A DNA stretch of 63,190 bases, the filler included, from Rhabdomonas costata (lineage: Eukaryota), in assembly GCA_019059605.1 (NCBI GenBank). It is 54 parts of 54 records of this genome, joined end to end, with 100 filler letters (N's around TTAATTAATTAA, not from the genome) between each part and the next. Parts side by side here need not be neighbours in the genome. Positions count along the whole stretch, not along the records: positions 41,023 to 42,094 come from JAHMHO010030124.1; 53 more parts are not named here. One strand, written 5' to 3'. The translations under genes were made by a program, and so were the position numbers. This document shows positions 1 to 63,190 of this stretch, piece after piece. Positions within the stretch are counted from its first letter, which is position 1. Each line of letters opens with the position of its first letter. The notes under the pieces are model-generated. The model was not told the DNA's origin. It was given only the letters and a program-made list of their open reading frames with translations, and ran no database searches.

Positions 1-356
1 TGTTGTTTTGTAAAAAAAAAAAGCAGGCTGGAAAAACGACATCTCTGGTGTGCACATATGTTTTCTTGCAGATGACGTTGTCATGCGCCGTTGTCACTTC
101 CTTTCTTGCTGGGAAAAGCGAAAGCTCGCGCAAAGCGAGTGACTGCTGGGGCCGGCAAAAGTGGACGTGAAGAGGGCAATGGTGGGTGGTGGAGGGGCAC
201 AAACCAAGTCCGAAGCTGTCCGATGCGCTCAGTGCGCCGAATATCTCCTCCAGGGCTTCCACGGGTGAAGTCTACAAAGTGTGTGTGCGCGCGCTTGCGT
301 GGAAAACAGAATGGAAATCCATCATCCGTAATTTCTCTTTGCGCGGACTGCAGAGT

Positions 357-680
357 CAGATATGTGGGGTGCTTATGCGCCCGATGGGTGGGTGGGTAGG
401 TGGCGATGGTTGCCACCAGTAAACGTTAGTCCACCCCCAAAAAAACGTCACGCCCAAGGTGAACGCAACCGATTTATGTGAGGCTGGAGCGGAGAGGGAG
501 TGTGGAAAGTGGAAAGTGTCGGAGGACACGTACGGAGTCATTGCTGGGAGGAAACAAGCAGCACCGAAGCAGCGGGTAGTCGTGCTGCTGCCTCATCAAG
601 AACAGGGGCACGGCGTGCACCTCAAAGCAGAGAGCGGAGAAGAGGGGAGCGCGCTTAACGGGGTTTTGCCGTAGCTTCAA
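357..680 (+). pseudogene. Possible degenerate KilA-N domain remnant
   Basis: Fragments in different frames, ICGVLMRPMGGWV / VNATDLCEAGAERECGKWKVSEDT / G-VHLKA / GVLP, follow the KilA-N order (MR..DG.INAT.LC.AG....W....T ... GTWVHP..A...W.SP). Frameshifts and stops are present. Confidence 0.35.
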
Positions 681-1072
681 TAATGAAACAGAACAAACCT
701 AGACGCAAACTGGTATGTATTGGAACCAACACCGTCCGGTGCCGGTGCGACGGAAAAGAACCCCATTTGCATCTCAACCACTGGCGCAGGAGCAGCGCCC
801 GGGAGACACAATGGCGGACACGGGCAAAGACTGTCCTAAATCCGAACGCGATATATTATCAATTGCGGGCCTTTCATCTGATCAGTTGACCAAAATACAG
901 TTGTGTCGATAGGCTCATCAATTGATGGTATCTACCGATTATCACTTGCTTTGACAGAAAATCGAAGCAGTAAGAAGTGCACCACATTGATTTTGCACCA
1001 ATGGTTATGGAGCGTGAACGGCACGTACTACATGAGTACTCCTGGCAACTCCTGGCAATATCCACAACCCCC

Positions 1073-1172
1073 NNNNNNNNNNNNNNNNNNNNNNNNNNNN
1101 NNNNNNNNNNNNNNNNTTAATTAATTAANNNNNNNNNNNNNNNNNNNNNNNNNNNNNNNNNNNNNNNNNNNN
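1073..1172. other. Artificial contig-joining spacer (N44-TTAATTAATTAA-N44), first of 53; last one at 62024-62123
   Basis: An identical 100-nt block recurs about every 1.17 kb. TTAATTAATTAA gives stops in all six frames. Composition and gene content change abruptly across each spacer. Confidence 0.99.
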
Positions 1173-2343
1173 TTTTGGTGTTTTGTAAAAAATATTTGAT
1201 TCTTTGGTTTCCTGTTTTGTGAGCACCAATGTTAACGAGTATATGGTATCTGGAGTTTTTGGTTACTGGTAACCTTTTCTCTGATGGTCACTGGTTCCTT
1301 GTTGCCTTGAGTGTGTTTCTTAACTGGGTTGGAGTACGTTTGCATTACTGCCTTCGGTTACTGTGGTCGTTTTATGTCGCTGTGTTTTGGGTTACTGATC
1401 TGGTGTTTGTTTGTTGTTGAATTAGGCTGGTACATGTGATTGCGTTGAGACATTTTTGGAGAACTACGACTAGCATATACATAAGCCCCTGCGGGGCACA
1501 CTCACATCTACAGCCATGGGCCGAGCAGTGGTTGTAGCTGGTAATCCAATGTATGCATACAAAGGTATGCCTATGAGGTGGTAGCGACATCAGCGTTGAC
1601 ATCACTCCATGGTTAGCCATCAGCATTTCATCACCCACACAACCAACATCGCCTTCAACACACAGCTGGCTTGGTTGGCATGTTAGCATCTCATGTGGTG
1701 GTTGTCATTATTATCACTATTCACATCACACTTCACGTCTGATGTAAAGTGGATGCATTTGGTTAGTAGCGGTGGAAGCATCACACCCATCAACATAAAG
1801 CGCAGCGGTGACATCAGCCTTAGGCACAGAGTTGGCATACGCAATACCATCAAGATTACGATTGGGGCGGTAACATGACAGGTTGCCGTGGTCATCTTTG
1901 CGTGGACTGCATCCAAGCCGTCACCATGAACTACATTGGTGATGTTGTGGTTGCTTGGATGGCGTTGGGGTGTATTTGCGCCATAGACCACTACCACCAG
2001 TGTGGGGAACATACACCCCACACCAAGCACATCACGATGATCACAACCACCCATCGCACAGAGTACGGCTTACGGACTACGGTCCCTCCGTCCACAACAC
2101 CAAGGGATCACTTGCTGGATAGTGTTGCCGGATTTTATAGAGACTGTGACCCCGCCAAGAAGGCCAAAAGGCCCGCCAAAAACCCCCCTTTCCGCCATTT
2201 CCTGCGCCTCCGTACGCCTGTTTCCTTCGTCTGCCCACACACCNNNNNNNNNNNNNNNNNNNNNNNNNNNNNNNNNNNNNNNNNNNNTTAATTAATTAAN
2301 NNNNNNNNNNNNNNNNNNNNNNNNNNNNNNNNNNNNNNNNNNN

Positions 2344-2846
2344 TTGATTACACTCCGCCGCATTTCGCGGCGCGGGGCGGGGTCCTTCGCGACTCCCGCT
2401 TTTCCTCGGTGACCTGACGGTTGTGGTGATTTCTTCTCCTTCTGGGGTGGCGTGGCTACGAGTGTGCGCGAATTTGGCGTCAGATGTACGACCTGGTAGA
2501 TGCTTGCTCAGCGCGTCACGACGTGCTGCGTCCGGTAGATGATGATTCCGCTCCAGCCGATCCGCTGCGCCGTCAGGGCCCAGCCTTCTGCCCGGCCACT
2601 TACCTGTCCCGGTGGGTTCTCAGGACTGCGGACCCGGCTGGGGCCCACCGTTCCCGAACGCCTGTGACGCGCGTTGGGCGCTGCCGTGGCTTACCGTGGT
2701 ATACACCAAGTACCTGGCTTTGATTACACTCCGCCGCATTTCGCGGCGCGGGGCGGGGTCCTTCGCGACTCCCGCTTTTCCTCGGTGACCTGACGGTTGT
2801 GGTGATTTCTTCTCCTTCTGGGGTGGCGTGGCTACGAGTGTGCGCG
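2344..2846 (+). repeat. 127-bp perfect direct repeat (2344-2470 and 2720-2846) separated by 249 bp
   Basis: ttgattacactccgccg...ctacgagtgtgcgcg occurs twice. The first copy starts at the contig edge. Confidence 0.9.
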
Positions 2847-3620
2847 GGCGCGAAAGCTTTGACTCCAAAACCCAAACCTCTTGGCAAATTGCCTGCGTGT
2901 GGGCTGCCCTTCCGCGTGGAGGGTGTGCTTTCGACTGCCTGGTGCCTGTGGTGTGCTTTGGCTTCTCCCCTTCTCACAAACGCGAGCATTTCAGGGGGTG
3001 TGGGTGTGCCCTTTGGCCTTTCACAGCTTTCCCCTATTCCCGGCTTGTGCGTAGAAGCAAGGTGAGCACAGCAACAGCCAAACATTACGAATCAAGGCAA
3101 GTCTAGCCAAACACCGCACGACTTACGATACACAGCTCCACAGCCTAAACCTTCACAAAACCTCTTGAGCGGAACCCTACGAACTCAACCCCGACAACCA
3201 AACCACAAACAAATGCCAAAAAGAAGATTTTAAACACACCACACTTCAACCCATTGCGTTACGCAATTATCAAACTTCTACTCTAACACGTCAGGTCAAA
3301 AAGCCACAAATCACTTCCAAAGCCTTTTTTGATTCTTTAAATCAATGTAGAAGGTCTTGAAGATTCAATTTAAAGTAGTCTACTTAAAAATCCGCGGCAT
3401 TCTCGACCACCCCCACANNNNNNNNNNNNNNNNNNNNNNNNNNNNNNNNNNNNNNNNNNNNTTAATTAATTAANNNNNNNNNNNNNNNNNNNNNNNNNNN
3501 NNNNNNNNNNNNNNNNNGTTGTTGTGTGTCTTGCGGGTGCATTTGGAAGCGAAAGACGAAGGCAGTGGGAGACCCAGGGTGCCGGGGTCTGTGCGGAGGT
3601 GTGCGGAGGCGATGACAAAC

Positions 3621-4088
3621 CAATCTCTTCGACCTCGACCCCATTCTGCTCCAGGTACTCCGAGAGAGTCAGTGGGTTGCCATCCGTGGAGCACGCCACG
3701 ATGTCGTCCCCGTGGTTCCTGGCCTGTAAGAACACGGCGTACGTACGCTGTTGCATCGACCCAAAAGCCAGGCGTGCATCACCAAAAACTCAGCCACTTC
3801 TCATCGCTGCGCAAAATTCTCCAACTCTGATTCCAAAAAACGTAGCCGACATAAAGTTGTTGGGAGGGGCTCCAGCTCTGGTTTAACTCACGCTGCGTCA
3901 TGAGTTGGCGATCACTGAAAGTCGATCAAGAATTTATACGAAACTAAGTTTCTACTTGTAAGTATGCAATTGACGTCCGTGTGTGTGTGTGGCGAGAGAA
4001 AGAAAGTAGTCTGAAGAACCTTGTCCGCCACAAAGTCGATCAGGGCCTTGCAGGGCATCCCGCTGGACATGTGCACGTGGACATCGAT
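3621..4088 (-). CDS. AMP deaminase, partial (2 exons: 4088-4020, 3723-3621)
   Basis: Spliced peptide IDVHVHMSSGMPCKALIDFVADK|ARNHGDDIVACSTDGNPLTLSEYLEQNGV matches the AMP deaminase D.H.H metal motif and the following DxIV...G..LTL segment. GT-AG intron 4019-3724 is in phase. Confidence 0.8.
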
Positions 4089-4515
4089 CTGAAAGAGGGT
4101 AAAAAAGAGACGAGAAAGCTCCAACGGTCCGTAAAGTGATAGGTATCGAAGGCCGTGTCCGAACGCTGGGGAGGGTTTTGCAATTTATTGTTATTAAAGG
4201 GGGTTTATTGGTATCAAAAGGTAAGGAAGGAAACCTAGACATTCACCTCGGTATGCCTCTCCAGCGTATTTTTGGCGACGAGTCTGAGTGGAACGATTTA
4301 CTTGCCGGTCGCCAGTAAACCGCCAGACCATCTGAAGTTAACACGTTTAACACCACTCCCACCAGGAACCGCATCACCAAAGGTCTTTGCTTAACAAATA
4401 GTTTTCATAAAGATGCACGCACACCTACATGGCTTTTTTTTTCGATTACAGCTTCCCATTGCTCACGCATCAACAGGATCGAAACCACACCTCGACCTCG
4501 TTCGAGCTTAAGATG

Positions 4516-4555
4516 AGTAAGTAATAAGTAAGTAAATAAGTAAGTCAGTAATAAG
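4516..4555 (+). repeat. Degenerate (AGTA/TAAG)n simple repeat
   Basis: agtaagtaataagtaagtaaataagtaagtcagtaataag. Confidence 0.7.
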
Positions 4556-6148
4556 AGGACTGTTTGAGATTAAAGGAGGATGGGGATGGNNNNNNNNNNN
4601 NNNNNNNNNNNNNNNNNNNNNNNNNNNNNNNNNTTAATTAATTAANNNNNNNNNNNNNNNNNNNNNNNNNNNNNNNNNNNNNNNNNNNNGTGGTGGGTGT
4701 GTGTGGTGCTTGGTGGTTCCTTTCGCTGACGCTTGCTGTGCAATGCGAGGAGGACAGAAACGACGGACTGAATGAGAGTTGGTGTAAGAAGAGGGTGCGT
4801 ATGTGTGAGAGTTGAAATCCAGAGTGCCCAGGTACTTTCACTGCGCCAACGACACCCATCGTTTGGGCGCCCTTCTCTACTCCCAGCTGTTTTTTGACTT
4901 TGGGTGCATGAAGCTATACGCACCCCCCTCTCTGTCTCTGTCGTTCCGCCACGATCTCGGCTTCGCTGTGTGCCTCTGATGCCCCAGGCCCAGCCTCCCC
5001 GGCTGGGCCTGGCCTTCTGTGCAGCCGCAGCCTCCCAGCCTTTGTTCAGGGCACAATAATGAGGTGCCGCTCCGCAGCACGGAGCGGGGCTCGTGGGCCT
5101 TCTCCCGTGGCTGCCTCTGGTCGGCCGATTTATCCCTTCCTTCCTGAGTCGCAGTTCACATCGTAATTGTGTTTTTGGGGGCAGCACCCCGTTGGCTACC
5201 TAACCCCACAAATGATGTGTGCAACCTAGGGATTCCATGGGTTAGGGTTAGTCAAAGATAATTATGTGCGCCCGTTATTGATGATCTGGATCTTTTCCGG
5301 GATGTGATGATAATGAGTCGATGGGCACCGTCACTACCATGAACGAAATCAGGAAGGACGATCAAAAGAAGAGCCTCACCGAACCGGACGGCATCTTGAA
5401 GACTTTACGAACCACGACGAAAGCTCCAAAGAAGATCAATCAAAGCAGCAGTAGAAGGGGAGAGTCCTCCACCCTTTGAGCAGCGGTGGAGAGGCGGCCA
5501 ACAGCCCTCCTAAACTTCTAAAGAAGCCTCTTGTGAGAATGGTAGAATTGGTACACGCGTCTGTGATTTTCAGGGCCGGCGGCTGAGGAGCGTCCCCCTG
5601 CCGAGATTGTGCTGCGGCAGCTTTGCGCGGCGTCCTCAAAGGTCTCCCAGGTCAAGAGCGACTTCTGCTCATGCGAGGATCTCAGCAGGGGTCTGAGGGC
5701 CCACCCTTCCCTCCATACCTGCCTCCACGTGCGCACTCCTTTGACTTGACAACAAACACAANNNNNNNNNNNNNNNNNNNNNNNNNNNNNNNNNNNNNNN
5801 NNNNNTTAATTAATTAANNNNNNNNNNNNNNNNNNNNNNNNNNNNNNNNNNNNNNNNNNNNGGGTTTGTGTGCTCCTCAACTTCAACCTCTACCTCTTCT
5901 TTGAGGAGCACAGAAATCCTCCTGCTCCCTTCATCAACACTGCATACCATTCAATTAGAGTATTGCCTGGTGCACTAGAATCGCAGGTGGCCAAACGGAC
6001 GGAGCCTTGGTGAGCAATCCCCCCACTCTCGTGGGGTGTGGGTGTCTAAGAAACCTTCATTCATTCGTTTGTTCGTCATTACAGCACTGCGCTCCCCCAT
6101 TCCCGTCCGCGAATCCTGATTATTCATCAGGGAGCGAAAAACACGGAC

Positions 6149-6905
6149 CTGTTCCCCCTGCGACCAGTACCAGCTTGCGGTACTTCCTCGGCGTGTGCGT
6201 AAACTCCCCGGAGAAAGGTCCGGCCACAAAGGCGGCATCGCCCACGGCGAGGTCGTGCAGCCCCCGCGAAACCGTGCCGTCGGGATACCGCTTCACCATC
6301 ACCTCAAGCCACCTATACGATGCAAGGACGGCCAAGAAGGAGAAAGTATATTTCACGTGAACCAGCTGCAGAATCACCCCGCTTATGATCTGGCTCAGGT
6401 TGCACTGCAAATAAGAACGGTGGTGAAACAATTTCAGAGAAAAAGTACCCGACCTGCGAAGTTGGCGAATCAGTTTCGGTGAGCGTATTTCTACCGTGAC
6501 GGTTTGCACTTTCAGTAAAATAAAGCGTGTTTCGATATTTTGCTTTTGTTTTTTTGTTGGGGGGGGGGTGAGCAGTAATCTGTCAAGGTAGAAATCGGAG
6601 TCTGACGAAAACTTCGAGATACAAATTATTCGTCAAAACTTTATTGTGAAATGAAAGATCCGATGCGTCAGTGATTTGGTGCAAGTGCAAGAAAAGAAAC
6701 GTTGAGAAAGATAGCTGCAAAAAAGTTGGACGCCGCACACCCAGGTCCCACAGACAGGGGAGTGTAGCTGCGCGCAGCGAACCGCCCCGTGACGCCATCC
6801 ACCAGCCCGATCTTCACATGACCTGTGAGGGGCACCACGAGTTCCCTGGGAAGCCCATCTGCCCACCGCAGCCGCAGCATCGCTGTGTCATGGCTGACCG
6901 CAACA
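6149..6905 (-). CDS. NADH-cytochrome b5 reductase-like FAD/NAD(P)H oxidoreductase, partial (exons ~6905-6741, 6312-6149)
   Basis: VSHDT..LRL...GHVKI...RSYTPLS|G WLEVMVKRYPDGTVSRGLHDLAVGD..VAGPF...LVLVAGGTG contains the FAD motif RxY(T/S)P, G..S and the NAD motif GGTG. GT-AG intron is in phase. Confidence 0.9.
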
Positions 6906-8942
6906 CACCACCAAAACCACACACACCCAACACNNNNNNNNNNNNNNNNNNNNNNNNNNNNNNNNNNNNNNNNNNNNTTAATTAATTAANNNNNNNNNNN
7001 NNNNNNNNNNNNNNNNNNNNNNNNNNNNNNNNNCCGTGGCGGGGCGGCTGGGTCGGCGCTGGGTCGTCGAGGAGCCATCCTCGGAGACGGCCGGGAGGAT
7101 GGAGATCGAGGGCCCACGTAACGAGCTTGCGGACTGAGCTCGCCTGAAAAAAAAGACAGCCGAAGAAAAGGAAGATAACCCCCAAAAGTGGCCAGGAATG
7201 CTTTTAACTCACGCTAGGACTCTCTTTCTGTCTATCAGAGGAGAGCCAGGTCAGGCACACCCTTCTGTTAATTATCCATACACAGGTGGTGACAACGGCA
7301 CAAGTACAGGGAACGGGTGCGCGCCCGCGGGTTCCCACATGAAAAGAAAGTCCAGCTGTACTTCACTCGACTTTGTCGAGCGGATTCTGCAGAAGTGTGG
7401 TGCCCCTTTAACCTCCCTTCGAATGTGATGGCGATGGCTCAAGCCATCCAGAAAAGCATTCGCGACCCACAAATTTCAATTTCTTACTTCCCCAAAAAAT
7501 TGGTTCCGTTGAGGGCTCCATAAAGTGGGTGGTGGGGATAACGTGAAATGGTTTAGCACCCCCGAAACAGCTTTCTGAAAGGGGTAAAGTGTGCCAGTGC
7601 TTAAATTGCAACAGTATTTGTGGGTTGGCACTCAGAGCTACTTCTGGAAGAGGGCCAGCCTATGGCTGGCTGGACGAGTACGACAGAATTCTTTGGGGGT
7701 GGAGGTCAATCAGCGGTGCGACGGGGCTGAGCCGCTGGGTGGGGACGTGATGTGGTGTGGGGCTTCAACGACACTTTTTAACGAGAAGAACTGTTACCAC
7801 TGGCCACCCAACTTTTTGAGCACCCAGTTCAGCGAACAAAGCGTCTATGCAAAAGCCACGGATGCAGGAGAGCCAAGAGATGCACACTTGCTCATCAGGG
7901 GAGGCGTGCGCGGGAAGCAGGTAGTCAAGCACTCAGCGGCTCAGCGTCACAAAACTGCGCTTATGAATCCATGCAAAAGAAACAATCAACAACCGAAACA
8001 ATGTTCCCTACACTCGCTCAGAGCATCCTATACAAAGCGTCTGGTACGTGAAAACCAAAACCAAAATAAAGAAGTTAGACAAGTCATTCAGAATACAACC
8101 CAACNNNNNNNNNNNNNNNNNNNNNNNNNNNNNNNNNNNNNNNNNNNNTTAATTAATTAANNNNNNNNNNNNNNNNNNNNNNNNNNNNNNNNNNNNNNNN
8201 NNNNATACCAGAAGTGAATTGCGCGAAGTGTTATGGGGAGAAAAGAGAACGGCGGCCGCTTCCCAAACCCCCACCGGGGGCAGGTACTTCTTTGGAGAAA
8301 ATCACAATTCTGCAGTAGGGCACGGGAGGAGGAGGGAGGGAGGGACGGATGGGGTTGGTTGGACCGAGTCGCAGGCGGAACCTCAAAGAACCTCAGGAAC
8401 TGAAGTTCAAACGGGAACGGGAAAGGGAAGCAGCAAGAAGGTTTCTGTGGAAAACCACAAGAGTAATCAAAGGCTGCCGTACCCCAACTTTCCTCCTGGG
8501 ATTAAAGAAGAAGCAGCTTCATGAGAACTACACCCAGAGAATGCGGTGACTTGATAGCACCCCCAGATGAAAAATGCAAGCTTAAACGCCTTCACCAACA
8601 TCCTGCAAAAACGCTGCATTTCGGATAGCTTCACATCCGCGCCATCACGCGCCGCGAGACATCCATCGAAGGCAAAAACACAGTCAACGACGAAGCAGCT
8701 GGCAAGCAGCTGACAGAGTATCACTCAAATACACTTTACAGTTCAAAAAACAACCAAAGTACAAGGGAATGCGTTGTGTGAGTGACCCAAAGGAATCCCT
8801 CTGGGCGCAAGCGGCGAGCGGCGTCGACTAAAGAAGTGTTGCCAGGGGTGAGTGAGGTGTCAAATACATGGTGATGTGCTGCTAACGAGTTGCTGGTGGA
8901 AGGGTTTCCGACACCACTCTGTGGTTAGGAGCAGAGCTCGAC

Positions 8943-9192
8943 TCAGCTCAGCTCAAAGCCCTGGTCAGCCTCGATGGCGTACGCCAGCTTGCCCTCCAGG
9001 GTGGCGCGGTCGGTGTAAGGGGGGAGCTTCAGCTGGCACATACACGTCGCCGCGGTGGGCAGGCGGTCCGTGCCGTCGGGGCTGACGTACATGTGGAGGT
9101 TGAAGGGCGGGTGGAGGTACTTGAACCCCATCAAGGGGGCCTTGTTGACGCTTGTGGTGAAGCACAGCAGCTTGCGCTGCTGCTCCGCTGTC
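8943..9192 (-). CDS. HECT E3 ubiquitin ligase, terminal exon (UBE3B/C-like)
   Basis: QRKLLCFTTSVNKAPLMGFKYLHPPF...RLPTAATCMCQLKLPPY...LEGKLAYAIEADQGFELS*. Has the catalytic Cys motif and the C-terminal GFELS. cag acceptor at 9195-9193. Confidence 0.93.
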
Positions 9193-9540
9193 CTGAGCAA
9201 GGGCACAAGCATAAAAATGTCGAATGGACCTCCCTCTAAAAGCTCTCAAACACCCTAGACTGGTATCACACCAACCNNNNNNNNNNNNNNNNNNNNNNNN
9301 NNNNNNNNNNNNNNNNNNNNTTAATTAATTAANNNNNNNNNNNNNNNNNNNNNNNNNNNNNNNNNNNNNNNNNNNNGTTGTTTTTGCAGTTTTATGTGCA
9401 GTGATTTTAAAACGCCGTCATTGTGATTTGCAGCGAGAGATTCAAAGGTTGATCTGCTACTGCTCGCCATCCATTGGATTAGCTTTAATATTCGGTGCTT
9501 CTTTGCTGGCACCCCCTCCCCCCACACGGAACCCTTGCAG

Positions 9541-10241
9541 GTTGATTCGCGAGTTTCAAGAGCTGGAGGGCAAGCCTAGTGGACTGCCTGGGCTGTTGCT
9601 GGAAGAGTTTATGCAGGTGCTGGGTCCCTATGTGGAGCAGCACTTCGGGGAGGGAGTCCACCATGACCTGCAGGAGATCTTCCGGATGTGTGACCAAAAC
9701 GGTGATTCCGCTTTTTGTCGCTTGCTGGCTTAACTTATTATCGTTGACACTGATCACAGGGTTGTTGCGCCATTTCTAAATCGTTCTTTGCCAGGAGTAG
9801 CAAAGAGTTTTTTTTTTTGAAAAATGGTGTCTCGTTTTGAAGGGTAATGAGCAGATCAGCAGTGTCCGCCGCCACTCGTTTACCTTGTGGGAAAGAGCAC
9901 GGTTTTCGGATGTTGGCCACTGGCCACTGGTGGTTTTTCTCAAGAGCGGCTAATGTCAAAGGTTGTTGGGGTCACGTTCAGGCTGCATTTCGAATTATTT
10001 TCCCGTCAATTGGCGTGAGTGTGGACCTTGTTGTGTATACACCCATGAAGGAGACGAGCGGGTATCGTTCGCGGACTTCTCCGGGGTTGTTCTGGACGCC
10101 AGTCTGTCGCACAACTGCATCCGCAAGGATACAGAGATGCCCTTGGGGGAGTGGGCCTGCGCCGCCACCTTTGAGCTGCACAGTGGCAGCGAGGACGTGG
10201 TGCGGAAGATGAAGTTCTTCCCCGCCATGAACCGGCTGTGG
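9541..10241 (+). CDS. EF-hand protein, partial, possibly EF-hand + WD40 (exons 9541-9701, 10051-10241)
   Basis: Splicing reconstitutes the EF loop LQEIFRMCDQN|GDERVSFADF across a phase-1 GT-AG intron. Confidence 0.75.
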
Positions 10242-11889
10242 GTACGTGTGCGTAGTTTGTGAGGCCCCCTCCCTCTCCCTTAACCCACGATATGGACGCC
10301 CTACCTGTGGTTACGGGGCTGATTTTTAACACCGCTACCTACACCGCAACCCCCCCCCAAAAAAAAGGCCGGGCGGACAATTTAAATTGGGTTGCTTTTA
10401 CTCCGCATTGAACAAAGGAAGAAAAAACACCCCACACACACCCCACACNNNNNNNNNNNNNNNNNNNNNNNNNNNNNNNNNNNNNNNNNNNNTTAATTAA
10501 TTAANNNNNNNNNNNNNNNNNNNNNNNNNNNNNNNNNNNNNNNNNNNNGTGTGGGTTGGGTACCGAAACCTGCGCCCATGACGTGCGGTGATGGGGCTGA
10601 GCGTGTGTTTCGTAATAATCGACGGTATCTTGGAGACTGAGTACCCATTTTTATTCTTTTTCTCCCAATAGGAGTTACAAACACTCATTGATACAAATGG
10701 TAACGTATGTAATGTAACCCAAAAACCCAATGGCTCACTTTGCATCGATCTCTCGGTGTGTCACGGACAATTCAACAGGTATGCGTGTGTATGCGTGTGT
10801 GCATTCGTGCGTGTGATGTGCGCGTTTGATGAACGACTGTTCTGAGGGACTTGGGTGGTTCTGGGCTGTTGTCGTCGTTGCCGATGCTGTGAGGGCAACG
10901 AAAATGATGGAGACGGGAAAAATTAGCTACGTTAGCTACCTCCGGCGCGCAGACTGACGATCGTAAGGAGGACCCTATATCAAACGGGCTTTTGGGGAAA
11001 ATCCTGTGATGGCGTTGCAGGATTCCGAAGTGTGTGAGGCTCAGCGCAGTGTGGCGCTCATCAGAAATATTGCACAACGCTCTACTCTGCATGCTTCTGA
11101 ACCGCGCTGTGGTAGTCATACCCGCAGCAGGCGCTGCGAAACAAAAGGCAGTCCGACAGCTGGCCGAGAGTCCCCCCTCCCACGGGACAATGAAATACCC
11201 TATGTGAGTTTCTTTTCCGAGGATTTCACAGGAAGTTCCTGGCAGCCATTGCTTGGAAGACTCCCAACTTATGGCGACGAAAAAGTCACCTCCCACCCCA
11301 GAGACACACACACACAGACGCACATTTAGTGGCTTTTCACCTCCCGGTCCCGAACACCGTTCTAAAGTTGCTTTGCTAATAACTTAACGGTTTTCCCAGC
11401 ATTGCACCCCTGGAACTCACTCCCACCTGCCGCCAAATGCCAGTGCGCATCCGCATGTTAATCAAAGAGACTCTTATACGTGTTGCCAATGTGGAGGAAA
11501 GGGGCCGAATAAAAAACAACGTGCCCTCCCCCAACCAACCAAATACTCTCTGTCGACAGAGCAGTTGCTCCTGGCATTTGGTCCAGGAAGGCCGGAAAGG
11601 CTTTTGAATGCACACCAACANNNNNNNNNNNNNNNNNNNNNNNNNNNNNNNNNNNNNNNNNNNNTTAATTAATTAANNNNNNNNNNNNNNNNNNNNNNNN
11701 NNNNNNNNNNNNNNNNNNNNGTTGGTTGTTCGCACATCGACTCCTGCCTATATCATCTGCAAGCGTTATCCATGTTTGATTGTAAAAAACAATTGGCGGC
11801 GTGATTCCCAGATGAGAAGGTCACACATGATCGGGCACAGGATTGTGCAGTCAAGCTTGTGCGTTTGTGCGGAAGGTTGGGGGGCACAC

Positions 11890-12044
11890 TTTAAGGTGTC
11901 GAGCTGCTCCATTCTCTCCAGCACCTCAGTGACGAGGTGGGGCCGGTTGGCGCGCAGCAGAGACTCCATCACAAACACGCAGTCCTCCAGCTGCACCAGG
12001 TTCCAAGGGTTCTTGGTGTACTGCCGCCACGCCTGCACGATAAC
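11890..12044 (-). CDS. Internal exon of unknown helical protein
   Basis: cag/gt-flanked, GC3-rich: VIVQAWRQYTKNPWNLVQLEDCVFVMESLLRANRPHLVTEVLERMEQLDTL. Confidence 0.5.
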
Positions 12045-12941
12045 CTGAGTGGAGCCACGGAATACAAACGGAAGCCCGACAAGTTGCAAAGGAGAGGATC
12101 CCATCCCCTGCAAAACAGTGGGGGAGGGGGGGGGGCGAAAAAAGCAACAGACATAATCACTTGTCTCGCGTTGTCTGACGTACAGCACATTACATCGTAA
12201 CCTAGAGAAGTCTATTTGAAAGCTGCGCGGGCGAGCAGCACCCAACACCACCGTAACCGACCAAAGTCATCGCGGTGATGGCGGGGGGGGGGAGTTGGTG
12301 GTTAGGAACCCAGGAGGCTCTCTCGCGAGCTTTGTTCAGAAGTGGCTTCAGCATCTCTCATCGGTGCTCCATCACAGGCATCACAGGGGAGTTGCTTCAG
12401 ACCACTACGACATCTACCTCCTGGTCTAAACGTGTGCCAAATTATAAAAAGGGCCATTTCTTAACCAAATTTATTTTGACTTTCATGAGGCAAATTAGTT
12501 CTGAAGTAAGCTATACCTCAGTAATCAGTATGCGACGGTTCTTGATTCTCTCCCGTGTTTTCAGTCAATATGAAAACACCGTTATCTGGGCGTTTTGAGG
12601 CGAACCAGAATCATTTCAGGGTGCGACTGTGTATTCTGCAGGCCGCAGCTTTGGCAAAGGCTATGAGGTTTGAACCCAGCCATGCAGCCATGTGCCACCG
12701 GGTCCAACCAAGCCCACATGCAATTACTCCGTGATTATGTTTGTGAAAGGGATGGGCTTCGGACCCGCGGGCGAGGCACTTGCACAAACCACNNNNNNNN
12801 NNNNNNNNNNNNNNNNNNNNNNNNNNNNNNNNNNNNTTAATTAATTAANNNNNNNNNNNNNNNNNNNNNNNNNNNNNNNNNNNNNNNNNNNNTGTGGGGG
12901 GGGAATTGGGGAGACATCGCCACACTCAACAGTTTCCCTAG

Positions 12942-13503
12942 GGATTTGCCCTCGTCCATCAATGTCTCCCCCATTCCCCACTCACCACCACAGCAGCCCC
13001 CTCCTCGTCTCGTTACAATCTCCTCTCCGACTTCGCCCGCCAGAGCTGTCTCTCCGGCTGCAAAGCGTGATGCAGCGATGCCTCAGAACGGTCGGCCGTT
13101 CGTGCCAGCAGCCCCGAGAGTTCCGCCATTCACGTTAAGCTGTGTGACTCGACACACCAAAGCATTGTACAGTGATCTTCCACCACCTGGGCTGTCGCAT
13201 TGCACTTCTGTCGTTGTCCATGAGGTAAAGACGGTCCCTATGGCAAAGAAGGACTCCGTGGCAGGGAGGTCCACCAAAGTTGTGAAAGCCACCGAAGTTG
13301 TTGTGAAGTCCACCGTGGTTGTGAAGTCCACCGTGGTTGTCTTTGGAGGTCTTGTTAGCCGCGATGATGCCTCAGGCCATGATCCCAATTCCAGCCTTTA
13401 CGAGCTCTCCTGCGGCTGGGGGATACCCCATCCGGAATGGGTGCACGTTCGTCCTCGGGCCCCGCAGTACGCTCGCTACGGGCACTCGGCTGTATGCTGG
13501 AAG
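12942..13503 (+). CDS. Kelch-repeat protein exon, with Pro/Ser-rich region
   Basis: LSHCTSVV...VVVFGG...LYEL...W.HV.P..PQYARYGHSAVCWK fits the Kelch pattern (hhhFGG, W, P.ARYGHSA). Donor gtatat at 13504. Confidence 0.75.
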
Positions 13504-14064
13504 GTATATGATTGGATTTGGGGCAGAACTTTGGGTGTCGTGGTGGATAGGGATTCTTCATTTGCTTATCCTCGGCATTTTCATACCACAACTAACCCCA
13601 CAACCCTCTCTTTTGAAATTGGATGGGTACTTTAACTGGTTGACCTCTGGTCTGTATGTTGATCTGAAGAAACTGGCGCATCGTGGTGTTTTCACTGTGG
13701 AGGTGCAATCACTGACAGGCGCAAAAAAAAACACGGACAGAAAGTCACTTTAACTATACTGAAGACTCCACTGCGAGCTGAACTGAAGGGCCAGGTATGT
13801 TATTGCCCCCACCCCGCTGCTGTTCAACCATCTGGATGACCAACGCTAGCCTTGGTGCGAACACTACTGAACTTTGAAACGTGAAAACGTTGCCAGTACG
13901 TCTCTCTGTCTCTTTCTCCTGGAAGGAAGGGCTCCACCCCAATCTTCCTTGTAATCACAATCTCNNNNNNNNNNNNNNNNNNNNNNNNNNNNNNNNNNNN
14001 NNNNNNNNTTAATTAATTAANNNNNNNNNNNNNNNNNNNNNNNNNNNNNNNNNNNNNNNNNNNN

Positions 14065-14693
14065 TCATCTGATGTAAAAGTATTATCTTTAATGTTTGTA
14101 AGATCTTTTTTAATTTTTCTTATTTCAGAATAAAAATAATTTCGTTTTTCTTTCTTTTCTTGTTTTGAAAGTTCCATCTCATTAATTTTTCCTATTTCAT
14201 CTTTTACATGAAAAGATATATTAACAAATTTATTAAGATGATCTAAAAAATGTTCTGATATATTATTTTCAATATTTTTAATAATGTCAATAACTTCATA
14301 AGCAATAATAAAATTTAATTTTGTGTCATTTAATATTTCGTTAGAAATGCATTTTTTAAATTCATCATTATAAAATATTTTTAATTTTTCTAATAATTGT
14401 TTAGTTGTTTTATTAGGAGGTTTCCCTCTAGTATCTTGTCGAACAGTTATTGTTTTAATAATACATTTAATAAAAATTTCATTTATATTTGGAAAATGTT
14501 CATTATTATCATATAATTTAATTAAATATAATTTAAGAAATTGATATGTTTGAATAATGATTTTGTTGACAAGAATTACATGATCATTAATATTTTTATG
14601 TAATTCTGTATTTTTAATAATATTTTTAAGAGGACATTTATTTGTAACAAGCAATTCCAATTTTTCTTTTACTTTTGGTTTTTGAGAATTCAT
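14065..14693 (-). CDS. Fanzor-like (eukaryotic/giant-virus TnpB homolog) protein, N-terminal ~209 aa, truncated by the contig end before RuvC
   Basis: TNKCPLKNIIK...INDHVILVNKIIIQTYQFLKLYLIKLYDNNEHFPNINEIFIKCIIKTI...DTRGKPP...LLEKLKIFYNDEF...LNFIIAYEVIDIIKNIENNISEHFLDHLNKFVN follows the Fanzor1 WED/REC N-terminal pattern I recognise from giant-virus copies. Intronless and very AT-rich. Confidence 0.75.
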
Positions 14694-14797
14694 TTATATA
14701 TACAATACTATATTATTTTTTATATCCTTTTATAAACGAATAAAAAATAAAAACTAATACATTTATATAAAAAGAAGTATTAGTAAAATATATCATA

Positions 14798-15136
14798 ATG
14801 GATGTATACCAATATGTATGTGAAAAATGTAATTTCAAATGTAAATATAAATCAGCATGGGATAGACATATAGATACAGAATTACATAAAACAGGAAAAA
14901 GAAAACAAAGAAATGATATAAAAGAACCGTTTAAATGTACATTTTGCGATTATATAACAAAGAATAATGTGTTGATAAAACAACATATATTAAATGAACA
15001 TTCAACAAAAAAAGAAAGAGAAAATAATTTTAAATATTATTGTTCCGTGTGTGACTATGGAACATTTGCAAAAGATCTTTATGAAAGACACATTAAAACA
15101 ATAAAACATAATAAATATATACAACGACAAACAAAC
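14798..15136 (+). CDS. Triple C2H2 zinc-finger protein, giant-virus-like (runs to the contig end)
   Basis: CEKCNFKCKYKSAWDRHIDTELH; CTFCDYITKNNVLIKQHILNEH; CSVCDYGTFAKDLYERHIKTIKH. Divergent from the Fanzor-like ORF across 104 bp. Confidence 0.88.
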
Positions 15137-16146
15137 NNNNNNNNNNNNNNNNNNNNNNNNNNNNNNNNNNNNNNNNNNNNTTAATTAATTAANNNNNNNN
15201 NNNNNNNNNNNNNNNNNNNNNNNNNNNNNNNNNNNNTTTGTGGGGGTACCGTGGGGACACGGTGCCCTCGACCTCAGAGATGGCGGTCGACGGGCATTGC
15301 CCAAATCGCTGCGCAAACCCAAAACCACACACAGGGGAAGGTTGAGCATGGCAAGCCACAACAGGCTCAGTGCAGCGACAGAACACGAGCAGACGCAGCG
15401 ATGAGAAGAGCGGGAGTATGGCGAAGAAAAGCGGAGGTGTCGAATAAAAACGCGTAAAGTTGTCCGAACCAGAAGACGAATCTGCACAAATCCAAAATGT
15501 GGACGAAGATAGTGCAGCTGACAGAAGAGGAATCTTCATGAATAGTTGACATCGATCAATCGAAAACAAAAAAAGGAAAGGCACTCTGCAGATGCTGTAC
15601 CACTATCCTCTCGGTGTCTTTAACCCCTGATACGCGAGCAACTGCAGAGCAATGTCGGGTGCTCTCGACAACAACGCAACCGCCAGACGAGAATTCAAAT
15701 CATGGGCTGCATATTGGCCTGGGGATGGGAAAGGAGGGCAGATTAAACGGCAAAACACTGATAAACCTTGGCGGGGGGTTTGCGAAGAAGGGAAGCAAAG
15801 CGAGAAGGCGAGGGCGTGACCAACGCAACCCAAAGAAGAAGCGTAAAGGAACACATGCAAGTAAGCAAGGCAAGCCAAGACAAAGAAGACTGCATAAAAG
15901 CGGAAGAACGGAAAAGGAAAACAAGCAGGAAAAAGAGAGTGGGGGGGGGGAGGGCAGCGCGAGAAGAGAAAGCACACCGGAAAGTCACCCTGGTCGGTGC
16001 CTTTGAAGGACTGTGAGAGCAGCTTGCTGTCCGCCTCGCCATCTTCCTCGGAACCTTCGTTCCGGAGGTGCTGTTAGGCAATGAAAACAAAGACTCAGAC
16101 CTGAACAAGCTCAGAAGCTGCAATGACAGCTGATGAACGGGAGTAA

Positions 16147-16270
16147 CAATGGTGGCAACCCCTGTCAAGCGGTGCACCGGCCCTCTTCAGCAGTTCATCC
16201 CCTCCCGCCTGCTTTGTCACAAGAGCTGAGGGTGAAGAATCCCCTCCTCCTGGTGCCTTTTCAAGGTGAA
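16147..16270 (+). mobile_element. Possible degenerate hAT transposase C-terminal dimerisation-domain remnant
   Basis: QWWQPLSSGAPALF...VTRAEGEES resembles WW....S..P.L......TSA..ERSFS. The flanking frame has stops. Confidence 0.35.
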
Positions 16271-16477
16271 AAGGGATGGCGAACAGGAGTGGCATTCGCA
16301 TCAACCAANNNNNNNNNNNNNNNNNNNNNNNNNNNNNNNNNNNNNNNNNNNNTTAATTAATTAANNNNNNNNNNNNNNNNNNNNNNNNNNNNNNNNNNNN
16401 NNNNNNNNGTTTTGTGTTTCCCGTAGAACTGCTTGCCAATCCCTAAGACCGTGTCTGCTTTCCCTCTCTCATCACAG

Positions 16478-17480
16478 TCCATTTTGGTTCTGAAGTGGCT
16501 CTGCGGGTCCGTAGCTGTGAGCTTCACGGTGATGGGCGCGAGCGCGGCGCTCGCCGCCACAGGCCTGGCACAGGCGCTGCAGGCCCTGCAGAGCGGTGCG
16601 GTGGGCACGGTCTCCTCTGTCGCCACCGCCACTCTGGCTGAATACATGGCGGCTGAAGCAGCTGCCAACGCCAGCAACGCAACCACAAGCACGACCACAA
16701 CCGCAGCCACAACCACAACTACAAACCCGAGCTACGTCTACGCCACCACAGCGCTTAACACCTATCCTGACTACCTCCCGGGACCAACAACGTGTGCCTC
16801 CGTTTTCTCATTCCATTCTGGATGCTTTTGAGGTGAAGAGGGGACCCCTCATTTAGCCGTCGCTCGGTAGGATTGTGTATCGTATGGTCATCGTTTACAG
16901 GCTGGCGACTGCTGCCACACCATGCCAGGGTGGTTGCCGTATTCTTTCTTATGGTTGTCATGTGTGTGAGGCCTTTAACACAATTTTTTCTAGTGGAGCG
17001 TTTCGGACTTACTGACAATGCAAATGGAAAGCCTGAAGTGGTACCGTTTTCTGACTTCATCACAATGCCACTTTCCTGTTTCCAATTCTTGTTCTCAGTT
17101 GCTAATAAGTTTGCGTATACCTTGAAAAAAGATCGTCAAAGGAGTTCCCGTTATAGTTTCACTTTGACCTCGCCCCGCGATATGTTCTCATGCGTTGTGT
17201 GTGTCTCCGTCCTTTCCTTCCATCTGTTCGCGCCTGGAAGGGGAAAAGTGTAGTGCTCCTGAGGCGCGTGGTCTGGTGTTGGTGTGTTTCAGGCTGTTTA
17301 GACTGAGCAGCAGCAATCCTGCCCTGTTTGCTCTGCTGGTGCTTCTGGTGATCCCACTGGCCGCGGGGGCGGGGGTGCTGCTGTGGTGGGCGCTGCGCCC
17401 CGCGCCTGCTCTCGGCCACCAGATCGCCGCCGTGGAAACCCCTGCACCCTTTTCTGGCACTCCCTTGGACACCACAAAAA
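16478..17480 (+). CDS. Putative single-pass surface protein, partial (exons 16478-16791, ~17293-contig end)
   Basis: GSVAVSF strand and a Thr/Ala-rich stalk (NATTSTTTTAATTTTT), then the hydrophobic TM segment PALFALLVLLVIPLAAGAGVLLWW. Phases are compatible across a GT-AG intron. Confidence 0.6.
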
Positions 17481-18193
17481 NNNNNNNNNNNNNNNNNNNN
17501 NNNNNNNNNNNNNNNNNNNNNNNNTTAATTAATTAANNNNNNNNNNNNNNNNNNNNNNNNNNNNNNNNNNNNNNNNNNNNTGTTGTGGGTCCCGATTCCA
17601 CAAACAGGCAATGTGCACATCCGCGCAAGCTGTGATTGTTTTTTGTTGAGCTCTCGCCGGGCGTGTGTACGGTGTGAAGGCGCGTCAGTCAAGGCATAGC
17701 TACACCGTGAGCCACACCGTTTCACGAGGGGTGGGTATCCTGCTCGAAATTTGAGAATGATATGGCACAGTGAGACTCGGAACGGACAGGAAGAGCTTTG
17801 GGCCTGGAGTGCCCATACACCGTGCTCCTTTGGTGGTGGAAACTCAGTTGGGCATCGAATCTGCTGCAGAAACACGTCACCATGTTTGCGCACCTACACG
17901 CACCTACACCATGCGCTTTTGATGCGCTTTTTGCGCTCTTTTGGCATTTGTGTCAAGGACTGGCCTTTGTGATAAAAAGTCAGAGTATGAACGAAAATAG
18001 TGTCGGCTCGCCTATTGCCCTTCTCTACTGTTTCGTATTGCAAACATCAAAAGGGGCGGTAAGCACAGACTGGGAAATCGTTGCCCTCCTCGTTTTTGGC
18101 CTGCCGTGTTGATGTGATGGAAGGTGGGGTTTGGATGCACCGGTGTTCCGGACGCCCTTTTCTCACTGCAAATCCGGATTATTTGCCCTGCAG

Positions 18194-18361
18194 GTGAAGG
18201 GCAAGACAAGCGCCAGTGGTGGTCTGGGGGACCGCCTTCGAGGAGTGCTGTTCACTCTCCTGGTGGCTATTGTAACGGGGCGGCAGTTTGGGGTCGACTT
18301 TGGAAGGGACTCGATTATGGAGCTGCTGCACCCTTCGAAGTTTTTCACTCCGTCATGGCAG
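18194..18361 (+). CDS. Fucosyltransferase-like (GT23/GT37-type N-terminal motif) exon
   Basis: GGLGDRLRGVLFTLLVAIVTGRQFGVDF fits G.G(D/N)R..G......A..T.R.F..D. 168-bp exon flanked by cag/gt. Confidence 0.65.
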
Positions 18362-20596
18362 GTCCAAAGAAGGAGGAGGAATTCTATGTTGCTTCATTTT
18401 TTTTACCCTTTACCATCCTCTCTTCCCGTCAGACTCCCTCTTCCTCAGATCCGCTCTGACCGTTCACTTCGACCTCAGATCGGTGGTGTCTTTTATTCTG
18501 TGATTCCCGCACCCATGTGCCTATCAGGGTAAGTCCATCACACATTTCTGGCTTTCAGACATTGCTGAAAATCTAAACGTTGTCATACAGTTCAGGAATG
18601 GCGGTGTGACCATATGCCTGGAATACCCAGGCATATGGTCACACCACCACCNNNNNNNNNNNNNNNNNNNNNNNNNNNNNNNNNNNNNNNNNNNNTTAAT
18701 TAATTAANNNNNNNNNNNNNNNNNNNNNNNNNNNNNNNNNNNNNNNNNNNNTCGGCGAAGCGTGTCTCAGGGTTCAGGGTTCGGTGCTCTTGGTTCTGTC
18801 TCACTTACCCAGCGTTGCCTAGATCGTATGCGTGGATCCGTGTCTCTATCTGACCTTTGCTTTGGTTCTCACGTCTCATACACCTCCGCGAGAGGACAGA
18901 AACCACCAGAAGCTCTCTACAGTGTCATCGGAGTGAAAAGATCACAGACAGCAGCTCAGGCCCCGGTACCATAACGGTTGGGCTGAGGTGAGCCATGATG
19001 TAACCCTTAATGGCACTGCGTTACGGCCTCAGTCAGTGGTAGGACACACCACCCTAGCAACAGGAGGGCGATGTACACCAACCCATGGGCCTGGTTACCA
19101 TGGTAGTAGTGACATGCGTTCCCAGGTGGGTTAGGGACTGGTTGTGGAGGCGAGACCAACCCTGTAGTATGGGCTGTAGGGGTAGTGTATCGGCTACCTA
19201 CCTCTATGGTACTGTGCGTAAGGTGTTGGGTTCGCTCCTCCACCCAGTGCGGTGATGTCATGGGCTGAGTGGTGGTGGTCAGGACAGCTCCAACCCACTC
19301 ACCCTCAGCACCGTAGGCATAAGGCTCCGTCTTGGCATCACGTCAGGACGACCTTATGTTGAGGGGTTGATGGTGACGTTGGTGGTGGATGTGGTGACCT
19401 GCCTCCTCCCACACAGTACACCATGTCATCACAAGGTGTGTTCAGGACTACACGTCAACCCACTTTAGGGTGTCGTGGCATGGACCTAGCGATGTACAGC
19501 AAGGGGGATGTCACACGTCTACGTTGGATGTAGAGGCCGAGGTACACCGACCTACCCAACGATGGCAGCAAGGACCATGCATCACCTGGTACACGGTGTG
19601 TGAGTCAAGGTTTCTGTTGTTGTTGTTGGAAGAGGGAGGTTGTGACCGAAGACGCCGAACCCTGATGGTGGCAGAGGAGCAGTAGCAGAAGTGGCGTACA
19701 AGGCTGATGCCACCCCTCGATGCTGAAATGCCCACCATGAAGGCTGAAACCCACAACTCAGGGTTCTCACTCCGGCTACGCCCGGTCGGAACAAGTGAAA
19801 CCGTGCTTATGCCGGTGGAACGAGANNNNNNNNNNNNNNNNNNNNNNNNNNNNNNNNNNNNNNNNNNNNTTAATTAATTAANNNNNNNNNNNNNNNNNNN
19901 NNNNNNNNNNNNNNNNNNNNNNNNNGTTTTTGGGTCTCTGGTGTTCACGATTACAACCCCTGCAGCCCAACTGCCACTGAACGGAGCTCCCCTCTGTGAA
20001 GTTCTGAGGATGGGCGTGTGTGGATGCCCGTAGCGGTTATGCGGATTGCTGATCCGATGGGTTAAAAAGCGACGACGCTCTGGAGTTGGAAATACATAAG
20101 GATACAGGAGATAAACATACAGGAGGTGAGTGGTTTGGTTACAAAGTTTGTATGGCGTCGAAGAGCGACAACAGTTCAAGTAAAAGGTTTTGAAGCAGGT
20201 AAGATGACGACCCACGCCCTTTGGGAGAAGAGTCAGAGAGAGATGAACGCTTCCCAGGAATTCGAATAGAACGTAATGAGTGAGACCGTCCCCGTTCCCA
20301 GGCGGTTCGCACCACAATATTGTTGACATGCGGTGCAGCACCCCCATCCCCACCTAACACGGGTGGAAAGAAGCGGGACCAACCACCAATCCTCCAGTAA
20401 ACGTACAATTGCCCTCCGAAATCAGACTGAAAGCCCACCGAGACCGAGACGAGACTCGGGCACATCTCGCTTCAATCTACAACAAAGGCGATACAGGCTG
20501 CCCAGCATGACCGCAGTGCCACAAAAAAAAGACAGAACCATGGTGGTTGTATTGCTCTCTCTCTCTCGCTTGCGCCTCCTCCCTCGTGCTCCACAC

Positions 20597-20752
20597 CTCC
20601 TGGTTTGGGTCTGGGGCGCCGCCGTGCTCCTGCAGATGCTTCGAGGAGATGGAATAAGCGCGCTCCAGCAGCTCCCGCTGCCGCGCAAGCTCCCCCAGGG
20701 CCCCCACTGCGGTGCCCAGGCTGGCCAGGGTCACCGCAAGCTCAGGGTGCTC
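20597..20752 (-). CDS. TPR-repeat (kinesin light chain-like) exon
   Basis: EHPELAVTLASLGTAVGALGELARQRELLERAYSI fits HP..A.TL..LG..Y..LG....A..LLERAL.I. Confidence 0.75.
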
Positions 20753-21098
20753 CTTTGTTAGGTGTGTGTCGGGCGGGTTAGGGAGGTGAGTGTGTCTGCA
20801 GTCCTACTGTCGGTCTTCACCAGACATGGATCTTCCCCTGAAATTATATGCTTTTCAGCTCAACAGAATTGCTCAGGCTATAAATTGGCTGCTGCTGTGG
20901 CTTGCACGAGAGGGAGCTCATGCCACACGACGACGTCACGGCAGCGGTGGCGGCAAAGCACGAAGAAATACAAATGCTAAAAGAGGGACCAACCCCCNNN
21001 NNNNNNNNNNNNNNNNNNNNNNNNNNNNNNNNNNNNNNNNNTTAATTAATTAANNNNNNNNNNNNNNNNNNNNNNNNNNNNNNNNNNNNNNNNNNNNT

Positions 21099-22154
21099 TT
21101 GGGTAATGTATTTTCATATGTATCAAATTGTTCAGATGTAATATGTTTAAATAAAAGAATATATTACATCTTATTTCAATCAATTAAAAATACAAGAATT
21201 CAACGTATACTCGATCATTTGAATGACAATCAACCATATGAACGAAAAATTATTCAATTTGAAATGAATCAAGATAAATTAAATGATAACATAAATACTT
21301 TTTGTAACTTGCACGATGACATAAATATAAAAATAAAAAATTACATTTTCTCAGAATTAACAAGTAATACAATTTTTTATATATTAGGTGGTTGTGTTTT
21401 GTATTTAATTTCTGATATAAATAAAATAAAATTCAATAATTCAGATATTGATATTTACATTATATCAGATGATCATAAGAATACAAAAACAGGTATTAGA
21501 AAAGTAATATACGATTTATATAAGATTGACAGTAAATTTATTGTTGTAGAAAATGAAAAAACAATTACATTGTATCATCCAACTTTTAGGAGAATTCAAT
21601 TTGTTAAACATGTTTATAAAAGTTTAATTCAAGTCTTTGACTTTTTTGATATTGATTGTTGTTGTTTTGCTTATAAAAACAACAATATTTATACATTAGA
21701 TGATGCAATCTTTTCTTTAAATAACAAAATAATATATATGAATTATGTATACAAATCAATACTAATTGAACAATTACGATGCTATAAATATCATTGTAGA
21801 GGATTTGATGTTGAAGTAATAAGACAAACATATTATCATACACAATGTATATCAAGTACAAAATCAGTTCAATTTAAGGAAATTGTTGACAAAGATAAAA
21901 TTTATTCATTTAATCAGTTAGTTATGATTACAGATCCACCTGTCTTTACAGATAGATTAAACATAAATAAACGTTATACACATGATATAATTGACAATGT
22001 ACATTGCAGTGTAGCAAATCCACACGAAGTAAATGTATTTTATTTTGAACAATACGGAAATCAAATCAATACAACTGATTATACATATGCAGAATTTTTT
22101 AATAAATTACATGATGTTCAATTGTTAATACAAAAGATTTTTTTAACATTTTAA
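21099..22154 (+). CDS. Pol-beta-superfamily nucleotidyltransferase-like protein, giant-virus-like, 5' partial
   Basis: Intronless AT-rich 351-aa frame with ILGGCV...SDIDIYI (GG/DxD motif), TITL...RRIQF..Y.S...VFDFFDIDCC and R..KY..RGF. Confidence 0.75.
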   Translation: MGNVFSYVSNCSDVICLNKRIYYILFQSIKNTRIQRILDHLNDNQPYERKIIQFEMNQDKLNDNINTFCNLHDDINIKIKNYIFSELTSNTIFYILGGCVLYLISDINKIKFNNSDIDIYIISDDHKNTKTGIRKVIYDLYKIDSKFIVVENEKTITLYHPTFRRIQFVKHVYKSLIQVFDFFDIDCCCFAYKNNNIYTLDDAIFSLNNKIIYMNYVYKSILIEQLRCYKYHCRGFDVEVIRQTYYHTQCISSTKSVQFKEIVDKDKIYSFNQLVMITDPPVFTDRLNINKRYTHDIIDNVHCSVANPHEVNVFYFEQYGNQINTTDYTYAEFFNKLHDVQLLIQKIFLTF

Positions 22155-22592
22155 TGAAATAAAACCCACNNNNNNNNNNNNNNNNNNNNNNNNNNNNNNN
22201 NNNNNNNNNNNNNTTAATTAATTAANNNNNNNNNNNNNNNNNNNNNNNNNNNNNNNNNNNNNNNNNNNNGGTTGTTGTTACGGTAGTTTGGTAAAAAAAT
22301 CCAAATTGGATGTCAAGGACCAGACAGTACGCAGTGCTCAAGTTTGACCGGAACAACGAGTACTGCTTTTTTGACACATCACAGCGGTTGGACCAAATCT
22401 ATCCGAGGACAGTTGCCGGTTAGGATTGACGCTCATACGAACAGATTAATGGAACCCGAAGGAAGCAGAAACCGGGTGATCGATATCTCCAGCCATATCA
22501 GAAGATACCGAAAGCAAACTATCAACATCGGGTCACAGAGCGGGCCTGGGTAATCGAGGGGGCAAAAAAATCCAAAGCAAAGTCCGAAGGAC

Positions 22593-22772
22593 CTTGAGTT
22601 CGCGGAGCAAGTCCTGGCGGTTCCACGGCACCTTGGCCGGGAACTTTCGGCAGCCCTGGAGGTACCTCAGCTGGGACCGGATCACGCTGTCCGCATGCCC
22701 GGGCTCCGGTGCGCTGGGGCGGACGTACCGCGTGTGCGCCGTGGCGTTCTCCGCGGCTGAGGAGGCCATCAT
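22593..22772 (-). CDS. Exon of unknown protein
   Basis: 180-bp, GC3-rich, cag/gt-flanked: MMASSAAENATAHTRYVRP...SVIRSQLRYLQGCRKFPAKVPWNRQDLLRELK. Confidence 0.5.
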
Positions 22773-24195
22773 CTGTGGGCGGTGAACCCCCTCACCAATC
22801 AAAGGCAACAAAGGCAAAGGAAGCGGGTTGTGGGTGGGTGTGATGGTAACGATTGCGATTGCGCACACACTCGTGAACACTGGTAATTTCAGATCGTCCG
22901 GCGTAACCAAGTCACCCATCGGGATCGGGGGTGTTTGGTGACCTGACGAGTAGAGTCATTAAAAACTTTGAAGAACCCCAGCATCTTTTTTGGACCTCCT
23001 CCGCTCTTCAGCCCATTCCACGAACCACAGGGATTCCCATGACTCCAAGAGATATATTTGGTTCGGAGGAGGACATGTCATAGTGGAGGCATATCGCCCC
23101 CCATCCCCTTAGGTTCGGTATGCAGCTGCCCAAGAGGTCTCGGGTCGTTTTGGGCGTTCTTCAAGCCTGTTGCCTTGACTAGGGCTAACAACGGGGACAG
23201 TCAGCTTTCCGCTTGATTCCCGCCCTTACCACCCATTCTGTTTTCTGATCAAAAGGAGAAATTCACTGCCAATGTGCCATGTGGCCCGTGGATCATATCT
23301 GCACATCTACAGATGGTATTCAAAAAGTAATCCGCAAAACCNNNNNNNNNNNNNNNNNNNNNNNNNNNNNNNNNNNNNNNNNNNNTTAATTAATTAANNN
23401 NNNNNNNNNNNNNNNNNNNNNNNNNNNNNNNNNNNNNNNNNGGTGGGTTGTGGGGGAAAGCAGAAGGATAGGGTGGGGTACGGTTAGTGCAGCCCGAAAA
23501 CGCTCAAAAATACCCCCCGTCCACCTGGCACATACACCCACACAATGGGGAGAAACAATCAACGATCTCGTGCGGCACTAACCGTACCCCACCCTATCCT
23601 TCTGCTTTCCCTTGCAACTCCAATCGTGAGGCAATGACCTTCAAGGTAATTCCTGCAATACCCCGCGAAGGCACCCATACATCAGGTTCTGGAGAATGGC
23701 CTCCACAGCTGGGGCCTTGTTCTTCTCCTTGTCCGCAGGCTTTAGCTCTCCTCTCCAGGCCTCTTTCCACTTGTCATTGGAAGTTCGCCCATCCCGCGTG
23801 GCTCAAGTGTCTCTCTTTGCTTCTCTTCTGCCCAGGAATATCAGACCATCTGCTTCTGAACACGAAAATGCCATAGTGCCGTCCCCGAATCGAATCTCCT
23901 ACACCCCGGCTCTTTTCAAATTCTTATCTGAAGCCTTTTGTGACATCAGCAGATCTCCACAGGTCAGTGTCCTGGAGGCTCTCGGTATTGTTCAGAAAAA
24001 CACACACACACAACACACACACATTGCATGAAAGCATGCAAACTCGAGGACCACCAATCCCCCCCCCTAAAAAAAACACATTGTGGCTCGCAATGTGCGG
24101 ATTTTATGACGAGCACCCAAATCCACTCGTTAACTTCATTCACCAACAGTTTGGAAGGCAAACGGAGAAAAGCCACAACACAAAAAAGGCCGGAC

Positions 24196-24347
24196 CGCTC
24201 CAGGGCTGGGCAAGGGGCTGTCCACGGGGTGGTCCGGGGTTCGCCCAGGACGGGCAGAAGCTCTCTCCGGGGGTGTCGCCACGTGCAGCTCCCGCCAGGC
24301 CACCTCCAACCGCTTCATAAAGACGTCAATGTCCTCCCTGCACACCC
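24196..24347 (-). CDS. Exon with a PLP-enzyme C-terminal helix, tentatively SepSecS-like
   Basis: (G)VCREDIDVFMKRLEVAWREL resembles the SepSecS C-terminus IG....DVD.F..RL. The match is short. Confidence 0.35.
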
Positions 24348-24806
24348 CTAAGGAAGAAGTTAAGGGCCGCACCCTATAAAGCACTGCAAAGGCGTTGCTG
24401 ACGACGACGGGGCACATAAGGCAGAGTCATGGAAGGAATAGGGGGAACTCGACCATCAAGGAGACTCTTCGGCGCATGCGTACTACTCAGGGACAAGAAG
24501 GACACACCCCCCNNNNNNNNNNNNNNNNNNNNNNNNNNNNNNNNNNNNNNNNNNNNTTAATTAATTAANNNNNNNNNNNNNNNNNNNNNNNNNNNNNNNN
24601 NNNNNNNNNNNNCTATTTCCTTGTTTTTTTGACATAAATGGATGGCTGAGTTCGCTGGCATGTCATTTTTGTTTCGAAGTCGACCCATAGTGCTGTGTTT
24701 CTTCTGCTTCTTTCCATTGGCGGTGTATTTTCTTTCTTTGTTTTCCAATTTCAAAATTTTCCTTTTGGTCTGTGACGCTGTGCTTGAGGTCGGGGTGCTA
24801 ATCCAG

Positions 24807-25301
24807 GGAACCACGAAACGTACGAGGATATGAGTGCAGTCCTGTTCCGGAAGAAGTTTCCTTACTCCTATGTCGACCCCTCGGCCTTTTACTGGAGCTG
24901 GGGCTATGGCCCAGACATGCGGTTCTTCTTTGTGGACCAGTACCACGACTACGAGGCGAATTCGAAGCAGCTGCGATGGCTAGAGCGGAGCTTGGCGGAG
25001 AGCACAGCGAAGTGGAAGTACGTTTCATCACCCACTGCTCTTCTGGAACTGTGAATTGCCCGTGAATTGCTGAAGTCAGGCGTTTTGGTTGTTTTCCATT
25101 TCCTTTTTGTAAAAGGGTTACTTCATGCGAAAATTGTTTTGCGTTGTGTTGTCTGGAAGGATCTTTCGTAATGTGCCTTTGCCTCTCAGATTCCTGGTTT
25201 TCCACGAGCCGGGATGGACCTGCGGTGCTCACTACAATGAAGGCAATATGGTGAAGGTGCAGACTCTGCTTCAGCCCTTATGCCGGAAATTCAACGTCCA
25301 G
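24807..25301 (+). CDS. Metallophosphoesterase (purple acid phosphatase-like), partial (exons 24807-25017, 25190-25301)
   Basis: GNHE...FYWSWGYG...FFFVDQY...QLRWLERSLAESTAKWK|FLVFHEPGW...LQPLCRKFNVQ. GT-AG intron is in phase. Confidence 0.88.
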
Positions 25302-25911
25302 GTCTGCTTTTGAACCAAGGTTTGGATGCTTCCTTTGGCGTGCACAAGCAATTGCATGGTTTTTTCGACTTACCGTTAATAACCAGTGGCAGTTAGGTAC
25401 GAAGCAAGAGTTTTCCACGCATCTGCCGCTTTTTATGTGTGTGGCAATCCGCGTTAGCTGAGTGGCCTCCGCCCACAAATAAACCTGTCCCATGCATCAT
25501 CCGTCAAAGCCCAGCACAAAACATCCTCCCCTCTTAGCCAAAAATAGAAAAGGCAGAAAAGCACAAGCAAGTCCATTATCATGACCAACGTCTAACGGTA
25601 ACAACGGATTCAGCGGTGCGCGACTTCTTTTTTTTTTTTGGAGAGAATGATTCTAACGCTGAATGATTTCTCTCCAAAAAACACNNNNNNNNNNNNNNNN
25701 NNNNNNNNNNNNNNNNNNNNNNNNNNNNTTAATTAATTAANNNNNNNNNNNNNNNNNNNNNNNNNNNNNNNNNNNNNNNNNNNNGTGGGGTGTTGTCCGC
25801 ATCCTGAGTTGCGCCAACACACCCCTGCGGGAGCGGTGACGTCACTCAGCATCGTCAAAATTCTCTAAATGTGATTTTCGATCACCATAAGTCAGCCCAT
25901 GACAAAAACAC

Positions 25912-26720
25912 CTCGTCGCTGTACAGATCCACCAGGAAGCCCTTGGGATGGTAGAACAGCCGCAGAATCTGCAACTTGCCCTGCAGAGACTCCCGGATGG
26001 CGTTCAGGAAGATGTGCATGGTACTGGAGAACTTCAGCACGGCGTTGTCCTCTGGGGTGGCACGGGCTCTGTCCGCCTCGGAAATGGTGGCGGAGACCCG
26101 CACTTCGGTCATCTTAGCCTTAGGGAACACCTTCACGGAGCCCACGGAGGAAACCAGCTTCAAGGCAGCGGGAGAGAACACCGCCAGGCCAGTCCTGCAC
26201 GGGAAAAAGCGACAGAGACGCATACCTTTAAAAATCTCACCTTGCGTGAATCAAGAGAATTGAAGGCGAGGCCCACAAAACGGCCGCTTATAAAAAAGCC
26301 TTTCCTCAACCTCTTTAACTATCAGCAAAAACCACAAGCAATGCCCGCCAACCGCTGCCGCACCAACGGTTCTCTGGACCAGAATTTCAAGTGCGCAAAC
26401 CAGGAAGGCCCGTGTCAAAAACGTCTAAAACGTCTGAAACGTCTTGGAAGGTGAGGAAACACACGCTTAAGATTTTTATACAGAAGAGAAAGACCCAAAG
26501 TAAAGAACCTGTACGAAAGCACCCTCACGCGCTGCAGCCCCGGAAAAACCCGCCGCATCACGGCCAACATGACCTCCGTTGGATTGCAGTGAATAGTGAG
26601 CCTTCGTTCCCGAGCGTCCTTCTCGCGGGTGCCGGTGAGAAGCTTGCGCTTCTTTTCGATCGCACGCTTCCTCTTTCCCTTCACTTGGAGGGGTGGCCCA
26701 ACCTTGTACCTCCTCATTGG
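25912..26720 (-). CDS. Putative RRM-like protein, partial (exons ~26720-26509, 26194-25912)
   Basis: A basic stretch, then LTIHCNPTEVMLAVMRRVFPGLQRVRVLSYR|TGLAVFSPAALKLV..., a beta-alpha-beta-beta-alpha pattern. Phase-2 GT-AG intron. Confidence 0.5.
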
Positions 26721-27594
26721 AAGCTGGGACGGAGTTACGGAGCAGCCCCACACAAACAAGAAAGCAGCGAAAAGTAATCTGGAGAAAAAAAGACCGGAAA
26801 TGGACAACAGACCAAATCGCCGTATATGTGAGCAAGAGGACTGCGAATCTCCCACCNNNNNNNNNNNNNNNNNNNNNNNNNNNNNNNNNNNNNNNNNNNN
26901 TTAATTAATTAANNNNNNNNNNNNNNNNNNNNNNNNNNNNNNNNNNNNNNNNNNNNGGTGGGGTGGAGCACTTAACGTTTAGCACTGCTAATCGTTTAGC
27001 AGCGATGCTAAACGTTAGGTCTGAGCGCAAGGGCGATGAACGGTTCCCATGAGATGCCAATACAATTTCTCGAAAAATTAATTAACCAAAATCCAAGCCC
27101 TAACAAAACCACGCTCTTTCTGTCACCATCGGCGCAGTGGAGCACAGTGAAGAAGTTGCCTCTGTATGTTGGAGCATTGTTTCTGAGGAGGGGGGAAAGG
27201 AGGGTCATTATTTAGTTGATTCGACCAAAGGCAGGCTCGTGGTGTGTTCGAATATGCCTCACACACTGAGTCACAACTCCGACACCACATCTTTCAAAAA
27301 AATACTTTTCCTATGTGGGGCCTTTCACTTTCGGAGCTTGTACACCCACCTTGTGACACCTACTCCGGCACGCGCTAGGTGTCACAGCAGAGGTTGAAGT
27401 TGAGCGAAAGGGCACCAAAAGGCCACCTTCACACGGAGGTGGCAGTATTGCTCTGCTTCAGTCAGAAAACAACCCGACGCGCTTCGGTTCTAGCCTCCCG
27501 GTTATAGCAATCCCTCACACGACTCACACGTGCATCCTTGAATCAAGTCTTGTTATTCATACCTTGGCAAAGGTTAACGTCATCCCTACCCCAG

Positions 27595-27976
27595 GTTCGA
27601 GCAGTACCTCGTGAAGTATGGCGAGATGGACACGTTCACCGCGCAGAAGCGAATGCCCACCCTTCCCCAGAGCCAGGCCACCTCCACAGGCGAGGGCTTT
27701 GGGTTCTCCCTCTCGGAGGTCCCGCGTCACCCGCGGTGCCCCGCGTTGTTCCAGTTCAACCCCATCCTTGGGGTGGCCTTGCAGTGCCTGGAGGCAGACC
27801 GGATGTTCGTCGACCCGGACTTCCCGCCCAGCCTGTACAGCCTATATGGCTCGGGCACGGTGTATACCGGGGGGCCCGCCCTGGCCCCGGCCACGCCTCC
27901 AGGAAAGGAGGCGCTTCCCGTGAACCCGGACGCGTGGCAGTGGAGAAGGCTGAGTGAGCTGGACCCGCACCTCAAG
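27595..27976 (+). CDS. Calpain-like cysteine peptidase exon (start of the CysPc domain)
   Basis: CLEADRMFVDPDFPPSLYSLY...WQWRRLSEL. Flanked by cag/gt. Confidence 0.85.
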
Positions 27977-30900
27977 GTGGCAATTCGGATTCGGATCCCC
28001 CTTTCCCATTTCCCCTTTCAACAAAAAANNNNNNNNNNNNNNNNNNNNNNNNNNNNNNNNNNNNNNNNNNNNTTAATTAATTAANNNNNNNNNNNNNNNN
28101 NNNNNNNNNNNNNNNNNNNNNNNNNNNNCGCCTGCACACACACACACACACACTGATTTGTGTTATCGATTGGTATCCTTTCCCGGAGTTGCCCAAGGGG
28201 ATGTTTTTGTCTCTCTCTCTCTCTCTCGCACACACACACACCGTCGTTCTGTTTCTGTTTCCTTTTCGCGTGATCATAGCGCTTGGCAGAACTGCCAACC
28301 GCCTAAAACCAAGCACCAGCGATTGATCTCCGGGGTGTGATTGTTTCAAACGCCGTCTACCTTCCTTCGTTCGTGATAGGTGCCAGAACATAATATGTAA
28401 CAAACAGATAAAGAAATAGCATAACCAAAAACGCAACCAAGCGAGCCGAAACACGATTGTCAGAAAATACCCCAAGAATTACAGCTCACTATCTTGGAGG
28501 ACAACTGTGGACTAAGCCCCAAAAGGGCAGAGCCCAATCGAATCCTCCTTAGCGCTTCCTTAAGGGGCAAAAAAGGAGGGACCTACCACCAAGGCATCCA
28601 ACATTACACAAAGGCCCACAATGAAGGCTGCAGGGGCTGCGTCGCAAAAAAAAAAGTCAAAGGGCAGCACGCATCATGTGAGCGCACAGGCCTGAAAGGT
28701 TCCGGGGTGCTTTGACGCGAGCTCCCGAAGCTCATGGAAGGTCAGAAAGGGCACCTGAAAAAAGAGAGTGTGGTGGAAAGCATCAAGAAGATGAAAAGGA
28801 GAAAGTGGGTGGGGGGGGGGGGACAGTGACCCGAGCCCTCTTTGATGTGGATGTAATTGCGCGCCTGCTTACCCTCCAGGGAACCCTCAGCGCTCGCACT
28901 CTCTCTCTCTCTCTTTGGGTGAGGAATGTGGGAATGAGTGGTGGCGCAGGAGCTCGGGTCCGCAAGAGCCGGATCCTTGATGATGACACACACACACTCT
29001 CTCTCCTGTCTCTTTCTCTTTCTCTTTCTCTCTCTTGTGTGTGTGCGCGCTCAGACGGGGTGGACTGGGGATGGCGTGCGCACATGCCCCTGTCTGGGTG
29101 AAGATCTGCTCCTCAATCCACAGCCGGAAGGCCTCGCCCTCGCACAGCCCGTCGTGGGAGTCCAGGTACTCCAGCACCCACACAACCAAACACACCCACA
29201 NNNNNNNNNNNNNNNNNNNNNNNNNNNNNNNNNNNNNNNNNNNNTTAATTAATTAANNNNNNNNNNNNNNNNNNNNNNNNNNNNNNNNNNNNNNNNNNNN
29301 GTTGTGGGGGGTATTTCCGTCGAATTCCATGATTCTCTCTGATTTTTATCCCTCCGTATTCATACCCTCCCTCATTCCCTGAGCAGCTATTCGTCGTTTT
29401 CCCGTTCTATTGTTCTGTTGTGGCTTGCGATGTGTTCATTCCCTTTGCAACAACAACACAGAAGTTCTGCTCAGTTTGATTTCAATGCGTAATGACTGGG
29501 CTTTGATGTTTTCTTGGGGGGGGGGGAGATGCACCTCAGCAAAATCTGATAGAATCCCTGGTAAAAACCTTTCTGTCAACGCGGCTGTAACCAACACAAC
29601 TTCATCGATCCCACGTTTGAAAGCGTAGCACGCACGGTGGAGTCTCCCCTCACCCTCCCTCCAGCGACGTGCCTCGGCCCGGGAGGGGGGTGCAGTATCG
29701 TGACTCTGGGGGTGGGGCAATTGCCGAATTTTGTCTTTGCCAACATGAACGACTTCACCGTCGACAAAGCGCGCTATTGAAAGCTTTCACGAAGTTTTAC
29801 GAAGTAATACACTCAGTACGGCAGGACTCCATCACACAGAAGCAAACCAAAAACACATAGTCGCCAAAAATCTAGTCTTACACTGGGGGAAAATGCTACG
29901 GATGGGAAATAAATCTTAGTGATAAGTGGAGGGAGCACCAGCCGGAAAAAAAAAGGACCAAAAACCTCAGGAACGGTGTCTCAGGAGGAACCCTGACCAA
30001 GTTTAAATGAACGTAGAACAAACTTCTTTCTCTCTCTTTCTGTGAATGAGTCTCAGGACACCTCAGGACACCAGGCGACTGTTTTATTCTTTGACTCTAT
30101 TTGTTCGTGTCTGTGCATGTTTTTTTTTTTGCTTCCCAGTCTGGGTCACCTCCGCGCTTCGTTCGGTTGAGAGCTTCCATACTTCATCCTCTCCAAAACC
30201 TTCACCCATTCGTGAGCTCAAGTGGCCCGTCTGGGACCATTGCGACGACGACAGCGTCTTTGTGAAATGCAAGATTTGCGTCTGAAGCTGATGTTTATCC
30301 TCAAACGTCGGCTTCTCTCTCGCGCGGTGGCAAAAGTCACGCCCTCCCACCTTCCTGTTACTCCAACCACCCNNNNNNNNNNNNNNNNNNNNNNNNNNNN
30401 NNNNNNNNNNNNNNNNTTAATTAATTAANNNNNNNNNNNNNNNNNNNNNNNNNNNNNNNNNNNNNNNNNNNNGTGGTTTTGGGCGGAGCTAACGTATAGG
30501 AGCTAACCAGAGCATTCATCTCCCCTCTTCAGAAGGGGACGTCAACATCCACCCCATTATTTTTCATTTTCCAAGGGCTTGAACTGACGTACGCCACTAA
30601 TTTATAATTTATCATCATCAGCGAACACCACAGTGCTCTTAATCACCTCGAAATCATCTGATTGTCACTGCAAAACGGATTTGACAGGTTTGGGCCAGAG
30701 TTCAGAGTTCGCGGTTTTCCGGCCAGAGACATAAGAACCATGAACCTCTTCTTCGCTGGCGCCGGAATTGTTGTCCTCGTTACTGCTGGTGCCGCCACTG
30801 CTGCTGCTGCTGTACAGCCCTTCAGGAAGGGCAGGCTTCTCCTGCCGAGAAAAGTAGAGAGCCACTGCCAGCCCAAAGGTTGCGTTCGTCCATGAAGAAG

Positions 30901-32817
30901 GCGGACATAGCCTCTGCTGTGGCTATTGTCTCGAAGCAGAACAAACGTTGGGCACAACACAAAAAAAAAGGGGGGGGGACTGCCACCGACCTGAGACTGT
31001 GAGACAAAATGTTGTGGTTTTGTGACGATTCACCATAGGCATCATCATCAGCAAGCGATTGGTAAATAGTGCATGGTGCACGGTGCCATTACACAAAGCT
31101 TCGAGATTCCAGCAGTGCTGGAGCCCTACAAAACTACGGCGCGATGTTGGGGAGGAGAAGGGGCAGTTCCCACGATGAGTCGACAACAGGAAGCAATACG
31201 AATTTGAAAGGAGTAAAGGGCAATTGGGAGAACGGGACGTTTTTGTTGACTTATTGGCTTGGGTGCCTGGAACGGTGTATACGTTTGTGTATGTTTGTGC
31301 GCGAAAGAAAAGACGGGGAAACACGGGAAAGAATAGAGGTTTCTTGTGCGGAGAAAGAAATCAGCGGAAATGGCGCAAGACAATAATTCAACAACCACAA
31401 ACAGACAAGAATTCCACAAAAGGGTAAAATGAGATCCCGGCACACCTTTAGATCAGCATCGCACGCCTCCTTACTCTGAGCGAGGGCACACGCACATCTG
31501 TTCCCAGGCCGCTAGCCTGCTGTGTCCTTGTCCCTAAAACACAAANNNNNNNNNNNNNNNNNNNNNNNNNNNNNNNNNNNNNNNNNNNNTTAATTAATTA
31601 ANNNNNNNNNNNNNNNNNNNNNNNNNNNNNNNNNNNNNNNNNNNNTGTTGTTGGGCCTTTTTGCGGCACTCGGCACTGATGAAAAATGCACTGAACTTAG
31701 ACTCATGCCACTTAGTTCAGTGCATTTTTCATCAGTGCCGAGTGCCGCAAAAAGGCCCATCGAGCCATTTGCCCGCTGATGGGAAAAAGGGCAGGCATTC
31801 CTGCGCGTGTGTGTGTGTCCGCGCGTGCGTGCGCGCGGAAACCCCCCACTGTGTTGCGGAACAAGCGGCAAATGGCATAAATACAGCTGGGAAGACGAAC
31901 CGGCCCGGGGTGAAAAGGCGGGCAACGAAGGGTTTCGAGAGGTCTGCTGTACATAAGGACCCCAGTCCTACTTCGGCTTCGCCCCCAACCGATGCACCAT
32001 GATGAAAAAATAGCGTCCATAAATAAATTCGTTTTGGATGCACGAGAGCAGTGGGACACGGGCAGGGGCATAAAAGGGGCGTTCTTGAGTTTTGAAGGCT
32101 CCCAGTTCCTGGGGTGCATTTCTGCAGAAGTCGGAGATGGTGTGTGCAGCACTTTTTTTTTGTTAAAATTCAAAATGCGATAAAGTTTCTACCGTACTTA
32201 TAGCCCGAGTACTATTTTCCGGGGGGACCCCGGAACACGAGTCGAGCCTGGGCTTGAGTTGGAGCATCCTGCTCAGTTATATCCCAATCCTAAAGATACT
32301 GCATGTGGCAGGGTTAGGCGCCCCACGCGAGCAGACTCTTCCCGAAGCAAAAAACAATATCCCATACTTTTTGTGGCCAACTCCGTAGAAATATTTTTAC
32401 ACGTAGAAGACTAAGCATGGAAGCAAAAATAGTAGCCAACGCTTCTATTCAAGCCCAGTTTCGGCTGGAACGTTTACACCATACTCCCGCCGCCAACCCA
32501 CTCCCCAAAATGTGGGAGCTTCGGTTTGACGTGTATCGCCACGACCGATTAAAAATCTACCCCCAGGGAACATCCCGGCCTCAGCCGCCCGATCTGGCCG
32601 AGAGGCGGATCTGGCTTCCGCGGCCCACCGCTGCGTGGCGGCGGCTAGCATCCGCTCATAAACTAATCGAATCCCTTTTGTTGGCTAAAGACCAGCAAGG
32701 CATGAGTTCCCACCACCNNNNNNNNNNNNNNNNNNNNNNNNNNNNNNNNNNNNNNNNNNNNTTAATTAATTAANNNNNNNNNNNNNNNNNNNNNNNNNNN
32801 NNNNNNNNNNNNNNNNN

Positions 32818-33006
32818 GGGGTTTGGGAAAACACCGAGGCATTGGTCAGCTCATCCAGGGAGAGCGCGTGCGGCTGCCCCTTCGCCGTAGGGTCAGGGAG
32901 ACCCAGCCCGGTGACCTCCACCTTCCACTCCTTGGGGTCCAGCTTGGGGGTGTGGATGTGGCTGCGGACAAAGCTCAGCTCCGCGGGCTGCGCAGCATCC
33001 CCCAGC
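32818..33006 (-). CDS. Sulfite oxidase / nitrate reductase family Moco-domain exon (not in the ORF track)
   Basis: LGDAAQPAELSFVRSHIHTPKLDPKEWKVEVTGLG...PHALSLDELT fits TP.E.FFVRNH..VP..D...W.L.V.G......LSL..L. Confidence 0.78.
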
Positions 33007-33742
33007 CTCCATAATCGTCACCGCAGCTACATTTCATGGGTCACGGCATAACGCCCCCCACCACGGTTCCACATGATTGCACTGCGCAACGATCACTGTG
33101 TGATGTCTTGATTCTCAGGCTTGTGGGTAACTCTCACCTCACCGCCACCCACCCACCCACGCGCACACGCATTTGTGTGGATGGATTGGCATCCTTTCGC
33201 GGAGTTGACCAGGGGGCTGTTTTTATCGCCTCGCAGCTGGCGGCGTGCGTGGCCCAGCACGGATTTGTCGCTCCCTGTGCACCCCCGGCTCGCGGACCCT
33301 CCTTGCTCGGACTCAGTCAGCTTCTGGTCGGGGGTCGCTCCGGAGCGGGCAGTGGCTTCTTGTTTGCCATCGTTGGCCAGCGACAAGATGGCTATCCGGA
33401 CTCCATTGCCCTACCCAGGTCCTCACACACACACACACACACACAGCTGGGTACGGATACTGTGAGGCACCGAGGTCGGCTAGAATCCATATCACGGTCT
33501 AACACGCTGGTCTCGATTGGGCGTTAGGATGAAGGCAACTCTGGACCACCCCAGCCAGGTCTTCCCCTGTGGAACAAGGGGGCCAGCAGATGCCTGGTTG
33601 GGGATATAAGTTGCCTGGAGATGACCGAGTCGCGAGACAAAAGACTTAAGATGGTGACTGAGAAAGGTCTATCTCTCTCTCAAACACAGGGCATTCTTCT
33701 GTCGATCCTTTCCATGGCACACACACACGCACACACCGCACG

Positions 33743-33778
<36 letters not shown>

Positions 33779-35742
33779 TTGCCCTTCTCCTCAACTTCGC
33801 TCCGAAGACCTCAATGGAGTCAGGTGCACAACCAGCCAGCAACAACAAGACACTTGAGCTTCTGCAAGTTCCAGCTACGAATACACTGAGNNNNNNNNNN
33901 NNNNNNNNNNNNNNNNNNNNNNNNNNNNNNNNNNTTAATTAATTAANNNNNNNNNNNNNNNNNNNNNNNNNNNNNNNNNNNNNNNNNNNNTTTTGGGGTT
34001 GGCCTGGGTTTCACCCCAACCCAGAGCACCGTGATGGAGCAGGTGATGAGGAAGCTGAATGAGTTGAGGTGCGTGGACACGGACGGCTCGAAGCCTGTGG
34101 TGTCCACTCTGAAGCAGCGCTATGACCCCGACCCTGCGCATGGTTTGCTGAATTATTTATTTTGGTTTCTTTTCAGAACTGAACTTTGTAATACGTGGGA
34201 AAATTTTAAGCTGCCCTGGTGTAGGTGAAATGTTGGATTTAGGGGTTGTATTATGGATTTTTCGCCTTTAGTGCCCCCGTGCTGCCCCATTGGTAGTTAG
34301 CAGTGACCATTTATTCTTGTCATTGGTAATGCGGTGTCAGCTTTCTTTCTATGATTTGATTCTGTAGTGCTGTTTCGAGCAGTGAGGTGACGGGGGATCA
34401 TGTCAGATTGCTTTTCAAAACAGAGATATACAAAGAGACGTGCGGTCAACAAAAGCATATGACACTCTTCTCGAATAAACGATTAAGTTTCCTTTGCGGC
34501 ATTCCTGACGGACAGGTGCAAACTCCACTTCACATTTAAACATCCAACCTTCTTGGAAGAATTGTTCAGGAATTTTCTACATTCCACTTACCCCCTAATT
34601 ACGGCTGCTGAGAATAATGATAGTACGGTCCGCGGTGCGGGGGTGAGGTGCGTGTCCACACTTGATCGCATGATGTTAAGAGACGGTGGGCGACTCCATT
34701 GGAGTTTATGCAGACATGAATATAAGGGGTCAGTCCTGTTCATTATTGGAAATCGTGGTTAGAAGCCACTGCGCGGTTCAGTCGGCCTCACCGGATGCTC
34801 ACGGGATGTGCCTCGAGTGGTCGAAATGTTGTCGGAGGAGTCGTTTCTGTTGGGCCTCCTTTTTTTAGCCAGCTCCTCGGTGAACGTCCTGCTGATCGCC
34901 CTGCCGTGCGCCGCTGGGTTTTTACTGCTTGTTTTTGGGGCTTACCTCATGAACAGGTTGCTTAGTTGTGGACTGGGACCCTATCACTGGCCGAATTTGT
35001 CTGCTCATTTCAGCACCGGGGGAGACTATTACAACATCCAGATTCTAAGGAAACACAAAAAANNNNNNNNNNNNNNNNNNNNNNNNNNNNNNNNNNNNNN
35101 NNNNNNTTAATTAATTAANNNNNNNNNNNNNNNNNNNNNNNNNNNNNNNNNNNNNNNNNNNNGGTTGGGTTGGACACCTTCTTTTTGGTCGAGCAAGTCG
35201 TCGTTTAAAGGAACTGCCAACAAGTGTTTGCCATTTCATTCACCGTGCTGAGCGTTTGTTTTGCCTTCGCCGTTGGTCAGGGTTTCATAAGGTGCGTTGC
35301 ATTTCTCGTTCACCCCAAGTTCCTGATTTTTGACCGTGCCATGTTGAAATGGCCTCTCTTTTTTTTTGGACCAGCCAAGTTGAAAATCGAGTGAAATCCT
35401 CCTAGGCATTGGTTGACAGCGTTCCTGATGCCTCAACTTTGCCAGGCTGGGTGGTCTTGGTGGTCTGTCTTTTGTCCTGTCACTGTGGTTTCTGCAGCAG
35501 TGTATGATTAGTTGCAAAAATAGTTAAAATTTCCAGGAGAGGTGCAGTTTTATGAATCCAGGCTCAGACATTCAGACCTCACATTATGAGCCCCGACAAT
35601 GTCTTTGAATAATGGATGCGAATCAATTGTACTGTCCCCCTCGCTGCTGCGAAAAGCCATTGCGTTCCAAGGCTAAGAGCAAGATGAGCTGCGTTTGTAA
35701 CCTGTGATTAATTTGTCGCGTTTCTCCCTCCTCCTTCCGTAG

Positions 35743-35890
35743 TGCAAGCCCATCCCGTACGTTGGGAGCAACAAGGCGGCGTTCCACGACCGCACCCTTT
35801 ACCGGTTGGACGCCACTCGCGACCCTGAGCTGTTCCGCTGGCTCAAGCCCCTCCACGGCACCGTCTTCCGCCACCGCCCCGAGCAGATGG
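35743..35890 (+). CDS. Exon of unknown protein (not in the ORF track)
   Basis: tag/gtacgt-flanked, strongly GC3-biased: CKPIPYVGSNKAAFHDRTLYRLDATRDPELFRWLKPLHGTVFRHRPEQM. Confidence 0.55.
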
Positions 35891-36334
35891 GTACGTCTGT
35901 GGCTGCCTGCCTAGCTGCACCAGAATTTGCAGCAACGGTCAATGGCTTTGAAAGGCCATCGTCGTCGACGTAACCCGAAAACCTGGCCACGGAACTGGCT
36001 AAATTTTATGGCCCTCCAAAGTCGTTTTACTATCCGAATGTGAGATCATCTGGTCAGCAACTCGTGTCGTTCATGGAACCAGAGGAATAACGTCCGATTC
36101 TCTCAAAACCTCTGAACCTGTATAATCTAATGACTAAATCTGACTCCTAATTTTTAATTTTATTTCCTCCAGGTAACGTTTTAACACGCATGTTTAAGTT
36201 TTTTCCATGAGTGTTTAGCCAACCCCCCCCACCCNNNNNNNNNNNNNNNNNNNNNNNNNNNNNNNNNNNNNNNNNNNNTTAATTAATTAANNNNNNNNNN
36301 NNNNNNNNNNNNNNNNNNNNNNNNNNNNNNNNNN

Positions 36335-36514
36335 GTTTGAATGAAAATTAACAATACCGAAGCAAGCGGTTTAGTGAATTTTACAATATAAGAATATTTC
36401 AATTTTTATTTTACTTTAAATACATATACTTAAAGTAAAATAAAAATTGAAATATTCTTATATTGTAAAATTCACTAAACCGCTTGCTTCGGTATTGTTA
36501 ATTTTCATTCAAAC
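36335..36514. repeat. 85-bp perfect inverted repeat (36335-36419 / 36430-36514) at the contig start
   Basis: The arms are exact reverse complements around a 10-nt loop. Confidence 0.95.
36443..36450 (+). promoter_or_regulatory. AAAATTGA Mimiviridae-type early promoter motif
   Basis: Exact motif about 90 nt upstream of the ATG at 36541, in AT-rich intergenic DNA. Confidence 0.65.
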
Positions 36515-36540
36515 ACATTGCTTTGCCTAAAGTCGACACA

Positions 36541-36858
36541 ATGGCATCTCAAAATCAGTTGTTTGCCGATGTGGACGAAGATCTGCTTCAAAGATTTAAA
36601 GATGCCGAAAAAACTCTTACGAATGCAGACCTTCGACTTTCTGCGGAAATGTTAAACTTTGCTAAGGCAGACGACAAAGAAGCTCAGACTCTCAAAATAA
36701 AAGATGCAGAGCAAGTCAGGAAGCTTGCTCTGGACGAGTACAACAGCCTCCGAACACCTGTCATCGAACATTTGGAGAGCATCATCGGCTTTGAAGAATT
36801 AATCGAGAGCATACGTAATGCCGTATGGCAACTCAATGGCATTGTACGACTGCTGTGA
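36541..36858 (+). CDS. Hypothetical helical protein (105 aa), giant-virus-like ORFan
   Basis: Complete intronless ORF MASQNQLF...GIVRLL*, with a promoter motif upstream and a hairpin downstream. Confidence 0.7.
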   Translation: MASQNQLFADVDEDLLQRFKDAEKTLTNADLRLSAEMLNFAKADDKEAQTLKIKDAEQVRKLALDEYNSLRTPVIEHLESIIGFEELIESIRNAVWQLNGIVRLL

Positions 36859-36889
36859 CTGTTATATAGCTGGACTGGAGAGCACTGCT

Positions 36890-36924
36890 TTTTTATATAT
36901 CAAAATATTTTTCATATATAAAAA
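36890..36924 (+). terminator. AT-rich palindrome after the ORF stop (Mimivirus hairpin-rule 3' end signal candidate)
   Basis: tttttatatat-caaaatatttttc-atatataaaaa, about 30 nt after the stop. Confidence 0.45.
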
Positions 36925-37029
36925 TGATGATATTTACTCTATTTTGCTTATATATATTGAATTATATTCACAAAACACCATCAAATATAGGAAATTTAAC
37001 CTTGTAACATGTTAATTTATCTTTAAATA

Positions 37030-37037
37030 AAAATTGA
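37030..37037 (+). promoter_or_regulatory. AAAATTGA Mimiviridae-type early promoter motif
   Basis: Exact motif about 91 nt upstream of the ATG at 37129. Same context (aataaaaattgaaatat) as the first copy. Confidence 0.65.
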
Positions 37038-37128
37038 AATATATCTGTTATAAAATCAATATATTGAAACGAAAATAAAGTAGGATGTATAAATTCTTCG
37101 TCAATACTGCTCTACACTTTGCTATCTG

Positions 37129-37380
37129 ATGTCTGCAAGTATGCTTTCAAAAATTCTTGCGCATGTCAATGCCGAACGGCAAAAGTTTTCAGATTGTTTC
37201 GACAAGCTTGCTTCAGAACTGCCAGAAGTTTATCCAGAAGTGGAACGCACTTGGAAATGTTCATACATACATTTACTTGAAGCGCAAGATGTATTTCTGA
37301 CTGTCTGTCGCGAAAGCTTTGAGCTGGCATTTGCTGATGAATCGCCGTTCGATCCAGCAGATGATAATGAGGAAAAATAA
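37129..37380 (+). CDS. Hypothetical acidic protein (83 aa), giant-virus-like ORFan
   Basis: Complete intronless ORF downstream of AAAATTGA. Confidence 0.65.
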   Translation: MSASMLSKILAHVNAERQKFSDCFDKLASELPEVYPEVERTWKCSYIHLLEAQDVFLTVCRESFELAFADESPFDPADDNEEK

Positions 37381-38678
37381 AAAAACCACTAAACTCACCC
37401 AACACANNNNNNNNNNNNNNNNNNNNNNNNNNNNNNNNNNNNNNNNNNNNTTAATTAATTAANNNNNNNNNNNNNNNNNNNNNNNNNNNNNNNNNNNNNN
37501 NNNNNNGTGGTGGTGTTGTCCTCGCCCTCTGCGTCACTGTCCTTCCTTTTCCACTGAATATCTCGAAGCCTTTTCCGCTTTGCTTTCTCCTCCCCACGTG
37601 CCGAGCTTTTCTGAAGGGAGAGAGGGGAGGGGAAGAAATAGGGAGAAGTAGAGGTCCCTTCTGCGATACTCACAGGATCACCTGTTGCCTGCAAGGACCT
37701 GTCCGAAGCTTTGAACAGGCTATTCCAGGTCACTGGGGCACGCGCCCCCCTCATGTCTGCATCGACTTACCAGGTTCGCTTTTCACCCGTGCCCTCATTT
37801 TCATTTCTTATTCTTTTTCCGTTGTGCCTTCCCCTCGCAGCCCAATCAGAGCCCTTGCAGCTCATTTTCCGCATACTGGGTTTGGCGGTGGCATGGTACA
37901 CCCAGATAAGCTTCCTCCAACCGGGCACGTGCTCGAGAGAAAACCGACAGAGTTACCCTTTTTAACCACAACCTTAGAAACTCACACTATGTCCGCCTGC
38001 GTCAGTCCTGTCTTTCTTCCTGTTGTCCTACACCTCGTTTCTCCCTCGCAGTCATTTACATGCATTACCCCTTGTGATTGTGGGACGCGCAGGATAAGGT
38101 GGCTGAGGCCACGGTTTCACTCCAGCGGCTGTTCTCCAGGACTCACCCCAAACTGGTCGAGGCGTGGGTTACCCCGTGGGACGAGACCCACACCACGCAG
38201 ACAAAGCTCTCTGAGGACCGTCTCCGGTGCCTTATTATGGGTCCGCAGCCCTAACTCCAATATAACCCCCCCCCACCGCACCCTTCACACACACATGAAG
38301 GCATAGGAAGGCACAAAGGCGGGGCGAGCATGCATGTGCGGTGTGGTTGATATCATGCACGCTGCATGTGTGCGCGTCGGGAAACCCGGCTCCGCACGGA
38401 TTTCATGCCGGCGGTGGTGTTCCAGATCTGTGACAGACCTGGAACACACCACCCCCGTGCTCGCGCGCGGAGAGGGTGCGCTGATCCCGAGCGAGCCGCA
38501 CACAGGACTCAGGACGTACATTGTGGCGGCTCACGCACGCGTACACACACGCACACACACACACACACAACAACCAACNNNNNNNNNNNNNNNNNNNNNN
38601 NNNNNNNNNNNNNNNNNNNNNNTTAATTAATTAANNNNNNNNNNNNNNNNNNNNNNNNNNNNNNNNNNNNNNNNNNNN

Positions 38679-39750
38679 GGGTTTTGTGTCATCTGCCGTC
38701 GTCTCGGCGTCAGTGCCCGCACAGCTGGCCGGAAGCATGGTTAGTGCCGCCCGCAAGGCCAGCAGAAGGTCCGCCACCGACGCCCTTCCCAGGGAGAGCG
38801 CCAGAAAGCAGGCCACCGCCTTTGCCCGGCGCCTGCGGCGGGTTTGCGAGGATCGGGAGACCTCACCGAGATAGGCTCGCAGCTGGTCCAGCGCTACGTC
38901 CAGCTGGGGCGTGGCGGAGGTGAGGCAGCCGCATGGGAGCTTCAGCAGGAATAGGTAAAGCACCTGCAGCTTAGACTTCTGGAAGCGATGCCTCCGGTCG
39001 GGCTTGCTGATGAGCTTCTGCAGGGTGCGGGTGAGCTCCGCTCCACTCTGCAAAGCGAAAAATGCCGAAGGCTGCCAATGCCGCCTTTCTTCGCGGAAGG
39101 ATGACGCGAAAGTTCTTCACCTATTTTGGTCAACTCTCCAAGAATCACTACGATTTGTCGAGTAACCTCCACAGGTTGTATTGTCCACTCGCTTGTCGGT
39201 TTGACGACACTCTACACAAATGCAATGCATCACTCCACGAGAATAGTTTCACAATGGGAATCCTCACTTTGCTAACGAGGCCAGAGAGGGCCAAGGGGGC
39301 GTTCCGAGAAAGCTTGTGGGAAACACAAGTTTGAACCGAAAACCAGAAGCCAAAAGCTGGGCTAAAATATCACAGCCTGTAAGAAGACGCACGGAGACGG
39401 ACAAGCCGTGACCTGGGGGCATTCTGTGTCCGCACAGGACGACTGCACCGTGCCGCTGAAGGTGGGGCCGCTGCGACTGTAGAACGACCTCACCCGGCAC
39501 TGCACTTCCAGGGCGAATGACAGCAAAGCAATCCTCAGGTGGGTCCTCCCCAGGAAGGACAGCAGGGCGCTGGGCAGCTGGCGGCTCACTGCGGCAACCT
39601 GAAACATCGCGCTGAAGGCTCGGCCCAAAACCGCCTCATCGGTGAGGTCAATGACACCAGCCTCCTCTTCTTCCCCAGAGGGGTTCTCAGAGGAAGAGGG
39701 ACCAGAGGCTTGGCTGGAGGCTGCTCGTGGCTGATCCCCCACCCCCCACC
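38679..39750 (-). CDS. Large helical protein, partial, possibly HERC-like N-terminus (exons contig end-39494, 39047-38679)
   Basis: Phase-0 GT-AG intron. AVACFLALSLGRASVADLLLAL resembles the HERC1/2 L.L...RGSL..LL helix. An acidic VIDLT SIM-like motif is present. Confidence 0.5.
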
Positions 39751-40175
39751 NNNNNNNNNNNNNNNNNNNNNNNNNNNNNNNNNNNNNNNNNNNNTTAATT
39801 AATTAANNNNNNNNNNNNNNNNNNNNNNNNNNNNNNNNNNNNNNNNNNNNGGGTGTTTTGCTGGCATTGGGGGCGGCAGTGGTGGCGGCGGTGTGGGTGA
39901 CGTCGTCAAGACTGCTAGCGATGCGACTTATTTTTGACTTCGGTTAGAGATAAGAAAAAAGATAGAGGAATAGAAGCAGGCATGAATGAAAACTTGGAAA
40001 CAGAAAAGATGTCCCTCGCATACACGCGCGCTGCCTGGGTGCTCCCACGATGGACCCTATAGCTCTGTTGGGTGCAGAGTTTCTCGCACTACTTTGATGA
40101 AGTATTCGTTGTTACCCAGCAGCCTGCTGTTTGGAACAGGTTCCATTTCCGTGCCTGTGGGGTTTTCTTTCGCAG

Positions 40176-40736
40176 AGGACGCCCAGTGGCTGAGGTGCCT
40201 TCTCGGCGGTGTCACCGACGCCCTGCTAGTGGGTGACCACAGCCTTCAGGTCCGCGGAGTAAGCCCAGCGGCGGCGCAGCTGTTCGGCTACGCAGACTCT
40301 GCTGCGCTGCTCGGGCGCCATCTCCGAGAACTTATCCAGGTCTCATTGCATGAGTAGGATAAAGGCGTTGACGACTGAACTCGCACACTCGGTCGCTCCC
40401 TCCTTGCGTTTCCTGCCGCCGAGGTATCATTTCAGTCCTAACACCGTCTCTGATCATGTGACCTCTTCAGTTCTGAAGTCATCCGTTTTTTTGCTGATGT
40501 GGCCGGGCCACTTTCTATGCTTCAGTTTCTGGCATACCGTTGTGCTCCAATGCACTTACCCGTTGCTGCCGGTACGCTTTCTGCCATGGGCCGGGTGCAT
40601 CCCGAGCATTCTTTCTGTCTTTGCAACTCCTTGTGATTCAGATTCCAGAGCTCGGCTTGTCGGATCAGCTGCGATGCGAGCAATCTGTGGTGGGGCGGCT
40701 AAGCGACGGCTCTGCGGTGCAACTTGAGATGGCATT
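40176..40736 (+). CDS. PAS-domain protein, partial (exons 40176-40339, 40642-40736)
   Basis: LLGGVTDALLVGDHSLQVRGVSPAAAQLFGY...LLGRHLRELI|...VVGRLSDGSAVQLEMAL, a PAS core plus PAC motif. Confidence 0.82.
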
Positions 40737-41022
40737 GTGCGTGAAAAATACCTTCTGGGGCAGGTTGCGTGCACCCGGACTCTGCCCTCGCAACCTTTCT
40801 GACAAATCCCACCTACCCAGCGCCAACCATCCAAGGTAATTAAGCAGAATGCCCTAGTCCGCATACCACGTTTCCTGGAGTAGTCGATTCGTCTTCCTGG
40901 TCCCCCTTGTCCCCCACACACCNNNNNNNNNNNNNNNNNNNNNNNNNNNNNNNNNNNNNNNNNNNNTTAATTAATTAANNNNNNNNNNNNNNNNNNNNNN
41001 NNNNNNNNNNNNNNNNNNNNNN

Positions 41023-42094
41023 GGGCTTTTGGCGGGCACAACGGAGGGAGAAGATAGGGCGCTGGAGGGGACAAGGCTCTTCATGCTTGCACTTAGCTGG
41101 GAGACGTCCTGCATCAATTCAGGGTGGCTTCCAGAGTCCAGGGCAAAAAGTTGGGTCTCCACGGTTTTGCCCTTCATCTTAAACGATCCACATGGAACGA
41201 GGCTCAAACTAGAGCTCATACGGGACGCTGTGGCGTCACAAACCAGTAGAGGCTGCAGCAGCTTGTCGCACATCGACTGCACACGGGCCGCTGTATTGAT
41301 AGTGTTGCCCATTAGCGTGTAGTCGCATCGCCTGCTGCCAATGGGGCACATCAAAGCCTTTCCAAAAGCCACCCCAAGGCTGACGTGGAATAGAGACTTC
41401 GGGTCAGTAGGAGCAGAGGCCATCCGCACACCCCGGACATCGGTCAGAATAGAAACAAGACAGCGAGAAAGGCCAGCGGGATTGTCACGAGGGAAATACG
41501 CCAGCACTCCATCTCCAATGAACTTGCAAAGCTCCCCTCCATTTTCCAGGACACGGTTAGCACAAATCTCGGCATAGGTGTTCACAACGTCAACTGCAGT
41601 CGCCAAACCATGGACCTCAAGCAGCTCGGAAAAGCCGCAGGTGTGAGTAAAGATTGCAAAAATCTCAACTTGGCGCGAGGGAAGGGCAGAAGGGTCTTGC
41701 TCTAGGAGCAAGGCATTTGCCACAACTTGAGGAAGGAAACTTTTCATGGCGTTCATGGCTACCCCCAGCCGCTCCACGGTGGCGCAGAGGGGTCCAAACG
41801 AGGTCAGGGCAGTAATCTCATGGATCTGCGGATCCCACTCGGGGTGTTTACGCTCCACCGTTGGCCGGTGCAGCAGGAGAGTCACTCTGTGGATGGCGGG
41901 ATCCTCCTGTGCCCTGGTGTAGGTTGCGAACAGGAACGGCTCTCTCCCCTCCAATGTGCAGAAGAGCATGGGGTGGGCATAGATTGTGGTCCCCGTGACG
42001 CCGTTTTGGGCGTGGCCAGCCCCAAGACGCTCAATCAGGTTGGAATGCTCTTGGGCCGAGAGCTTCATTTTGACCTCAACCACAAAGAGAGTGC
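41023..42094 (-). CDS. Photoactivated adenylyl cyclase (PAC)-like protein: degenerate BLUF domain + class III nucleotidyl cyclase; open at both contig ends
   Basis: BLUF-like part: NGVTG..IY....FCTLEG.E......Y.R.QEDP...R.HPEW. Linker: SFLPQVV...DP.ALP. Cyclase: GGELCKFIGDGVLAYF, SLGVAFG, DYTLMGNTINTAARVQS, KMKGK. Collinear with bPAC and with the Euglena PAC F1-C1 unit. Confidence 0.88.
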
Positions 42095-42673
42095 NNNNNN
42101 NNNNNNNNNNNNNNNNNNNNNNNNNNNNNNNNNNNNNNTTAATTAATTAANNNNNNNNNNNNNNNNNNNNNNNNNNNNNNNNNNNNNNNNNNNNTTGGGG
42201 GCCTTTTGGACTCAGTACTTCGTCATTGAGGGCAAACTGTCCTGTTTTTCTGCTGTTTTTCTGGAGAGTCCGCTGGTAAGCGAGCATTGACTTTGGTTAT
42301 CATTGCTGTTTCATGTGAAACGGCAGTTTAATACAGCATTCTGAGATGGAAAAAACCCCTGGCACCCCGCCGCTCGGCCGTTCGTGGACAGAATTAGACT
42401 GTTTTTGTGGTTGAACGGTTGTGTATTGTCTTGCAGCGCACACGTTTTCCTGTGTTTTTTCCGTTCCATCGGTGCAGAATTACTTGTTGTTTGGTTGACC
42501 CAGCCTTTTGTGACAGTTTTGCGCTTTTGGTGCGGTATGAACGTCGTTATAAATGGCCCGTATGCAGTCGAAAGCCACCCCTTTCTCGAAAAACTCATGA
42601 ATTAGTGCCGCTAAGTCAATTTATTGTGCGTGTGCTGCTTAAAAATCACCTTTTTCGAAAAATAAAAATCAAG

Positions 42674-42842
42674 ACAACGTTTTGCAAAACTGGATTGAAC
42701 ACCCCCCCTCTCCCCCAGTCATGGTCAATGTTGGGGCATATCGGTACTTTGTCATAGGGAGTTCATTGCTGCCGGGACGAATTTTCAACATTGACGTATT
42801 GGGGTGAAAGGGGGGTGTTCAATATGTTTTGCAAAACGTTGT
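42674..42842. repeat. Imperfect ~57-bp inverted repeat (MITE/foldback-like)
   Basis: acaacgttttgcaaaac..attgaacacccccc..gtcaatgttg versus caacattgac..ggggggtgttcaat..gttttgcaaaacgttgt. Confidence 0.75.
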
Positions 42843-43960
42843 ATTTGGGGTGGAAGGCTGGAATTGGCTGTTTTTGAGGGGTTTCGGGGTGTATTTTGGG
42901 CGCATTTCGGGTGTTTGCCTGCGGCGTCGCATGGCTCCGTGCCAGCCGCCTACAAAGGCATTATTTTGACACAAAAGGTGTGCTGGAGCACTTCTGAAGG
43001 TCCGATTTTAGCCAGAAAGACCTGGTCCAGCCCGCAAAAGCCCATTAGAGGAATGGGCTCCAGAAGGTCCATTTTAACCCTAAAAAGTGGTCCGACAATA
43101 ACTCAGGTGAGCTACTCTGACTCGTATTAATGTCATTCGGTTGTATGACGGAGGCCTACCGTTTCACACATTTTTCACCGCGAAACAGGACGTATAACAG
43201 TTCCGGAAAGTGATAAAAGGCTGAATTTTAGAGGTTTTCCCCAGTCAGAAGGGACAGAACGCCCCCCCCCNNNNNNNNNNNNNNNNNNNNNNNNNNNNNN
43301 NNNNNNNNNNNNNNTTAATTAATTAANNNNNNNNNNNNNNNNNNNNNNNNNNNNNNNNNNNNNNNNNNNNGAAATTACTGGTGCGGCCCGCAGGGTTGGA
43401 AGGGCGTGGTTAGGTTCCATACAAGGTTCTCGTGCTGAAACGGAATGGTTTTAGGTCATTCATTGCGGTTTTTCTTTGACTTGCCACCGAACGTTGTCCA
43501 CGTTTTTAGTTTGTGTGGTGTGCTCTCTGGAGCAGTAACTTTTTTGTATTTTCAAATTTTGAAAGCTGGAGACAGAAAGAGACAGATTGGGGCTTGGTCT
43601 GTTCCCTCCCCCTCCTGGTGACAGTGTTTACTATCGTCTGTCGACATTTACGTTTTTCTGTCGTCTTTCTTTGATTTACTGTCGTCTTTCCGGTATCCCG
43701 CACAGGACGTGACCATCCGCACTCTCTCTCACCTTGACATTATCAGAAAATGCATCAAAGAACAACATCGCTCCATTAAATTAGCCCCTTGCAATGACAC
43801 TCACCGATTATGACTTGGCACCTCGGATCTTGGTCTGCCACGAATATGAATGGTCAGTGATCAGAGAAGCTACCGGGGGCGGCGCGAAGTGCGGTAAGGC
43901 AAGCCGCACTTTGGAAAGAACGGGAGAGGGGAAAACACTGTCCCTGACCACGTGTCTCAG

Positions 43961-44389
43961 GTTGCCACGGCCTTCGAGGGCACCAGTCGGTTTGCCCGCC
44001 TGCGCAGCGTGGAGGTGTCAGTGGTGGGTCGTCGCGCCTACCTCAGGTTCTGCAGCTCCACCGGGGACGCCATGGGGATGAACATGGTCCGACAGTTTTG
44101 TGAATACGGGTGCATGTGGGTGGGTGTCGATGTGTGAATCCAAAATAACGTGTGGGCACGAAGACGCATTTGTGAAAGACAAGAGTTCGCGAATTGAAAC
44201 CTGTCGTGCGAGGCATTTCCAGTTGTGACGCATCTCGTAAACATCAAGTTGTAGATTAGTGTAGGTGCAAGAAGCAGTGGGTTAACTGAAAGGTTAAGAT
44301 TGAGTTGTGGTGGTTCGTCATCTTCAGTGAGTTCATTTTTTTTGCAGGTGACTAAAGCGACCACCGCTGCGCTGGAACGGATTCAGAAG
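43961..44389 (+). CDS. HMGR: Class I HMG-CoA reductase, partial (exons 43961-44086, 44348-~44389)
   Basis: [14 protein letters not shown]...GRRAYLRF...[13 protein letters not shown] contains the diagnostic DAMGMNM NADPH-binding motif. Confidence 0.95.
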
Positions 44390-45126
44390 GCATGGCTGCG
44401 TTCAGGACACAATCCAAAACCCCTATCCCCACCCCCCCCACANNNNNNNNNNNNNNNNNNNNNNNNNNNNNNNNNNNNNNNNNNNNTTAATTAATTAANN
44501 NNNNNNNNNNNNNNNNNNNNNNNNNNNNNNNNNNNNNNNNNNGTTGGGGGTGCTTGGGATGCCGCAGTTCACTAGAAGGACCAAACGGGGGAAAGGCGGA
44601 AAATAATCTCTTTTTAGTGTTCAACGTTCCACGCCAGAGGAGGGTGAGAGAACGTCCGGATGTGTAAGTTTCTTACCAAACAAATCAAAGGGACAACACT
44701 ATCAGCTCCCGGATATCGAGGAACTGCGGGGAACAGGCAACCAATACGGCACCAGGAATTCAAGTGGTTGCGTTGAAGGACTTTGGTTTTCCGCATCCCC
44801 CTTCTGCAGCCGCTGTGACCAACTATGGTGAGTCTTGGATTCCGACCGGCTTCCGGCGGCTGCGTGCTAAACTCCCGAATGGATGTGGAGTGGCCGAATA
44901 TGCAAAACGATGCGAAGAAATATCTAAGGCCTGAATGAAGACAGCAAAAGGCAGTCACACAAAGCAACACAATGTGTCATGCACGTGCAGAATCGCCCAA
45001 AGTCGCAACAAACCGGGAACAGTCCAAAAGAATAGAAGGGTACCAGTACGCGTGACGTGTGGAGAACGTGAACACGACAAAAAGGTCCGCAAAGCGAGAG
45101 CCAAACTAAGGACAAACCAAACGCAC

Positions 45127-45605
45127 CCACGCAGCTGCCCGTCTGGGCCCAAGTCCCCTCAGACCCGCAGGTCAGCGTGCCGCTCCCCGAGTACCCCGTG
45201 CTGCAGTTGTACGCGCAGGAGCTTCCCGTCGTGGTTCCCGAAGGGCACGACGGGGTGTTCGCGTTGGTGGGCGTGCTTGGAATGCCGCAGTCCGCTAATG
45301 CAGCATCACAGCAAAAGTAATGGCATAGCTTCTATCGGGCACCGAATCCGAGTGAAGAAAGGCACAACCCTTGCAAGCACTTTCCTCCCGATCAACTTCG
45401 CCGGTTACCAAGACGTAAGGGAAGACACCCTGACGTTTCCTAAACTGGGATTTGGTCGGCGAAATGGGCGGAGAAAGGCACTGAACACAACGGAGGCGAT
45501 GCACAGAGCGAGAAGAACCCCGCAAACACAAAGGACACCAGCGTGCACAAGCCGACTTCCAGCAAAACGTACCCACACAGTTGCCCGTCTGGGCCCACGT
45601 GCCCC
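45127..45605 (-). CDS. Tandem Sushi/CCP-domain protein, partial (exons ..-45573 and 45294-45127; not in the ORF track)
   Basis: DCGIPSTPTNANTPSCPSGTTTGSSCAYNCSTGYSGSGTLTCGSEGTWAQTGSCV. The preceding exon ends GTWAQTGNCV. Both introns are phase 1. Confidence 0.85.
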
Positions 45606-46203
45606 CAAACCACANNNNNNNNNNNNNNNNNNNNNNNNNNNNNNNNNNNNNNNNNNNNTTAATTAATTAANNNNNNNNNNNNNNNNNNNNNNNNNNNNNN
45701 NNNNNNNNNNNNNNTGTGGGTGTGTTTGGTGGGGGGGGGAATCGCCCAGACCTGGAGTCGGACCTCCCGAAGGTGATCTCCGGCAATGCCTCAGATACTA
45801 CGTTTGCTCGCGGAGCGGGTCGGGTGCACGTTAGGTAATGCTGGCGAGCGGCCTACCATGAAGAAGGGTGCCGAAACAAGACACACCAACCAGCTGGGGG
45901 ATACGAAACCCAATTCTCGGACCAGGGCAGGGGGGGGGGTCACCACGTGGTAATACAAACAAGCATGTGGAATAGAGCCCACTACAAAGTTAAGCTCTCC
46001 AAGCTCTTCACCTGTCTTTTGACAACACTGCACCCGCTGGAGTCAATGCCAATATTGGAATGGAGGAGAAACGCATTAGCCAGCACTGATTGATTGACTG
46101 ACTGAAGACTAAAGACTGACAGGATGCCAGCTGACCGCATATGCACGCCAATACCACCACCAACAGGACAGGAAGACCGCAAGAGGGGGGGGGGCACACC
46201 CAC

Positions 46204-46332
46204 CTCGGACGCTTGAAAAAGCGGAGGCAGGATCAGTCCCATCCCCGTGAGCACCGGGACATCCTCCAAAGGAACCTCCTCCAGAAGGTGGGTCTGCACG
46301 TCCGTCTCCACGTGAACAACCCGAAGGCTCCG
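46204..46332 (-). CDS. Exon of unknown protein
   Basis: cag/gt-flanked 129 bp: RSLRVVHVETDVQTHLLEEVPLEDVPVLTGMGLILPPLFQASE. Confidence 0.4.
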
Positions 46333-60616: not shown

Positions 60617-61547
60617 CTGCACACAATAGCAAACCGGTGATTCTGCCGCGACTGAAGGGTGGATGAAAATAAAAACGCTGGAGCACTCAAGGACGCCAAA
60701 TATGGGGAAGGAGATGCTGTCGCTGAACCCAATCACAAGCACAAGCCGCCCCAACAAGGACAATGCACTCGACTTTCTTCTGCTTCCACTCCTCCCCAAA
60801 AAGAAAATTTTTGATAGTCAAATACTTAAATGCCGGTCATCACAACCCCCCNNNNNNNNNNNNNNNNNNNNNNNNNNNNNNNNNNNNNNNNNNNNTTAAT
60901 TAATTAANNNNNNNNNNNNNNNNNNNNNNNNNNNNNNNNNNNNNNNNNNNNTTTGTTGGTCCCCCGCAAACGCGTTTGAGCACGCCTGGTCTGATTTCCG
61001 TCAGTTTTCGTTCCAAAAAAATTTCATCGTCTTTTCAATGCTATGCACACGGCACGGCGCAAATAGGCTTGTGGCCAAGAAAGCGAAAAAAGTACAGAAA
61101 GGAGGTGACCAACAACAGGCTGGTAGAACAAATCTATAGGGAGTAACACAAGTAAGGGCGCTGCACGCAAGATCCTCAAACACCAAACCCACGCGAGTGA
61201 CGCAACCGCACGAACAACCGAGACACAAAAGACTTCACTGGAAACAGGAAAGCTCGGAAGAGGACCCAACCAACACAACAAATCAATGTTGACTTAATCA
61301 TGAACAAATTATTGGGTGTATTCATTTTTTGGACTTGTCGAGGTGCTGATTCTTTTTGCTAGTTTAGGGGGCTTGACATCCCCCCGCCAACACAAGCCAA
61401 AGTTGCCACCACCCCACCTCTCGGCTCCCTCGTCCTTCTTTGCTCCCCCTTTGACCACGATGGAGCGCAATGCGTTTGCAGGCCCACCCGACGGCAAGGC
61501 ACTCCCTGGGTGGAATCCTGGGACCGGGCAGCTGCTTCAACGTGTCC

Positions 61548-62023
61548 ATGAGCCGAGTCTTTCTGGCCTGGTTGTCGGGGAGCACAGTGGGTCTTCCTCC
61601 CAGCCCCTTCGTGCATGTTCCCTATGGCTCCAGCCAGGTAACGCAGGTAACGGCTGCATTGGCTGAGCAAGCCCTACTCTTCGGTGACGCTGATCAAGCT
61701 GCTGGGGTGTTGGATGACTCGCCACCTGCTTCTGCGCCAGTCACTGTCCAGCAGAGTGTCCCCCGACAGGGTACCGCAGGGCTGCGACACTGCTGCCCGA
61801 TCCTAGCATGCAAGTCGTCATACGTGAACAGTCAGGCCCTGCTTAACCACATTGAGACCATCCACCTCTCCAGTTCAGATGGTGATCTGGTGATCTCTGA
61901 GTCCTTCTTGTCTGCTTACTCGCGATGGCTGTGCTGCGGCCTGTTCATGCCCCTCAACAAGTCGTGCAGGGGGTGCCAGAAGCGTGGCCCTCGCGACCAC
62001 TGCCGTCGTCCCCAAGCTGGAGT
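61548..62023 (+). mobile_element. Probable 5' part of a CRE/SLACS-clade non-LTR retrotransposon ORF (N-terminal zinc fingers)
   Basis: Intronless frame with CPILACKSSYVNSQALLNHIETIH, then FLSAYSRWLCCGL....SCRGC. This C2H2 + RWLC arrangement resembles CRE-like ORFs. RT is not reached. Confidence 0.5.
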
Positions 62024-62311
62024 NNNNNNNNNNNNNNNNNNNNNNNNNNNNNNNNNNNNNNNNNNNNTTAATTAATTAANNNNNNNNNNNNNNNNNNNNN
62101 NNNNNNNNNNNNNNNNNNNNNNNAGTACACCCTGGGTCCTGCAGATTCCCCGAAAGCATATCCTCCCAAGTGCCCTTAGGAACCCCAAGCAAAGTAGTAG
62201 GAGAGTGAACGGATCTCAAGGGATGTGCACATTGCTTTCTTCCCAAGTGCGGGAATCCGTCTCTATTATCTCTCTATCAATTGGACAGCCCACCCATCCA
62301 CCAATGCACAC

Positions 62312-63081
62312 CGTCCGGGCAGAGGCGATGTCGTTCCCATCTGTGGTGTTGTCCTCCGCAGGGCTCTCCTCCATTAAAACATCCTCGCCTTCACCGTCCT
62401 CTCCGTCCGCGTCCCCGCTCCGGAGCTGCTGCAGGACGGCTTGGGGGATGTATCGCTTGACTTGACTGAGGCTGCGGAAGATCCTGAGGCAGGACTGCTG
62501 CGTGGAGGTCGGGTTCTGCCAACACAACAACACAGGTTACACAGGGGCATGAAGCGATCTCGCGGAAAAGTTGGCGAAAAAGTCTTGCAGCGAGAGGCAA
62601 AGTTCAAAAAGCTGGCAATCCATTTCTCGTTTTCGGGGTATCCCGGGGTCGCGAGGACATGCGTTGGGGCCATGGTATACTGCGGTTCGGGATATGCCCC
62701 CCCCCGGCCATGGAGTGAACGCGGAATACTATGGAAGTGAAGTGAAGGGCACGTTTGCTTCTGCGGTGCTTTCTTGATTCGCGCGAGAATCCCAGCATCC
62801 CCTCTCAGGCTGGAATAAAGGCTAGGCCTGTGTTTCACACGTTCAAGATGGAAAAAAAAAGACAAAGGAGCGAAAGAGAGGCGAGGGTGAAGAAAAGAAT
62901 TCAGCGAGAGGGCGGACGGTTAAAGCCCAGCAAGCAGAAGAAAAAAAGCAGCAGGACCGGGACTTCTTCTAGGAAGGCCATCCGATCCAAGTCAAACGTA
63001 GCAATGGCGTCCGAGAGCTCTATGGCAACCTGGACATCATCCAGCTGCCGACGCATGTCCCGCAACCGAGCCTGAATCCTC
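62312..63081 (-). CDS. Euglenozoan adenylate-cyclase-like protein, pre-catalytic helical region (exons 63081-62958, 62515-62312)
   Basis: VAIELSDAIATFDLDRMAFLEEVP|NPTSTQQSCLRIFRSLSQVKRYIPQAVL followed by an acidic linker. The (K/R).Y(L/I)PQ.(V/L)L motif typically precedes class III cyclase domains. Confidence 0.55.
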
Positions 63082-63190
63082 CTGGGATGTGGTGAGGAAG
63101 TACGTCACACATAGTCACCGGGATTTGCAGACGACATTTCATCACTCATCATGGGTGTCTTCCACAAAACCACCCAAACACACCCACCAC

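What the first reader, a model, noticed from the sequence alone, without database searches (positions are those of the whole stretch)
14065..15136. Fanzor-like RNA-guided nuclease gene head-to-head with a triple zinc-finger gene on giant-virus-like DNA
Seen: a very AT-rich, intronless contig with a minus-strand ORF (14693 to the contig end) and a divergent three-finger C2H2 ORF sharing a 104-bp intergenic region. Established: Fanzors are omegaRNA-guided TnpB/Cas12-related endonucleases of eukaryotes and their large DNA viruses. The motifs K..LK.I, VNKII..TYQF.KLY, D.RG.P and NNI.EHF..HL..FVN match the Fanzor1 N-terminal WED/REC region as I know it. Inference: this is a new Fanzor locus from a virus (or viral insertion) of an uncultured euglenozoan. 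The zinc-finger gene may be a co-mobilised partner rather than a chance neighbour. RuvC and the omegaRNA lie beyond the contig end and are not seen.
Basis: partly seen in the sequence, partly recalled or inferred. Interest (0 to 1): 0.85.

Follow-up and report, generated by a model that had tools for sequence, protein, structure and literature searches.

The report
Giant-virus Fanzor1 transposon with zinc-finger cargo
This short AT-rich contig is an inner piece of a giant-virus-type cut-and-paste transposon that carries an RNA-guided nuclease gene (Fanzor1) together with a small zinc-finger gene, and related copies show that the two genes travel as one unit.

Summary
A 1072-bp, 19% GC contig (14065-15136) holds the first 209 codons of a minus-strand gene, a 104-bp spacer and a divergent 113-codon C2H2 gene with three fingers.

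The 209-aa piece is a Fanzor1 N-terminus (WED/REC). It matches solved Fanzor1 structures directly and far better as a profile, and its predicted fold points the same way. Full-length relatives (about 660-690 aa, up to 64% identical) keep the RuvC D-E-D residues and the zinc ribbon.

Relatives are common on giant-virus metagenome contigs. There the gene sits inside Tc1/mariner-type elements with terminal inverted repeats and TA duplications. These elements hold a DDE_3 transposase, a variable middle gene and Fanzor1.

In the window's clade the middle gene is this zinc finger. One related locus has a zinc-finger-plus-Fanzor element inserted into another Fanzor gene, so the pair moves together.

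The 3' ends of relatives carry a covarying hairpin, plus a helix joining an internal motif to the element end and its flank. This is a candidate omegaRNA.

Fanzor1 in viral Mariner elements is published. I found no report of the zinc-finger partner. Its function, the host and whether the DNA is free virus or integrated remain open.

The parts
14065..14693 (-). 5' part of a Fanzor1 gene: codons 1-209, covering the WED/REC N-terminal region. The 3' end is cut by the contig end. The RuvC domain, zinc ribbon and omegaRNA region are not in the window.
   Evidence: Translation. Best full-length relative is P0003, 64% identical over 98% of the piece. PDB sequence hits are SpuFz1 at 2e-4 and GtFz1 at 8e-3. 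The profile hits only Fanzor1, at 3e-15 to 2e-13. The AF2 model has pLDDT 89.9 and its top 7 fold matches are Fanzor1.
14694..14797 (.). 104-bp AT-rich spacer between the two divergent start codons; presumed to hold both promoters.
   Evidence: Sequence. No tandem repeat lies in this spacer except a 7-bp AATAAAA run at 14739-14757. The equivalent spacers of L002, L003 and both L005 elements hold 31-32-bp tandem repeats. Promoter function is inferred, not shown.
14798..15136 (+). Gene for a small stand-alone protein with three C2H2 zinc fingers: 113 codons, with probably only a few codons missing at the 3' end.
   Evidence: Pfam zf-C2H2 at 1.5e-7. 25 relatives of 108-129 aa. All 12 zinc ligands and an HKTG motif are invariant across 18 and 30 aligned sequences. 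In relatives it lies inside the transposon ends.
13965..14064 (.). Artificial joint (N44 + TTAATTAATTAA + N44) to the previous, unrelated contig.
15137..15236 (.). Artificial joint to the next, unrelated contig.

Best explanation
The contig is an inner fragment of a Tc1/mariner-type DNA transposon of the kind that populates AT-rich giant-virus (Nucleocytoviricota-like) genomes.

The full element, seen in relatives, reads: TA | inverted repeat | (DDE_3 transposase, leftward) | C2H2 zinc-finger gene, leftward | divergent promoter spacer | Fanzor1 gene, rightward | about 90 nt of structured 3' RNA | inverted repeat | TA. Short derivatives have lost the transposase and keep only the zinc finger and Fanzor1.

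How it most likely works:
1. The DDE transposase, encoded in cis or supplied in trans by a sister copy, cuts and pastes the element into TA sites. This is inferred from the family.
2. The 3' end of the Fanzor transcript forms an omegaRNA. Its scaffold includes the right inverted repeat, the TA and the next A-rich bases, and its guide is read from the flank. The structure is shown by covariation in relatives; expression is not shown.
3. Fanzor1 with this RNA cuts copies of the site that lack the element. Repair from an occupied genome copy then restores or spreads the element. This is inferred from TnpB and Fanzor work.
4. The zinc-finger protein is a cargo kept by selection. Most likely it is a nucleic-acid-binding helper or regulator of the element, acting on the divergent promoter, the element ends or the RNA. 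This is inference and the least certain step.
For: **Identity of the nuclease**
- SpuFz1 active-site residues D383, E541 and D606 (text of Saito 2023) align to D406, E595 and D647 of P0003 (the offset of 394 for the MBP tag is my derivation).
- These three residues are invariant in 26 of 26 aligned full-length relatives.
- PF07282 hit 6 of 6 relatives scanned, 5 of them above the cut-off.

**Viral setting**
- 224 related stretches were found in IMG/VR, and 77 loci were kept, mostly GVMAG contigs up to 720 kb.
- Locus GC ranges 0.16-0.31; the window's clade is 0.19-0.21 against 0.193 for the contig.
- The contig aligns collinearly across both genes with L004 and L006, at 66% over 1108 columns.

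**Transposon**
- Perfect inverted repeats of at least 16 nt bracket the gene in 39 of 77 loci.
- Allowing up to 3 mismatches gives 46 distinct insertions, 45 of them with TA on both sides.
- DDE_3 transposases lie inside the ends.

**Co-mobilisation**
- L005:2168-4999 has perfect 27-nt inverted repeats with TA on each side. It carries a 710-aa Fanzor and a 114-aa zinc finger.
- It interrupts another Fanzor gene, whose two halves align to nt 1-200 and 202-2064 of the intact L003 gene.
- L003 keeps a 57-aa transposase remnant.

**Clade pattern.** The window groups with L002-L006, all zinc-finger-bearing (SH-like support 96). The zinc-finger label needs 4 changes on the tree against 14.8 in shuffles, and 0 of 500 shuffles were as low.

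**RNA**
- A 7-pair hairpin follows the stop codon. Six pairs show compensatory changes and 97.8% of cells pair; 0 of 500 shuffles reach this score.
- A second helix joins an internal motif to the right end plus flank. Cognate sequences pair at 4.77 of 6 type-specific positions against 1.63 of 6 across repeat types.
- This agrees with Yoon 2023, passages read: in Fanzor1 the inverted repeat and the duplication are part of the scaffold.
Against: - The window itself shows none of the ends, the transposase, RuvC or the RNA. All of that is read from relatives that are at most 64% (protein) or 66-74% (DNA) identical.
- Pfam, PHROGs and NCBIfam gave no significant hit for the 209-aa piece itself.
- No Foldseek match reached E <= 1e-3; the best was 2.6e-3 with TM 0.57.
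- The second AT-rich contig of the window has no relative in IMG/VR, so a whole virus in this assembly is not shown.
- No expression, cleavage or transposition data exist for this family.
- The MFE z-score of one 3' region alone is unremarkable (-1.24).
- The duplex energies have no shuffle control.
- The tree is a FastTree run, and the window row fills only 31% of columns.
Confidence: 0.85

Rival explanations
1. The zinc-finger gene is a chance neighbour, or a resident viral gene beside an insertion hot spot, and not part of the mobile unit.
For: Only 15 of 77 related loci hold a zinc-finger relative. Most elements carry other middle genes instead, such as a DUF4379/DUF559 protein.
Against: The zinc-finger gene lies inside the inverted repeats in L002, L003, L004, L008 and L048. 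It moved with Fanzor into another gene in L005. It accompanies three different repeat types and every member of two Fanzor clades except L055, which has only a fragment 4.8 kb away.
Confidence: 0.03
2. The contig is not from a free virus. It is a copy of the element, or of an integrated giant-virus segment, sitting in the nuclear genome of the eukaryote that gave the other contigs.
For: Published Fanzor1 elements occur both in viruses and in virus-derived inserts of host genomes (Bao and Jurka 2013, passages read). The contig was assembled together with 0.47-0.60 GC contigs. The other AT-rich contig has no IMG/VR relative.
Against: GC of 0.193 matches the related giant-virus MAG loci and not the bulk of the window. 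No junction with GC-rich DNA is seen. This rival concerns only the location and does not change what the element is.
Confidence: 0.25
3. The zinc-finger protein is a working partner of the nuclease. It would be an RNA- or hybrid-binding cofactor that helps make, load or aim the omegaRNA-Fanzor complex, so that the unit is a two-protein RNA-guided system.
For: Independent transposase-less derivatives with three different repeat types keep both genes intact (L004/L006, L008, L005 inner). The linkers between fingers are 13-16 aa rather than the classical 7, and two fingers have H-x5-H spacing. There are weak matches to double-stranded-RNA-binding finger models: zf-C2H2_jaz at E 0.41, and PF12171 precomputed for P0246.
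Against: In autonomous copies the zinc-finger gene is co-oriented with, and abuts, the transposase gene; they overlap by 1 nt in L002. That fits a transposition or regulatory role equally well. Fanzor-only elements exist in sister clades (L011, L040, L072), so Fanzor does not need it in general. The finger-type matches are far below threshold.
Confidence: 0.15
4. The Fanzor gene of this particular copy is dead or decaying, and the contig shows only a relic.
For: Decay does occur in the family. The interrupted outer gene of L005 also carries an in-frame TGA.
Against: The 209 visible codons are open and start with ATG, and conserved positions are kept. The zinc-finger ORF is open with all ligands present.
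Confidence: 0.1

Closest known systems
Solved Fanzor1 nucleases: SpuFz1 (8GKH), PpFz1 (9CF0), GtFz1 (9CER)
   Same: The N-terminal WED/REC region is homologous. Full-length relatives align over the whole length, with the active-site D, E and D and the zinc ribbon kept.
   Different: Only about 18-22% identical in the fold alignment. The positions aligned to the SpuFz1 TAM-reading residues Q129, Q130 and N133 differ (N, F and A; my reading of the alignment against the text), so a different TAM is expected. The hosts are giant-virus-like genomes, not fungi or algae.
Mariner-type Fanzor1 elements of giant viruses, such as PGv-1 of Phaeocystis globosa virus, and the ESv-1 family (Bao and Jurka 2013, PMC3627910; passages read)
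   Same: TA duplication, inverted repeats, and a three-gene plan of Mariner transposase + variable middle gene + Fanzor1. Non-autonomous copies hold Fanzor only. Carried by large DNA viruses.
   Different: The published middle genes are a GIY-YIG or restriction-type endonuclease, or a methyltransferase. Here it is a three-finger C2H2 protein. 'C2H2' occurs 0 times in that paper's main text. I could not compare sequences with PGv-1, because it was not fetched.
SfAV and lepidopteran-virus Fanzor1 non-autonomous elements and their reRNA (Yoon et al. 2023, PMC10711439; passages read)
   Same: Fanzor1 in transposase-less inverted-repeat elements of a large DNA virus. The RNA scaffold is predicted to include the inverted repeat and the target-site duplication, with the guide beyond it.
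   Different: That family has a different, unknown transposon type and no second gene. Here the helix also takes in three to four A's beyond the TA, and this flank is invariant (46 of 46).
ISDra2 TnpB / IS200-IS605 omega system
   Same: Works alike in outline: a RuvC nuclease guided by an RNA made from the 3' end of its own gene and the element's right end.
   Different: A different transposase (DDE cut-and-paste rather than HUH TnpA), inverted repeats and a TA duplication, much larger REC, and eukaryotic-virus hosts.
ApmFz2, the mimivirus Fanzor2 in IS607-type elements
   Same: An RNA-guided TnpB-family nuclease on a giant-virus genome.
   Different: No Fanzor2 structure was among the PDB sequence hits of P0003 at E <= 1. 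Fanzor2 rides IS607 elements with a serine recombinase, whereas this family rides Mariner-type elements.

Membership tests
Fanzor1 | N-terminal WED/REC region homologous to known Fanzor1 | tested here: met
   Window peptide against PDB: SpuFz1 at 2e-4 and GtFz1 at 8e-3. The profile of 28 N-terminal relatives hits only 3 sequences, all Fanzor1, at 3e-15 to 2e-13. The top 7 fold matches are Fanzor1 with TM 0.37-0.57, though the best E is only 2.6e-3.
Fanzor1 | C-terminal RuvC domain with the D...E...D active site (alternative glutamate position) and RD motif | not testable with these tools
   It lies beyond the contig end in the window. In relatives it is met: D406, E595 and D647 of P0003 align to SpuFz1 D383, E541 and D606 and are invariant in 26 of 26 sequences.
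Fanzor1 | C4 zinc ribbon (PF07282, TNB domain) | not testable with these tools
   Not in the window. In relatives, 6 of 6 scanned hit PF07282, 5 above the cut-off. It is precomputed for many of the 73 hits.
Fanzor1 | Structured guide RNA (omegaRNA/reRNA) encoded at the 3' end and right end of the element | tested here: inconclusive
   Not in the window. In relatives there is a covarying 7-pair hairpin and a type-specific helix with the right end plus flank. There are no expression data and no Rfam family match.
Fanzor1 | RNA-guided DNA cleavage | not testable with these tools
   Needs biochemistry.
Tc1/mariner (IS630-Tc1-mariner) DNA transposon | TA target-site duplication | tested here: met
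   In relatives, TA lies on both sides in 45 of 46 distinct insertions. The L005 nested insert restores the host gene with a single TA. It cannot be seen in the window.
Tc1/mariner (IS630-Tc1-mariner) DNA transposon | Terminal inverted repeats | tested here: met
   In relatives, 39 of 77 loci have perfect repeats of at least 16 nt, and 47 loci have them allowing up to 3 mismatches in 20 nt. They cannot be seen in the window.
Tc1/mariner (IS630-Tc1-mariner) DNA transposon | DDE transposase with N-terminal HTH domains | tested here: met
   In relatives, DDE_3 plus HTH_28/HTH_32 in L010, L002 and L047. Transposase relatives lie upstream in most loci. It is absent from the window, and no piece is found on any other contig of the window. 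Catalytic residues were not checked.
C2H2 zinc-finger proteins | C-x2-C-x12-H-x4-5-H units with all ligands present | tested here: met
   Pfam zf-C2H2 scores 31.9 bits against 25.2, in 3 stretches. All 12 ligands are invariant in 18 and 30 aligned sequences.
Nucleocytoviricota (giant virus) genome | Viral hallmark genes on the same molecule | not testable with these tools
   The contig holds only the two element genes. Kinship with GVMAG contigs and matching GC are indirect evidence.

The most novel reading that the evidence does not exclude
The small three-finger protein is a dedicated cofactor of the Fanzor1-omegaRNA machine rather than a passenger. It would bind the RNA, the RNA-DNA hybrid or the element ends. 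The ZnF-Fanzor pair would then be a minimal two-protein, RNA-guided homing module that persists in giant-virus genomes even without its own transposase.
Probability: 0.15. Interest if true: 0.8.

Novelty: new variant of a known kind. Interest (0 to 1): 0.5.

Why it matters
Fanzors are the eukaryotic and viral RNA-guided nucleases now being developed as compact genome editors, and their natural role is still unsettled.

This family is large: 936 cluster representatives and 224 stretches in IMG/VR. It has clean ends, a three-gene plan with an exchangeable middle gene, and short derivatives that keep a conserved zinc-finger gene next to Fanzor.

That gives a concrete system for three questions. 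Does a Fanzor have protein cofactors? How does the guide RNA scaffold use the transposon end and flank? Does the nuclease serve to retain or home the element among the many genome copies in a viral factory?

For the window itself the gain is modest. It adds one new, divergent member, seen only in part.

Tried and rejected
- **Family scans of the 209-aa piece.** Pfam, PHROGs and NCBIfam returned nothing significant. The family PF26935, precomputed for the relatives, is not in the local Pfam copy, so its name is unknown to me.
- **Own-genome search.** No genome is held for this window.
- **Earlier findings tool.** Closed.
- **RNA searches.** Rfam and tRNA scans of the window returned nothing. 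An Rfam scan of four related loci also returned nothing.
- **Second AT-rich contig (21098-22169).** No Pfam hit and no IMG/VR relative, so it gives no support for a whole virus in this assembly.
- **Complex prediction of the L002 zinc finger with L002 Fanzor.** The job returned 'no answer' (score 0.00, controls not run, alignments not used). It says nothing either way.
- **Single-sequence folding of one 3' region.** z-score -1.24, not informative alone.
- **First tree script.** It failed on row names and was rerun correctly.
- **One alignment across all repeat types for the second helix (A7).** It put the type-specific segments in different columns. I therefore counted pairs by anchored positions in a script instead. 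That count left out the divergent group (L064-L076, L072, L073, L075), whose internal motif differs, and L030, which has no motif.
- **Euglenozoan host.** I found no way to test it with these tools.

Full report
**What is in the window**

The 63,190-base window is not one molecule. It is about 54 contigs of roughly 1072 bp, joined by artificial spacers of N44, TTAATTAATTAA and N44.

The finding is one of these contigs, 14065-15136. Its GC content is 0.193, against about 0.47-0.60 for most others. Only 21098-22169 (0.219) and 36335-37406 (0.342) are also AT-rich.

On the minus strand an ORF starts with ATG at 14693 and runs open to the contig end, 209 codons. On the plus strand an ORF starts at 14798 and runs open to 15136, 113 codons. 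The spacer between the two start codons is 104 bp.

**The nuclease gene**

Pfam, PHROGs and NCBIfam gave nothing significant for the 209-aa piece. Homology searches did.

- Among longer proteins there are 73 hits at E <= 1e-3, most 650-720 aa. The best, P0003, is 64% identical over 98% of the piece.
- An exhaustive search found 936 cluster representatives at E <= 1e-3, and 17 at <= 1e-30.
- Six full-length relatives all hit the Cas12f1-like TNB zinc ribbon (PF07282), five above the cut-off.
- P0003 matches solved Fanzor1 chains: PpFz1 at 2e-32, SpuFz1 at 7e-32 and GtFz1 at 3e-9. Nothing else matched below E 0.8.
- The window piece on its own matches SpuFz1 (2e-4, chain residues 411-581) and GtFz1 (8e-3).
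- A profile of 28 N-terminal relatives matches only three PDB sequences, all Fanzor1, at 3e-15 to 2e-13.
- An AlphaFold model of the piece is confident (pLDDT 89.9). Its top seven Foldseek matches are Fanzor1 structures with TM 0.37-0.57. The E-values are modest, however: the best is 2.6e-3 and none reaches 1e-3.

Saito et al. 2023 give the SpuFz1 active site as D383, N385, E541 and D606 (passages read). I subtracted 394 residues for the MBP tag, which is my own derivation. With that offset these residues align to D406, N408, E595 and D647 of P0003. D406, E595 and D647 are invariant in 26 of 26 aligned relatives.

In the window itself RuvC, the zinc ribbon and the RNA cannot be seen.

**Where relatives live**

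A scan of IMG/VR with the alignment found 224 related stretches. The 77 loci kept are mostly giant-virus MAG contigs, some of 100-720 kb. Their GC is 0.16-0.31, and the window's nearest clade is 0.19-0.21. At DNA level the contig is collinear across both genes with L004 and L006, at 66% over 1108 columns.

No other contig of the window holds a piece of Fanzor, the transposase or the zinc finger. Whether this copy sits in a free virus or in host DNA is therefore open. The 'euglenozoan' host could not be tested.

**The element**

Inverted repeats bracket the Fanzor gene.

- Perfect repeats of at least 16 nt are found in 39 of 77 loci.
- Of 70 loci whose Fanzor match reached the C-terminus, 66 have a right-end motif within 260 nt of the stop. 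L016, L038, L045 and L067 have none.
- I set aside L032 and L074 and allowed up to 3 mismatches in 20 nt. That gave left ends for 47 loci, 46 of them distinct insertions of 2.3 to 6.7 kb.
- TA flanks both ends in 45 of 46 insertions.

Inside the ends, leftward, lies a DDE_3 transposase with HTH domains (L010, L002, L047). Transposase relatives lie upstream of Fanzor in most loci. Between transposase and Fanzor lies a variable gene:

- a protein with six DUF4379 treble-clef fingers and a DUF559 domain in L010;
- a 944-aa ResIII/Helicase_C/HA helicase in L047;
- the C2H2 gene in the window's relatives.

This is the plan that Bao and Jurka described in 2013 for Mariner-type Fanzor1 elements of Phaeocystis globosa virus and others (passages read).

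**The zinc-finger gene as cargo**

A relative of the window's zinc finger is present in 15 of 77 loci.

- It is divergent from and close to Fanzor in L002, L003, L004, L006, L008, L048, L063, L032, L060 and twice in L005.
- Other cargo lies between the two genes in L047, L049, L059 and L030.
- Where a transposase is present the order is transposase, zinc finger, then Fanzor on the other strand. In L002 the zinc-finger stop overlaps the transposase start by one base.
- L004 (2684 bp), L008 (2548 bp) and the inner element of L005 (2832 bp) have only the zinc finger and Fanzor. L003 keeps a 57-aa transposase remnant. The short forms therefore arose by internal deletion.

The strongest evidence is L005. 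Its outer Fanzor gene is split. The two parts align to nt 1-200 and 202-2064 of the intact L003 gene. Between them sits L005:2168-4999. This insert has perfect 27-nt inverted repeats and TA on each side. It carries a 710-aa Fanzor and a 114-aa zinc finger, divergently arranged. The pair therefore moved as one unit. The interrupted gene has since acquired an in-frame TGA.

On a FastTree of 79 Fanzor rows the window groups with L002-L006, all zinc-finger-bearing (support 96). The zinc-finger label needs 4 changes against a shuffled mean of 14.8, and 0 of 500 shuffles were as low. The window row fills only 31% of columns, and L005's inner copy sits on a long branch.

**The zinc-finger protein**

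Twenty-five relatives of 108-129 aa exist as stand-alone proteins, none with an informative name, so the window's 113 codons are nearly the whole gene.

All twelve ligands are invariant in 18 and 30 aligned sequences: C-x2-C-x12-H-x5-H, C-x2-C-x12-H-x4-H and C-x2-C-x12-H-x5-H. A basic HKTGKRK-like linker is also conserved. The linkers between fingers are 13-16 residues, longer than in classical DNA-binding arrays. The comparison with classical arrays is from my own knowledge.

Its role is not shown. A complex prediction with Fanzor gave no answer and is not used as evidence.

**The candidate guide RNA (in relatives only)**

The 75-110 nt between the stop codon and the right end are conserved.

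- *First helix.* I aligned 33 sequences with the common repeat type, chosen out of 57 distinct ones. RNAalifold predicts a 7-pair hairpin just after the stop. Six pairs show compensatory changes. Pairing is 97.8%, 67 cells are changed on both sides against 21.9 in shuffles, 0 of 500 shuffles reach the score, and slid controls score 0.013-0.185 against 0.754.
- *Second helix.* Directly after the hairpin comes a nearly invariant motif. It can pair with the last bases of the element plus the TA and the following A's. In 44 distinct sequences (36 of one repeat type, 8 of another) the six core positions pair in 98-100%. In the type-specific part, cognate pairs form 4.77 of 6 against 1.63 of 6 across types.
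- *Flank.* This fits the striking right flank. TAAA follows the element in 46 of 46 insertions, with A at +5 in 42, while the left flank is less fixed.

Yoon et al. 2023 report that Fanzor1 reRNAs include the inverted repeat and the duplication in their scaffold and extend about 15 nt beyond (passages read). There are no expression data for this family, and no Rfam family matches.

**How it most likely works**

- *Shown.* Homology to Fanzor1; the element's ends and TA duplication; cargo content; joint movement of the zinc finger and Fanzor; conserved RNA structure. All of this is in relatives.
- *Inferred from the families.* The DDE transposase moves the element, in trans for the short forms. 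The Fanzor-RNA complex cuts sites that match the flank but lack the element, so that repair from an occupied genome copy keeps or spreads it.
- *Least certain.* The zinc finger acts as a nucleic-acid-binding helper or regulator. The 31-32-bp tandem repeats in the spacer of L002, L003 and both L005 elements are possible binding sites. The window's own spacer has none.

**Novelty**

Fanzor1 in Mariner-type elements of large DNA viruses is published. Jiang 2023 links clade Fanzor1c with Mariner/Tc1 (passages read).

I found no report of a C2H2 partner.

- 'C2H2' occurs 0 times in the main texts of Bao and Jurka 2013 and Jiang 2023.
- 'Zinc finger' in Saito 2023 refers to the nuclease's own motif.
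- In the two library searches, no listed paper holds both Fanzor1 and C2H2.
- Supplements, which list neighbouring ORFs, were closed and may hold it.

I rate this a new variant of a known kind. It is of moderate interest for the family and modest for this fragment.

Noticed in passing
window 1-63190: The window is a chain of about 54 unrelated contigs, each about 1072 bp, joined by N44 + TTAATTAATTAA + N44. ORFs or repeats that cross a joint are artefacts.
   Followed up: yes
window 21098-22169: A second very AT-rich contig (GC 0.219) is filled by one 351-codon ORF. It has no significant Pfam hit and no relative in IMG/VR. It may come from the same AT-rich source, but that is not shown.
   Followed up: partly
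window 36335-37406: A contig of intermediate GC (0.342) with only short ORFs and no significant Pfam hit.
   Followed up: partly
L005:1966-6884, with the insert at 2168-4999: A transposon sits inside a transposon. A zinc-finger-plus-Fanzor element with its own repeat type is inserted at a TA within the Fanzor gene of another element, and the interrupted gene also has an in-frame TGA. Its zinc finger is 53% identical to the window's, though its Fanzor is very divergent, which hints at module exchange.
   Followed up: yes
right flanks of 46 insertions (L001-L077): The bases after the right end are TAAA in 46 of 46 insertions and TAAAA in 42, while the left flank is less fixed. They can pair with an internal conserved motif of the 3' RNA. 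It is not settled whether this reflects target choice by the transposase, a need of the RNA scaffold, or both.
   Followed up: partly
L047:447-7096; L049 and L059 are similar: A 6.65-kb element carries four genes: a DDE_3 transposase, the zinc finger, a 944-aa ResIII/Helicase_C helicase with HA domains, and Fanzor1.
   Followed up: partly
L010:1736-7044: A 5.3-kb autonomous element has as its middle gene a 566-aa protein with six DUF4379 treble-clef zinc fingers and a DUF559 endonuclease-like end.
   Followed up: partly
L002:4740-4894; L005:4444-4578; L003 and the L005 outer spacer: 31-32-bp tandem repeats (2.5-4.9 copies, 77-96% matches) lie in the spacer between the zinc-finger and Fanzor genes and share an ATATATAGA-like core. 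The window's 104-bp spacer has none. They are possible protein-binding sites; this is untested.
   Followed up: partly
L002:4357: The zinc-finger stop codon and the transposase start codon overlap by one base, which suggests coupled expression. In L047 and the L005 outer element the gap is 27-36 nt.
   Followed up: no
relatives P0003-P0075: Most relatives carry a precomputed Pfam family, PF26935, which is absent from the local Pfam copy. Its name and definition are unknown to me.
   Followed up: no

What the first reader, a model, noticed from the sequence alone, without database searches (positions are those of the whole stretch)
41023..42094. A 'blind' photoactivated adenylyl cyclase: PAC architecture with a pseudo-BLUF domain
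Seen: a BLUF-linker-cyclase unit collinear with PAC, but the BLUF photochemistry residues are replaced. By eye alignment: Y-x-S becomes F-V-V (TLFVVEV), flavin-binding NN becomes GH, FQxLEG becomes FCTLEG (Gln to Cys), D-x-R-H becomes DPAI, and W-x-M becomes WDP. Established: BLUF photoactivation needs the conserved Tyr and Gln, and PAC is the Euglena photoreceptor. Inference: the fold is kept in an intact frame but cannot sense light conventionally. It may bind another ligand, sense redox through the new Cys, or act as a regulatory PAC subunit, making it a candidate undescribed PAC subfamily.
Basis: partly seen in the sequence, partly recalled or inferred. Interest (0 to 1): 0.8.

Follow-up and report, generated by a model that had tools for sequence, protein, structure and literature searches.

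The report
PAC-family cyclase fragment with dead BLUF
This short contig encodes part of a light-activated-cyclase-type protein whose light-sensor domain keeps its fold but has lost the residues needed to sense light, and it is probably only the first half of a larger two-part enzyme.

Summary
The finding is one 1072-bp contig in a window made of 54 unrelated short contigs joined by N spacers. Its minus strand is open end to end (356 codons), so the protein is cut at both ends. It is a collinear BLUF, alpha3 linker and class III cyclase unit (Pfam above cut-off for both domains; OaPAC E 5.5e-27; predicted fold matches OaPAC and bPAC at TM 0.81-0.85).

That is the signature of the first unit (F1-C1) of euglenid two-unit PACs, which the fragment also matches best. 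No protein in 1.84 billion representatives exceeds 30% identity.

The likeliest reading is the N-terminal half of a very divergent PAC paralog with a non-photochemical F1. Whether the whole protein is blind cannot be told, because a second unit would lie off the contig. An E. gracilis paralog with a degenerate F1 and an intact F2 already exists. The source organism is not established.

The parts
41023..42094 (-). Whole contig. One open frame of 356 codons (first full codon at 42092), cut at both ends by the contig ends.
41811..42092 (-). Degenerate BLUF domain (residues 1-94), with strands 2-7, 33-39, 42-48, 67-74 and 86-92 and helices 13-24 and 51-63. It starts at strand beta1, so anything N-terminal is off the contig.
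   Evidence: Pfam BLUF 31.6 bits; AF2 topology; alignments.
42084..42086 (-). Codon TTT, Phe3, at the position of the photoactive Tyr (OaPAC Tyr6).
42012..42014 (-). Codon CAC, His27, at the position of the flavin-binding Asn (OaPAC Asn30).
41958..41960 (-). Codon TGC, Cys45, at the position of the photoactive Gln (OaPAC Gln48).
41691..41804 (-). Alpha3 linker helix and handle (residues 97-134) joining the BLUF and cyclase domains, as in OaPAC and bPAC.
   Evidence: AF2 helices 97-117 and 122-129; collinear alignment to OaPAC.
41139..41675 (-). Class III cyclase domain (residues 140-318) of the unit-1 (C1) type. Lys190, Thr259, Asn266 and Arg270 are kept. The metal ligands read His150, Asp194, Gln272.
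   Evidence: Pfam PF00211; OaPAC residue roles from passages of PMC11533990.
41643..41645 (-). Codon CAC, His150, in place of the first metal-binding Asp (OaPAC Asp156). The same His occurs in 5 of 9 euglenid unit-1 domains.
41511..41513 (-). Codon GAT, Asp194. The second metal-binding Asp (OaPAC Asp200) is retained, whereas all 9 euglenid unit-1 domains have Gly here.
41025..41138 (-). Low-confidence Ser/Pro-rich tail (residues 319-356) that runs open into the contig end. It is a possible inter-unit linker.
   Evidence: pLDDT 57-62 over the last 16 residues (about 341-356); higher earlier in the tail. Weak alignment of its PEL motif to the C1-F2 linker of PAC beta and alpha.

Best explanation
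The contig encodes the F1-C1-type unit of a very divergent member of the euglenid-type two-unit PAC family (F1-C1-F2-C2), cut at both ends by the assembly. The BLUF domain (F1) keeps the fold but has lost the Tyr-Gln-Met photochemical triad and the flavin-binding Asn, so it cannot run the BLUF photocycle. I infer that it serves as a non-sensing structural partner, pairing through its alpha3 helix with a second BLUF or coiled-coil partner. The cyclase domain has lost two of three metal ligands but keeps the substrate and transition-state residues (Lys190, Thr259, Asn266, Arg270). I infer that it cannot form an active site as a homodimer. Instead it would supply the Lys/Thr/Asn/Arg half of one shared active site to a partner cyclase domain that carries the Asp-Asp-Glu metal triad. 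That partner is most likely a C2 domain further down the same polypeptide, beyond the contig end. Any light control would then come from an F2 domain that we cannot see. Shown: the domain order, the fold prediction, the substitutions and the unit-1 signature. Inferred: the missing second unit, the heterodimeric active site and the scaffold role of F1.
For: (1) Collinear BLUF-alpha3-cyclase homology to OaPAC and bPAC.
(2) The best hits among 1.84e9 representatives are two-unit euglenid PACs at 24-27% identity: E. stellata PAC beta P0130, E. gracilis PAC alpha-like P0133, E. gracilis transcripts P0131, P0132 and P0136, and E. longa P0134.
(3) In local phmmer the query scores higher on unit 1 than on unit 2 in 8 of 8 euglenid-type two-unit proteins: 127 vs 86, 119 vs 64, 111 vs 69, 96 vs 73, 102 vs 62, 96 vs 59, 135 vs 15, 69 vs 45 bits.
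(4) Residue signature. Nine of 9 euglenid unit-1 domains lack Asp at the Asp156 and Asp200 positions and lack Glu at the Glu279 position, but keep Thr (9/9), Asn (9/9) and Arg (8/9). Seven of 7 complete unit-2 domains keep both Asp (Glu in 6/7) and have lost Asn and Arg (0/7 each). The query reads His, Asp, Gln, Thr, Asn, Arg, which is unit-1-like at 5 of 6 sites. Its His150 is the residue found in 5 of 9 unit-1 domains.
(5) The A-L/M-L/M-C motif before the Gly loop (query ALMC) is shared with euglenid unit-1 domains. The single-unit proteins have V-x-E-G there.
(6) All 17 single-unit bacterial-type proteins in the table keep both Asp. A cyclase domain lacking the first Asp but keeping Asn and Arg occurs in 10 two-cyclase proteins and in one 431-aa E. 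gracilis transcript.
(7) The careful ML tree puts the query with the 9 unit-1 domains on one side of a branch (UFBoot 98, SH-aLRT 89). The quick PMSF tree gives the same place with SH-aLRT 84.
(8) Precedent: E. gracilis EG_transcript_1657 (P0145, 899 aa) has a degenerate F1 (Val for Tyr, Ala for Asn; Pfam no longer detects it) and an intact F2.
(9) Constraint is uneven, as expected for a working cyclase with a retired sensor pocket. The query keeps 18 of 26 columns that are at least 85% conserved in the cyclase part, but only 6 of 15 in the BLUF part.
Against: The second unit is not observed, because the contig ends 38 residues after the cyclase domain. AU tests do not reject placing the query with unit 2 (p 0.256) or with the single-unit proteins (p 0.099). 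Against the quick PMSF tree, the constrained query-plus-unit-2 tree was even 6.2 lnL better. The query's branch is very long (1.35-1.97 changes per site). Asp194 is retained, unlike in all 9 unit-1 domains. P0155 shows that a unit-1-type protein of 431 aa with no second unit is on record, although it may be a partial transcript. No ortholog, transcript or neighbouring sequence was found, so expression and selection are untested. The organism is unknown.
Confidence: 0.55

Rival explanations
1. A stand-alone single-unit protein (BLUF-like domain plus half-site cyclase) that is wholly blind. It would act as a regulatory or dominant-modulating subunit by pairing with canonical PAC subunits or other cyclases.
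For: A 431-aa unit-1-only E. gracilis protein is on record (P0155, EG_transcript_13097). Asp194 is retained as in single-unit proteins. The highest pairwise identity in the tree set is to a single-unit protein (P0142, 28%). The AU test does not reject grouping with single-unit proteins (p 0.099).
Against: P0155 may be a partial transcript. The frame stays open to the contig end. 10 of the 11 other units that lack the first Asp but keep Asn and Arg sit in two-cyclase proteins. The unit-1 signature and the score pattern also argue against it.
Confidence: 0.2
2. A decaying or unexpressed gene copy (for example a processed pseudogene) whose BLUF and metal-site losses reflect relaxed selection rather than a new role.
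For: No matching protein was found in any database searched, including the E. gracilis and E. longa transcriptome-derived sets present in the library. The branch is very long. There is no intron in 1072 bp. Conserved sites are lost in both domains.
Against: 356 codons run without a stop or frameshift, despite about 75% amino-acid divergence from every relative. The glycines and Lys/Thr/Asn/Arg of the cyclase core are kept (18 of 26 conserved columns). The AF2 model is confident. The metal-site losses match the functional unit-1 pattern rather than random decay.
Confidence: 0.13
3. The BLUF-like domain still binds a flavin or another ligand and senses something unconventional. Examples are redox state or thiol chemistry through Cys45, or non-canonical photochemistry.
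For: The equivalents of OaPAC Arg63 and Asp67, which bond the flavin C2=O and the ribityl chain, are kept as Arg60 and Asp64, and Trp86 is kept. From my recall of the literature, not from a call: Tyr-to-Phe and Gln mutants of BLUF proteins generally still bind flavin. A new Cys lines the pocket.
Against: 5 of the 7 OaPAC flavin-contact residues listed in PMC11533990 are replaced (Tyr6, Lys29, Asn30, Gln48, Met92), including the Asn that bonds N3 and C4=O. The Arg-His of DxRH, conserved at 95-97%, is also replaced. There is no direct evidence for any ligand.
Confidence: 0.1

Closest known systems
Euglenid photoactivated adenylyl cyclase subunits (PAC alpha/beta; F1-C1-F2-C2), e.g. E. stellata PAC beta BAD20732 (P0130) and E. 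gracilis P84739 (P0133)
   Same: They are the best database matches. The query shares the unit-1 signature: no Asp at the first metal site (His, as in 5 of 9), no Glu at the third, Thr/Asn/Arg kept, and the ALMC-type motif. The careful tree groups the query with unit 1.
   Different: Identity is only 24-27%. The F1 domains of PAC alpha and beta keep Tyr, Asn, Gln, Arg-His and Met, while the query has lost all of them. The query keeps the second metal Asp that all 9 unit-1 domains have lost. The second unit is not seen.
E. gracilis EG_transcript_1657 (P0145, 899 aa), a PAC paralog with a degenerate F1
   Same: Its F1 has lost Tyr (Val), Asn (Ala), His, Trp and Met, and Pfam no longer detects it. 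It is a unit-1-type cyclase. It shows that a non-photochemical F1 exists inside a two-unit PAC whose F2 is intact.
   Different: It keeps the Gln. It lies inside the crown unit-1 clade, whereas the query lies outside it. It is not closely related to the query (68.6 bits over the linker and cyclase only).
Bacterial single-unit PACs with solved structures: OaPAC (4yus, 5x4t) and bPAC (5m27)
   Same: Same domain order, and the predicted fold matches over about 350 columns (TM 0.81-0.85). Lys, Thr, Asn, Arg and the second Asp are conserved.
   Different: These are homodimers with two full active sites and photoactive BLUF domains. The query lacks the equivalents of Tyr6, Asn30, Gln48, Met92, Asp156 and Glu279.
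Single-unit BLUF-cyclases lacking both Tyr and Gln (P0153, 356 aa; P0244, 367 aa; unnamed metagenome or run-assembly proteins)
   Same: The BLUF domain is fused to a cyclase, with Phe at the Tyr position and Met or Tyr at the Gln position.
   Different: P0153 keeps the full catalytic set (Asp, Lys, Asp, Thr, Asn, Arg, Glu) and groups with single-unit proteins. It is a better candidate than the query for a truly blind, self-sufficient PAC-like cyclase.
Mammalian-type pseudo-heterodimeric class III cyclases (C1/C2)
   Same: The catalytic residues are divided between two homologous domains, so that only one active site forms. This comparison is from established knowledge, not from a call.
   Different: The sensor and membrane architecture is different, and the domains that carry the metal ligands come in the opposite order.

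Membership tests
BLUF domain (PF04940) | Sequence profile match above the curated cut-off | tested here: met
   31.6 bits against a cut-off of 25, residues 7-87.
BLUF domain (PF04940) | Beta-alpha-beta-beta-alpha-beta-beta ferredoxin-like fold | tested here: met
   AF2 model: E2-7, H13-24, E33-39, E42-48, H51-63, E67-74, E86-92, with block pLDDT of 79-90 through residue 80, then 73 and 62 for residues 81-100. Foldseek matches OaPAC and bPAC across the BLUF part. Caveat: the model was built from an alignment of PAC homologs.
BLUF domain (PF04940) | Photoactive Tyr on beta1 and Gln on beta3 | tested here: not met
   Phe3 and Cys45. Tyr is present in 92% and Gln in 97% of the 39 aligned relatives. 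60 of 71 surveyed units have both.
BLUF domain (PF04940) | Flavin-contact residues (OaPAC Lys29, Asn30, Arg63, Asp67, Met92) | tested here: not met
   Gly26, His27, Arg60 (kept), Asp64 (kept), Pro88. With Tyr and Gln, 2 of 7 are kept.
BLUF domain (PF04940) | Binds FAD or FMN and shows the red-shifted photocycle | not testable with these tools
   Needs purified protein and spectroscopy.
Class III nucleotidyl cyclase (PF00211) | Profile match and fold | tested here: met
   31.6 bits against a cut-off of 21.9, residues 144-313. The bPAC cyclase domain 5mbg matches at TMt 0.93.
Class III nucleotidyl cyclase (PF00211) | Metal-binding Asp pair plus Glu (OaPAC Asp156, Asp200, Glu279) | tested here: not met
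   His150, Asp194, Gln272: 1 of 3 kept.
Class III nucleotidyl cyclase (PF00211) | Substrate and transition-state residues (Lys, Thr/Asp, Asn, Arg) | tested here: met
   Lys190, Thr259, Asn266, Arg270.
Photoactivated adenylyl cyclase (PAC) | BLUF joined to a class III cyclase through the alpha3 helix, collinear | tested here: met
Photoactivated adenylyl cyclase (PAC) | Blue-light-stimulated cAMP synthesis | not testable with these tools
   The visible BLUF lacks the photochemical residues. A possible second BLUF is off the contig.
Euglenid two-unit PAC (F1-C1-F2-C2) | Unit-1 residue signature (no metal triad; Thr/Asn/Arg kept) | tested here: met
   5 of 6 sites are unit-1-like. Asp194 is the exception.
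Euglenid two-unit PAC (F1-C1-F2-C2) | Groups with the unit-1 clade in phylogeny | tested here: inconclusive
   The split has support 98/89 and SH-aLRT 84. AU tests do not reject the alternatives (p 0.256 and 0.099).
Euglenid two-unit PAC (F1-C1-F2-C2) | A second BLUF-cyclase unit in the same polypeptide | not testable with these tools
   The contig ends at residue 356.

The most novel reading that the evidence does not exclude
A euglenid-type PAC lineage in which the BLUF scaffold has been retired from light sensing and reused. The whole protein might be blind: a constitutive or partner-controlled cyclase subunit that tunes cAMP output of the photoreceptor complex. Or the reshaped pocket (His27, Cys45, Pro88, with Arg60, Asp64 and Trp86 kept) might sense redox state or a small ligand instead of light. 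It would be a deep-branching, undescribed PAC subfamily, sister to all known F1-C1 units.
Probability: 0.15. Interest if true: 0.7.

Novelty: new variant of a known kind. Interest (0 to 1): 0.4.

Why it matters
PACs are the textbook BLUF photoreceptor enzymes and are widely used optogenetic tools. It is still unclear why the euglenid enzymes carry two BLUF and two cyclase domains each. A natural unit-1 whose BLUF is photochemically dead, alongside the E. gracilis paralog P0145 with the same kind of loss, would show that F1 can be dispensable as a sensor while being kept as a structural module. That would parallel the long-known degeneracy of one of the two catalytic sites. The retained second metal Asp also makes this sequence look like an intermediate between homodimeric bacterial PACs and the fully asymmetric euglenid C1. 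Such an intermediate bears on how the asymmetric enzyme evolved. The value is limited for now, because only a 356-residue fragment from an unidentified organism is in hand.

Tried and rejected
- Whole-genome context: no genome is held for this window. Neighbouring sequence in the window is from unrelated contigs, so there is no synteny.
- Earlier notes of this scan, by place and by sequence: nothing.
- Word-index protein searches: 'near' (195-623 aa) and 'longer' (624-2000 aa) gave only generic cyclases at 21-38% identity over the cyclase part, with no BLUF-cyclase.
- Metagenome contig scan with six exact peptide patterns: 64 pattern matches, none a relative.
- Organism identification: Rfam over the whole window gave 0 matches. 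A kinase exon from another contig (59891-60358, minus strand) had no hit at E <= 1e-8 among proteins of 274-2000 aa. So I could not show that the window is E. gracilis. That cut-off would have let an identical protein through but not distant kinases.
- Literature: 'pseudo-BLUF', 'degenerate BLUF' and 'non-canonical BLUF' gave 0 occurrences, and 'BLUF-like' or 'BLUF-related' appeared in 5 papers held, 4 listed, none on cyclases. 'PAC-like' together with Euglena gave 0 occurrences. The F1/F2 domain query found 0 papers.
- The quick PMSF tree search proved unreliable, because a constrained tree scored better than the free one. I therefore rely on the careful LG+G4 tree and report the AU tests as inconclusive.
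- Complex prediction was not used. A homodimer or unit-pair pass would largely reflect likeness to solved PAC dimers.
- A bacterial contaminant origin was considered and judged unlikely, because of the unit-1 signature and motifs shared only with euglenid unit-1 domains. It is not formally excluded (AU p 0.099).

Full report
WHAT THE WINDOW IS. The 63,190-base window is not one stretch of genome. It holds 108 runs of exactly 44 N, paired around the 12-mer TTAATTAATTAA. These split it into 54 contigs of 1071-1076 bp. The finding, 41023-42094, is exactly one of these contigs. Its neighbours are unrelated sequence, so there is no gene neighbourhood to read. No whole genome is held.

THE OBSERVATION. 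On the minus strand, from 42092, the contig reads as 356 codons without a stop, open at both ends. Pfam finds BLUF at residues 7-87 (31.6 bits, cut-off 25) and the class III cyclase domain at residues 144-313 (31.6 bits, cut-off 21.9). Against PDB sequences, the best matches are the two solved bacterial PACs, collinear over residues 20-320: OaPAC at E 5.5e-27 and bPAC at E 5e-25. Weaker matches go to stand-alone BLUF proteins.

An AlphaFold2 model built on 40 aligned sequences has mean pLDDT 88.9. It shows the BLUF beta-alpha-beta-beta-alpha-beta-beta order, a long alpha3 helix (97-117) and a cyclase domain. Foldseek matches it over about 350 columns to OaPAC (TM 0.81) and bPAC (TM 0.85). The model leans on an alignment of PAC homologs, so it is supportive rather than independent evidence.

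- Tyr-x-Ser becomes Phe3-Val4-Val5.
- The flavin-binding Asn becomes His27, and the residue before it is Gly26.
- Gln becomes Cys45.
- Arg-His of DxRH becomes Ala66-Ile67.
- Trp86 is kept, and Met becomes Pro88.

Passages of PMC11533990 name the OaPAC flavin contacts as Tyr6, Lys29, Asn30, Gln48, Arg63, Asp67 and Met92. Through the alignment, the query keeps only the last-but-one pair, Arg60 and Asp64. BLUF photochemistry as known is therefore out. Flavin binding as such is unlikely but not excluded.

The cyclase domain is also half-degenerate. The OaPAC metal ligands are Asp156, Asp200 and Glu279, and the query reads His150, Asp194 and Gln272. The residues that act from the other side of the dimer interface are kept: Lys190, Thr259, Asn266 and Arg270.

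The table shows this to be the pattern of the first unit of two-unit PACs:
- In 9 of 9 euglenid unit-1 domains, the two Asp and the Glu are all absent (Tyr/His/Gln/Lys; Gly; Ala/Thr/Ser). Thr and Asn are kept in 9 of 9 and Arg in 8 of 9.
- In 7 of 7 complete unit-2 domains, both Asp are kept (Glu in 6 of 7), while Asn and Arg are lost (0 of 7 each).
- All 17 single-unit, bacterial-type proteins in the table keep both Asp.

The query is unit-1-like at 5 of 6 sites, down to the His that 5 of 9 unit-1 domains have. It differs in retaining Asp194. It also shares the A-L/M-L/M-C motif with unit-1 domains.

RELATIVES. The exhaustive search of 1.84 billion representatives gave 25,333 hits at E <= 1e-3, but only 8 at E <= 1e-30. 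Among the full-length BLUF-cyclase hits none exceeds 31% identity; a few cyclase-only partial matches reach 35%. The top seven are two-unit proteins of 567-1019 aa. By name they are E. stellata PAC beta, the E. gracilis PAC alpha-like protein P84739, three E. gracilis transcriptome proteins, one E. longa protein and one metagenome protein. In local phmmer, the query scores higher on unit 1 than on unit 2 in 8 of 8 euglenid-type proteins. In three non-euglenid two-unit proteins it scores higher on unit 2. These are a diplonemid protein, a Thecamonas protein and an unnamed one.

A careful ML tree (41 units; 3 very partial units dropped: P0136_u2, P0166_u1, P0152_u2) puts the query and the 9 unit-1 domains on one side of a branch with support 98/89. 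The query lies outside the crown unit-1 clade (100/100), on a long branch. A quick PMSF tree gave the same place with SH-aLRT 84.

Against this, AU tests do not reject grouping the query with unit 2 (p 0.256) or with the single-unit proteins (p 0.099). Against the quick tree, the unit-2 constraint even scored 6.2 lnL better. The unit-1 assignment therefore rests mainly on the residue signature and the score pattern. The tree is consistent with it but not decisive.

HOW UNUSUAL IS A DEAD BLUF ON A CYCLASE? My own BLUF HMM found 71 BLUF units in 59 proteins among the 150 best hits plus the query. Of these, 60 have both Tyr and Gln, 4 are cut before the Tyr, and 7 lack one or both. Three lack both: the query (Phe, Cys), P0153 (Phe, Met) and P0244 (Phe, Tyr). 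The query is the most eroded in the pocket.

One of the seven is E. gracilis EG_transcript_1657 (P0145). Its F1 is so degenerate that Pfam reports only the F2 BLUF, while F2 keeps Tyr, Asn, Gln, Arg and His. This is a direct precedent for a two-unit PAC with a non-photochemical F1. Ebenezer et al. 2019 (PMC6366073, passages read; supplement passages) state that the euglenid photosensor cyclases have 'one or two BLUF domains with a double NCIII domain'. In the passages I saw, they do not discuss loss of the photochemical residues.

IS IT A LIVE GENE? There is no ortholog, so dN/dS cannot be computed. In favour of constraint:
- 356 open codons persist despite about 75% divergence from every relative.
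- 18 of 26 highly conserved cyclase columns are kept, against 6 of 15 BLUF columns.
- The losses in the cyclase follow the functional unit-1 pattern.

Against: no matching protein exists in any collection searched, although the E. gracilis and E. longa transcriptome proteomes are in the library.

ORGANISM. This is not established. Most contigs have GC 0.46-0.60, and two have 0.19 and 0.22. Rfam finds nothing. A kinase exon from another contig has no near-identical protein in the database. The euglenid label rests only on the affinity of this one protein.

MECHANISM PROPOSED. The fragment is most likely (0.55) the N-terminal F1-C1 half of a divergent two-unit PAC-family protein. By inference, F1 is a light-insensitive scaffold that still pairs through alpha3. 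C1 would supply Lys, Thr, Asn and Arg to a single shared active site, whose metal triad comes from a partner C2. Any light control would come from an unseen F2.

The rivals are:
- a stand-alone blind regulatory subunit (0.20);
- a pseudogene or unexpressed copy (0.13);
- a pocket reused for flavin, redox or ligand sensing through Cys45 (0.10).

VERDICT. The interpretation 'blind PAC' goes beyond a fragment that is probably half a protein. This is a new, very divergent variant within a known family, with at least one partial precedent in E. gracilis. Interest is moderate until the full gene and its source organism are known.

Noticed in passing
window 1-63190: The window is an artificial concatenation of 54 contigs of 1071-1076 bp, joined by N44-TTAATTAATTAA-N44 spacers. 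Findings that span spacers or rely on gene order here would be artefacts.
   Followed up: yes
window 14065-15136 and 21098-22169: Two contigs have GC 0.19 and 0.22, against 0.46-0.60 for most of the rest (one further contig, 36335-37406, is at 0.34). The first carries an ORF (14771-15136, plus strand) with a C2H2 zinc-finger hit (E 2e-7). The second is filled by a 351-aa ORF with no Pfam hit. They probably come from a different organism, organelle or virus than the bulk.
   Followed up: partly
window 39986-40354 (+), 59891-60358 (-), 6123-6632 (-): Exon-like ORF pieces on other contigs: a weak PAS match (E 6e-4, below cut-off), a protein kinase piece (Pkinase E 4.8e-11) and a weak FAD_binding_6 match (E 6e-4). 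The kinase piece has no near-identical protein of 274-2000 aa in the database.
   Followed up: partly
P0153 (356 aa) and P0244 (367 aa), database proteins: These are single-unit, bacterial-type BLUF-cyclases that lack both the Tyr and the Gln (Phe/Met and Phe/Tyr). P0153 keeps the complete catalytic set. They are better candidates than the query for a self-sufficient 'blind PAC'.
   Followed up: partly
P0145 = E. gracilis EG_transcript_1657 (899 aa): This is a two-unit PAC paralog whose first BLUF is degenerate (Val for Tyr, Ala for Asn; Pfam does not detect it), while the second BLUF is intact. It is a 'one-eyed' PAC already present in the published transcriptome.
   Followed up: partly
P0139, P0144, P0147, P0152 (two-unit BLUF-cyclases outside euglenids): The split of catalytic residues between two units (one keeps the metal ligands, the other keeps Asn and Arg) also appears in a diplonemid protein (Rhynchopus), in Thecamonas and in unnamed proteins. 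In P0152 the order of the two kinds of unit is reversed.
   Followed up: no
several contigs, e.g. window 49267-49866 and 33015-33524: ORF translations contain runs of His-Thr repeats, which indicates CA/TG dinucleotide microsatellites in many contigs.
   Followed up: no
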